A stretch of DNA of 64,000 bases. It comes from Parasitella parasitica NRRL 2501 (taxonomy: Eukaryota; Fungi; Mucoromycota). The DNA is taken from the NCBI GenBank assembly GCA_025201805.1, contig MU619278.1:161752-225751 (forward strand), in the 5' to 3' direction. The notes under the pieces are model-generated. The model saw only the letters and a program-made list of their open reading frames with translations, was not told where the DNA came from and did no database searches. The translations under genes and the position numbers were made by a program. Below, one piece after another: positions 1 through 64,000 of this stretch; the stretch's first letter is position 1; each line of letters starts with the position of its first letter.

Positions 1-2710
1 CAAACCAACCTCCCGTCTCTCGTTCACCTTTTGAAGATGACGGCTATCCAGCAGATCAACAAACCCCTCATTATGACCACCAGCCTTTATTAGCCTCTGG
101 TCCTCCTGGCGGCGGCTATCCGCCTATACATAATTCTCCCTACGCACTCAGCCCTGGAGGCGCATCACCTTATCCATCCCATAGCAATAACAGTAGTTCT
201 CCTACTGTCCCGCAATACTTTAACCCGCCCTCACCAAATATGCATTACGGTGAAGCACCAAGACGCCAACCTCGTCGTTACAAAACAAGTAAGTCTAAAG
301 TGTGGAGAAGTGGGGGGGGGGAGTTCCTGTTATTAGGCTCTAATTATCGCTTTTTATAGCCAGACAGGTCAAATTGACAAAAGGTAATTTGGTGTTGGAT
401 TGTCCTGTCCCTACCAGTTATTTGGCGAACTTGCCCCACCAAGATGGCAAAGAGTTCACGCACATGAGATATACAGGTGAGGCTTGCTATATAAAATACA
501 CAGATGAGGTCAAGTCTAACTTTCTTGCAGCTGCCACATGTGATCCCAAGGATTTCGTAAACGAGGGCTATACGCTTCGCCAACAAATGCTTGGCCGTAA
601 AACTGAACTGTTCATCGTCTTGACCATGTACAACGTAAGCGTTACCATTCAAGGAGAGATCAGTCTAATCTAACATAACCAAATCGACTTGTTCTAGGAA
701 GACGAAGTCTTATTCACACGTACAATGAATGGTGTCATGAAGAATATTGCTCATCTGTGTACTCGCGAACGTTCAAAGACTTGGTCTAAAGACGGGCCTG
801 GGTGGATGAAGGTTACTGTATGTATTGTTTCTGACGGTCGTAACAAGATCAATCCTCGCACATTGAATGTTTTGTCCTTATTGGGTGTGTACCAGGACGG
901 CGTCGCCAAGAACGTTGTGCACGGGAAGCCTGTTACTGCCCATCTTTACGAATATACGACGCAAATCTCTATCGCCCCTGACATGGAGGTGTTGAAACCT
1001 GGCACCTCCACCAAGAGCATAGCGCCTTGTCAAATTTTGTTTTGCTTGAAGGAAAAGAATCAGAAGAAAATCAATTCGCATCGCTGGTTTTTCCAAGCCT
1101 TCGGTCCTGTCATCGACCCTCACGTCTGCGTCTTGATCGATGTCGGTACAAAGCCCGGCCGCACATCTATTTATCATCTTTGGAAGGCATTTGACATCAA
1201 CTCCAACATTGCTGGTGCTTGTGGTGAGATTCGTGCAATGGCAGGCACAGCTGGTGTTGCTCTGTTAAATCCTCTCGTTGCTGCCCAGAACTTTGAGTAC
1301 AAAATGTCCAATATTTTAGACAAGCCTCTGGAATCTGTCTTTGGGTATATCTCTGTACTACCAGGTGCTTTCTCTGCTTATCGCTTCAAGGCCCTTCAAA
1401 ACGATGTCGATGGCCATGGTCCATTGGAAAAGTATTTCTTGGGCGAGACTCAGCACGGCGGCGACGCTGATATCTTTACTGCTAACATGTATCTGGCCGA
1501 AGATCGTATTCTGTGTTATGAACTGGTAGCTAAAAAGAAAGCTCATTGGTTATTGCACTATGTGTCTAGTGCGTACGGTGAGACTGATGTTCCTGACAAA
1601 GTGGACGAGTTCATCTCTCAACGTCGACGTTGGTTGAACGGCTCCTTCTTTGCTGGCATCTACGCTCTTTATCATTGGCGTAAGGTGTGGGCCTCAGACC
1701 ACTCTTATATCCGTAAAATGTTGTTTATGTTTGAAGACATCTACAATACTTACAATCTGATCTTTTCCTGGTTTGCTCTTGGTAACTTTTACCTAACATT
1801 CTTCATCTTAACTCGTGCGCTTGCTCCTGCCGAAGAAGGTCAGCCTGGCCTTTCAAGAGCACCCTTCTCTGCGGATGTCGCCAATCTACTGCACAACATT
1901 CTCAACTACATCTACATTATCCTGCTTGTTATCCAATTCATCATTGCTCTTGGTAATCGTCCTCAAGGCTCCAAGATCGCTTACACTGGCTCCATGGTAT
2001 TCTTTGCGCTCCTAATGATTTACATGATGTTTGCCGCTATTTGGATTACTGTTGTTGGCGTCACTACGATTGTCCAGGACTCTGATGGCCAGTTCATTGC
2101 CATGCTGGGCCAAAGCACTTTTAGAAACATCATCATCTCGCTATGCTCAACCTACGTCATGTACTTTGTCTCTAGCTTCATGTTTCTTGATCCCTGGCAT
2201 ATGTTTAGCAGCTTCATCCAGTACATTCTCTTGTCTCCCAGCTACACCAATGTTCTCAATATTTACGCGTTTTGTAATACCCATGATGTCTCGTGGGGTA
2301 CCAAAGGCGACAATACTGTAGCCACTGATCTGGGGGTGGTCAAGGCCAAGAAGGATGGATCAGGCGATTTGGCTGTCGAGGTTGAAGTGCCCACAGAAGA
2401 AACGGACATTAATGCTGCATACAATGATGCCATGACTGAGCTGCAGAAGGTGGTAGAACCAGAAAAGGCTCATCGTGACGCCAAAACCAAACAAGAGGAC
2501 TACTATAGATCGTTCCGTACTAGACTTGTTTTGTCGTGGATCGTCTCCAACTTGGCTTTGGTTGTTGCCATCACTAACACCTCTGTCATTACAACTGGCG
2601 ATCGTTCAGCTGCTTATCTTGGCTTTGTGCTTTGGTCTGTAGCAGGCTTGTCGTTGATCAGATTTACTGGTTCAACGTTGTACCTCATATTCAAAGTCTT
2701 TAGTGGATAA
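1..2710 (+). CDS. chs: Chitin synthase (class I/II), 5' end outside window; introns 289-359, 477-530, 635-697
   Basis: Spliced product reads [40 protein letters not shown]; has LAEDRIL and QRRRW catalytic motifs and C-terminal TM helices; GT-AG junctions keep frame. Confidence 0.96.
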
Positions 2711-3299
2711 ATCTAATATAAATCGTTCTGTCGTATCCATCTCTCAATTTTGTATTTTCTTCGCCAATATCCCCTTTCTACTACTACTCTATATATACAT
2801 ATCTACAAAAATTGATAATAAAAAGTTTATCAACAAATTCAAGTTATACACATATGCTCATTTATATTTATATGCACACTGCATAATCCTAAAGGGTGGC
2901 TATTCTAAAGCCTATACGATACCACAGTTTTTTTTTTTTTTTGCTGATTAGTATTGCATGATTTGCTTGAATAATTGGCCCTTCGATGCTTATTATCTAA
3001 TCATAGCTGTCCTGATAAGGGTCCCTTGGTACGGCGGTATATTTCTGAATCATTGGCTTGGTCAAACAAGCTAAGAATGATGCCCTTGAATTTCATTTTA
3101 TACAAGAGCAAAATAAGAGTTCAAACTGATTCAGGAAAGGCTCAACGCATGAAAGGCGGATTTACGAGAAATAAAAGTTTATTTCATCTAAATAATATAT
3201 AATATACATTTTTAATGTGTGCGTGTAGAAGATTTTTTTTGCTATGCTAGAAGAGAAGGATGAGTAGTAATGATTATAAAATAAAGGGTTGTAGATTAT

Positions 3300-5014
3300 T
3301 TAAAGCTTAGGTCCAGCAGCCAAAGTTTCAGAAGCAGCCTCGTCTTCATAAGTCTTGAAGTTGTCAACAAACATCTGACCAACCTTACGGAGAGATTCGT
3401 CGAATTCAGCATCAGTGCCATTCCAAGCAGTCTTGGGGTTCAAAAGTTCAGAAGGAACACCAGAGACAGCCTTAGGGATTTGCAAGTTGAAAATTTCAAG
3501 ATCTTCGTAGTCAGCCTTAGCCAATTCACCGTTGTGGATAGCATCCAAGATAGCACGAGTGTACTTGAGAGGGCAACGCTTAGATGTTGCAGCAGAGCCA
3601 CCGATCCAACCAGTGTTGATCAACCAAGCGTCAGCCTTGTGAGTAGACATCTTCTGGGCCAACATGGTGGCATAGCGTTGAGGGTGGAGAACCAAGAAAG
3701 GAGCACCGAAACAAGCACTGAAAGTAGCTTGAGGCTCAACAATACCGTCTTCAGTGCCAGGAACCTTAGTAGTGTAACCGCTGATAAAATGATACATGGC
3801 TTGCTCAGCAGTCAACTTGGAGACAGGAGGCAAGACACCAAAAGCATCGCAGGTCAACAAGATGATGTTCTTGGGGTGAGATCCCATACATGGTAACTTG
3901 GCATTGGGAATGTGGTAGATAGGATAAGCACAACGGGTGTTCTCGGTCAAGAAATCATCAGAGTAGTCAACAACGCGAGTTTCTTCGTCCAAGACAACGT
4001 TCTCCAAAATGGCACCAAACTTGATGGCGTTGAAAATATCAGGCTCCTTCTCACCAGACAAGTCAATGCACTTGGCATAACAACCTCCTTCAATGTTAAA
4101 GACGCCATCGTCTGACCAGCAGTGTTCATCATCACCAATCAACTTACGCTTGGGATCAGCGGAAAGAGTGGTCTTACCAGTGCCTGACAAACCAAAGAAG
4201 AGGGAAACATCACCGTCGGGACCCTCGTTGGCAGAAGAGTGGAGAGAGAGAACACCAGCCTTGGGCATCAAATAATGCATAACAGTGAAAATACCCTTCT
4301 TCATCTCACCAGCATACTCGGAGCCGAGGATAACCATTTCGTTGCGCTTAAAGTTGATGGAAACAGAAGTGGTGGAGCTCATGCCAGTGGTGTAACGGTT
4401 GGCAGGGAACTCGCCAGCGTTGAAGATGGTGAAATCAGGAGTACCAAAGTCCTCGAGTTCTTCCTCGGTAGGGCGGATCAACATATTGCGCATGAACAAC
4501 AAGTGATAAGCACGAGAAGCAACAACACGGACCTTGATACGATATTTGGGATCCCAACCAGCAAAACCATCAAAGACATACAAACGAGGGCGAGTGTTGA
4601 GGTAATCGATAGCACGTTCACGATTAATCAAAAAGACACGCTCGCTGATGGGAGTATTCACAGGGCCCCACCAAACATCCTTTTGAGAGGACTCTTCTTC
4701 GACAATACGCTTGTCTTTGGGAGAGCGACCAGTCTTCTTGCCAGAGTAGGCACAAAGAGCTCCAGCAGATGAGATGACAGTACCTTGCTCATAAGTCAAA
4801 GCTTGTTCGTAAAGAACGGCGACAGAAGGGTTGCGCATGATAGTAACCTAGCAACGATATTTAGCCTCTGTGTAATACAGTGAATCCATGCTCTTACCTT
4901 ATCATAGTCAATACCCGCGAATTCATGAAGATGTTCTTCGACCTTGGTGTGGACAGAGTTGGAGCTAGTGGGTCTACCACCAGTGTAAGGAGATCCGGGT
5001 CTTGAGGCAACCAT
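3300..5014 (-). CDS. PCK1: Phosphoenolpyruvate carboxykinase (ATP); one intron 4848-4897
   Basis: [13 protein letters not shown]-loop [15 protein letters not shown] and TENTR motifs; exon 1 [15 protein letters not shown] joins in frame to VTIMRNPS. Confidence 0.97.
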
Positions 5015-6171
5015 TTTGAGAGTGTTTAATATATTTTATTGATGTCAATGAAATCAAAGAACTGAAATTTCTGATTCAGGCTTCTTTTTATACTTGGCTC
5101 TTTCCTCGGGAAAGTCGGGCTTGTCAAGCTGCTGAAAGCGTTATTCCGACTAATTATAGTGTGAAATTCGTAACCATTAAACACTACTGGAACGGGACAT
5201 GACGGAAGTGCAAACATGTTCTCGCCTGTCCGACTTTCTCCTTTAAGAAGCAAGAATGCGCTCTTTACTTTTTCTTTGTTATAGGAGAGAGGCTAGAATA
5301 AGTTAATGCAACAAATAACAGTATTCTATGCAATAATAATAAAAATAAAAAGGATAATCAAATGTAGAAAAATCAGGATTTTAGAGCAAAAGGTCTCAAA
5401 TGAATCACTTCCCCACATTATAACTTGTCCAATCATTAACAACGAGAGTAAAATTCACACATCGTGGGAACTATATTTTAATCTACGATTTCGCCTTTGA
5501 TCTAGTTTGCAAAAGACTCCTTTTTACTAATTTCCACGGAACACAATGTCTTAACTGTATTACTATGACGCTATTGAAATATACGTTGGATGGTATATTT
5601 GCTACAAAAGAACATTCTTTCTACTGCCATCCATTTAACAGATCTTTATTTGCTGCATTGTTATTCTTATTTTTGTCTCTGCAGACTATAAAGCCTTGTT
5701 AATTGAAATGTGTGTTTTCTTCCTCTTGATGTAATTCACTTTCAAGCAGTAAAAATCATGTTACTCATCCTTAATCGAATATTGGGTATTTGCTAATGAC
5801 TGGGATGTAAAAAATATGAATGTCATATGTGATTTCATTAGCTTACCAAACCCAATCGCATTGCTTGAAATTACTCTATATTATATACATACCTTTTTGA
5901 CATGCATTCCCATGGCAACTTTGTCTTGTAAAAATAGTATACAGTGCCTTTGTCTATTTCCAAATTTATTAAGTAGCTAATGAAAATCTTTCATATAGTA
6001 ATTTGCAATGATAATAGAGATGATCAAGTACACACAGGTTCGTGCTATTCTATACGTGGCATTTTTTACCGCACAGAAGTGTCGAATCACCAAATGTAAT
6101 TTTAAAATTAGAGAACAATCAAATACAATGAATTAAAGGGTATAATATGAGAGCAAATAGGAAAAAGATGA

Positions 6172-8046
6172 CTATGCCTACATAAAAATCAGATTAACAT
6201 TCATATTATGTACAACAAGGCAATTTTTATACTAACAGGAACTGTTACATACTCCCGTCTAGCCAACATGGCTTTTACCATGGCTTTACGAGACTTGGAA
6301 TTTCTATTTCTCCAAAGACGAGCACATTTTACCCAAGTAAAGATTCCTACTAATATTAAAACAATGACGCCGCCTACGATTGATGTTTGGATCAAGCCTA
6401 AATATTCCTCGCCAGTCTATGAATTCCATCATGGTAAGTTTTCTGATGGCATCCTTAAATTTCGTCACAGCCAGACTTACATCACTTGCCCACCAGCATG
6501 AGCCATACCTTCCAATGACCCAGCAAGTGTTCATATTATAAGCCAAATTCAAATTGACCCACACTTTTTCCTCTGTAATATTTTCAGCGACCATCAGGTT
6601 TCTCAAGATGGTGTTTTGTCGCGGCACTCGAGGAACGTCAAAAATATAATTTTCGGGGCAGGCAGAAAGGGAGCGATCATATGACAATGTGTTTTTGGTC
6701 AAAACCCAGGCACTGGGGTTATTTGCCTTTCTACAAGCTGCACGATATTGATCTGCGCAATCATTGGCCTGCCAGCGACCATTGCTTTTCTTGATGGCTG
6801 CGCATCGAAGCTCGTTGTTATTTGCCGGCTCGTTTACATCCCAAGACCAAATAGTAGACAGCACATTGTCGGCTAAATGTCCACTATCTACTGCAGAGTA
6901 TATTGAGTGTGCGTTTGAATAGTTGGATCGAGTAAAGTAAGGTGAATAGCCGCATTCAGTCTTTTGCATGTGTGTACGTAGCTTTGATCAGTAAAGTTAC
7001 ACGTATATATCATTATACTGTGATCCACTTACTAATTGCAATGCCGATTCATATGAAAACGGCAGCTCTTCATCATCTATAAAAATCCAGGAGCCATCGC
7101 TCAAGCAAGTTGATTCGGTTGCATTCATCAAACCACCCAAACTATTGGAGCTAAATATAGTATTGTTGTCATACATGGAAAGTCGAAAGGTTGTATTTTC
7201 ACTAGAGGGAACAATTCCATATCCAATCATTAATTGGACTTTTTCTTCGATCAGATACAGCCATTGAGGCCAAGACACTTGGGCCGTTTGTTGCTTAATA
7301 ATAGGAAAGTAAGGCTCTCTTCCGTGCGCATAAAAAGAGGCGCTGATGTTGATTCTATCGACTGTCAAATTCGAAGGTGTATAAATGCGAGGTAGCAGTG
7401 CAGAATTGGGTGTGATTGATTTTCGGATGATTTGGCCAAGATTGGAGTCGGTTTTGGCTGTTTCTGAGGCATTTGTGGATAGATCGTGCAAATTCAAGAC
7501 GAGAAATGCAATATCTGTCTTGAACGGGGATCGACTCACTTCTGTTGACACCAAGTAATCATTCACCGTATCCAAAAAGTTACTAAACTTGAAATTAGAC
7601 GCACAAATGTAGCCGTTAGGCAAAGTGATGTCTCCAGATGCCGCTTGTGTGGTCGTATCGTTGCCATGGATACTAAACGGGCATAGCTGCCAATCCAGTT
7701 CTATCGGATCCCAATACAGATCTACGACAAGTCTTTTATATCCCATGATCAGTACATTATCCACTTCTGATAACTTTTTCTTTGAGTAATCTCGTCCAAA
7801 AAAGGCAGTCGATAATTCTAATGCAGGCCATACAAGTTGATCAATTGTAACATTCATGGCTATATCTCTTTGAATTTGTATAGCTGTTGTTATGTTGGGA
7901 GAATTGAACGAAATGTTTTGATATGGTGTGTCACCCAGATAGGTGAAAGGCTCGAGCACTTGATCATATGATGGCCATGTTGTAGCTAATGCTTTGCTTG
8001 GCAGCAATTGCAGTATTAGCAGCCGTAACAAAAACGAAACTATCAT
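6172..8046 (-). CDS. MTC6-like type I membrane protein (signal peptide, PLC-like domain, C-type-lectin-like domain, C-terminal TM), multi-exon
   Basis: Signal peptide MIVSFLLRLLILQLLPSKALA; QRDIAMNVTIDQ, LVVDLYWD..WQLCP, WSWDVNEP..RCA..GRWQANDC, FDVPRVP; TM IVGGVIVLILVGIFTWV; predicted 6-nt last exon (GCA TAG). Confidence 0.75.
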
Positions 8047-8086
8047 AAGCTTCTTCTTATTCTCTGACAATGGCAANNNNNNNNNN

Positions 8087-8136
<50 letters not shown>
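8087..8136. repeat. Poly-A tract next to a 10-N assembly gap (8077-8086)
   Basis: About 50 consecutive A directly after the N run; a similar N plus poly-A pair lies at 26825-26855. Confidence 0.9.
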
Positions 8137-8138
<2 letters not shown>

Positions 8139-8744
8139 TGAGATATCCTAAATTATTTTCTCGGTAGAATATTAAATTATGAACAGAGCGAGGAGGAAGG
8201 CCCAATCAAAGTCAGATTAGATAAACCCAAAGCAAGATGATAAACTAGGCTGTATAATAGACGAGAGCAGGTTATTAGTTACTTTATCATGTATTCATAA
8301 GGTCTACTCGCCGTTCTTGAAATCTGTGCGACAAAATATCAAACATTTAGTGATGCTTGAAATACCTATTTCAATTGAAACATATCAAGCAAAGCAAAGA
8401 CAGTTTGATACATCTATATCATCGCATTAAGCCTTGGATACGATGCCCTTTTTATGAAGAAGAGATAGATATGAAATCACCCCTTGTATTTACTTCTAAA
8501 GTTGCATATAAATTGCCTAGCCAGGTTTGTAATATACCAGAAATTGGATATGGTATTATTACGCCCATTACTTCAATGTGGCTGCTATCTAATGATAAAA
8601 TATTTGACTGAATCGATTGATTTGCTATCCATGCGAGTTTTGTCAAAAATGATTGATGCTATTTCAAAATTTATAAATGATTGCTATTCGAAAAAAAACT
8701 TTATTTTATAAAGAATAGGATGCGAATAGACCAATTTATAATTA

Positions 8745-9100
8745 AAAACAAGAACACAGCAAAATAAACACAATCCAACGAGGAATAGAGTGTATAAATG
8801 CTTTGTTTGGTTTTGTAATTCCCATTCAAGTTTCGAATTTTTGAGAAGTCGGCGTTGAATCAAGTATACTGTATCTCATTTTCAAAAACTAGTTAAAAAT
8901 ATATAGAAGCTTCAGAAAACTATAAAAAAATATGTGCGTATGCAACAAAGCGTGAAAAAAATGGTCATGTATTTTGATTTGAAATAAGAGCTCATTCAAC
9001 AGAGTAAATCATATTGAAAGTCGGGCGAAATAGCTTGAATCAACCAAATTGGGAGATTCGAAATCCAAAAAAGGCGATTTTTTAAGCTGTACACTTCGTT
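8745..9100 (+). repeat. Dispersed degenerate repeat, copy 1 (partner at 42155-42425)
   Basis: Shared blocks CAGCAAAATAAACACAAT, TTTTTGAGAAGTCGGCGT, AAAAAATATGTGCGT, CATGTATTTTGATTTGAAATA, AGTAAATCATA, AAAAAGGCG..TAAGCTGTA in the same order. Confidence 0.8.
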
Positions 9101-10192
9101 CTAATTAATAATATGTTGATATGTTAACGCTTGTTTACTGAATTTCAGCAACACTTATGACAATTTTTGAAAGAAATCAAAATGGGTTGCGATTTATTGA
9201 CCTGATGAAAGATAAGCGAAATCATGAATCATTTTGTAAAAAGGAGCGAGTGAGACAAAGTAAGCAAAAGGTGTATTGCCATCACCAACAAAAACGAGCG
9301 GATAAGCCTGTAATAAAAGGACAGGTAGTATATCTGTCAAGTTCAACAGTCAGTTAATCCGCTTTCTCTGAAGTTTGTTGGCCACGAACAGCTTTTCTGT
9401 AAAGACACTATTGAGAACGGAGGTTTGTCAGTTTGTGTTTGATGCATTAAAATGTGGAACAAGGTTTAGTAACAAGTAGATTATGTTTGAGACATTGCTC
9501 ATTTTTAAATAAGTCTCGATTCCGAATGGCGAATCTCGTAAGTATTAATCAGTACACAAATGACATAATTTCCCACAATATTGATTTGAGATCTTATTAG
9601 TGTACCTGTATACGCCAGATTTTTGTTTGCTTAATTTGCTTATGTAAGTTTCAGGTATATGGTGGCATTTATCTATGGGTGATGTAGGCGGGTATGGTGG
9701 GCACAATATGTATTAAGGCTGTTGGCTTGACCTATAATCGACGCTTCCAAAATTTAAGTCTTGCAAAACCAAGACGAAGTTATTAGCTGATCAGGCATAC
9801 CTCATATTGTCATTATTATTAAGCAACTATTTTTATAGGCATCATAGCTGGTGGAAGATATTCATTTTCTCCTTAAATTGGCATTCATGACAAAAATTGA
9901 CTGAACTTTTTTTGGCAAAACATGTGTTTTAGGAGTCTCCAAACAACCACCAAAGCGTACTAGTTGTCCAAATTCATGAAAATACACCGAACAAGGTTTA
10001 TTCACTTTTTGTTCTTCAATAATGAGCAAACGGCCAAAACGCTGATGCATAATAATAGCAGATAGAATTTAGTATTTATAAAAAGAAGGGAATAAGTGAT
10101 ATATATAGAGAAATATAATATATATATAATATATATAATGGTGTGCAGTAGTGATGGCAAAAGGCAGTATAAAAAAAAAAAAAAAAAAAAAA

Positions 10193-12196
10193 CTATTCTT
10201 CTGACAGTGTGCCCAGCTCATTACTGCGACGAATGGAAGAAATGGACGAACCAGATGACTTTCTGGATGTTGTTTCTGCATTTTCTTCTTCACTTAAAGA
10301 GCCAACAGCGCTGTCACTGCTTACAACGGCAGAAGTTTCAGGCTCTTCTTTAACAGGAGTCCAACCCATGCCACTCATTCTACGTAACGCTTTAGCCCAA
10401 CTACTCGAGCCGTTGCTACTTGTGCTGGTAGACTTTGATGCTTCAGGTTGTGGCCCTCCTTTTGTTACTATAGATGAATGTCTGCGTTTATCTTCCTGCG
10501 AAGAGGCTAGATTGGAAGGTTCCTGAAGAGTTTCAATGGAAGGTAGATAGGATGGTTTGAATCCCCAGGATGAGATGGTTCTGCGACGATTACGGTTGGC
10601 TGAAGTAAGTAATTTAGATGCTGCTCCATTTGCAGCAGGTTCAACAGTTGATACAGTTTTAGTAGGTGTTGGCCCTACTCCTCTTTCACTATTTGCTCCT
10701 GCTCCTGCTCCTTCTCCTTCTCCTTCTGCTGGATTATTTGCTAGGTCAGATGATTTTTGATTTGTAGGTGTTGTGGGCTGATCGATACTAAGAACATCTT
10801 CCAGTTGCTTGTTGTTGATAATCTTCATTAATATCTTGTTCATGTAAAGTTGGAGTGCACGATTTGTATCTTGGAGGGTCTTGATTTCTTCGTTTAATTC
10901 TATTCAGATGTATTTAGTAAATGCTACATGCCATTGTGTGAATTAACAAAATACTTTGAATAGTTCGATCTGATTGATTATTCCAATCCGGTACAGACGA
11001 GGCCAATTCAGCAGCAAGGTTCAAACCTTGGTTATTACTTGAAGTGCTGATCGATTCTTTCATAGCCGGGCTATCTTCCACCTGATATGGCGTTAATATA
11101 TCTATATTTATAGGGATATACGTACTATTGAAATTTTACCTGCATAATTGGATTCATGATAAATTCACCGTTGATGGTCTTTTCATGTAACAAGATTTGA
11201 TAACTTTCGTTTTCCTCCATCAACCCTTGATATAATTTTTTAATGCTAGCAATCTCATGCTGTAAATGAGTTTCATGAAGTGATTTATCTTGTAATTCGG
11301 TTTTTTGCTCTTGAATAACTGACTTTAATTTCTCGACTTCGTTTTTCAAATCGAAAATCAACTTGTCTTGAGCTTTGATGGTTCTTTGGGCGATTTTTGT
11401 TTCGCGGGCATAGGAAGAGTCCATTACAGCTAATTTTGAAGCAGGTCTCTCGTTCGCTAACAATGAATATCTGCCATTGTTGTCGTTTGAAGCTGCACCC
11501 GGTTGCTGTTCGCCAATATTGGATAGGCCGCTTGTAAATGGACTCATAATGCCCACTGTACTGGTGGTGACGCTACGTTTTCTGGTTGTGCGCGGTGTGC
11601 GTGGCTCGCCTGTGTTACTGAGACTGAGAGTTCTGATTTGGTTATAGAGATCTGCTTCTTTTTGTTGCCATAGAGACTTATCGGTTTCATAAACCTGTAA
11701 CTATAAACAAGAATGTTTTTTAATTTACACAAGAAGATGGTTTCGTGCAACATTAGGGTCCTTACTTCAAAGCTTAGTTTTTTTTCAATGTCTTTCTTGG
11801 CTTTTGTAAGTTGTTGAATCTCTTTTCTTAGAATACCCAGGTCTTGCTCGTGAGCGTACAATTGAGTCTCGAGGCGAGCTTGAGTGTTGCCATAATTTGA
11901 ATTGTCTAGTTGGATAGCAGCCAATTTCTGTATAATAGTAAAATGGTTAATTAGTAAAGAACTCGTATTCTGTCAAGGTCCACGAGAAACTTTACTTGTC
12001 TTAAATAATCATTGTCGTTGTTCAGTGCTTTATGTTGTTTTGTCTGATTATCAATGTCATGTCGAAGCTTTTATCCCTTCATTAGTAAAAGGCATTTCAT
12101 TGTATTGCCGCATCTTACCTCATTTTCAATTTCTTGCCCTTGCTTTATCTGTTCTTGCAACGATTGTATCAAAATAGCAAGTTCGTCGGTGGTCAT
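10193..12196 (-). CDS. Hypothetical coiled-coil protein, multi-exon
   Basis: ATG at 12196 (MTTDELAILIQSLQEQ); exon ORFs with heptad-like LMEENESYQILLHEKT and YMNKILMKII; Ser-rich tail; GT-AG introns. Confidence 0.7.
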
Positions 12197-13321
12197 CTTT
12201 TGTATGTTTGTAAAAAAATAAAAAATAAAAACAAGTTTTTCGAATAAACAAGAGAGAACAAAGAAATTTTGGGTGTTTTGTTGTTTGTATAAATATATTT
12301 ATATATATTTATATATAAAAGGGAGAAAGGGGAAAAGGGGATGAAGGGATTTCAAAGGTTCAAGAAAATGTGAAAAAAGGAATTTAATAAAAACAAACAA
12401 CACTTTCATAAACAAGATATCGCCAGCAAGCAGTTAGCTATTTGTAAGGCAGTGATACTAACATTTAGTATCAGTGTTCAAAAGCTGAGCTTTGCCATAA
12501 TATCGTGCTATTTGTACCACAGATAGCTTGTTGCCTCTCCTCCTTTTCTGGTTTTCCATAAAATCATGGGACCTTTCTTTCACATTTTCGCTCCTCAGTT
12601 GCAAATACGTTTATTACTTGGGTAATTGGCAGCGTATAAGAAATCCTAAAACGAAAAATCATGTATAATATCGCGGGGCTATGTGCGGGTGTATTTTGGC
12701 AAAGTTTCAATGCCTCAAGCTGTGAAGCCATAGTATTAAAAAAATCTGAATTTTAATACGGGAGTAGTTATACATCTTGTAAAGATTTGTTTCTCGAATC
12801 TCTTTACAAAACAGTTATACTTGTATTTTTACTTCTATAATCCATTGTGCCAAAATTGCTTTAGAGTGTTTTTTTTATTTTGTAATATTAGCTAAAACAG
12901 CATATTTTTGGAGAACGTATAATGTGCCAGTATCACGTTTTTCAATAAATTTTTGCTGTCAGCAATACTCAGTTCCAATGTTAACTTTTCTATTGATTGA
13001 CTTACCATCAATGTTGATTTATATCTCAATCAACCATCCAATTTTTTTTGCTACTTATATATAACTGACGTAATTTACTACTTGATATAACCTTGTTTTT
13101 ATCTCTTCAATGCTGTTGATTATGAGAATTTGATAGAAATCATCAATGATGATGATATGGAGAAGCCATTCAATATCCGAAAAAGGTGAATCAATTAGAT
13201 GTGACTCGAGCGATAATAACGGAAAATGTCAATGAAAAGGAAGAACCCCGAGTTTAAATAAGAAGTGCTCAAAGTGCAACTCTTTCTCTTCATTTCAAAA
13301 CTCTTTAATTCCTCAATTGAT

Positions 13322-14480
<1,159 letters not shown>

Positions 14481-14554
14481 GTCACATTTGCAAGTCTATA
14501 GAAACAAAGTGGAAGCTTCAGAACCCCTTTAATGTCTTTTTATTTTTAACCAAT

Positions 14555-15548
14555 ATGTTACTTGATACTTTAAATCATAAAAAACTACTTAATGTACCGT
14601 GGGCTATCCGTAGAGTCGAAAATAAAACTTATTATGTCAAATACATGTTCGAAGAGAATGAATATGCAGTTCTAGTCACTGATTTACGTTTGGTTTGGTT
14701 TGAACATGGCGATTTTAAACGCATTCAACAGAATGGCAAAGTACAGAGCATCGATATAGAATCCGAAAAAGAAGCAATAGCAGTTTTGACTCGCTTAAAG
14801 CAGTTATTTATCGATAGCATCTCTCGCTGTAGCATTAAAAAAGAAGCCAGTAAAATCAGCCTACACTGTAAACCTAGCATGAGCCAAATCCAAAATAGAA
14901 TAAACACCCTTTCCTGGATATTTAAATGCGAGTTACTTGATCAAGAGAGTATCAGTGATGATGCATTGAGTGGACCGGAAGTTGTTTACGAACATTTTAT
15001 TCAACCTAGTCAAGCAATTGTTAATCATTTTACCGAAAACATGTCAGGTAACATTAACCATGTGGCAAATGATGCATTGGATTGGCTAAATTATGTGTTT
15101 TAAATGAATAGATGAAAATCAAATTAAATTAAAGATGGTAAGCATATGAAGCAATTATTGGTTTATTGCATTGATCAATAAATGATAGATGAAAGCATCA
15201 GCGTCTATGTACTCGACTACATCTTTATGTTATATATCTGAATTAATAAATGATGAAAGTAAGGAACCGGCAAAAAGAAGAATTTTGGTTATTTATTGAC
15301 CATGCATTCAGATACTGGAACCATTGCAACAGTTACACAGTCGCCCCAAGAGAAACTAGAACCTCCAAGTCCAAAAGAAGAGATACCCATGATAGTATGT
15401 AATTCACCAAATCTTTATTAAGTTTTATTAATTTTGAAAATAGACAGATGAAGAGCTGAAAGAAAGGAAAAGAAAAGAAACACAATTATTAGAGCAGGAG
15501 GAAAGAAAACGATTGATGGCCGCCAGTAAAAAAAGAAGAAAGCTTTAA
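14555..15548 (+). CDS. XLF/Cernunnos (NHEJ factor)-like protein, multi-exon
   Basis: N-terminal head PW..YYVKYMF..YAVLVTDLRLVWFE matches the recalled XLF pattern; LSWIFKC..HFIQP; last exon 15444-15548 ends KKRRKL, like a Ku-binding motif. Confidence 0.7.
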
Positions 15549-15925
15549 AGCCTCGTGGAAGGGGTAAATGGACTTCCTCTTTCTGTGCACAAAATAAACT
15601 TTTTGTCGCAGCTCGACATGTGGGAATTATCTTGCTGTTGCTGCTGTAAATAACGGTCAAATTCATCTGATGGTGAAGGAGGCATATAAATACCATGAAC
15701 ATTAACTGTAGACAATTTGATCATATCTGTTGATGTTGCGGGTGATGTTTCTAATGACAGACTAGTGGATTTTTGTCTCGGTAAAAGTTTGCCAACAAAT
15801 GAAATTTTTGAAAGTTGATTCTTTTTTGGATTTTTTATTTGCGTTGCAACTTTTTCGATGCTTGATCTCGATTGCCAGAAAGAACCCTTCTTCACATGTA
15901 CATTTTGAGGCTCTAAAGAAGGCAT
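15545..15925 (-). CDS. Small hypothetical protein (126 aa)
   Basis: Intronless ORF from ATG 15925; KLSTVNVHGIYMPPSP resembles a motif recalled from Mucorales hypothetical proteins. Confidence 0.55.
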   Translation of the reverse strand: MPSLEPQNVHVKKGSFWQSRSSIEKVATQIKNPKKNQLSKISFVGKLLPRQKSTSLSLETSPATSTDMIKLSTVNVHGIYMPPSPSDEFDRYLQQQQQDNSHMSSCDKKFILCTERGSPFTPSTRL

Positions 15926-16837
15926 TGTGTTGAGTAATAAAGAAAAAAAAAATAGTACTTTCCAGATGTGGGAAGTAGTTGTCTTTTTTAAATAACAATG
16001 AGTACTAATTTTCATCATTTTATGCAGGTGAGGTAACACCACTATTCAACACCACACGCTCTTAAACGATTTAGAGCTAGCTGAAAATCTCATTATAAAG
16101 TTAAATCCAGAAAAATATTTAAATCACTTAAAACTGTGTTTTTGATACAGATTTTTTTTTACCCAAACAACGCAGAGTTGTAAAAATAAAATGACAAACG
16201 AAATGAAGGACTCGCCGGAATTTGGAGAGAACACCTTTAGAAAGGAAGGCCATCTAAAAAGTAGCCTTCTTTCATGGACATAAAAGCTCAGATGAAGCAT
16301 TTAATTATTTGAGTTCAATGAAGAAACTAAATATATCGAAGTGCATGCACAAGCAAGCATAAACACACACTGGGAAATGCCACCTCCAGAGCTTTTGCTG
16401 CTACTACTGTTTCTCTCAAAAAGTAGCGTATTTAAGTAGATATATGCGTTCCTGAGTGAAAATAAAGCATGTATCAGATATAGCTCTGATTATTGCATTA
16501 TCATACAAATAGCAACGTGGCTTGATTTGCTCTTTGGGCAAATTGATAGGTGTTTTCTGTACTAAAGTTAGTATTGTTGCAGCCAACTGTTTATATATGG
16601 TCATGCCAATGAGAATGATAAGATTGTATCAGATGATCTTGACTCCAGGGTACGATATTTATATTTGATCTGGGTCTTGCGAAAAGGATATAGAAAATGC
16701 AATCTGCTAAAAAAAAAGTATAATCTTTCAAAATAGGCCATTAAGCGGGGGAAAAGTTGATATCTCAGATTTGGTGGTAATTCGTTCGTCCAAAAAGGAA
16801 CGTATACAAAAATAATTTTTGGGCTCGTATTATGATG

Positions 16838-16990
16838 TACAGTGCTTCCGCCCTCAATTTAACGATTTTTTGAAAAGCCTGGCCGCTTTTTCGAAAAATT
16901 TTGCGCGCATTTTTGAGTTCAAGTTGACCAGAAAAATAAACCTAATTTGGTCAGCTATTTGAAAACAATTTGACCAGCCTTTTGAAATAT
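16838..16990 (+). mobile_element. Possible solo Tc1/mariner terminal inverted repeat
   Basis: TA|CAGTGCTTCCGCCCTCAATTT resembles TA|CAGTGCCTCCTCCAATTTT at 27590; followed by repeated TGACCA/TGGTCA motifs. Confidence 0.4.
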
Positions 16991-17818
16991 ATCCTTGTAG
17001 TTTACAACTGGAAACAGGTACTGCAATCACAAGTTCAAACAGATTCAACACAATTGCAAAATCGATGTAAATCACTAATATTGTAAAATGACGTGGTTCT
17101 ACTAACTAGCAAGCAACACAAGTAGCAAGTAGCAAGTTAGCGAGTCGTCTCAATTTATAATAAAAATCACTGCAAACCGTTCCTGATCAAATCACTACAA
17201 TAAGCCATTTCCAATATTAGACTACCATGTTTTACCGTAGCGAAACGTTGCTGCAAAAACATTAAAATCAAGGCACTGTATCAAGCCAATTCCAACATTT
17301 GAGAATTATGTTTTTACCGCAGCAAGCGAAGGTGAAAAACAATTGATGTTTATCTCGAAGGTGAAGCGGGCCTGCGGCAGCACGTGCTGTAAGCCACGTA
17401 GCGGCGTCGTACAGCTCGTTTTTTTTAATTTTTCGTTTTCTTTTTTCTTATAAGGTAAGAGGCTGCCACAGAGGACAGAGGAAGGATGGCCGTTCGTTTT
17501 TATCAAGATTCTTGGTTTTCAAAAGAACACCACAGTACTTTGATCTTCCAGCCAATGATCTGGATTTCAAGTGTTTGCATACCTTATAAGTCTGTATGAA
17601 TCTACAGGAGTCAAGCTTATGCATTGCCTGTCGTCGATAGGCCACAAAGGAGTATCACGGTGACTGTTTTCATAGCACATGGAGAAGCGTACAATGTGTT
17701 TGTGCCTGTATATTTGTGTGTGTGTGTATGCCACAAATGTAGTTTAGCAATGAAAAAAAAAAAATAGGCTCCAGCTCTGAATACGTTCCCTTTTCTCTCC
17801 CCTTTCATACATTTTGAT

Positions 17819-20800
17819 ATGGAAGACCAGTTCCCAGTAAACTCTGGGGATGTCGCACCTCCTTCTCAGGCAACAAACGTGCTTTCGCATCAACTCAACA
17901 CAAACAACTTTCAATTTAATACAAATGGCACGAGGAGGAAGCATAAGGAAGCCGTGCGCTCTGCTAGCAAAGTAAGGTAAATTTGGTCTAGTTGTGTGTT
18001 GTAAATACTAATCTTCTTTGCATTTATAGTTGAAACTGGAGCGTATTCTAGGGCTCACTTCAATATCATCCAATATCTTGGCGACAGCGAATGATCTCAT
18101 TGCTTATGCAGCAGGCGCTGTTGTTGTTGTTTACAACCACAAGCGAAACAAACAAGTGGCATTTTTGTATCCACCAGCTGTCATACAGCCAGCTGCATCA
18201 AACAACAATAGCGGCAATATAAACAGCAGCAACACGAACCAGCCATCAGCAATGCCTCTAATCACCCCTCTTGGAGGCGGAAACAGTAATAATGGTGAAA
18301 TATTAACCACTTCTCAGAATATCCCTATTGACGAAAATAAGTCTACGCCTGCTGGCAATCGTGCGAAACCCATCAGCTGCTTGGCATTATCACCTGATGG
18401 AAACTATTTAGCTGCTGGAGAGGTTAGGCGCAACAAAACAACCAAAGACTAGTCACTAACTGTTTTGCTGTTATAGATGGGGCATCAGCCTAGAATCTTC
18501 ATTTGGGATGTAAAGGAGAAAAAGCTGCTTCGAGAAATTAGATCGCACAAGTTTGGCGTTCTTTCATTGACATTTTCTCCGAATATGAGATACCTGGTTT
18601 CAGTTGGATTTCAGGTACATATTTTTGATATGATGTATATAGATGAATTAACTGGCAACCTCTTGTCAATTAGCACGACGGGTATCTGTATGTTTGGAAT
18701 TGGAAAAAGGGTACCAAGTTGGCTGGCAACAAAGTAACTAGTAGGGTAAATGCTGTATCATTTTCAAAAGATGGATCTTATTTTGTCACTGCTGGGCTGA
18801 GACATGTAAAATTCTGGTACTTGGATGCTCGAGGTCGCATTCCAAAAAGAGTGAGTAGATTGTATTAAAGGGTGCCTGCTAGCCACTGATTTGGGTGTAT
18901 ACGTACATCATAGGGGAACTTGTCGTCAAGAGAAACTCAGGTGCTGGATGGTAGATCAGGAATACTAGGTGTGCTACGAGATGCTAATTTTGTCAATGTT
19001 GCTTGTGACCAGAGTGGCAATACTGGTTACACCTACTTCATTACAGACACTGGCATTTTGTGCATCTTCAAGGAGGGAAGAGTCATTGATAAATGGGTTG
19101 ATCTTCAGGTAAACAAAAACAGTAGCACTTGATAGGTTTCATGTGTATAAACAATGCCCATTAGGTCAAAAATGCGTTCTCCATTGCAGTGTCGTCAAAT
19201 TATGTGATATGTACTTGCTCAGAAGGCGTCATTCGGTAGTGTACCTTTTTTTTATTAAAATGTAATGCACTCCTACTTTTTTCGCGTATGGCTAACATTT
19301 TTTTTTTTTTTGTATACAATAGCCTGTTTGAACCAGTTACACTGAAATATGCGGGGATATTGCCAAAACCTCATCCTTTAGGCACTGATATTAGTTTGGT
19401 GACTTCGCCTGAAATGGTTCGTCCTGCAGATGAGTCCACATCTTATCCCGATGCCATTGCTATGGTCTATGATGAGATTGCGCAGAGAGTAATATCAGTG
19501 TATTCGGACCGTAGTCTGTATGTTTGGGACATTAGGGACTTGACAAAGATTGGAAAGTACAGAAGTTTTATATTTCATAGTGATTGCGTGTGGGGCGTTG
19601 AGGTAAGTGTATTATAATACAGCGAAGAATCAGCATTTGTCAATCCTCTCCTTTTTTTTTTTTCTTTTTTTTTCTAGCCCTGTCCAACTGTTGAGCGTGT
19701 GGATAATGCAATCCCATTGAATTCGTTTGCCACTTTCTCGGCTGATGGTACAATTCGTATTTGGAATTTAGACAACCCCATTCACTCCTCCTCATCATCA
19801 CCATTATCACCACAGCAACAACTGAGCCGTGCAATGTCTCCCAGCAGTAGCACAGCTGTTGGCGCACATCGACGAAACATTTACTCGCGCGAACTTGTAA
19901 AGATGATATATGCTGATCCTGATGCTGCTGAGTTCTCAAAAGTCAAAGGGGACATGGACTTTGGGGAAGATCAATGCCCTGATTTTGGAATTCGATCTCT
20001 GAAAATGAGCGCTGATGGGCAAATAATGGCTAGCGGCGATCGCAATGGCAACATGAGGGTGCATGATATGAATTCTTGGAAGATGTTGACGTACCAAGAA
20101 GCCCACGACTCTGAAATTTTATCCATTGACCTAACGACTCCAAAAGACAAAGGTATGCATTTGTGGCTTTTATTACAAATTGTGGTATTCATCTTACCCT
20201 TGTTTGATTAGATGCACCAAGCTTGATTGCAACAGCGAGCAGAGATCGACTTCTCCATATTTTTGATGTCAAGTCTAATTTTCAGCTCGTCCAAAGTTTA
20301 GACGATCACTCATCATCCATTACTGCAGTTAAATTCTCTGAAGATTCGAACCGATTGATCAGCTGTGGCGCAGATAAAGGAATCATTTTTCGACATCGCA
20401 CTCATCCTGTCACTCCATTTCACGATGCAGTGCCTCGACCCTACTCCTCCTATCATAATTATTCGGGGAGAAGCACAGTATTTGATATGGCACTCGATTT
20501 GAATGACCGCTACATAGCAACGGTAACAGGAGAACGCAAACTGTATGTGCTGAGTGTCGAATCCGGTAAGCCTTTCCGTATTTGCAAACCAGAGACGTCA
20601 GACGAAACGGGGAAAGTGTCAGAAAACTCAGGTGGCAGCTTGATCAACATTGATTTGGATCCATTTTCTGGCACATATGCTGTGACAAGCGGCTCGGATC
20701 GATGCATTCGATTGTTTGATCTTACAAGCAGTAGTTGCATCGAGAAAGTGTCCGCTCACTCTGAAATGATCACCGCTGTCAAATTCATCCGAACCAATAC

Positions 20801-23021
20801 TGAAGAAGATGGTCTGCGAGTAGTGAGCACATGCTCAGATGGCACTGTGTTTGTATGGAAAGTCAGTCAAGAGATCATAGCAAAAATGTGTGCAAGAGCA
20901 ACCGAAAGAGATTCAAGAATGGGCCAAAAACTTAAAGTAGCAGTTGAAGAAGACAATGGCAATAGACGCACGAGAAAAGGATCCACGGCCGCAGCGGTGC
21001 GTCCTACAGCTAGTATATCACAAATGATACGCCAAGGAGAACGGAAAACTTTTTCCACAATGTCGCCTACAGAGCAAAAATACGATGATTTATACAAAAA
21101 GATTGCTATTTCGTCAGGGAGACGAAGCAATCGAGATAGCCAGGTAGCAGCTAATAATAATATACCCATCAATACCGTCAACACAAACAATAATATGCAT
21201 TTTCAACCACACCAACCACAAATTAATGACACAGCGACAGTTCCAACTGCCCATACTAATCGAATCAGCCATCCAAGTAATAACAGAGCCTTTTTTAGCC
21301 GCAGAGATAAAGATGCTAACAATGGTAGAAAGTCGCCACCTGATCGGATTGGAGGAAAATTAGATAGGCTCTACAACGGTCTCCCTACCAGTGGAAATAG
21401 CGGCAGAGACAAGGCATTGAATCAAGCTGCCTCACCAGCAGGCCTGGCTCAGTACCGTCAGCAGCAGACACCCCCCTCTCCGTCTAGAATGAACCAAGTG
21501 CTGCGAAGAGCCATGTCAAGAGACGCGCTGAAAAAAGACCAGGAAGCAAGGAAATCATTTACTGCATTCAGTCCACAAAAGCAGAATCAGGAACGTGAAA
21601 CACCTGTATCACCCGCCATACATAGAAGGAGCAGCCAGCCTGTGTTCTCGACTAATCATGCAGTAGCAAGCAAAAGACTTGGTGATCAACATTTGAACAT
21701 AGATACTGAAGCTTGTACATCTATCGCTGAAGGTAAGTCGTGGCGGCACACTGTGCACAGCTGTCACAAAGGTACTCATGCTTATATTAAAGATGGATCA
21801 GACAATGATGCTGATGATGTGGATGATTCAAATCGGGATCAGGACGAAAACGAGGAGGAGGACGAAGACGATTATGATGAAGAGGAAGAAGAGGAAGAGG
21901 AAGAGGAGATTATATTTACTCCTGAACAAGACAAAACCAGCAAGCCGTTTGAAGTTTCATTGCACCATGCACCCTCCGCCGATGATGATACTGGAGAAGA
22001 TGAAGAGGATGGCAGAACCACTCCTGTTTCAGATAATGAAACGCAAATCAAGGTAGACGAAGAGGATGATGGCTCAAGTGAAGACAATGTGGATGATGCA
22101 ATTAACCGCGATATTGTTGCCCGTGAACCGCCCCGTGTTTCAACCTCTTTAAGCCGAACTTCGAGTTCTGTGAAGGGTAATCGTCGTCGTAGTGCTTTAT
22201 TTGACACTTCTACTGGACGTACATCTTGTGACCTTATACCGCCTTCTTCACCTCCTGACGAGCAAGACAACACTGGTTCCATGAACGGAACCGCCACCTC
22301 TAATACTGCATTTAAGGAAATACAAAAAAAGCTCCAAAAAGCAGCCAAAAGACAGAGTATCACTGCTCGCTTCTTGTCTTCATTGACAAAGTCAGATGGA
22401 TCGCCAGCGTCGTCTTCACCCTCGAGGCCATCACTGGATCATATCATGAGCTCATTTCAAGATATGGCCAATAATGCTAAACCCGAAGTAATAGCGACAG
22501 CTCTTTCTCTTCCTCCTACCTCTTTAATGCGCACTAGTTGGACAGATCCACAATCATCAAAAATTCCAGTTGAAAAATTAACAATCGATGTTGCTCCTCC
22601 AATTCCATATATTGAAAACAAGGAGCCTCTGGTGGCTGTTGTTGCACAGGATGTTTCAATGAAAGAAGCGACCTTTAAATTAACTACACCCATAATACCA
22701 CCACGACAAGATGATTCCACCGTAGAAAATGCACTGGCCGATATAGATGGTGTTTCCACACTTCTGGATAGCGTATTAGAAGTGTATTCATCCAAATTGA
22801 AATCGCCAAATGGCTGCAGCGAAAAAGCGATTACTACTATAGAAGATAAACTGAATCAGGTCGCACACAGGATTTTGAAAGCTCTGCAGCAGAAAGGACC
22901 CAATCCGGCAATGAACCAAGTTTCCAATACGACCCCACTAACAACACCCGAAATAACGGACTTACTGGAAAAGTATTCTACCATGCTGCTCAGCATGGTC
23001 GAAAGCAAATTAAATAACTAG
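17819..23021 (+). CDS. WD40-repeat protein, WDR62/MAPKBP1 family, multi-exon
   Basis: Exon 1 17819-17971 joins [10 protein letters not shown]; [51 protein letters not shown] motifs; long disordered acidic tail; ends [17 protein letters not shown]. Confidence 0.88.
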
Positions 23022-23290
23022 TCAATTACAGATTAGTGTATAAATGTACAGATTTTGGCTTGATTTGCATTCGAATAAAATTGTTGTACGATGCTCGTTT
23101 GAAGTAGAATGGTACACATATTTTACTGATTAACCTTCAAATAAAGTCGAAAAGTTCGATATACCTTGGGAAATATGGATCCAGGAATTTCGTGATATAT
23201 ATTGGGCTGACGTCTGTTTTTTCAACAAAGTTAGTAAAATAATCTTCAATAGAACGCTCTTTTATCACTAATCCAAAAATACAACTGATC

Positions 23291-23500
23291 ATGACTTTAA
23301 CAGATATTACCAACAACTATTTTACAGTTCGTAAACAACTTGGCAATTATGCCTGTGGGCTTATTATCGGCAGATATCAAGCTAAACAAAAGATCACTCA
23401 AATTTCACATGAAATGTGCTTACCAAAGTCAATTATTACTGATTGTGTCGATCGCCACAATAAAACAAGAAGTGTAGTAATCCAAAAACGTAGGGGGAGT
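23291..23500 (+). mobile_element. Tc1-like transposase N-terminal HTH fragment
   Basis: RKQL..GLIIGRYQ..ITQISHEMCLPKSIITDCVDRHNKT..KRRG fits the Tc1 HTH and GRP region; truncated. Confidence 0.6.
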
Positions 23501-24290
23501 TTTTACCTCTGAAGTTGTTTCACCAAGTCAGATGTTTTATACACATTACCTAATTTTAAAAAATTCAAATTGTCTGCCGTGTGTCGTTGTAGAAGTTCAG
23601 TACACTGGCAATATGTCCTTTTATCGTCCATTGATCGATTATGGTTTATCGGTAACGAAACGATATTCGGTATCTCCAGTTGTACTTGCCATTATCATTG
23701 CCAATACCACGACAGAATTGTCTGATCTTGCCGTCTACCTTGCCATGGTTGGGCAAAATCTTGCTACTTGCTTAATTCTTCATCGATTTCTGATCATTTG
23801 CAGTTCACTTCTCTTAATCCACTCGTCGCTCTGGAATATTTCCTTATCCAGCAAAAGCCATCACTACAATTTGTTGATCGAAATTGACGACAAAACGATC
23901 CAATTACTCTATACCATTGCGCAACAAATTTTTGTTGATGGATTGAAGCAAATTGAATCAATGATCATGGCAAAAGATCTGGACGAAATCCGCGATCAAT
24001 GTACACGGGCAAAATCGTATTTGCTTGAAGATGTTTTAGATGAAAGCTCAAAAAAACGTACTGTAGACTGTTTAGATAAAGTGTTAGTAAGGGTTGACGA
24101 GCCACGAAAGAAGCAAACAGGATATGTACTGTGAAATAATACCAATAATCTGGTAATCAAATATTGGCAATTGGTTGACAAGCACTATGAAGACCATGGC
24201 CCATTAAATTGGGAAACCATCTTTACGCTTGGTAAAGCAAAAGAGCTTTCTGGTAGTTATTCAAAATAGACCAGTGTCAAATCAGCATAA
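23500..24290 (+). pseudogene. Decayed PD-(D/E)XK-like nuclease gene (copy A)
   Basis: TKSDVLYTLP, frameshift, then LPCVVVEVQ..FYRPLIDY; C-terminal WETIFTLGK..YS*TSVKSA; several frameshifts and stops; homologous to 28340-29339. Confidence 0.6.
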
Positions 24291-25712
24291 GGTATCTTAA
24301 CTTCGATTACTTTTTAAATACTGCTTTCGCATCGTTTACTTGACAATGACATTTATTTTTTTTCGTTCCTGATATTTTAATTTTCTCAAAAGTGAAAAAA
24401 TTTGCCGTCCTCATTGTAACATCTTTTAATATCTTTATGTTTGATAGAGAAATCTAACGTGCCGATATTTTTCGGTAAATATTCAGCATTTGGAAAACAA
24501 AGCTCTGGAATCTAAAAGTATATTTTTAAATCTTATTCACCCAAAAAAGTAATACGAAAAACCAGTGGTGAATTGATCTATTGCTACTAGAAAGCCAAAG
24601 AGCCCCCTTAATCTGACTCCAAAGACTATTATACCTTTTGCAAATGCAATCGAAATGAATTTATAAAAACCCGCCCATTCAAAGAAATCAAATCGCTCAT
24701 ATTTCAGGAGAATGATTCGTGCTTAGGACGTGTATTCCAATTGCAGCTCCTCAACGATATAGACACTTTACTCAAGAAATAGACATAGGGAGCCGAGAAA
24801 TACAAAAAGCTTTGTAGTTTACATTATTGTCCGTTTTCATTTTAGACGAATGTTGTGCTACATCCAGAAAACAAAAAAGAAAATGATGTACCCCTTCTTT
24901 TTCCATGCGAGTCAATTGATTATGCATCTTGCATTGCCTTTTTTCCATATTACCATTATTCAACATGTACCCAAACAGAATCCCTACTTTTTGCTACTTG
25001 TAGTGGAAAGCGTGATTTTCATCATATCTCTTAACCTTGATACATGGTATAATGATGCGAATCAAAAGACTGTTTAAAACACAACAGTTTAAATTAGTCA
25101 GGATCATTATTGTAGATACATGTTGGCCTGGGTATATATTTTAGGTGCATATATTGCAATTAGGCTTGTGATTCGTGTGTAGAGTACTGTTATAGGCTAA
25201 TAATATGCGTATTTTAGCGGGAAACAAAGCCTAAACAAAGGAGGCCATAGGTAACTTTATATGAATGGTGGCCACATGTGATTGTAGGGTGTTTCTTCTT
25301 AATACAATGTACGTCATTTCATACAGAAAAAAAAACGGATTTTGCATAACAAATATACGGCTCTATAGAAGTGATGAGAAATCACATTATCATTATATGA
25401 CATGAATTCGTTGTCTCTATAATATAACCGTTAGTTTGGCCTTTGCACTCCTGAATTCTTCATATTCTTTCCAACTCATTTAATAGAAAAGAAATTCGAC
25501 AAGAACATTGCTAAATTAGGTACATGACTTCTGTAACTCATACTAAAGTAAATACCAGCATGTTGCACTAAATTTCAAGCCTCCCCACTTTCTTTTTGGC
25601 ATGTTAAACATCACATTTCTGTGGTATATATAATGAGCTTTCAATACCTTCAAATTTCTTTCTTTTTCCTCATCTGTAACATATTATCTATCCACCCATT
25701 CATTTACAAATC

Positions 25713-26124
25713 ATGAAGTTCAGCGTATTGTCATCCTTCATCTTCTTGCTCATTAGCGCAGCCTTCTTTATCCAGTCTTCAAATGCATTATCACAACCAT
25801 CAGAGTTAACTGCACTCCATAATAACCCCCGTAGAAACGTGGCTAGGTATGGGTCATCTATAGCTATTCAATGATTTGTTTCACTAATGCTTGTCATTAA
25901 ACAGTTATTTAGCAAAGAGAAAAACATCCAGCAAGCCCAAGAGTTGCGATGGAGAATGTCCTTTAAAGCTTCCCTCATGTCCAAAAGACTGTCCTCAAAC
26001 CTGTGGCTATAAAGGTGAGTTAAATCTACAGACATTTAAGCGACTCTATTTTGACAGTTATATAATAGTAAAAAACGATGGATGCTGTGTGATACTCACT
26101 AGCCCATTTTGCCCTGATACATAA
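25713..26124 (+). CDS. Small secreted cysteine-rich peptide precursor (about 100 aa); exons 25713-25846, 25905-26014, 26069-26124
   Basis: Signal peptide MKFSVLSSFIFLLISAAFF; KR site; 8 Cys; canonical splice sites; TATATATAA near 25625. Confidence 0.75.
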
Positions 26125-26183
26125 GCTACTGTACACTATTCCCAAGAAAAAAAAATACTGTAATAAAAATCAAATAAACTTTA

Positions 26184-26778
26184 TTAGTTACATCTTTCAT
26201 CTTGCAGCATATCTTTTAACATGTCCACTTTTTGCATTATTACTAGGGGCAAATGTTTTGAAACATTACATGTCCACAAAGCAAAAGAGCTGATTGCTAA
26301 AATTATACCTAGTATTGTACCCACTGTCACCTGAGCTTTCGTATGGTGCTGTAGATGCACACGAGACCAAACAACAGAAAAACAGAAACAATAAAAGGCG
26401 ATCAGCAGCAAATATTTGTATGGAATTGTTGGTGAAACGAGCACCACGCAAGTTAAATAGCTCGTAAAAAAGCTAATCGCTGTGGAATGGGATGACGGCA
26501 TTCCGTAGCTCTCTTTGACATGCTTCATGCCGCCAACAGGCACTGGACGAGGTTGTTTTATTACATTCTTCAGTGCCTTTGCAACGAGGGTCGATGCTAT
26601 GGCACTGACAGTAAAATACACCATATGCATTGAGCGCAAGTACACAAGCGCAAGAAAGGTGCATGTAATGACAATTTCACGAGTCTACATGAATATAGAG
26701 CATTAGTTGTGTTGAAGAATAATGAAAATTTCTATTTACAAGAGCTAATAATTTCAATATGAAGGTACTGCTTGTCAT
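26184..26778 (-). CDS. PAP2-family lipid phosphatase (dolichyl-diphosphatase-like)
   Basis: KNVIKQPRP, YGMPSSH and SRVHLQHHT motifs; TM helices; ATG 26778 with one intron. Confidence 0.88.
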
Positions 26779-27589
26779 TTTGCCATGTCGTATATAAACA
26801 GTTGTCAAAAAACGCGATTTTAGGNNNNNNNNNNAAAAAAAAAAAAAAAAAAAAAGGCAAGTACCAGAAAGGAATGCCAATTATATGCTGTACATCTCAT
26901 GCATCAAACAGAACAAGACATTGTGGATTACAGGTTTGACAGGCATTTAGACGTGAATAGTCTTTGCAAAGAATACGTGTCCTAATGCCTGCTGAAACAT
27001 GATTATTAGCACAAATGGTAGTTAACTTGCCTATATTACAAGACCCCGGCCGCCCCAGTGCTAATAGGTTTTTCATTGTTATACATACATATATTTGTAC
27101 ATCAGCACTTTGCCACATTCATTGCTTATCACCGAAAGTGATTTTGACTCAACACTCATTCAAAATCTCCCCTATAAAATGGGTTTATACTGTTAAATGG
27201 GATATACGGCCTAATCTTGCAAATCCACAATGATGAACTGTGAACATTGGAAAACATAAAAACCATGATATACGCATGCATATGTTAAACAGGTATGGGA
27301 TACTGGATCCCGCGTGCCATCTATAATACCACCACACGGATTCGTTCCTTTTCTCTGATATGTACAGCATTTACCAACATAATCTGTGCAATCAGGACTG
27401 TTTGGTTGTACACGATGATAATGACAGCTCTTTGCTCTCGGAAAAAAATTAATGGGTCCAAAGGTTCTCGATTGGCAGGTTATCATCTTTGATTTCTTCA
27501 CCATTGACGATATCCTCGGCAAGGCCCTCTCATATTTTATCAAAAAATAAAATCGGCGAGGATGAGGTTTTAAAACTCACTGAATTTCA

Positions 27590-28200
27590 TACAGTGCCTC
27601 CTCCAATTTTCGTTTTCGACCAAACTGATTTCGTTTTGGTCTCTGACCAGATAAAGTCCAATTTTCGCTTTTTTATCGGCCAAAGTTCGTTTTGGTAAGG
27701 CCACTTCTTAAGTTCGTTTTTGTTCGCTTTAAAGCTCGCTTTTACATCACTCAATCTTCATGTTAAATCTCAAGGTTGAAAGTTGTTGACAGAGTGATTC
27801 GCAATGTTGTGAAGAGCTTTTCTGCTAGTACTTTTGCCTGCTTCAGTAAATCTAGTTTTCAAGTCCTCAGTGCCCGTAGACGCCATAACAGCAAAAGCTG
27901 TCATTGCCCGTGAGATCAGAAAGTCTCTGAAGCCCAAGAAGATCAAGATTGCTGGAGACCGAAAGAGAAAGTACCCTGTTGGTAAAAAGATGCCTAAAGG
28001 AGCTGTTACTGGGCATTATATAAAATTCATAGCTAAAACACTAGATGAACTGGACAAGTTTCCTGAAATGAAAGGTTTGGACATTGCCATGGATTACACC
28101 TATTCATGCCTCGCAAGATATGACAATGATCGAGGCAAGAGGCTATAAGGTCTTATATCTTCCTCTTTAAGACACTGAGGACTTGAAATAAAATAACAGA
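27590..28200 (+). mobile_element. Internally deleted Tc1/IS630-like element: left TIR plus transposase fragment
   Basis: TA|CAGTG start with many TTCGTTTT subterminal repeats; fragment KKIKIAGDRKRK..KGAVTGHYIKFIAKTLDELDKFPEMKG..AMD, i.e. the region around the second catalytic D. Confidence 0.7.
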
Positions 28201-28339
28201 AGTAACGAAGCGAAAAAAAATGATCTTTGGGGCTATATGGTTCTTCAACCCAAATATTGTATATTTTTACTATGTATAATAACATATAGAAAGCATGATT
28301 ATCAAGGAGTTGAACTACAGAGTATGTCGATGAAAAGCC

Positions 28340-29339
28340 ATTTTGAGTGTGGAAAAGGAATTGTATCTGTCGAAAAGATTTTTTTTTTCAATTCCCTTAG
28401 TAGCAGGAATCCTATTTCATCTTCCCTGGGGTTTTCTTTATATAAGCCTGTACGAATATAAGATCCTCTGATTCTGTAGTTGCAATTGCCAACTTTTCTT
28501 TCTCTATGCAACGTCGTTTAAAATGATCAGCAAAGCTGATGCCATTCTGTGCATATTTCATGATACGCTTTCTTTAGGCTTTGTCATCAGATTCATTGTT
28601 TTTGGACTCTCTTCTTCACTTGAGATGTGATTGCATTGCAGAAGGATTCTATCTGGGTGTCCTGAATGACGTTGTTATCAAACTTCTCATTGAATAGTTC
28701 GCTTGCTATATTATAAATCTTTTGTAAAGCAGGATCCATATATTCGTCTAAAAAAACAATATGCTTCTGTTGCTGTGTTGAGAAATGAATCAATGCAATC
28801 ATTTCTGGCATAGGTACTTCTGTTCGTGGCGCAATGGAATCAGCATTGTATATGTATACTTTTTTTGCCCAAAGTGAACTACGTAGTGAATAGTATGGTT
28901 CATTCTCTTGTTTGATAAAACCCTCCTCGCGAAAACGTTTGCTTGAAAACCCATTAATATTGACGATCACAAAAAGTGGAAGAGTCTTTTTGTTGCCAAA
29001 TATATTTAATGAATATCTCATCAAACGTGTTATAAACTCCTGAATAACCTTGTTCTGAATCTCCACTATGATAAATGGAAGATTCTTTTTGTTGTCTTTA
29101 GGATAGTATACTATATCAGATCGTGTGTTGTCATTGTGCTCTGTAGGTCCAATATAATACGCCAGAGTGCAAATACTATCACCCACAACTGAGCTGATTA
29201 GAATATCTTCTACTTTTTCTGTGCGAAACAATGCCTTGCTGCAAGAATCAGTTCCAGGTTTAACCGGTAAGGACAAATCGTATATGTTTTCAGCATGAAG
29301 GGCACTGTATGACGTATCGTCTTAAGTGGAAGTTGACAT
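28340..29339 (-). pseudogene. Decayed PD-(D/E)XK-like nuclease gene (copy B)
   Basis: ATG 29339 with early TAA; PGTDSCSKALF..PTEHNDNTRSDIVYYP..LPFIIVEIQNKV..FITRLMRY; 3' frameshifts and stops. Confidence 0.65.
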
Positions 29340-29545
29340 TGTTATTTACAAGTAAAAGGAAAGAGAAATTGAAAAAAAAAAATTATACAACAAGTTATTA
29401 AATCCATGTACACAGCCAATTTATTGGTATATAAATCTATGTTATGTGATTGTTTACTTACGCCAACATTGTAGTTGTAACATAATCAAGTAAATGAAGG
29501 TTTGATAATCACTCCTTGCCTTCCGTTGGTTTAAAATTTCATCAA

Positions 29546-30875
29546 CCATATTTTATTTCGTCAGTTTCCAAACTTGATTTCGTCAAATTATGATTTTAAT
29601 AAATCTCGTTTTTTTCAGTGCACTGGGAAAAGGATTGCATGCTATGGTTGACCCATCCTTGGCAAATTTCAGCAGATACTTCTAAGTACTCTTCCTTATG
29701 TGTTCAACCAAAACATGAGTACCTCTCATAGCAGGATTTCTTCTGACTAAGGTTTTTAGCTTTGAGAAGCATTCCTCAATCGGATTGAGGAAGGGAGAGT
29801 ATGGAGGCAAAAGGCACATTTGGTGCTGAGAGTTCTTGAACAACTCTTTTACCATGAGTGCCTTGTGGATGCAGGCATTATCCATGACGAAATGGTATGA
29901 ACCAGCCCCAGTATCATCCAATTCCTTCATAATGCCTTGGATAAACTCCTTGAAGATCTCGCCAGTTGTGCCTCCTTGGACCTTCTTGACAGAGACATCT
30001 TCAACGCCATGATACGAAATGGCTGCAAGAATGGAGACGTTGACAGCCCTCTTGGATTGCGTGAACACAACGCTCTGGCTCGTTTTCTTAGAGTATCCAA
30101 TCCCACGAACCAAATTGGCATTAAAACCAGCTTCATCGACAAAGATACAATTGTGGTTGTATGCAATGCCTTTTGTCTACAACTTGTTAACATACTCGAT
30201 TGTGGCGGCTATGTTTCTTCGCTCTTCAACAGGTTTGACGCGAGTTAAAGTATAGCCAATGTGCTCTACAAGAAATCTCCATAGACCACTGTCTGCCAGA
30301 TCAGAAAAGCTGCTCATTAGCTTTTCTTTTAACACTTCAAGCGTTTGAATGCAATCCTCGTCAAGAGTTTTTTGTAAAAAGAGCCAATGATCTTCATTGA
30401 ACTTGGTAGTTTGCCCCTTTCTTCTTCCTCTTTTCAAGGGCTCACTACGACCTTCCTGCCTGTAAAGATTTACCTGGATACTACGGGTAGCGCGACTGAC
30501 ACCCAGTTCTCCAGCAGCCTGAGAAATTGTCTTATCGCCCATCGTATCACGATATTGGATAGCCAGGTCTCATAATTCTTGAGAGAGCTTTTTGTAAGCT
30601 CCTCTTAGACCCCTATGATGGTTTCTTGAGGGAAACTGTTGCTTATTGATGTTTTCCTTTGAAGTTCTGCGGGTAGTCACCATTTTGTAAGCTTTAAAGT
30701 TAATGTTGAAAGTAGAGAAAGAGAGAGATTAATCCTTAGAACAAATTCTTTTAAATAGAAACACTGGTAACACTTAAAAAGACACTTTGGAAAAAGCGCC
30801 ATCTCAATGACGAACTGCTCATCATTATTACATCTTGACGAAATCAAGTTTGGAAACTGACGAAATAAAATATGG
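29546..30875 (-). mobile_element. Near-complete Tc1/IS630 DD34E DNA transposon (about 1.35 kb) with inactivated transposase (29596-30683)
   Basis: Perfect 41-bp inverted repeats at 29546-29586 and 30835-30875; FVDEAGF, VMDNACIH and PPYSPFLNPIEE motifs with 34 residues between D2 and E; in-frame stops at 30570-30572 and 30177-30179; 3' frameshift. Confidence 0.92.
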
Positions 30876-31659
30876 CTTTTGCTCAATTTTGACCGAAATC
30901 CGGTAATAGGCTAACGTGGCTTTCTCATTTCAAGTATTCAAGGGCGACGGTTAACAAGTATTAAAAATCCATGAGCAAGTGCAGAGGGTTAGATTTCATC
31001 TCTCCTTTTTTTTTTCTTTTTTCTAAATGATTACTGAGAGCATAGATTAATGCGAGACATAATATTTGGTCTCTCGACCAAATCGTTGCATGTTAACATC
31101 GACGAATGTGGAAATACAACACATTTTTCAAGGACATGCCAATCAATCTGTTGGATGGATGATCGTTAGCCGATGGCAAGTATGCACGTTATATTGAATG
31201 TCTTTTGTTGTATGTGCTTGTAGTAACGAGATGCAGAGAAATGCCTTCTATGTCAGTGCATTTCAAGTTTGTGGCTCGCAGTAAGGCTGTTTACCGTCAA
31301 AGAAAGAAGAAATAAATTTTCTGAATATTGTTGCAATTATGTTAGAAATTCCCTTTTCAACTTTTATACACTCCAATGTAAGATATTGTTGCTTTACAGC
31401 CAAATTCAATAAACAGGTAGATCAACAGCAGCGAGAGAGGCAGCATGAACATGGAAAAAAAAAGGGGGGGGGGTGTTATTATCATAAATGTGATCAATGC
31501 CAAAACGTTCTGGGTTTTGACATTTATACACCATTGATGGCCACTACTGCGACTTTTTGAGAAATGCGCTTTGTTGCTGTGTCGGCCATGTGCATTGTTG
31601 TTATCCAAATTTTATGAAATTGTGCATTATTCATGAGAAATACCGATTTGGTCTATTGG

Positions 31660-32237
31660 GTTAGCCTTCTTGTCCAAAAGCGTCTTGCTGCCTCTGTCCT
31701 CAAGTGCGGTCAAAGAAAGATTTGGCTAGATCCCAATGAAGTCAACGAGATCTCCAATGCCAACTCTCATAAGTTTTCACTGTTCCCGACCCCACTTTGC
31801 TATACTCATACCTAGCAACAGGCGCCGACATTCGTAAACTCGTAAAGGACGGTCTTATCATTCGCAAGCCCGAGATCTCTCAATCTCGCTTCCGTGTTCT
31901 TGATCGTGCTGCTGCCAAATGTAATGGTTGTCATACGGGTCATGGTGAGAGAAAGGGTACTGCTGATGCCCGTATGCGTGTCCTCCGTCGTCTCTTGGCC
32001 AAGTACAGAGAAGCTGGTAAGATTGACAAGCACTTGTACCATCAAGTTTACCTCAAGTCCAAGGGTAACGGTTTCAAGAACAAGCGTGTCTTGATGGAGC
32101 ACATCCATAAGGCTAAGGCTGAAAAGGCTCGTGCTAAGACTCTTGCTGAACAAGCTGATGTCCTCCGTGCCAAGAATAAGGCTATTCGTGAACGTCGTGC
32201 TAACAAGAAGACTGAGAAGCTCGTACCTCGTCAATAG
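31660..32237 (+). pseudogene. RPL19: 60S ribosomal protein L19 (eL19) pseudogene, intron-retaining duplicate
   Basis: [48 protein letters not shown]; no proper ATG; intron 31769-31821 begins ATAAGT; about 10 codons missing after GTADARM. Confidence 0.85.
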
Positions 32238-32613
32238 ATTATCTTTATTAATGAAATCAACAATAGGGTTCCACTATATGTTTGGACGTCGAGGACTACA
32301 ACATCTATAATTTTTTTCATCGGATTACTGTTCTTTTTTGGTGACTGATCTCGCCCTGAAGTTTCCACTGCGTCCTCAGCTGATTGTGTCTTGACAAAAA
32401 TGCCATCTAGAGTGAAGCTTCTTTATTTCTTTTTGGATTTCGAGTAAAGAGAGAGCTAAGATGTTGAATTTTATAATCAGGGGAGGTTCCATCTGATCCT
32501 TGAACCATTTATTTCAAGTCGAGGTCCCGAAATAGATCACCATTGATTCTGTTTTTAGTTTTCGTTTTTTCCTCTCTCTCCACCCCTCCCCCCTTTGTTT
32601 TTTTTTTTTTTTG

Positions 32614-35600
32614 ATGGCTAGACGTAAAGAAAGCCTATTGCAGTCCTGGGAATTATTAAATTCATCAAACAAGATTAGCACGAACAAAAGAGCAACTCTG
32701 GATAGAGCGATTGTTTTATCGAAAAGTATGTGTTGAAGCTCGAAAAAAAAAAAAGACCTTCTAGTTTAACAAGAAATAAGATACCCCAACACCTCCCATA
32801 GTAACGATTCAAGACATTATGGCACAAAGATCGCAAAGCTTTGCTTACGGTAGTCGCAATTCGCCGAAATCTGCAGCCTCGACTGCAGCAAAACGAAAGA
32901 ACGACATTTACTCGGCTTTTCTATCCACAATTGCAATCGAATTAAGGCAGCGAGTTACGTTAGCAGATCATATCAAGGACGGTATTGAGTACAAAAACTC
33001 ATTTGATGGCAAACATGTAGTTGTAAGTAATGTCTACCATCCTCTTTTTCTCTATATACTAGACAATCGCACTTACAAAATACTAGGATAAAATTGCACT
33101 GATTGTGCAAACTACGGATCGAAAACTTGCTTTGCGGATTGGCCGAATGTTGTGTGAACAGCGCTTCTTCCATGATATCAGTTATGAGACTCAGCTTGTG
33201 GATTCCTCGGTTTACCTATATGAATTTACGAATCGTACGCTGTATTCACTAAATACGCAGAAGCGAAATGAAAGTGATTGGAGTGGCAGTGAACCTCAGG
33301 GCGAAAACAACATGGATCTAGTCAACAATCCAGCGATTCCTAATGGCATTATCGTTGATCTGACACATTGCTATGTACCAACATGCTGGGATCTCAAGCC
33401 TTGCTACAGTCCTATTTGCCCAAAAAGATTGACACAGGTAAGATACAATGCCTCTTCTCTTCCCTCCAGCCAGATATCGAATAAGCAAAGCTTACACTAT
33501 TCATATATGCGTACATGTATTCAAACGATAGCTGAAAAGAGTTGAAAGCAACGAATCAATCACTAATATGCTACTGCCTATTTCCCCATCCAAATCAACA
33601 TTGTCGATATCGAAATCTGCGTTACACCATGATTACTGGGCCGATGGTGTGGAGAAATCAGTCTACGACTCATTATCGAAAATAGAACAAAAGCGGCAAG
33701 AAAACTTGTTCGAGTTGATATACACTGAAAAAGATTATGTACAAAGTCTAGAATATTTGCAAAATGTAAAAAGAAAAAAAGGCCTCTAAACTTTTGCTTA
33801 CTACAGTGGAAACTAAGCAATTTTTGTATTAGATGTGGATCAGGCCTTTGGCAGAGAGACCCATCATCCCAGCGTCTCGAAAGGAGACATTTTTGGGAAA
33901 AGTATTTGGAAACATTGATGAGATATACATGATAAATTTTCGCTTCTTACAAGCATTGCAAGAACGTCAAAGCCAGCACTGCATTATTTCGCAAATTGGT
34001 GACATTTTGCTCCAGTTCGTCGTTGAATTTGAACCTTACATCAGCTATGGCTCAAAGCAGTACGAAGCCAAATTTGCCCTGGAGAATGAACGATTCATCA
34101 ATCCGAACTTTAATGCCTTTGTGGAAGCTACTGAACGACACCCTAACTCGCTGAAATTGGAGCTAAACGGCTATCTTACAAAGCCAACGACTCGATTAGG
34201 ACGATACACCCTCTTGTTCAATGAAATCCTGAAACATACACCTGCCGATCATCCAGATTTAATAGACTTGCCAAAATCAGTGACAATTATAAAGCGTTTT
34301 TTATCTCGTGTCAACACAGAGACAGGAAAAGCTAAAAACCGGTTTGATCTGGAACGCATTCACTACAACTTGTCATTCAAAAACAAAGCAGATGAAGTAG
34401 TAAGTTTGGATTGCACAAGTCTATTTCAACGTTGTCGCTCAATTCTTGCCTAGAACCTTGATTTACTGTACAAAAACAGAAGTATCGTTAAACAAGGCAT
34501 GCTGAAGAAATCTGTACAGTTGGATTCTGTTGAATATCATGTGATTTTATTTGACCATTATCTGGTTATTGCAAAACTGAAAATAACTAATGGAACAGAA
34601 CGCTATATTATTCAAAAACGAGCAAGTATCAAATTAGATGGGTTATTTCGATGTGTGGTGTTCGTTCCTAAATGTTTTATATATAGCCAATCCCTATTGA
34701 ATTACTGTCAGTTTACCTGCCGGACACAAATATAGCTAGTAAAAGAGCAAGTGCAATGGCACTGCCTTATTTGGCCCTGAATCTGGCGAATCCGACTGCA
34801 ATAGCACCAATAGCCCAAGGCAGGGCCTCCACTGATCTTGGACCATACGCGAACCAGAATCTCAACAATAGCCCTGCTGCAAATGGTAACAGTAGTAAAC
34901 CTAATCAATATCCCATCGCATTCCAACATCTAGGACGCTCGACATCCACCCCTTATATACTCTTTGCACCTTCTCTTGCCACACGCAAACCTTGGATAGA
35001 GAAAGTAAGAATTCAGCAGGAGGAAAAGAACAATCGAAGTCCTATCTTTGAGGTTGTTTCGTCTGTATTGGAACACCAATTCCTTATTCTCAACAAAATC
35101 CACCATTTCATCACATTCAGTAAGTAGAAAGTCTATACAATTGATTGTACTTACATTATGATGGTACTGATATCATGTTGCTTTAGATGGCGGTCAACAA
35201 TACCTGCTGGCTGCAGACGATGGTGTCTATGTTGGGCACCACAACTATAGACACGCTGAAGCAACTCCACATAAAGTATTGTCACTCGCGAAAGTAACAC
35301 AGATACAGACCATCGAGAGCATAGAGACATTACTGGTATTGGCAGATCGCACTTTATGGGAGTATCCGCTGGATATTGTAAACGGGAAGCCAGAAACTCA
35401 GCCTCGTGGCCGCCTGGTTCAAACGCATGTACCCTTCTTTTATGTGGGCACTTGCCTCAAGCGAACGATGGTGTGTGTACCAAAGATTTCTACTTTGAGA
35501 TCTGTGATTACGGTTTTCGAGGCCATCAAGAGAACAGATCATCTCGGAAACCCTTGCAACAATGCCATGTCTGCTTCTTTTCCATCATCATCTGGAGCTA

Positions 35601-36454
35601 CGAATAAACGTGCGAGTGGACTGTTCGATAAACTCATGTCGTTGCGAGCGCTGTCTCAGCCAGCAGATGATCTCTATTTACGTAAAGTAAAAGACACATA
35701 TGTTCCATGTGAAGCCTTTGCTGTGGAGTTGTCTACATCAATGATGCTGATCACTTCATCCAGAGGTATGATCATGATTGATATGAGAACGGATCAGCCT
35801 CAGCGTAAGTAAATTACAATGATCTTGGCTTCTACTAAAACATGCTTTTAGAATTACTCAACCCTGGCGATAGACACTTGGCTTTTATTACAGAAAGAGA
35901 AAAGGAGGTTTCACGCTCTCTTAATCTGCGGCAGCCTGTCAAACGCATTGCTGTCTTTAGAACTCCTCGCAACCATTATTTCATGTGCTACGATGGTAAG
36001 ACGGTTGCACCTCATACTGGACGTATCCAAACCTTATACGTTTCGTTATGTAGAATATGCATTTTACATTGATAGCAAAGGAAACAGATTATTTACTCGA
36101 TTCTTGATCGAGTGGGAAGGTACGCCTGATTCGTTTGCGTTCAGCTACCCTTATGTCATGGCTTTTGATTCGTCGTTTATAGAAGTTCGAAACGTAATAA
36201 CAGTAAGTATAATTTAAGGATAAAATTGTAAACAGCGTTTGACCTGTTGCTAGGGTGCCATTGAGCAGATCATTCGTGGTAAACAGATCAGGTGTCTAAA
36301 CAATGGCCATAAAACAGAATTGCCGTTGATATTCGGGTCCATGACAGATCCCGTCAAAGACAACTATCAATTTGTCTACAAGATTCAGTTGATTGCCGAG
36401 CATTCCATTGAGCAAGACATCACCTCGATTGAACCATCGACATTTCGTCGATAA
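32614..36454 (+). CDS. Rho guanine nucleotide exchange factor, Rom/Rgf type (DEP-DH-PH-CNH), multi-exon
   Basis: IKDGIEYKNSFDG (DEP); KRQENLFELIYTEKDY and KLELNGYLTKPTTRLGRY (DH); VILFDHYL (PH); KVTQIQ, IEWEGTPDSFAFSYPY (CNH). Confidence 0.92.
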
Positions 36455-36686
36455 CCAGTTGTATACACTGATTGTGCTTTTATATTTTGTATCTATTTGT
36501 CTTATGCATTACTCTCTATTAATAGCTTCTTTTTTCTCTCACTAATCACCATCTCCTAAAACTTCAACTGCATTAATAAACTATTATATTATATACATTA
36601 TATGAATGTATTTCAGCATGCATGAATAAATATATATATTTTCAAGAAATGTGTTAAATAGTTTGAAATACAGAAACTTAACATAG

Positions 36687-37965
36687 TTAATATCGACGAT
36701 AATGATTTTGGCTAAAGGGATGTTGCTGTGGATAATAGGTTTGTGGTGAATATACAGAAGGATAAGTTGGAGGTAGATACTGAGGCTGTTGTTGCTGTAT
36801 CATAGCACTGTTACACAATGGGTGTGTCAAAACAAGGTTGTATAAACTCAAGCTGCCCTCTTACCTTGTGTTTTGAAGCATTTCTGGTTGAAGTCTAGCA
36901 GACGCAACAACAGATCGAGATGAATAACGTGGCTTTACAGACAATGTTGGCGTTTGTTGTAATTTTGCACGTAATAAACGGCCATCAGCTAGCGAATTAT
37001 CCAACCTTGATTGGCATTCTAACGCAGCATCTGGATGCACAAACTCAATCTCTGCCTCGTTCAAAGGTCTGCCCATGGCATCTAATAGCATGTCGCAGCT
37101 GAGGATGGGGCCAAACATTGAACATGCTTCCTTTTGTATATGTTAGTTGAGATATGTCCGCAAAACGCTCGAAATAAAACGTGCCAACTTACTCCAACAT
37201 CCTCGGCTGTTGCTCGAGGATCCAAATTGCAAATAACCACAATCTTCTTTGCAGGTTCTTTTTGTCGTAGTTGCGGTTGCTGCTTGCTGTATTCTCGTTC
37301 ATCGCGAATTTTAGGTGACTCTTGTGAGTGGTTGGAGCTAGTCGATGAATGCGGGTTTTGCTGTTTTGACTTCGGTCTATTGTCAGGCTTTGATGAAACA
37401 TGAGGCTTTGTAAGTTTACTTTGAATGATCAGCGATTCAGACCCTCTTTCTGTTTTTTTGGTGCTGGCAGTACGATTGACCATTGGTTTAGTGATAATAA
37501 TTTTTGAAGGATCCAATCTCTCTGATGTTTGACGATTTTCGCTTGAGCTTGATCTATTGATTATAAGTGATCCATTTCGCTTAAATAAAAGGCGCATTCA
37601 GCAAAATATCCTTCGCTATTCGAAAAGAAAAGGCTTACCATTCCTGTTGGTATGCCAGACCCGCGCTGAGGTTTACTGATGCCTCGTCCTAATCTCGAAT
37701 TAATCAAGCTACCATTACCATCGACTCGCTGATTAATAGGCTTGCTCCCAATGCGGTTATTTACATGACTTCTCGGGGTATTCCTACCGCCAGTAATACG
37801 AGTATTGCCTCTTTTCGAATTAGTTTGGCGTTCGTGATTTCCTCTATCGATAGTTCTTATGGGTCCACTGCTGCCAAGTGCTCTCTTTCCGCCACGTCCT
37901 TTATTAGAATTCAACTTGATCGTGTCCTCGAGCGACCTATCTAAATCCTTGTTTCCGTTTGTCAT
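36687..37965 (-). CDS. RRM protein with N-terminal UAP56-binding-like motif (ALYREF/Yra1/POLDIP3-like), multi-exon
   Basis: DLDRSLEDTIK motif, RGG-rich segment, RRM KIVVICNLD..MFGPILSC..AEIEF..LADGRLLRAKL. Confidence 0.7.
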
Positions 37966-38852
37966 GATTAGAAGAGGACGAGAGGAAAGAAATACAGTAA
38001 AATTGAACTGAACACACACAATTGAGCGCAATTGGAGAATTTGTGGGAGTTTCAATGAAATACATGGCTCCTTTTTTCCCCCCATTCACTTGCTTAAACT
38101 ATGCCAAAGAAAACTGACAACGTATGGACAAAGGAAGAGGCTGTATACACATTAGAATCCATGACATGTCGCATTTTACCTGGCTTACAAGCGCGTGAGT
38201 ACACGGTCAAGTCGTCATCGAAAGCTATCACTGCCATAGATTTGGTAGTATGGGCCATAATATTATACGTTGTCAAGGTAACTAGTTTCTGGGCATGTAT
38301 GATCAATTTATTCAACACGCTCGCTAGTCTGGAATGTACAGATATGCCGCTGTATTAACGCTTATATGGCTATTTTTTAAGCGAAAATCTGTCAGAAAAG
38401 GTATTTACTGTGAGTTGTGTGGCTTCCAATATCAATGACTGACATCAAGGAGGTTAGAAAGCATCCTATCCATTCGGGATGTCGGCATACAAGTCAAGAC
38501 TACATACTGGGGTGGATCTTCAGTGTCACGGTTCATCAATAGAGATAAAATAGACGATGTGATTATCAATGAAGGAATTAACTTTTGGCAGATCAAATCG
38601 TACATGGCGATATTAGTAAAAAATGAAGACAAAATGGTGGTTGTATTTGAGGTAAAACCAAACCATCAAAACTCAAATCCAAGTTGTTAACAGTATGTAG
38701 CATCTATTACCAAGGTTGAAGCCTGTTTTACTACGAGCATATCAAGGCACCAGAGCAATCATATTCACACAGAAACCAAATCATATACTGGAATCATTTT
38801 ACTCGTCAAAATAAAGAAATGGTATAACAAATTTATTATCGCATTAAAAAAG

Positions 38853-40289
38853 CTATGAATACCCCACTGATAAATCATTCAATGCAACGCAGACTGCAGC
38901 TTTATGATGGCCATTGTACTGTCTAATGGTTTCTCCGTTCTGAAGCTCCCATAACCTTGCTACGTGATCCGAAGATGCTGTAACTAGGTAGGCTGAATCT
39001 GCTGAAAATGCGCAATCCCATACCCATCTTTGATGCCCTTGCAACGTCAATAGTAATTCAAAATTCTTTTCGGTATTCCATATCTTGGCTGTATTGTCTG
39101 CTGAACAGGTAGCAAGAAGCCTAATCCATGTAATTAGTAACCTATACCACAATAAAGATGCTGACAGAAAATTTACTTGGTATCAGGACTCAACATGACT
39201 CGTAAAATGTAGTTATTGTGCGCTTGGAATTGATGAATGGGCTCCACCTCATTCGAATCCGGGCCATTAGAGAGTTTCCAGACATAGCAATTACCCTTAT
39301 TGTTCACTGCAATCAGCATGGAACCGTCCGAAGCAACAGTAACAGATCTCATGGGTACACCTTCCTCAGGAACCTAACATACTGTTTACCTATCTGTATC
39401 CATATTTCAAATATTACCAACTCTTTACCAGTTCATGAGTACATGAATGTGCAGTTAAATCCCAAATTTTGACAGCTCCATTCTGATCGCAAGTAATCAA
39501 TTCACCTTGATTAGCATGCATAACAGCATCTGTAATAGGCGCTCCGTTATCGAAATTCCGTGTAAGCACAGGATTCCGACCTGATCTGGTATCCCAAATC
39601 TTCAAATGTCCATCCTCACTTGCTGTAAACATCCAACGTCCTTCGCCATGAAATCCAGCAGCAATAACATTTCCTGTATGCTCTCCAAACACAATAAACT
39701 AACAAACCAAAAAAATACAATATATCAATGCATGCCAATTGACCACAATTATGTTGCACGTACAGGACTATCATTATTGCTTGCAATATCGTATAAACGA
39801 ACGGAATGGTTGCCTAAAAAGAAACATGTTGGAGCCAAGATGGTTCAATTATCAAAGTAAATTCATGTACCTGCGGCAGCGAGAATGGTTTTGTCTGGTG
39901 AGATACAAAGTCGATTCACTTGCTATTTGAGACCCATTGTAAGATTGTCGCAACTAATCCTTTGATACAACACTTACTGAGTCGGGATGTTTGATGGTCT
40001 TGGAACAGATACCACTAAGAGCCTCCCAAAATCTAACTGTGTTATCATATCCTGCAGTGACCAAAATGACGGAATGACTATCGTTTTGTAAAGATTGCTC
40101 GTATTGCATTTGAGCATAATATTGCTGTTGATCCTGCTGTTGTCCTTGCTGTTGTCCTTGTTGGGTTTGCTGTTGCTGTTGAACTTGTTGACCTTGTTGA
40201 CCTTGTTGCTGTTGCTGCTGTTGCTGCTGTTGTTGTTTAAACTTTTGTTGTTGCTGATGCTGCTGAGTCTCTTGATTATCCTCGGCCAT
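38853..40289 (-). CDS. LST8: TOR complex subunit LST8, with N-terminal poly-Q extension
   Basis: [74 protein letters not shown]. Confidence 0.96.
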
Positions 40290-40425
40290 TATATCCACGA
40301 CTTGAACAGTAAGACAGAAAAGGAGCTCCCCTACATACATCGTGAAAAGGCTATCAAAACCAGTTCTCCTGCAGTCACAACCTATTCAATATGTGTGCAA
40401 AAATATGAAGCCAAAGATTTATTGT

Positions 40426-41741
40426 TTAGTCGATTTGAACATAAAAGCTAGCATAACTAACGCTGCTATCAGAGTATCGTTTGCATTTGCTGCTTTGATC
40501 ATAATACAAACATTTTAATGTTTGATTAAGAGACTTTTTCTCTTTGCGCAATGCCTCCAATGCAGCCATGAGGACAGCAATGGGATGTCTACCACAAATT
40601 GTATTGTTGGTCCCCCTTAAATAAGACTGGAAGTCGTCAAAACTCAAGGTTTCCATGATTTTAATTCCTTGAACATCGAGATCTCGGATAGACTCATAGA
40701 TTGGCCGTTCAATTTCACCCTTGTTGTATAGTTCTAAATCAATGCGTTTTTCGTTGTGGTTAGTTGATTTAGTGTAATAAGTGTAGTTGAAGCGAGAACC
40801 CCTTGAATTATTGAAAAAAAAAAAAAAAAGTATATTAGGCCTCGAATATTAAACATGCATTCGCTTGATGTTCTGTTTACCAATGACAGAAATCTGAAGA
40901 AATGATGAAAAGATTCTGAGGATCTTGAAGATAATTGGCAAGTAGTTGACCGTAGAGTCTCTCCTTGGCAGCTGAAATGGATCCAACCAAGATAGGGACA
41001 AGTGATATATCATCAATTTTTCTACACATTAAAATATGAGTATCATTTGCTGCGTCTGCAAACAACAGATATATTACTCTTCAAAGACTTTGTATGCAAA
41101 TGGTAAATGCATTTCAATACTATGCTCTTTTTCGTCAACATCTTTACTCATCCATTCGAATTTCTCAGTATTATACAGCTCCTCAATTACTGCAGACCGT
41201 CAATTATGTGAAAACCTCAAAGTGTAAATATTGATTTACCTTCTCTATCTAACTTGATATTCCCAAATGGCGTATGATAAGTTGAACATTCGGATAACGA
41301 ACAGCCATCAATGTAGGCATGGTGAGATGGTCCTAAAAGAAAAATACGTTTTCTATTGGATAGAAGGCACTTAGCAAGTGCAGTTTTTGGCTTTCATGAA
41401 CTTACATGTCGCTAGTATCAATTGCTTTATAGGCAAAACCGGCAGTAGGGCCACTATATTTAAGGCCTGCATGTCTAGTTTTAATTAAGTTAAGTAAATT
41501 ATAAGCAAAACCCCCTCAGTAAAACAACGCTTTACGGTCCAATGATTGCCCTAACTCCTTTGATAGGAAGCTCTTGCTGCGATTTTTCTTTTGCTTTACG
41601 AAGGTAAAACTCAAGTTCCCCGTTCAAACGTGCCTCTATGTATTTATTGAAGATGAAAATTGAATGTATTCAAGTATTCTATTTGGAACATTTACCATCT
41701 GAAGTATACCAAGAGCCTGCGTGTGTTGCGCTTCTTTCCAT
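40426..41741 (-). CDS. MEMO1: MEMO1/Mho1 family protein, multi-exon
   Basis: RSATHAGSWY, LGPSHH, DEKEHSIEMHLP, ISSDFCHW, NTICGRHPI, DSSVSYAS. Confidence 0.94.
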
Positions 41742-42154
41742 TTCACAAATATGGGTGAAAGTAACAACTAAAAACGTTGCTCTTTTATAATGGACGCATG
41801 AAAAACGTCACCCCAAATCATATGATAGGTATTACATGCAACAAATGCACTGGACGCAACGAGGATAAATTGTCGGTGCTTGAGTGTCTTTGGATAAATG
41901 TACAACTTGATTTTATCATAATATAGAATTACAAAAAATTCAAAGCTTCACTAGCTTGCACAATTGTAAGTCTGGCTCTTGCATTAACTAAATGCATATT
42001 CGCAATGCTAATTCACACAAAAAACTTCTTAGTGTTGAGTTGATTGCCGCACTGAGAGCTTCATCTTGGATAAATATGGAAACGTGTGAAGTGAGGCTTC
42101 CCGAGGCAAAAGTTTATAATATGTCACCATTATTAAGCAATAATGATGTTATAT

Positions 42155-42425
42155 TATACAAGAATACAGCAAAATAAACACAATATACGGGTAATATAGT
42201 TTACAAATGCTTTGTTTTTTTTCAATTCCCACTGAAGTTTTCGGATTTTTGAGAAGTCGGCGTGAAATCATGCGTATACCATCTTTAAAAAATATGTGCG
42301 TCTGCCATGTATTTTGATTTGAAATATAAGCTCTTTCAACAAAGTAAATCATAATAGCTTGAATATTTCGAAATTGAATATGGTCTAACAAAGAAAAAGG
42401 CGGTTAATTAAGCTGTAGACTCTGT
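42155..42425 (+). repeat. Dispersed degenerate repeat, copy 2 (partner at 8745-9100)
   Basis: Same ordered blocks as 8745-9100, with internal deletions. Confidence 0.8.
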
Positions 42426-43008
42426 TATTTTTACTAGTGTGTTCATCTTCATTCATCTTCATGCTACATGTTGGCACTGCTACTAATGCTAAAGCAAGCT
42501 TGCCAATTTTAGCCGTAAATTCAAATTGAAATAGCAAAGGGGTAGTACATACTAAATTTAACAAGATAAAAATAAAGACAAGTATATAGTAAGTCTACAT
42601 GTATTTATGAGAAACCAGAACCATTATTAAAACTTCAGGCGAACGTATATTATATCATGCTAAAAACATGCTGAAGCGATGCTCCTTCTTTGGAAGTTGC
42701 CTATTATATATCTGTTATAACGCAGCAAATTCAAACATAATTTCAATGATAAGCTATTATATATATGATAGTGTAGGCTTTTATTGTTAAAAATCATTGC
42801 AAAGTAGCATGAAGCATATGAGATGCAGATCTTCCAATACAGTTTGAAATCTTGAGAAGCCATTGTATTTTAACTGCAGGCTGAAACGCTAACTGTCCGT
42901 CATGAAAGAATTTTAAAGAGTGTCAAAATTTACATTTTGCCATGCGCATTTGCATCGTTTTTATTGAATAATGAAATGACACGCCTTTTTTGATACGATT
43001 TGATATAT

Positions 43009-43811
43009 TTAATGGAAATCAGCAGCTTTGCCAGTCTACAATATCAACAAAAACAAATAAGTAACTGTTTCGCTTACACTATGTACATTAACAAAAGAAA
43101 ATACTTACAGTCAATAGACCGACAATAAGGCCAAAAAGGCCAAGTACAGAACCGAAAATTTCTACAACCAAAACCTTGACAAAAAGCTCAGGGTTTTGAG
43201 CGTCTGCCAAGGCAGCACTTGATCCAGTTACGCCAACTGAAAGACCACATAACAAATTACAAACACCAACAGTTAAACCACCCCAAAAAATAGCATGACC
43301 TATCATACGCTATTAAGAAATTGAATCATCCTTCAATTTGTTGACTTTACCGGTAAAGAGGTTGGAACTAGAAAAGATGTTTTCGGGAGGGACATCAGTC
43401 AATTTAGCAGAGTAAACAATAGCCATGATGACACCGTAAATAGCTACAACTTCGCAAAAAATGATAGAAATCAAGTTTCTGGATTGAATACGAGGTGTTT
43501 TGACGGCACCACCTAATAATGCAGAACCTGTAATGAAAATACCCCTTTTTTGGAGAGACTTTTGTTAGTTTTGATGGTGGAAAAAGTCGCGTTTCGTTAA
43601 GCAGTTACCAGGCAGCACCTGTGACGGAAAGGCCAATACAGAGGCCCATACCAGTTAAAGCCCAAGCAAAAGGGGAGGTTTCTTGAAGTAATTTTCCAAT
43701 GCTGAACTGCTCACCAGAGCCGGTAAAAAGCATGTACAATCCAACAATAGTCAAAAGAGAAAGGGTGAGACCGCTCCAATAACTGTAAGGTCCTAAACTA
43801 TAGCCTGCCAT
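43009..43811 (-). CDS. VMA16: V-ATPase V0 proteolipid subunit c''
   Basis: [64 protein letters not shown]; three introns. Confidence 0.95.
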
Positions 43812-44523
43812 TTTCCTATCTATCTTTTTCTTCTCTTGTTGATTTTGGGTATGTTTAGAAAAAGAAAAGAAAAGATATTTCAAGTGTCTCACCAAAAAGT
43901 TTTGAAACGGATGAGGAACCTCAAAAAATCATCGCGCTATGATACACAGTTGGAGAAGCGAGCAATGCCGGTTGTTGATTTGATGACGTACGTTTGCGCT
44001 TGTTTGCTTCAGTTTCGACAGATCCAACCGAGAAAACGAAAGCTGACACATACGGTTCTGTTACAATGTATCATTTGATTTATTGATGAGGTGTATTGAG
44101 ACGTAAGTGGATGCCTTGAACTGTCGCAGATTCGATTGCTTAAACTGTTTAGCATTGAAGACGCTTCAGGTGTACTAACATGATTCTGGCACAATGGTGA
44201 ACACTACAACTGAAATCGTATTAACAGCAAGAAATAATGGAAAAAGAAACACACTGCCGAACGTCATCCAAGACCTTGATTTTTTCTCCAAACAAAATCA
44301 TACTGTCATTTAAATAAGTAAAAAGTTGTGAATTATACAACCGGAAGTACTTGCTAAGCAATTTACATTCCTCAAAGTTTGGTGATAACAGGTTAGGCGG
44401 ATATTCAACTGACCACCACAAGACGAGGTAAACCGTATAAAAACGGGTGCTTTTACTGCTTCTCTTTTCTTTTTGTTTTTGTGTTTTTGTTTTTTTGTTT
44501 TCCTCTCTGGCTAATTATAAAAC

Positions 44524-46342
44524 ATGGAGCAGCAGAGTGAGATCCGCCGCAATGCTTACAAGGAGCGTGGGCGCTTTAATCAGGACGAAGTAAGACGCCG
44601 ACGTGAGAATGCCCAAGTTGAAATTAGAAAGCAAAAGAAGGAGGAAAATCTGGCCAAGAGAAGAAACTTTAACGCGCAAGAAATAGCACCGGATTCTGAT
44701 GATGAAGCTGATGTTGCCAATCAAAATGCTCAGGTAAGAGAGAGTGAGGGAAGAGGGAATTGTGTATGCGTGTGTGCGGTGTGCTATAGATAAGCCTGGA
44801 CTAGATGTTGATATGGACGTTTAGCTCATGCTTGCATTACCCGGTATGATTGAAAATCTGTATTCTATGGATCCCGCCATTCAATTGCAAGCAACTGCTC
44901 AATTTCGAAAGCTTTTGTCAAAGGAAAAGGACCCTCCCATCAGAGAGGTTATTCAATGTGGGGTTGTTTCTCGCTTTGTTGAATTTCTTCGATCTGAAGA
45001 CAGTCAAGTTCAAGTAAGGCTATTTCATTTTCAAGTTTTGTTAAGAAAGGGTTTAAAAAGGATTCGCAACATAGTTTGAAGCTGCCTGGGCCTTGACCAA
45101 TATTGCATCTGGTTCGTCTGATCAGACCAATACTGTAATCACAGCAGGTGCTGTTCCTTTATTTATCGACTTATTGTCCAGTCCAATTGTTGATGTCAGG
45201 GAACAGGTATGTATAGGGATATCATTATGGTGCTTTTTTAAAAAAAAGTTAATTGCTGTTTTTAGGCTGTTTGGGCTCTAGGTAATATTGCAGGTGATAG
45301 CTGCAGATGTCGAGATTATGTCTTGGAAACCGGCGCTCTGCCTCCTCTATTAGCTATATTCGAAGACAACTCCAAACTAACAATGATTCGCAACGCAACT
45401 TGGACCTTATCCAATTTTTGTAGAGGTAAACAACCCCAGCCAGCGTGGCCGTTGATTGCACCTGCATTGAATGTGTTGGCCAAGCTGATCAACTCTACCG
45501 ACGAAGAAGTCCTTATCGATACATGCTGGGCCATCTCTTATTTGTCTGATGGATCAAATCAGCGAATTCAAGCGGTGATCGATTCCGGTTTATGTATTCG
45601 TCTTGTGGAATTATTGGGACATCCAGCTTCTTCAGTTCAAACACCTGCACTGCGATCTGTTGGCAATATCGTGACAGGAGACGATAACCAGACACAGATG
45701 ATCATCAATTGTGGAGTACTAGAGGCTCTATATCATTTATTGAATAGTTCCAAAGAAACAATCAAGAAAGAGACCTGTTGGACATTATCCAACATTACAG
45801 CCGGCAACACGGATCAAATTCAAGCCGTTATTGACGCAGGATTGATCGAGCGCTTAGTTTTAGTATTAAAAAATGGGGATATAAAATCAAAGAAAGAAGC
45901 GTGTTGGGCTATCTGCAACGCAACATCAGGCGGACTAAATAGGCCCGAACAAATCAAGCATTTAGTTGACAAGGGATGCATTAAACCACTCTGCGATATG
46001 TTGCAGGCATTGGATAACAAGATTACTTTGGTGGCATTAGACGGCTTGGACAATATTTTGAAGGTTGGCGATATGGTGAAAATGGACAGTGAGGTGAATC
46101 CTTACTCTCTGTTGATCGAAGACTGCGGTGGGCTCGACTACATTAACTCTTTGCAGGAGCACAGCAATCATGATATTTACAAGAAGTCATACCAGCTGAT
46201 TGACAAGTTCTTTAATGAGGAAGAGCAAGTGTCCAATGCTATATACGGGTCTTTGGCGGAACAGGATGCTGAAATGGAGCCTGATGCTGATATGAACCAA
46301 TTTGTGTTTCACCAAAATGATGTAGGTGGTTTTAATTTTTAG
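44524..46342 (+). CDS. SRP1: Importin alpha (karyopherin alpha)
   Basis: IBB domain [25 protein letters not shown]; ARM repeats [35 protein letters not shown]. Confidence 0.97.
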
Positions 46343-46412
46343 TTGCAATAATAAAATATTTTTTTTTCCCTTTTCCTCCCCTTTTTCTCTCTCTTTCTCT
46401 ACATCATAAAAG

Positions 46413-48060
46413 ATGTCTTTATTGTTAACAAAGACATGTGAATATGCTCTGCTTATAACGATACAGCAAGGTTTTTTTTTTGTTTATTTTTTTATTTCAT
46501 TGCAACCACAATACATACGGGTTATTCATTTTCTATTTTATATTTCCCTGAATAGGAAGATGTTTTGCAAAAAATGCAACAATAAGAGTGGAAACTGAAT
46601 TAGACCTTAAATTGCCAGCCTCAATCAGTGATCTAATACCAAACAAGACCATTATATCAACGCCTACGACAATGTCTGATTCAACTGGAAGCTGCGCATT
46701 CAATCTATCGCTCGTCTACTATGTGTCATGGAAGCAGCTGCAGAGATTAAGAAAACTAGATGCAACCACCACCTTGCATGTGCACGAAAACGATACATTG
46801 TTCGATCTTGTGTTTACAATGTCTGAAGCGAAAGAAGTAGTGCATCAGTCAGGACACAAGCTGGACCAGATTTACAAATTTGTATCGGATAAGGGCGCGT
46901 GGCGTTCGATACAGAGCGCAACAGAGAATCAGCAGTTAAAGGCTGGGTTATTTTATGTGCAAATGCCAGATACCAACAATGCAATTTCAGCGAATACGCC
47001 GTCTATACAATTAAGATCTCCACCTCCTACTCCTAGTATACCAAAAAGAGTTACTAGCATGAGCAACAGCAGAAGAAAAAAAGTGCTATCGATACTGGGC
47101 TCATCTGTTAGCAGCACAAAATCATCAGACAGGAAAATTTTAGACAAGAAAATAACAGAAAAGAAACTGCCAGAAAAGAAATTAGCACCATCCCTTCCAG
47201 AAAAACCGCCCTTAAGAAGGACAAAATCGTCTCTTGCAGATATGAATATTGAAGAAATATCCAATGTTCTTCAAAATATGAGCATATTCACTGCTCCAAT
47301 CACCCCGCCAATACCGCCTGAACATGCGTCCTATCATCAAATCGGTAAAGGATCATCGCAGTATACATTTTATTTTAAAGTCATGTATGTAGATCATATC
47401 CTGTTGCAGCAACAACAAACGAAAAAGCAATACAAAAAACCCTTCATCACCTACAAGTTCCTAACAAACTACACACTACTGCCAGCTGCCTCATTTTCAT
47501 CGTCCAGATCTAGCCAACAGGCGGTAAAAGCGTCGTATCAATTGAGAGGACATTTAGTAGATATACAGCGCTGGCTGGATGGACACGAGTCAATTTGCTT
47601 GAATTACATGTGGATGGATAAATTCACAAAAGAAACTGTGGGCCAGGTTAAGGTACCATTGGAAGGCATTGCGTTTGATGGTAGAGGCGTGTCGGATAAA
47701 GTGTGTCATGTGGAAAAGCCTTATTGCGAAACCGACGACAACATCATAGCCAGTGTCACTGTACGCATTGGATTAGTGAGCGGCTGGCACAGCGACGACT
47801 ATTTTGACCAGCAACAAGAACAAGCTAGCAAAAGAGCCTCATCCTCGTCGACTTGGGATGCAGTGATGATGACCAGCAATAAAAAATTTAGACATCATTC
47901 GCAATCATCCATTCCTACATTATCAACCACCACATGTTCAACCAAGTCATCCACTGTACCATCAATCCATTATATTCAACAATCAAGACCCACATCTCTA
48001 AATAGTACCAAATCCAAGTCCTTTTCGTTAAAAAAGGATCAGTTTAACAATAAAGCTTAA
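46413..48060 (+). CDS. CEP120-like tandem C2-domain (DUF3668-type) protein; intron 46471-46555
   Basis: Exon 1 joins in frame (YALLITIQQGRCF); second domain YHQIG..FITYKFLTN..KASYQLRG..VGQVKVPLEGI parallels the recalled CEP120 C2B sequence. Confidence 0.65.
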
Positions 48061-48201
48061 TATTTAATTTGTTCAAGAATCTTTCAGTAAGCTACTGTAA
48101 TTCTCATCTTATCTTTTGTTGAATCTAGAAAAAGCTAGCCATGGCAATGCACGCTACGTTACTACCGATGATGATGATGATAGCTGCCACCGTTACTATT
48201 G

Positions 48202-49497
48202 CTATGACTGCTGGTCGTACTCGTATTGCTTCCATGTCGATGATGGTGTATAACTATTGGTCGATCGCAATATATCTTCTGCTTGTGAAACAATGTCTTC
48301 TAGCGAGGTAGTTAATCGGGATAAAATTTGACATTGCTCAAGCGGCACTCTACGTCTCAGTCTTTCTAATCGTGTCATTGCGTTATCAAACTCATTCAAG
48401 TCGCTGTAGGGATTATTCATTGTCGCTGCTGATTTGCCTGTGGGTCCTACAGCTGTAATTGGGGGTAAATTGATTAGTTTTTGATTTATAGGGTCTGATG
48501 TTGGCGATGGCTGCGAGATTAATGGTTGGGGCGACGATAAAGATCTATAGTCGGACAGTGGATCAAATCGATTGAGAGGCAACGAGCGACTTGCATCAGA
48601 AATCGATGATAGGTTCCTAGTTGATGCCGTTGAAAACAGAGTAGGTGGAGTTCTTGGAGGAGGAGGTAATCTAGGCTGTGGCGGTAGAGAAGAAGGTTTC
48701 AAATTCTGTACTGGTGCTCGATAGGGCGCTCTTTTGGGCACTATGTAGTCTTCTATTGGAGGTACAGCAACATTGCTGTTAGACTCGCGTCTTTTGTTGG
48801 GCACTGTGTTGTTCACAACCCTTCTCTTCTTCTTTCCTTTTTTTTCCGCTGCCTGCTTGACCTTTTCCTCATCGTCACTATCCAAATGGTCCCCCTCTGA
48901 GGAAGACTCCAATTCATCTTGTTCATTTCCTTCTTCATGGGGATCATCCTCGTCGTTGACAATAATTCGTTTACGGCGTTTAATCACACTGCGTTTCATA
49001 CTGACAGGTCGATGCACATTATGCAATTTGTAATACAGACCGCAAGCATTACAGATTGTGTTTCCTTCTTCATCTCTTCTCCAGAGTGGGGTAGTTGTGG
49101 TGCGGCAGTTAGCACAGATCAGGGCATGTCTATTTACTTGGTGTTGATTAAATGCAGGACAGCCTTCGCATGAAGGAGAACCTCCAGTACCATTACATTG
49201 ACCACCGCCTGGACAAGTGCCAGCAAGTGCGTCGGCAGCGTTGATCGTATTGTGTGTCATAGTTTCTTGTAGTTGTTCTTGTTTACTCTTGAAATTGCGC
49301 TTCATAGAGGGTGGTCGAAGTGTATTTCTAGCTTTTAGATAAAGTCCACAAGCATTGCAAATGGTCTCTCCGTTAGGTGCTCTTCTCCATAGAGGCGTGG
49401 TTGTCGTGCCACAATTTGAACACACTGTTGCGGAAACTTGTTGAGATTCCTTCTTCTTTTGCTTGGTATCTTGTAAAGGGTTCTCAGGTATAGCCAT
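48202..49497 (-). CDS. sreA: Iron-responsive GATA transcription factor (SreA/Urbs1/Fep1 type)
   Basis: Two CX2CX17CX2C GATA fingers separated by the Cys-rich [22 protein letters not shown] segment; C-terminal coiled coil. Confidence 0.92.
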
Positions 49498-50744
49498 TAG
49501 CTTTAATTTATTAAAAAGCTGATATAAAATTTGGAAGAAGGGGTGAGAAAAGAAGGAAAATTGGGTTATATGGAAAATAGAACCAAAATTTTTTGAACGA
49601 AATGTGATTGTATAAAATGTAATATTAATCTATTTCAACTGAGCTGAATGTTTGGATTCCATTACTTGTCGCCTTGATTCAATCTTTTCTCGAAGGTTTC
49701 AACTGGCGTATTATATTCAGTCTTGCTGCCTTATACCATAATCGTTTTTGATAGTGCATCTCATTGTTTTTTTGCACATTATATTATATATTATCATCAA
49801 GACGAAATATTCATTTTTTTATATATGTATATTATATGGTGGTACAAGAATATTCAAATTTCGGGTAAACGAATCATTTCCACCAAACAAAATTCCTTCT
49901 GAAATAGCTTGTATGAAGCTACATTTTACACAATAATCTCTCAGCGTTCGGGGAGACAAGGAGAATCCAAAATATTAAATCATGCAACTGGCGGTCAAAT
50001 GTTCAGAGTTTGAAACCCTCTTCGGTCGACAAATGCTTGTAGATATGTTTCATTTATATACAACATTGGACGAGATTTGTACGATTACCAAAAGAAAAGT
50101 GTCTTACAAGCGTGGTTTCAAGAATTATGCATTGCTGATGCGTAAGAAGAAGGTTATTAAATAAAATACACTTATGATCATATTACTACTACAAGCGATT
50201 TATCAGAATGAAATGCCCATTGGCATTGATGTCAACATGTCCCCAAATGGATCCAACTTGAAATTCAGAAGTTACAAACACAGAAAAATTTCATGAAACG
50301 CATTTATCCAAGCGCTTGATTCAGTAAGTTTACTAGCAAAGTGCCTTCTTAATTGCACATTTTTTAATAACGGGTAAAGCGCAATATGGATTCTGGAGAG
50401 CTGATATGAAAGTGGGCAGCTAGAATTCGGGAAATACTCTTACAACATCCTTCAACCAAGATATTGCGATGACTTTTGCCTTTTTTTTTTTTTTTTTTTT
50501 TTTAGTGTTCTAAAAGGTAAATGCACTTTTCTTACCATCACTAGGACTCACTTTTAGAAAGTCGATGTGAAGATCGTGCTTGTGATTCTCTAACCTTGTG
50601 CCTGTTTCAAAGCAAAGACTACAAATGCGGCAATGAAAATGATGTGTACGCCATGGCGGATCGAAAAGCACCTCAAGCGATTAGGTACTTTAGGGAAAGT
50701 TGCATTGGGATAGTTTATTACAACATTGGAATTCAAGCATCTAT

Positions 50745-51848
50745 CTAAATGTCGTCATCTTCACCATCATTATCATCATCGTCAGATCCGCCATCTTTGG
50801 AAACACCAGTTCTTCTAATAAGAGCAAAATATAACGGACCCCAAGTGGTTTTATCAGGTAGACATAGCCAGCCGTACTTTGTCTTTTCCCCCACAGGCAG
50901 CTTCAACTTGACAGGCTCAATAGGAATTTTGCCTTTGTTTATCATGCGCTCCACGACCTTGTCATTCTCCAGCGAGCTGATGGAACATGTTGCATATAAA
51001 ACCAAACCTCCCACACGAACTGAATGAACGGCGGCTTTCAAGATCGATAGCTGTCTTTTAGCGTTCACTTGAGAACGTTTGGGAGACCAAAGTTCCAGCT
51101 CCTTTTCGTCATGTAGCAAATGTCTTTCTGAAGAGCAAGGTGCATCCAAGAGGACTTTGTCGTACTGCTCGGGTTCGCCGTAATAGCGGGTACCATCCTT
51201 ACCGACAACCGTGCTCACTTCTTGCGCTACATCTGGCGGTAGATACGATTCAATTACTTGTCGTAGCCTTCTTCTGCGATCAGAAGCAATCTCGTTCGAT
51301 GTTAAACGCCCATATTTTTTGTCTAAACGCTGCAGGACTGACAGAGTCTTGCCGCCGGGGGCAGCACAGATATCGAGAACTTGTTCATCGGGCTGAATAT
51401 CTAATGCCTCAGTAGCAAGCACGGATGCAGCATCCAATATGTAATAATCAGTGACATTGCTGTTTTCCTTGCTGGGCTGAGGGAATCGCGACATTGTCTT
51501 GGATGCATAGCATGGTATCGACACAAAATCAAGCATTGTAAGATCAGGCAATATATCCTTGAGTTTGGTTTTGACATCTTGGACATTGGCGTATTTGTTT
51601 ATCATCATACAGTGACGCACAGGTTTCTTTAGCGCCTCCAAGAGCACTGGCCAGCGTTCAGGGCCCCACTCTTCTTCGTAATATTTGTTGAATGCTGCCA
51701 TTACTGCGTTACGACGCTCGGTCTCACGTTGGAGTGCCTTTTCCTTCTTTTTTGACATTGTCGGTTTCTTTTTATCGCTGAAATTCTTCTTATTGCCCTT
51801 CTGGCCGACCTTTTCCTTGTCTACTTGGGGTGCCTCACTGTCTACCAT
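50745..51848 (-). CDS. RNA m5C methyltransferase, NOL1/NOP2/Sun family (NSUN3/NSUN4-like)
   Basis: YYILDAAS, LDICAAPGGK, VLLDAPCSSERH, YATCS..EN, WGPLYFA. Confidence 0.88.
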   Translation of the reverse strand: MVDSEAPQVDKEKVGQKGNKKNFSDKKKPTMSKKKEKALQRETERRNAVMAAFNKYYEEEWGPERWPVLLEALKKPVRHCMMINKYANVQDVKTKLKDILPDLTMLDFVSIPCYASKTMSRFPQPSKENSNVTDYYILDAASVLATEALDIQPDEQVLDICAAPGGKTLSVLQRLDKKYGRLTSNEIASDRRRRLRQVIESYLPPDVAQEVSTVVGKDGTRYYGEPEQYDKVLLDAPCSSERHLLHDEKELELWSPKRSQVNAKRQLSILKAAVHSVRVGGLVLYATCSISSLENDKVVERMINKGKIPIEPVKLKLPVGEKTKYGWLCLPDKTTWGPLYFALIRRTGVSKDGGSDDDDNDGEDDDI

Positions 51849-52874
51849 AATTACTGTATAAACTTTGGCTACTCCAAATGTTGCTCAACTTTGAAATGTG
51901 AAAAAACTGCCATCTCAGGCAGTCACTGTGGCTGGCTGGCTGGCTGGATGGATGTCCATGAGGCACCTATCTACCATGCTGCTAGTCTGTCATAAAGAAT
52001 TTGAATCAAAAGCTAGCTTCTTGGTTCAACTCTAGTCCACACGTAGTCCTCTTTACACTGAATAAGAAGCCTGTAAAGTGCATGATTTGATCTTGATAAA
52101 AGATGTGGGGGTGTCATCCCTGGTCTCCTTTTGTGACATGTCAGATCTGAGCACTTGCTCGTGGTTGAAGAGACTTTCATCAAAGACAAGAACAAAGAAG
52201 CCGCAACTCGTCGAAGGCGCAAATAGAAAACTAATGTCTTTTATTTGCAATATGTACAGAGCATAACTTGCGAATGGCTTACCTAATTATTTTTTCAAGC
52301 AGCTTATCGCTGACTAATGCATGACAAATTAGAATATTCAGCCTGTTTTGTCTTCAACAACAAAGGATACAGAGAGTCTATTATGCCATGTATACCACAT
52401 TCTGAATTTTATTCTAGTAAATAATGCCTGTCCCCTCCCACATGGCCTCAGGAAAGGTCTTTATGCGCAATTGTAATACGTATACTGATATTCCGTTCAA
52501 TACATGCAGAAAGTGACACACTGTGAAGTCAATTGTGTAACACCATACTGTACATTTTATACGTTGAGCGGGAATGTTCTTTGGTTACGAGACGACACAT
52601 CTTGATAAAGATATTCAAAGATTTTCTATGAACGGCCCCAACGTCGATCTGTCGTCATGGCAAATTCGTGTAACTATCGTATTGCGATGGCTGTGGACGA
52701 AAACGGCCTTATCAGGAATCCAAGTACCACCACATCTTGAATATACACAGACGTAATACTTCCAAAGAGAAACATAATAAATACGCGGCGTCGCAATGTT
52801 ATTTATTTTTAACAATTCAAGAAAGCCTCAAATTCTCATTTCTCTCTTCTTACTTCCATTTCCAATAAGAAATA

Positions 52875-55800
52875 ATGAAGAGCTACAACAGAAAGCATTC
52901 GTTAGAAAGGCTTGAATACTACTACCAGGTCATTAATACAACTGTCCTTTCGAAACAGAATGCTGCCAGTGGTTTGATTCCAGCCTCCGTTGCGATTACC
53001 GTAAGTTACCAGCAAAGATAACGCATTCCATAGCGTATTCAATCGTTTTCTTTACATGATAGACTCATGGTGATTACACTGACGCTTGGGTTAGGTAAGA
53101 AAAGAGAAGGTAGGTTATTTTGACATACTGACGTGAATTCAATTTCTCAGAGATAATGTTTACTCCATCTACTGCGTGTTTGGCCTTGCTTTGGCTTATA
53201 GGAGAGTAGATGACACGACCGGAAGAGCATGTAAGTTGTTTGTTTTTAGCGCGGAAATCCCCAATCGTCTATCGATTTGGTTATTCATGCATGTTTCCCT
53301 GTTTTACCTGCTAGTTGAGCTTGAACATGCGGTTATCAAATTAATGCGCGGTCTCTTATTCTCCATGATGCGCCAAGCTCCAAAGGTCGAGAAGTTCAAA
53401 AAGACTCAAAACGTTCTGGATTCTCTTCATGCTAAATACAAGACAGAGACGGGTGCAACCGTTGTGGGGGATAATGAATGGGGTCACTTGCAGATCGATG
53501 CTACTAGTTTCTTCCTAGTGGCATTGGCAGATATGACCACCAGTGGTCTAAGTATTATTTACACGCAGGACGAGGTTGATTTCATCCAAAATCTAGTGTT
53601 TTATATCGAACGCGCTTATCGTACTCCTGATTTTGGCATCTGGGAGCGTGGAGACAAGAGTAACCATGGCGAGCCTGAATTGAATTCTTCGTCTATCGGT
53701 ATGGCCTACTCTGCTTTACGGGCTATCAACGGGGTTAATCTATTTGGCGCTCGTGGTAGTCCATCGTCTGTAAGTTTTTTTCTTTTTTCTTTTTGTTGTT
53801 GCTTTGTAAGAATATGCATTTATATGTCTATTGTTCTTGACAGACTATTTATGTCCTGCCCGATGAAATGACTCGTAACAAGATTACTCTTCAAAGCGTT
53901 TTGCCCAGAGAATCGAACTCTAAAGAAGTGGATGGCTCTGTTTTGTCTGTCATTGGGTTTCCCGCTTTCGCAGTCGAAGATCCTGCATTGATCGAGTTTA
54001 CCAGATCTGACGCCAAGAAGAAATTGGAAGGTCGTTATGGATGGAAACGTTTCTTGCGTGATGGCCATCAAACCGCCGTTGAAGATCACACTCGTCTTCA
54101 TTACAACGAAAGTGAATTGAAGGTTTTCGAGAATATTGAGTCAGAATGGCCCTTGTTCTTCACTTACATGGTCCTGGAAGGCTTGTTTACAGGTAATACG
54201 GAGCAGGTTGAAGAGTATCGCAAAAAGCTCGAATTTGTCACCATCGACTCTGCTCTATGGGATCCTGAAAATCCTAGACCTCCCGAAGATTACAAATCGG
54301 ACGATGTCAAGCGCCCTGCTGCACTTTGCAGAACCGCCAGCCTTGATCTCTCTACTGCGCCTGCTGATCTGCATATTCCTCTTGTACCTGAATTGTACTA
54401 CGTTCCAAAGGAGTCTATTGAAGCAGAAAGAGCCGACCCCCACTCTCAAAAGCGTATTCCAAACGACAACACACCTCTTGTGTGGGCACTGTCTCTGTAT
54501 CTGCTGGGCAATCTGATTTACGAAAACCTTCTGTCTCCGTCCGAGGTTGATCCTCTCGGCCGTCGTTTTAACGTCAAAGGTGCAAAGGCTGACAATGTTG
54601 TGCAAGTCGTTCTGTTATCTGAAAACGAAGAGCTGCAAAAGACTTTGTCTACTTACGGCCTTGAAACTCAATCCATTGATCAAATATCCTCCAGCTTCAC
54701 TGTTCTCCCCCCTCAAGCTCTTGTCGATGTGTACAGCGCTCTCGGTCAAAACTCCAAGCTTGAATTGTCCGGTAGACCCAATCGTCCCCTTGGCACGCTG
54801 ACTACCTCTCGTCTGTACCGCATCGAAGGCCATATCTACGCTTTCACTCCCCAATTCATGGACGTCCACACCTTCTATCTTAATTCTGACCCTGACTATC
54901 TGGTTTCTACGATTGAAAACGAGTTGAGCGTCACCAATGCCAACTGGTTCTTTGCTGGTCGCCCCACTATCACCATTGTCTTGACAAACGCCATGTTGGG
55001 TGATATCAATAGGAAAGAAGTTGCCCCCAAGAGCTGCTCTGCCGAGTTGACAAACGCTTTGTTAGCTGCTGATGCTTCCAAGAAGAACCTACTCAATTTC
55101 TTCATGAACTTGCGTTCGGGAGAATGCAATGGAGTGCGAGTGCGTCTCTCTCGTCTCACAGAGACCGTCAACACAAGTAATATCGAATCCCTCGATTTCT
55201 TGATCAACAAGCAAGATGTTGACTGGAGCAACATCTTGTCTGCCAACAAGTTTTATCATCGCAATAACCGCTCTCAGCGTCGCTTGGGCTTTGAAGAAGC
55301 CTCCAATATTAGCTCGCCGGGTGGAGCACTCACTCCTGGCGGAGCAAGGACACCTAGACGTCGCAGTATCTTTGGTGGCAAGCTTCTGGGCACTCCTCTT
55401 AACAAGATGGACGGCGATAGTTACTTTCAAGATATTGCTTCTGCCTTGGAGAGAATTAATGGCGACGGATTACCTGCATTCAAGCTCAAAGACCATGAAA
55501 TTGTTCCTGCTTCAGACTCTCCCACCCCTCGTAGTAGTGGGTCGCCTGATCCTAGCCAAATGAAGTCGAATGGGGAAACATCTGACGTCTTTAGCAAGAA
55601 TAGAAAGTCGGCCAACCTGACTGTAGGCACTGATGAATCTGCTGGCAACGATGTTCTTTTATCGCTAACATTGGGTGACCTATCTCAATTCGATGATGCT
55701 GTCAAGAGCCTGCAAGCTTCTGTCAACCTTTACGATCAGATCGACTTACTGCAATACTTGGCTTCTTGCAAGAATTTGGATGAATTCATTGTTGACCTGG

Positions 55801-57494
55801 ACTCTACAATTCGCAATCTTTTGGAAGAAGTGTATGTCAAGTCCAAGCGTCTCCAATACTGGTCTGTGGTTAGACAGGCTAGCGGTTTGTTGTCTAAGGT
55901 TATGCCCACTTTGACATACAACTTGACTGATTTGGTTATCCACAAAAAGCAGGTGAGTATCGGTTCCGGTTCATCAGAACATTTGATCTCGACACCTTTG
56001 AGCCCGGACACACTGAACAAGATGATTTCTGAGCAATGTGGAGACGACGTGCGTGAAGGGCCTGTGGTTCAAGAAATCATCATATCTCTTGGAAACTTTA
56101 TTCGATCCAACCCTCGTATGTTTGAAGGTATTTTACGCCTGCGTACACATTTCATCATTATTGCATTGCGTGAGGAGATCAGCCGTTTGAACGCATTCAA
56201 CGAAGAAGAAGCCATCGAGCATTTGATGCAACTGTCGCCTTTTGAGCTGCAGTCTCTTTTGGGCACCGTCATGTCTGGCCCTGGAATGTGCGAAGAGGCC
56301 ACCATCATTGTTCGCGATAAGCCTGGAGGATTCCTGGTCCTTTCTCAAGACTTTGATCCTAACCGCCAATTAAGCGCTGAAGTTCCTTCTTTGAAATTGC
56401 CGCCTCTCAAAAAGAAGGGAAATAGCGAAATTACGGATATCGCTGATCAAGACAAGGATGTCATTGTCATTCGCGCTCAATCGGGCGGCTACAATGCTGG
56501 CAACTTTGCACGCGCAGAAATCAACGGCAACGTTTTGGCTGCGAACACGCGTGGGCTTCATGTGTGGGCTATCGATCGTCTTGAAAAATTGGTTTTGGAG
56601 CACGCCTCTTTCGATACTCACATCTCCACTGACGAAAGCGATGATCTTGTACAGTTCATCCGCAATCTAACGACTGGCTTGATCGTTGTCATGGCTTCCA
56701 AGGACGATTTCACAGAACATCTCACAAGGGATGCAATCGACGCATTAAAAAGTCTGGGCGCTCAGAAGATTGACAATGTCAAGTACCGTGATTCCTACGT
56801 ACTGATTGCTGAAAAGAACGGCAACCGTACAATCGAAGCCCACAAGGCGGCCAAGGATGGACCTACGGACATGATCCAAGAAGAGTTTGCTATGCTCAAA
56901 AAGCACGATATTTCGCCCTCTGACATTAATGGTTCCAACATTAGCCATTTCTGTCCTTCATCTGATGGCCGTTGGTTGCGTCGTAGAAAGAATGACGGCG
57001 CTCTCAATCGTGCACCCAAGCATTTCTTCTCGCGCACATGGAAGGTCCTCGATAAATGCGCTGGTCTAGTCATCGGCTCAAACTGCTTGCCTAGAGACCC
57101 CACAGTATTCGAAAAGACTCCAGAAGAATTCAACTTTGCTATTGCTGTGGAGGGCTTCTTGGGCACTTTGAGAGATCCAGCTGAACGCCAGGTTGCCGTG
57201 GAGATATTGACACAGATCTATGAAATTCAGAAATCTAAGCCCGAGTTCCAATTTATCGACCAAAACATTGACATTCCTGCCATCATGGACTCAGCCATTG
57301 CAAATTTCTGGGATACTTGGGTTGAAAAAAACAAGGAGACGTTTGAAAAGAGTTCAATGTTTGAAAATGGATTTGACTACAATACACACAAGGATATGGC
57401 TCATGAGCTTTTCTATGATCTTCCGCTTGATCGAACAGAAGAAAGTACTGCAACCTATCTTAGAAAGAGCATTTCTAATGCTCTGCACATCTAA
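52875..57494 (+). CDS. Phosphorylase kinase regulatory subunit alpha/beta-like (GH15-like fold) with ILEI insertion
   Basis: [89 protein letters not shown]. Confidence 0.92.
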
Positions 57495-57567
57495 TGCTCG
57501 CTTTGATTCACTATATATAAATGAATATACAAAAACTTGAACTTTCTAATTTTATTATATCTTGACA

Positions 57568-58464
57568 TTAAATCATTCTTTGACGACCTTGCTCGTGAAC
57601 AATACGTAAAATGCTTGCCATGGCATCTCTATCGCCCGTCCCGTTTCGTTGATCCAGCCAAAAGCGGTGCTGATTTATCATGGGTTTGATCTTTTTACTC
57701 TGTTCTAAAGCATACTGTTTTTCCAGCACTTGTTTATTCACAGTCCATGTCATGAAAGATGAATTTGCCACAGGCCTCAGATCTTTCAAGCGTAAAGTTG
57801 TAGTTCTGCGACGTGCAAACAGATCGAGCGTGTCGATAGAAATGATAGAGTTTGGCGATATGACTGGCGACTTTTTACTGCTGTCATCTTGAATATGCAA
57901 ACGAATCGAATTAACGTATGGCGAGAGCAAAAAAGAGAGTGCCCCTGTAGAACATGTACTTGCCATAACAGCTGCAAATAACATTTGAGAAAACACATAT
58001 TTTGTTAGCGATTCTTTTAATTAATTTGTGTTTTATTAATAATAATCTATTAATGTATAATGATGTTATTCACTTACCACCGATAAACATTATGCTGTTC
58101 ATTTCTGCTGCCTGAACTAGGTGTGGCGAGAAAGAACCATTGTCAATTTTTTTTTTTTTTTTTCCAAACTGCTATAGTTTTATGCTAAAGTCTCACCTCC
58201 TGGCGTTTGCCAAAAATACATGATGGTGGGAGTGGCAATGGCTGATATCTAGACATAATGCTTGAATTAAGGGATGAAGATAGCATTTGATTGACTTACA
58301 CCTAAGGTTGACAGTGAAAATGTTTTGACAAGCTTCACTAAACTAACATTTGGAGATGTATAAATCAACTTTTTTTCAACATTGTTTGCTGTTTTTGTTG
58401 AAAAAGCTCTGATGGAATGAACAGCCGGTGTTATTTGCTTTATGATTATAAATCTAGTTAGCAT
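57568..58464 (-). CDS. TMEM70-family mitochondrial membrane protein, multi-exon
   Basis: Presequence-like N-terminus (..IRAFST); LIYTSP..VKLVKTFSLSTLG; TM followed by LLSPYVNSIRL; TLDLFARR. Confidence 0.65.
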
Positions 58465-58614
58465 TTTCGAGAAAAAGGATAATGGCAAATATTCGATGTT
58501 GCCATGTAAATTTATAGTCACTACTCATATTTCAGGGCCAAAACTTGATAATAAAGCCCGCGCAAAAGCACTATACAAATTGCTTATCAACTCTATTACT
58601 TTAAAACCAACAAA

Positions 58615-60897
58615 ATGAGCTCTATATCTTCAGAACTCTTCTTTAACGAGGCGGAATTCCGGGTCATCATCCCAAATCATCCTAAAGAAGAGAGCGAAAA
58701 ACAAGACCCTATTGCCATTTTGGAAGCTCATCCGCGTGAATTTGCATTTTACGGTTCGTTGCAAACATGTGCAAATAGGTATATGGATATGTGATTGACT
58801 GGATATTGCCTTTTAGATGAACATTTACAAGTTTACCTATTAGTTCGTGTGTCGCAGCAGATAGCAGGTGCAGGTGTGGAGGTGAGGGAAGCCATTTACT
58901 CTTTCTTCAATCAGCTGGAAGTTGCTGTTGACGCCACCTTCCTCGATACTCCTGTGTCAAACACTCCCATCATGAACAGATCTTCCTCTGCAACAACACA
59001 ATCTTCGCTTATAGGATCCACTTCACCGAAAATTGGAAGCCTGGGCCATCAAAGAAGAACCATGAACGAGATTTCCACACCGTTTTTCACGCAAGCCTAC
59101 AATAGAAACAATAAAAATGCAGAATCCACTATTTTCGAGCATGAAGACAGCTTTTGTTGTCTTTATCCTATGGTTGTACCTATCGTATACGCAAAAACGA
59201 AATCACCGAACCCTATTTTATCCATAAATTCAAGTGTGCAATATCGACCTTTACCCATCAAGAGAGCCAATGAGCAACCAGACGAAAGTAACACTGATGA
59301 TTCAGAATACGATACAGAGCTGTTTGAAACCATTAACCTACTAAGTGGATTAGCTGACGGTAATAGATTAAACTAAACGAGCTGGTGCCTATGTTTAACA
59401 TTATTGTAGACCCTGTATTCTCGGCAAATCGAGAACGCCCACTTCAGAGATTCGTCATGGAAAGTCAAGCCAGACAACCTACTGGCTCCACATCCTCCAT
59501 AACTAGTAACGGCAATAATCTCAATACAGCTACATCGCAGCTCTCTATGAAACGAAATGTGCGCGAAAATCTATCCCTTCGTTCTGGACTTGTGGTGAAA
59601 ATGCGCACAACCAACGCTTCAGTAGCTGAGAAAATGATCATGATGTCAGTTGAATTGGAGAACCCTGCTGAGGCAGGGTGTGAGTTCTCTGTGGACCGAG
59701 TCGAAGTGCAAGTATCTAACGCAGTGGTATCGGCGGCATTCAATCAAGTTAGCCGAATTCAATTCCCAATCGCATTGAATAAGTCTGACTTGGTGGTATT
59801 TGTATACGATGTTACATTGTTAGACGATGGCTCAGTGAGACCGCCTAGTCAGCCCCAGCGCATGTTTCCAACTCGACGACCTTTACAACAACAAGTACCT
59901 TCATACAACAATGAGGAAAAGATACAGCCTCAGAGAGTCTCTATTCAGATTGTCGGATCTCCTATCATTGATGGGAAAAAGGCATTGCCAATGAGGTCTA
60001 AATGGAACACCATGTTGGATGTTTCGAGCATGAGACATCAAAAGAGAGAAGAGATACCAGCTCCATTTGCAGCTGAAAAGTTTGCTTCTCCGTCCCCCAT
60101 CATGTCGCCTTCTATGGCAAAATCTCAATCAATGCAAGGCAGCATGTATTCACCAGGTGCTCGATCTGTGGTAGGTAGTCCCGGTGGCCCTGGCCATCAA
60201 ATGAGCCCCTCTTTAGAAGGCGTATTTGGCATGAAGAGACAGATGAGTGCTGCTAGCACGCCATCAACGCCAGCCCGAGAATTCGGCGGTAGACGTGCGC
60301 CTGAAAGAGAAATTGCAGATGGCATTGTTGTATCATTTACCGTTCCGGATGCTATCCAGGTTGGGAAGACGTTCCCCCTTCACATCTTTATCGTTAATCG
60401 ATCAAAACATACCAGGCGCTTTCAAGTAATGATACCCAATCGAAAGAGACATCCCACCGAGGTATATGGCCACACAATGAAGACAGTATTGCCGCCATTG
60501 CCTGTTGAACAAATGCCCATTGACCCCTATATGGATGAATCAGGTATAACCCTTGCAATTGCATTCAGTATTACGCTTTTTGCTCACTACAATTTTTCCT
60601 TCTCTAAGAATTTTTGAAGCAATATTTCGAGAATGAAACGCATGAAGCAGATATTATTTGCTTAGAGAATAACGTTAGATTGAGGTAAGTCCTTTTCTGA
60701 CATGTTGCGTTGTATCCATTGTAATAACGTAGTGTAGTCCTCTTGGCCCTTCTACATCGCAAAGTGTAGATATCCAGTTTATTGCAGTCAAGGAGAAGCT
60801 GCATACTATTGATTTGATCCAGCTTGTAGATCAAGACACCGGGTTTGTTACTAATTTGCGTCACGTCCTGGAAGTTTACGTTGAGCAACAGGAATAA
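58615..60897 (+). CDS. TRAPP II subunit Trs65-like protein, multi-exon
   Basis: REFAFYDEHL; C-terminal VGKTFPLHIFIVNRS and ADIICLENNVRLSPLGPSTSQSVDIQFIAV. Confidence 0.75.
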
Positions 60898-61110
60898 AAT
60901 TTGCTTCTGGAACATCCATTCTCTAAAAAAAAGGGGGGAGGGGGGGAGCTGTTTTATGCATAATGCATTATACAGGTCCTTTCTTTGTCTTGTACCGATT
61001 GTTGGCCATATATTTATGTAATGTATATTAATTCACCTCCTAAGCTTGTATAAATGGAGTGCTCTTGAGACATATAGTGTCACTCGTCTTTTTCAGTTTT
61101 TCTTTCAACT

Positions 61111-62132
61111 ATGTACATACCTGAATGGAGCATAGCAAACTCGGTAGCGGCTGCTGTAAGCACTATCGCTATTGGCGTATTGGTTGCTCGGGAGCTTTTT
61201 CCAGACACTAGGCTAAAATACTCCAAATTCAACAACAATACATCGTCTAGTGCATCGCGCGAAACATATGTAAGTCTAAACAAGTATGATACTACCCTTT
61301 GTTGTATGTAAATACTCAAATTTAAATAAGATATCGTCATACAACGGCATGCTTCTAATCTATACACCTTCATTGGCACTATCAGCTCTATTTCTGATGG
61401 TGTCATACAAAAACTATCGCATGCAATTTGTTTCAGCGGCAGTTTTTGTGCATTATTTGAAACGAGTCTTGGTAAGTTGGTTTTTTTTTTGTCAGATGGT
61501 ATGAAAATAGCAGCCAAATTAAACTGCAATTGCGTTTAGGAAGTTCTGTTTGTTCATCGATATTCTGGTCAATGCAAATTGAGCGACAATATTTTGATCT
61601 CCCTATCCTATTCCTTATTTTCGCTGCTTGTATACAAACTCGCTTCAAACGTGCCAAATCCTAGTTCCAAGGCTATGCTTCTGGGTGCAATCATATTTCT
61701 AGTAGGCGAATATATTAATTTTTACCACCATCTCATTTTGAGAGATCTTCGCAAAGATGGTTCAAAAGAATACAAAGTATATATGCACATTTGTATCCCT
61801 CATGTAGAATATTGAATCTAACCTTAGTTATATATACATTTGTATATAGATACCAACAGGGGCTTTGTTTGATTATGTTTGGTGTCCACATTATGTAAGG
61901 CATATAAGCTTATGCTACTTGAATGCATTTAATAACCGATAATTTCATATAGACTGGCGAAATTATTACATTTATTGCCATCGTGCTTTTGACACAGCAC
62001 TTTCTGCTTCTGATATTGCAAGTTGGCTCTGGAGCTTACTTAGTAATGAGGGCGTACAATACAAGAAAGTGGTATGAGGATAGGTTTGATACTATTCCTC
62101 AACGTGCATGTTTAATTCCTTGTATATTTTAA
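61111..62132 (+). CDS. Steroid 5-alpha-reductase / enoyl reductase-like membrane protein, multi-exon
   Basis: LKYSKF, GMLLIYTP, HYLKRVLEVLFVHRYS, NFYHHLILRDLR, IPTGALFDYVWCPHY, WYEDRF..RACLIP. Confidence 0.9.
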
Positions 62133-62359
62133 TACACACTTTCTACATATCATTTCATAGGTGCACCATTATAAACTTCAATCCCACTTTAATATAAGAC
62201 AATTACAAATTCTCTTCTCGAATAGTAGCTAGAATCTTGGTTTGCGTCGCTCATAATTAAAACACCCCTGGAAGAGCTTGATAATTTTAAACTAATTTGC
62301 AATGGGGTATATATATCCTCTTTAAATAAATTACCACATGTGCTCAGAATCAGAATATC

Positions 62360-63215
62360 CAAGATGATTTATCAGAATGAGAAATTATTCAAATAAAACG
62401 GTTGTGAATTAATCAAGTAAAGATCTCGTTCATTACATGGGAAAAGTGATGGTTTATATACTAGTGAACCTAAGTGGACTGATAGGAGGATAAGATACAA
62501 GTGTGAGACATGGTGTGATTTAGAGAATGGAACGATGGATTGTATCTATTGTCCATGAACATGTCATGTTGAGTTCTATATAAGGAACATGATCCATTGG
62601 GATATGTTCCTGAATTGTGTTCAGGATTGAGTTTACTTGAGTTTGACTTCCGGTTGGGAAATTGACACATCACAAGACATGTTATTTCAATCAAGAGTAG
62701 TAGCCTTTTTCACATAAAAATTACTTAACTTTAATGTGCTTATTTACACAATGTCATTAAGATATATCTGCCAAAAATCACGTTAATTGCGCTACACATG
62801 GTATAATCTCCATATATAAACTACTACTAGGGCCGTATACAATGATAATATACAAATTTAATGTTTTATGCGATCACCTATATCTTGACTTGGTACAAAT
62901 AGCAAACTACGATGATATAAATGCTGTTAAGAAAAAGGGATTGAGAGCTGACAAAATAAGATTGGGAGTAGGTGATTTATCAGAAAAGTTCAAATAGAAA
63001 TTAATCAGGTAAAGATCCGTTTATTACATTCAAAAATAGAGGGTTTATATACTTTCTATGAACTGAGGGAAGCGATGTGAGGATAAAGGTTTTAGTGATG
63101 AGATCCGGGAGATAGGGTAGATTGTATCTATCCCAAATGTCATGTCATATTATTTTATGATCTGATGTTTTACTCTTCAGTATGAGTTTATATTATATTG
63201 ACATCCGGTGTTGGG
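62360..63215 (+). repeat. Degenerate direct duplication (about 62360-62660 and 62970-63215)
   Basis: Both units carry TGATTTATCAGAA, ATTAATCA.GTAAAGATC, GGTTTATATACT, GAGGATAA, GATTGTATCTAT, CATGTCAT, TGAGTTTA and TCCGGT in order. Confidence 0.75.
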
Positions 63216-64000
63216 TTAAAAAGATAATAAAAACCAAATGTTAACGAGATACGAAAACTTGAAGATACTTCATTTAAGATCGAAATTGCATCTGCTATTT
63301 ATACTGTTTACAACTACATAAATTTATGGTGACTTATTTAGATTACTAATTGACAAGACTAATTCACAGTGACAATCTACTTGACAGGGTGTTGTGCCAG
63401 GTCTTGAAATTGAGCACAGCAGGTGATTGTATATGATATAAAAATATAAGAATGTAATAAAGACTTCGTTTACCAGATACAAAACTATTGATTTATTGAT
63501 TGACAAGAAGCTGTCTATTTATATTGGAATAAATCTATCTAAATCAATCTATAAAATACAATCAGGTCATGTTTGACATTTAATTGTCAAACAAGATTAT
63601 AACACAGTAGTAGTCAGAGCAAGACCTATTTCTATATTTAATCAGCTAATCGTTATGAATGTGAATCATTCATCGATAAGTTGAGCTTCGCAATTTAGAA
63701 TAAGTAGAACCCAAATAGATGGTTTCTTATACAAGACATTCTATTGAATACTTCTTCTATTTACTAGATAGAATAATCGATGCCATTTAACCTTAGATCC
63801 GATTAGGAACGGTTGCCATGACAACTAAGTTGAAATAGTGGTAACCATGGTATTCTATGGATACAACACAGGGTACGATATGAGGTTATACAGCAAGGGC
63901 TACATGTCTTTGATCTGACAGAGCCTTAACCTTTACCCTGGTGCTCAGATCTGTGTTACTTACAGGAATAACCTTCTTGATTTGAAACAGAGACTTTATT

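What the first reader, a model, noticed from the sequence alone, without database searches (positions are those of the whole stretch)
46413..48060. CEP120-like centriolar C2-domain protein in a presumably non-flagellated fungus
Seen: a spliced ORF of about 520 aa with two beta-rich domains separated by a Ser/Lys/Pro linker. Domain 2 (from about 47332) reads YHQIG..PFITYKFLTN..VKASYQLRGHLVDIQRWL..TVGQVKVPLEGI. This tracks human CEP120 C2B as I recall it (YHQIG..FFFYYSLLGN..ERASVRIRSSVEILRVYL..SLGSTEIPLTGL). Domain 1 (LLITIQQGRCF..FNLSLVYYVSWKQLQRLR) tracks C2A. No third C2 domain or long C-terminal coiled coil is present. Established: CEP120 is a daughter-centriole and basal-body protein, and Mucorales lack centrioles and flagella. 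Inference: a truncated centriolar relic retained and repurposed, for example at the spindle pole body or on microtubules. A WDR62/MAPKBP1-like gene, whose animal homologue acts at spindle poles, is also in this window.
Basis: partly seen in the sequence, partly recalled or inferred. Interest (0 to 1): 0.78.

Follow-up and report, generated by a model that had tools for sequence, protein, structure and literature searches.

The report
Centriole protein rebuilt in pin moulds
A mould with no centrioles keeps and transcribes a shortened relative of the centriole protein CEP120 that lacks the centriole-targeting tail and carries conserved motifs predicted to be nuclear export and import signals, so it likely has a new job, possibly on the spindle inside the nucleus.

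Summary
Confirmed. The spliced gene (46413-48060, 520 aa, Parasitella parasitica; intron skipped in a likely-RNA contig) belongs to a Mucoromycotina family of two C2 domains. Family profiles and predicted folds rank CEP120 first, in CEP120's order: domain 1 = C2A (E 1.2e-7; Z 14.3), domain 2 = C2B (E 0.0065; TM 0.69; on Z, C2C ties). C2C and the centriole-targeting coiled coil are absent; Umbelopsis and Jimgerdemannia keep a short C-terminal helix. The family is duplicated. The window's subfamily carries a five-residue CRM1-type export pattern in a disordered linker (35 of 37; 0 of 25 in the sister subfamily) and a basic import-like tail (35 of 36). Against a plain microtubule role, the residue matching K76 is Thr here, though Lys/Arg in 9 of 9 basal members. 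Best reading: a centriole-free CEP120 derivative, likely shuttling through the nucleus, possibly to the closed-mitosis spindle (untested). A 2026 supplement already lists CEP120 in non-flagellated fungi, but none of 12 family accessions tested. The scan noted CEP120-like genes before in Basidiobolus and Dimargaris. The WDR62-like neighbour is real but uninformative.

The parts
46413..46470 (+). exon 1 (residues 1-19 and first base of Gly20)
   Evidence: spliced translation equals P0002; contig covers 46430-46467
46471..46555 (+). 85-nt GT..AG intron, phase 1
46556..48060 (+). exon 2 to stop codon
46437..46965 (+). C2 domain 1, residues 9-156, CEP120 C2A-like (spans the intron), with a family-specific insertion of about 13 aa
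   Evidence: profile E 1.2e-7 to human C2A; VIA Z 14.3, rmsd 2.0, 118 aligned
46771..46773 (+). Thr92, position aligned to human K76 (needed for microtubule binding in human CEP120)
   Evidence: alignment of 4icw and the K76A chain 6flj; column count; PMC3718976 passages
47071..47100 (+). basic-hydrophobic linker motif (residues 192-201), conserved in the Mucoraceae-side members; role unknown
   Evidence: alignment A1
47212..47232 (+). RRxxS-type basic Ser site just before the export-like helix; predicted phospho-site
   Evidence: 30 of 37 group A linkers, 4 of 25 group B
47248..47286 (+). NES-like helix, residues 251-263, five hydrophobic residues in CRM1 class 1a spacing
   Evidence: helix 251-260 between low-confidence stretches
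47326..47790 (+). C2 domain 2, residues 277-431, CEP120 C2B-like
   Evidence: profile E 0.0065; Foldseek top four rows C2B, TM 0.67-0.69; VIA Z 12.0 vs C2C 11.7
47830..47892 (+). NLS-like tail motif, residues 445-465 (KR, spacer with conserved Trp, KKxR)
44524..46342 (+). context: importin-alpha gene, stop 70 nt before this gene's ATG; also adjacent in Mucor
   Evidence: Pfam Arm; splice joints; neighbouring accessions and fused models

Best explanation
This is a transcribed, shortened CEP120 relative that keeps the first two C2 domains and lacks the third C2 domain and the centriole-targeting coiled coil; it likely shuttles between cytoplasm and nucleus through a predicted export helix and a predicted import signal, and would act there as a protein-binding adaptor on the spindle or spindle pole of closed mitosis. 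Shown: gene structure, splicing in one run, homology of both domains, the missing parts, the duplication and the conserved motifs. Inferred: vertical descent from the centriolar CEP120 of flagellated fungi, with stepwise trimming (a short C-terminal helix survives in Umbelopsis and Jimgerdemannia and is gone in Mucorales); CRM1 binding by the helix; importin-alpha binding by the tail; control by phosphorylation of the RRxxS site; C2A still touching tubulin through its basic helix and C2B binding partner proteins. Separate odds: CEP120 homologue 0.95, shuttling 0.55, spindle or microtubule role 0.4.
For: Homology: C2A; C2B; weak DUF3668 hits on domain 2 in 2 of 34, 5 of 30 and 5 of 16 family proteins, best E 3.6e-4. 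Export pattern at one homologous linker position in 35 of 37 group A and 4 of 5 long Umbelopsis proteins, 0 of 25 group B, 0 of 3 short Umbelopsis-type, 0 of 1 Jimgerdemannia; shuffled linkers match at most 14% of the time. It has acidic residues near its start and lies in a disordered stretch, features of real NESs in PMC3442415 (passages). K-K/R-x-K/R in 35 of 36 group A tails and 3 of 3 Umbelopsis tails; bipartite pattern in 20 of 36 and 3 of 3. Human CEP120 binds microtubules with its N-terminus and reaches centrioles with residues 731-894 (PMC3718976 passages). The helix before the K76 position has net charge +2 to +5 in 32 of 34 group A members scored. [quoted passage not shown]
Against: The K76 position is Thr here and Lys/Arg in only 2 of 34 group A and 2 of 19 group B members with a residue there. 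NES patterns are poor predictors: consensus precision is 4-6% in PMC3442415, and the same pattern occurs 25 times in 6,590 aa of 15 other window ORFs. The members are related, so the counts are not independent. The bipartite pattern is missing in 16 of 36 group A tails. Group B has neither motif, so shuttling is not needed for the family's core role. No member reaches the DUF3668 gathering score, and C2_C2CD3_N scored better than DUF3668 among close relatives (8 of 34, best E 1.5e-4). No chytrid, Mortierella or animal CEP120 sequence was recovered, so orthology was not tested on a tree.
Confidence: 0.4

Rival explanations
1. It shuttles through the nucleus but no longer touches microtubules; the two C2 domains are a protein-binding platform for another nuclear or signalling job.
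For: K76 position lost in most Mucorales members while the export-like and import-like motifs are kept; CEP120 C2 domains are described as protein-interaction modules (PMC5990496 passages).
Against: The basic helix next to that position is kept; basal members keep both Arg at the K76 position and both motifs.
Confidence: 0.25
2. It is cytoplasmic, on hyphal microtubules or the spindle pole body; the linker helix is a docking or dimerising helix that replaces the lost coiled coil, and the basic tail binds microtubules rather than importin.
For: Amphipathic helices commonly mimic NES patterns (PMC4596688 passages); an extra hydrophobic residue before the pattern (95% of 21) and often after it suggests a longer interface.
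Against: The helix-then-PhiXPhi spacing is unchanged from Umbelopsis to Mucor, and seven of the eight positions between the hydrophobic residues are never L/I/V/M/F in 21 chosen members (members were chosen for matching).
Confidence: 0.2
3. The C2 pair has been turned to membrane-lipid binding, as in conventional C2 proteins.
For: Whole-model Foldseek ranks multi-C2 ferlins and extended synaptotagmin first by E-value; domain 1 has a basic helix.
Against: Those matches have rmsd 14-24 A; by single domain CEP120 ranks first. CEP120's own C2 domains show no Ca2+ sites and no membrane enrichment.
Confidence: 0.08
4. It derives from another ciliary C2 family (C2CD3, RPGRIP1L) or a mix, not from CEP120.
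For: C2_C2CD3_N in 8 of 34; Atlas feature searches list DUF1005, RPGR1_C and C2-C2_1 clusters and no CEP120 cluster among the rows shown; RPGRIP1L C2 is fifth.
Against: Two independent domains each pick a different CEP120 domain first, in the right order, by sequence profile and by fold; the C2CD3 hits cover only the second half of the domain, DUF3668 hits start near the model's start.
Confidence: 0.04
5. The working product is an importin-alpha fusion made by read-through splicing into exon 2.
For: Three Mucor annotations fuse the two genes in frame; the spacer is 70 nt and the last importin codons hold phase-1 GT sites; the importin contig ends at 46329.
Against: The contig with exon 2 comes from exon 1 and no fusion joint was listed; exon 1 is strongly conserved; other annotations of the same genera keep the genes apart.
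Confidence: 0.03

Closest known systems
CEP120 (human, zebrafish, tilapia, mouse structures 4icw, 6flj, 6ewl, 6ewg-6ewi, 6ewp; Pfam DUF3668/PF12416)
   Same: C2A-like then C2B-like domain, matched separately by profile and fold; shared motifs at the start of each domain and the basic helix of C2A.
   Different: No C2C and no coiled coil; 118-aa linker where CEP120's is short; 13-aa insertion in domain 1; Thr at K76; export-like and import-like motifs; two paralogues; host without centrioles; 13-18% identity.
Fungal CEP120 orthogroup of PMC13358043 (79 proteins in 184 proteomes, marked not specific to flagellated fungi)
   Same: CEP120 kept in fungi without flagella; in the 21 cells read, the column holds accessions that I recall as Mortierellaceae, one glomeromycete and chytrids.
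   Different: 69 of those 79 carry a DUF3668 call, this family does not reach the cut-off; 0 of 12 family accessions searched are in that file, although 8 come from species or strains in its assembly list; the main text never names CEP120.
Bug22/CFAP20 kept in acentric Mortierella (PMC4242763 passage)
   Same: Precedent for a ciliary protein kept in a fungus without centrioles.
   Different: Unrelated protein, kept in conserved form, not trimmed and duplicated.
C2CD3 and RPGRIP1L C2 domains
   Same: Ciliary C2 folds; weak Pfam and fold matches to domain 2.
   Different: Rank below CEP120 C2B by fold; no match for domain 1 at CEP120's level.

Membership tests
CEP120 | N-terminal C2A domain | tested here: met
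   E 1.2e-7 to 4icw, next C2 at E 1.1; Z 14.3, rmsd 2.0, 118 aligned, next Z 11.9
CEP120 | second domain C2B | tested here: met
   profile hits C2B only among C2 domains, E 0.0065; Foldseek ranks 1-4; VIA Z 12.0, rmsd 3.2, 146 aligned, tied with C2C 11.7
CEP120 | Pfam DUF3668 above gathering score (26 bits) | tested here: not met
   query none; best family member 21.1 bits
CEP120 | third domain C2C | tested here: not met
   83-aa low-confidence tail; three C2 domains are stated for most metazoan CEP120s, so this may not define fungal members
CEP120 | long C-terminal coiled coil (centriole targeting, dimerisation) | tested here: not met
   no heptad pattern in the tail (score 0.28); a helix of about 50 aa scoring 0.6 in Umbelopsis and Jimgerdemannia, its homology to the coiled coil untested
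CEP120 | basic residue at K76 | tested here: not met
   Thr92; Lys/Arg in 9 of 9 Umbelopsis-type and Jimgerdemannia proteins
CEP120 | orthology to chytrid and animal CEP120 on a tree | not tested
   no canonical sequence was recovered
CEP120 | centriole localisation, tubulin binding | not testable with these tools
   needs experiment
CRM1 cargo with class 1a NES | Phi-x3-Phi-x2-Phi-x-Phi spacing with an upstream fifth residue, exposed, acidic-rich | tested here: met
   pattern from PMC3442415 passages
CRM1 cargo with class 1a NES | binds CRM1 and drives export | not testable with these tools
importin-alpha cargo with classical NLS | K-K/R-x-K/R cluster, with upstream KR for the bipartite form (pattern recalled, not from a call) | tested here: inconclusive
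   monopartite 35 of 36, loose bipartite 20 of 36; the query's spacer of 15 is longer than the usual 10-12
C2CD3 / RPGRIP1L | best match of the C2 domains to these families | tested here: not met
   Pfam hits below cut-off and partial; RPGRIP1L Z 9.8 vs C2B 12.0; a C2CD3 structure was not listed, so that comparison by fold is open

The most novel reading that the evidence does not exclude
After the centriole was lost, Mucoromycotina swapped CEP120's centriole address for nuclear import and export signals, so that a former centriole-building protein now cycles into the nucleus under kinase control to organise the intranuclear spindle or its pole; Mortierella, Endogonales, Umbelopsis and Mucorales preserve successive stages of that conversion, and the protein is a first molecular marker of the unstudied mucoralean spindle pole.
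Probability: 0.3. Interest if true: 0.85.

Novelty: new variant of a known kind. Interest (0 to 1): 0.62.

Why it matters
How the centriole gave way to the spindle pole body in land fungi is open; yeast spindle pole bodies share few parts with centrosomes (PMC12659703 passage). A trimmed, duplicated CEP120 kept across Mucoromycotina supplies an intermediate with a named gene in a transformable host (M. lusitanicus KAF1799874), and three cheap predictions: nuclear trapping by leptomycin B, exclusion on mutating the basic tail, and tubulin binding that differs between Umbelopsis (Arg) and Mucor (Thr). It also shows that orthogroup surveys can miss centriolar relics that fall below Pfam cut-offs.

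Tried and rejected
Single-sequence Pfam and PDB searches: nothing. Full-length close-relative profile A1 and narrow domain-2 profile A2 against PDB: no C2 hit. The 'longer' protein search covered only 2056-5000 aa and found nothing, so it says nothing on full-length CEP120. Profile A4 reached only Mucoromycotina through the word index (17 hits). Atlas feature searches gave general C2-type families and no CEP120 row. Domain 1 against domain 2: no profile similarity (probability 0.25%), so not a recent internal repeat. No RNA holder on record was listed; one run guessed as RNA was used. The importin-alpha/tail complex was not predicted because the queue was full. No whole genome is held, so a second paralogue and other centriole genes in this genome were not checked. 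P0069 (2719 aa, seven short matches) was dropped unexamined as likely spurious. The strict NES pattern (0 matches in 15 other ORFs) was drawn from the family itself and is not counted as evidence. No Mucorales-specific source on intranuclear spindles was found; that Mucorales spindles are intranuclear is recalled. WDR62-like neighbour rejected as support.

Full report
OBSERVATION. The gene starts at 46413, has one 85-nt GT..AG intron (46471-46555) and stops at 48060. The spliced product is letter for letter the 520-aa NCBI protein of Parasitella parasitica, Mucoraceae. One public run, guessed by the tool to be RNA, has a contig passing from exon 1 to exon 2 with zero depth inside the intron, and skips three introns of the neighbouring importin-alpha gene; the tool left this joint out of its joint table because it falls at a repeat. 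The AlphaFold model (34 sequences, mean pLDDT 68.9) has two confident beta-sandwiches, a mostly disordered linker with one helix at 251-260, and a disordered tail.

HOMOLOGY. The query alone matches nothing in Pfam or PDB. A domain-1 profile of 12 relatives put human CEP120 C2A first (E 0.023); a 22-sequence profile raised this to E 1.2e-7, with zebrafish C2A at 1.4e-5 and the next C2 domain at E 1.1. A 23-sequence domain-2 profile hit tilapia C2B at E 0.0065 and no other C2 domain; narrower profiles had found nothing. By fold against 48,161 chains, domain 1 matched C2A best (Z 14.3, rmsd 2.0, 118 aligned; next 11.9). A separate domain-2 model (pLDDT 85) gave C2B as the top four Foldseek rows (TM 0.67-0.69), and Z 12.0 against 11.7 for C2C, a tie. 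Pfam is weaker and mixed: DUF3668 below cut-off in 2 of 34, 5 of 30 and 5 of 16 family proteins, C2_C2CD3_N in 8 of 34 and 1 of 30. Atlas searches named other C2-type families. Two domains choosing two CEP120 domains in order, by two methods, make CEP120 ancestry very likely.

FAMILY. The first search gave 35 proteins; the 22 with an organism are all Mucorales. An exhaustive domain-2 search of 1.84 billion representatives gave 46 hits; of 20 looked up, 14 have an organism, all Mucorales, Umbelopsis or Jimgerdemannia. No animal, chytrid or Mortierella CEP120 was recovered, so the range outside Mucoromycotina is not shown here. A FastTree tree of 66 proteins (332 columns, rooted by choice on Jimgerdemannia; redundant cluster members and one-domain fragments left out) separates group A, holding the query (support 0.905), from a short group B (0.953); Gilbertella, two Phycomyces and Radiomyces have both, and Umbelopsis PMI_123 has two copies. 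Jimgerdemannia and long Umbelopsis proteins have 290-530-aa tails ending in a shared helix with a heptad pattern; group A tails are mostly 50-135 aa; group B mostly ends with C2B.

MOTIFS. Among 71 two-domain proteins, a five-hydrophobic pattern with CRM1 class 1a spacing lies at one homologous linker position in 35 of 37 group A and 4 of 5 long Umbelopsis proteins, and in 0 of 25 group B, 0 of 3 short Umbelopsis-type and 0 of 1 Jimgerdemannia; shuffled linkers match in 0-14%. The two group A misses (P0030, P0040) have shorter linkers than close relatives and may be gene-model gaps (inference). The spacing is the commonest in real NESs, which are also acidic and flanked by disorder, but consensus matching has 4-6% precision (PMC3442415, passages; PMC4596688, passages), and the pattern occurs 25 times in 6,590 aa of 15 other window ORFs. 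After C2B, K-K/R-x-K/R occurs in 35 of 36 group A tails of 40 aa or more and 3 of 3 Umbelopsis tails; a loose bipartite form in 20 of 36 and 3 of 3; NLS patterns are recalled. An RRxxS site lies in 30 of 37 group A linkers. The position aligned to human K76 is Lys/Arg in 9 of 9 basal proteins, but in 2 of 34 group A and 2 of 19 group B; here it is Thr92. The adjoining helix stays basic.

MECHANISM. In human CEP120 the N-terminus binds microtubules (K76A impairs this) and residues 731-894 give centriole targeting (PMC3718976, passages); C2B is a likely protein-binding module with no Ca2+ site (PMC5990496, passages). The fungal protein keeps the binding modules and lacks the address. I read the new motifs as a replacement address: import by importin-alpha, export by CRM1, switched by phosphorylation, delivering the C2 pair to the spindle of closed mitosis. 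This is inference (0.4). The Thr at K76 and the motif-free group B count against it, and the main rivals are shuttling without microtubules (0.25) and a cytoplasmic adaptor whose helix is a docking site (0.2).

WHAT IS KNOWN. Chytrids have CEP120 (PMC12659703, passages, figure legends and part 1 of 2 of the supplement; its Figure 2, which scores non-flagellated clades, could not be seen and may already show Mucoromycota; preprint passages). The supplement of PMC13358043 lists a CEP120 group of 79 fungal proteins as not specific to flagellated fungi; I read 7 of 91 parts, and the 21 cells of that column that I read include accessions that I recall as Mortierellaceae. None of 12 family accessions is in that file, 8 of them from species or strains in its list, and the main text has no 'CEP120'. 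Searches for CEP120 with Mucor found 0 papers; with Mortierella 1, unrelated on this point; further searches showed no listing on this family; supplements of PMC8371127 had no hit, one file unreadable. The library lacks most subscription journals. Earlier scan notes report CEP120 in Basidiobolus and a weakly CEP120-like gene in Dimargaris; unchecked.

VERDICT. Real, expressed in one run, and a divergent CEP120 derivative; it fails the full-length membership features, so it is filed as a new variant. Retention of CEP120 without flagella is already implicit in print; the trimmed, duplicated Mucoromycotina family and its export-like and import-like motifs were not found in print. Interest 0.62.

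Noticed in passing
window 44524-46342 and 46413: Importin-alpha ends 70 nt before this gene; neighbouring accessions in M. circinelloides and M. mucedo, and in-frame fused models in three Mucor annotations. Likely annotation artefacts; no fusion joint in run X1.
   Followed up: partly
window about 18030-23021 +: WDR62/MAPKBP1-like WD40 gene (Pfam PF24780, PF24782).
   Followed up: partly
window 48202-49629 -: GATA factor with two zinc fingers and a Cys-rich spacer, like siderophore-repressing SreA/Urbs1 factors (recalled); convergent with this gene.
   Followed up: no
window 14474-15103 +: XLF/Nej1-like N-terminal domain (E 2.9e-16).
   Followed up: no
window 23481-24134, 28593-29321, 29682-30569: ORFs that look like transposon remnants (DDE-type and nuclease-like), by reading only.
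   Followed up: no
P0057 / P0073: A protein labelled Rhizopus stolonifer is almost identical to the Gilbertella persicaria short paralogue; possibly a mislabelled assembly.
   Followed up: no
P0071, P0075, P0114, P0044 C-termini: Conserved helix of about 50 aa shared by Umbelopsis and Jimgerdemannia, possibly the remnant of the CEP120 coiled coil; no Pfam match in whole-protein scans.
   Followed up: partly
tree: Absidia, Cunninghamella, Hesseltinella, Gongronella, Halteromyces and Chlamydoabsidia appeared only in the short group B; loss of group A there is untested.
   Followed up: no
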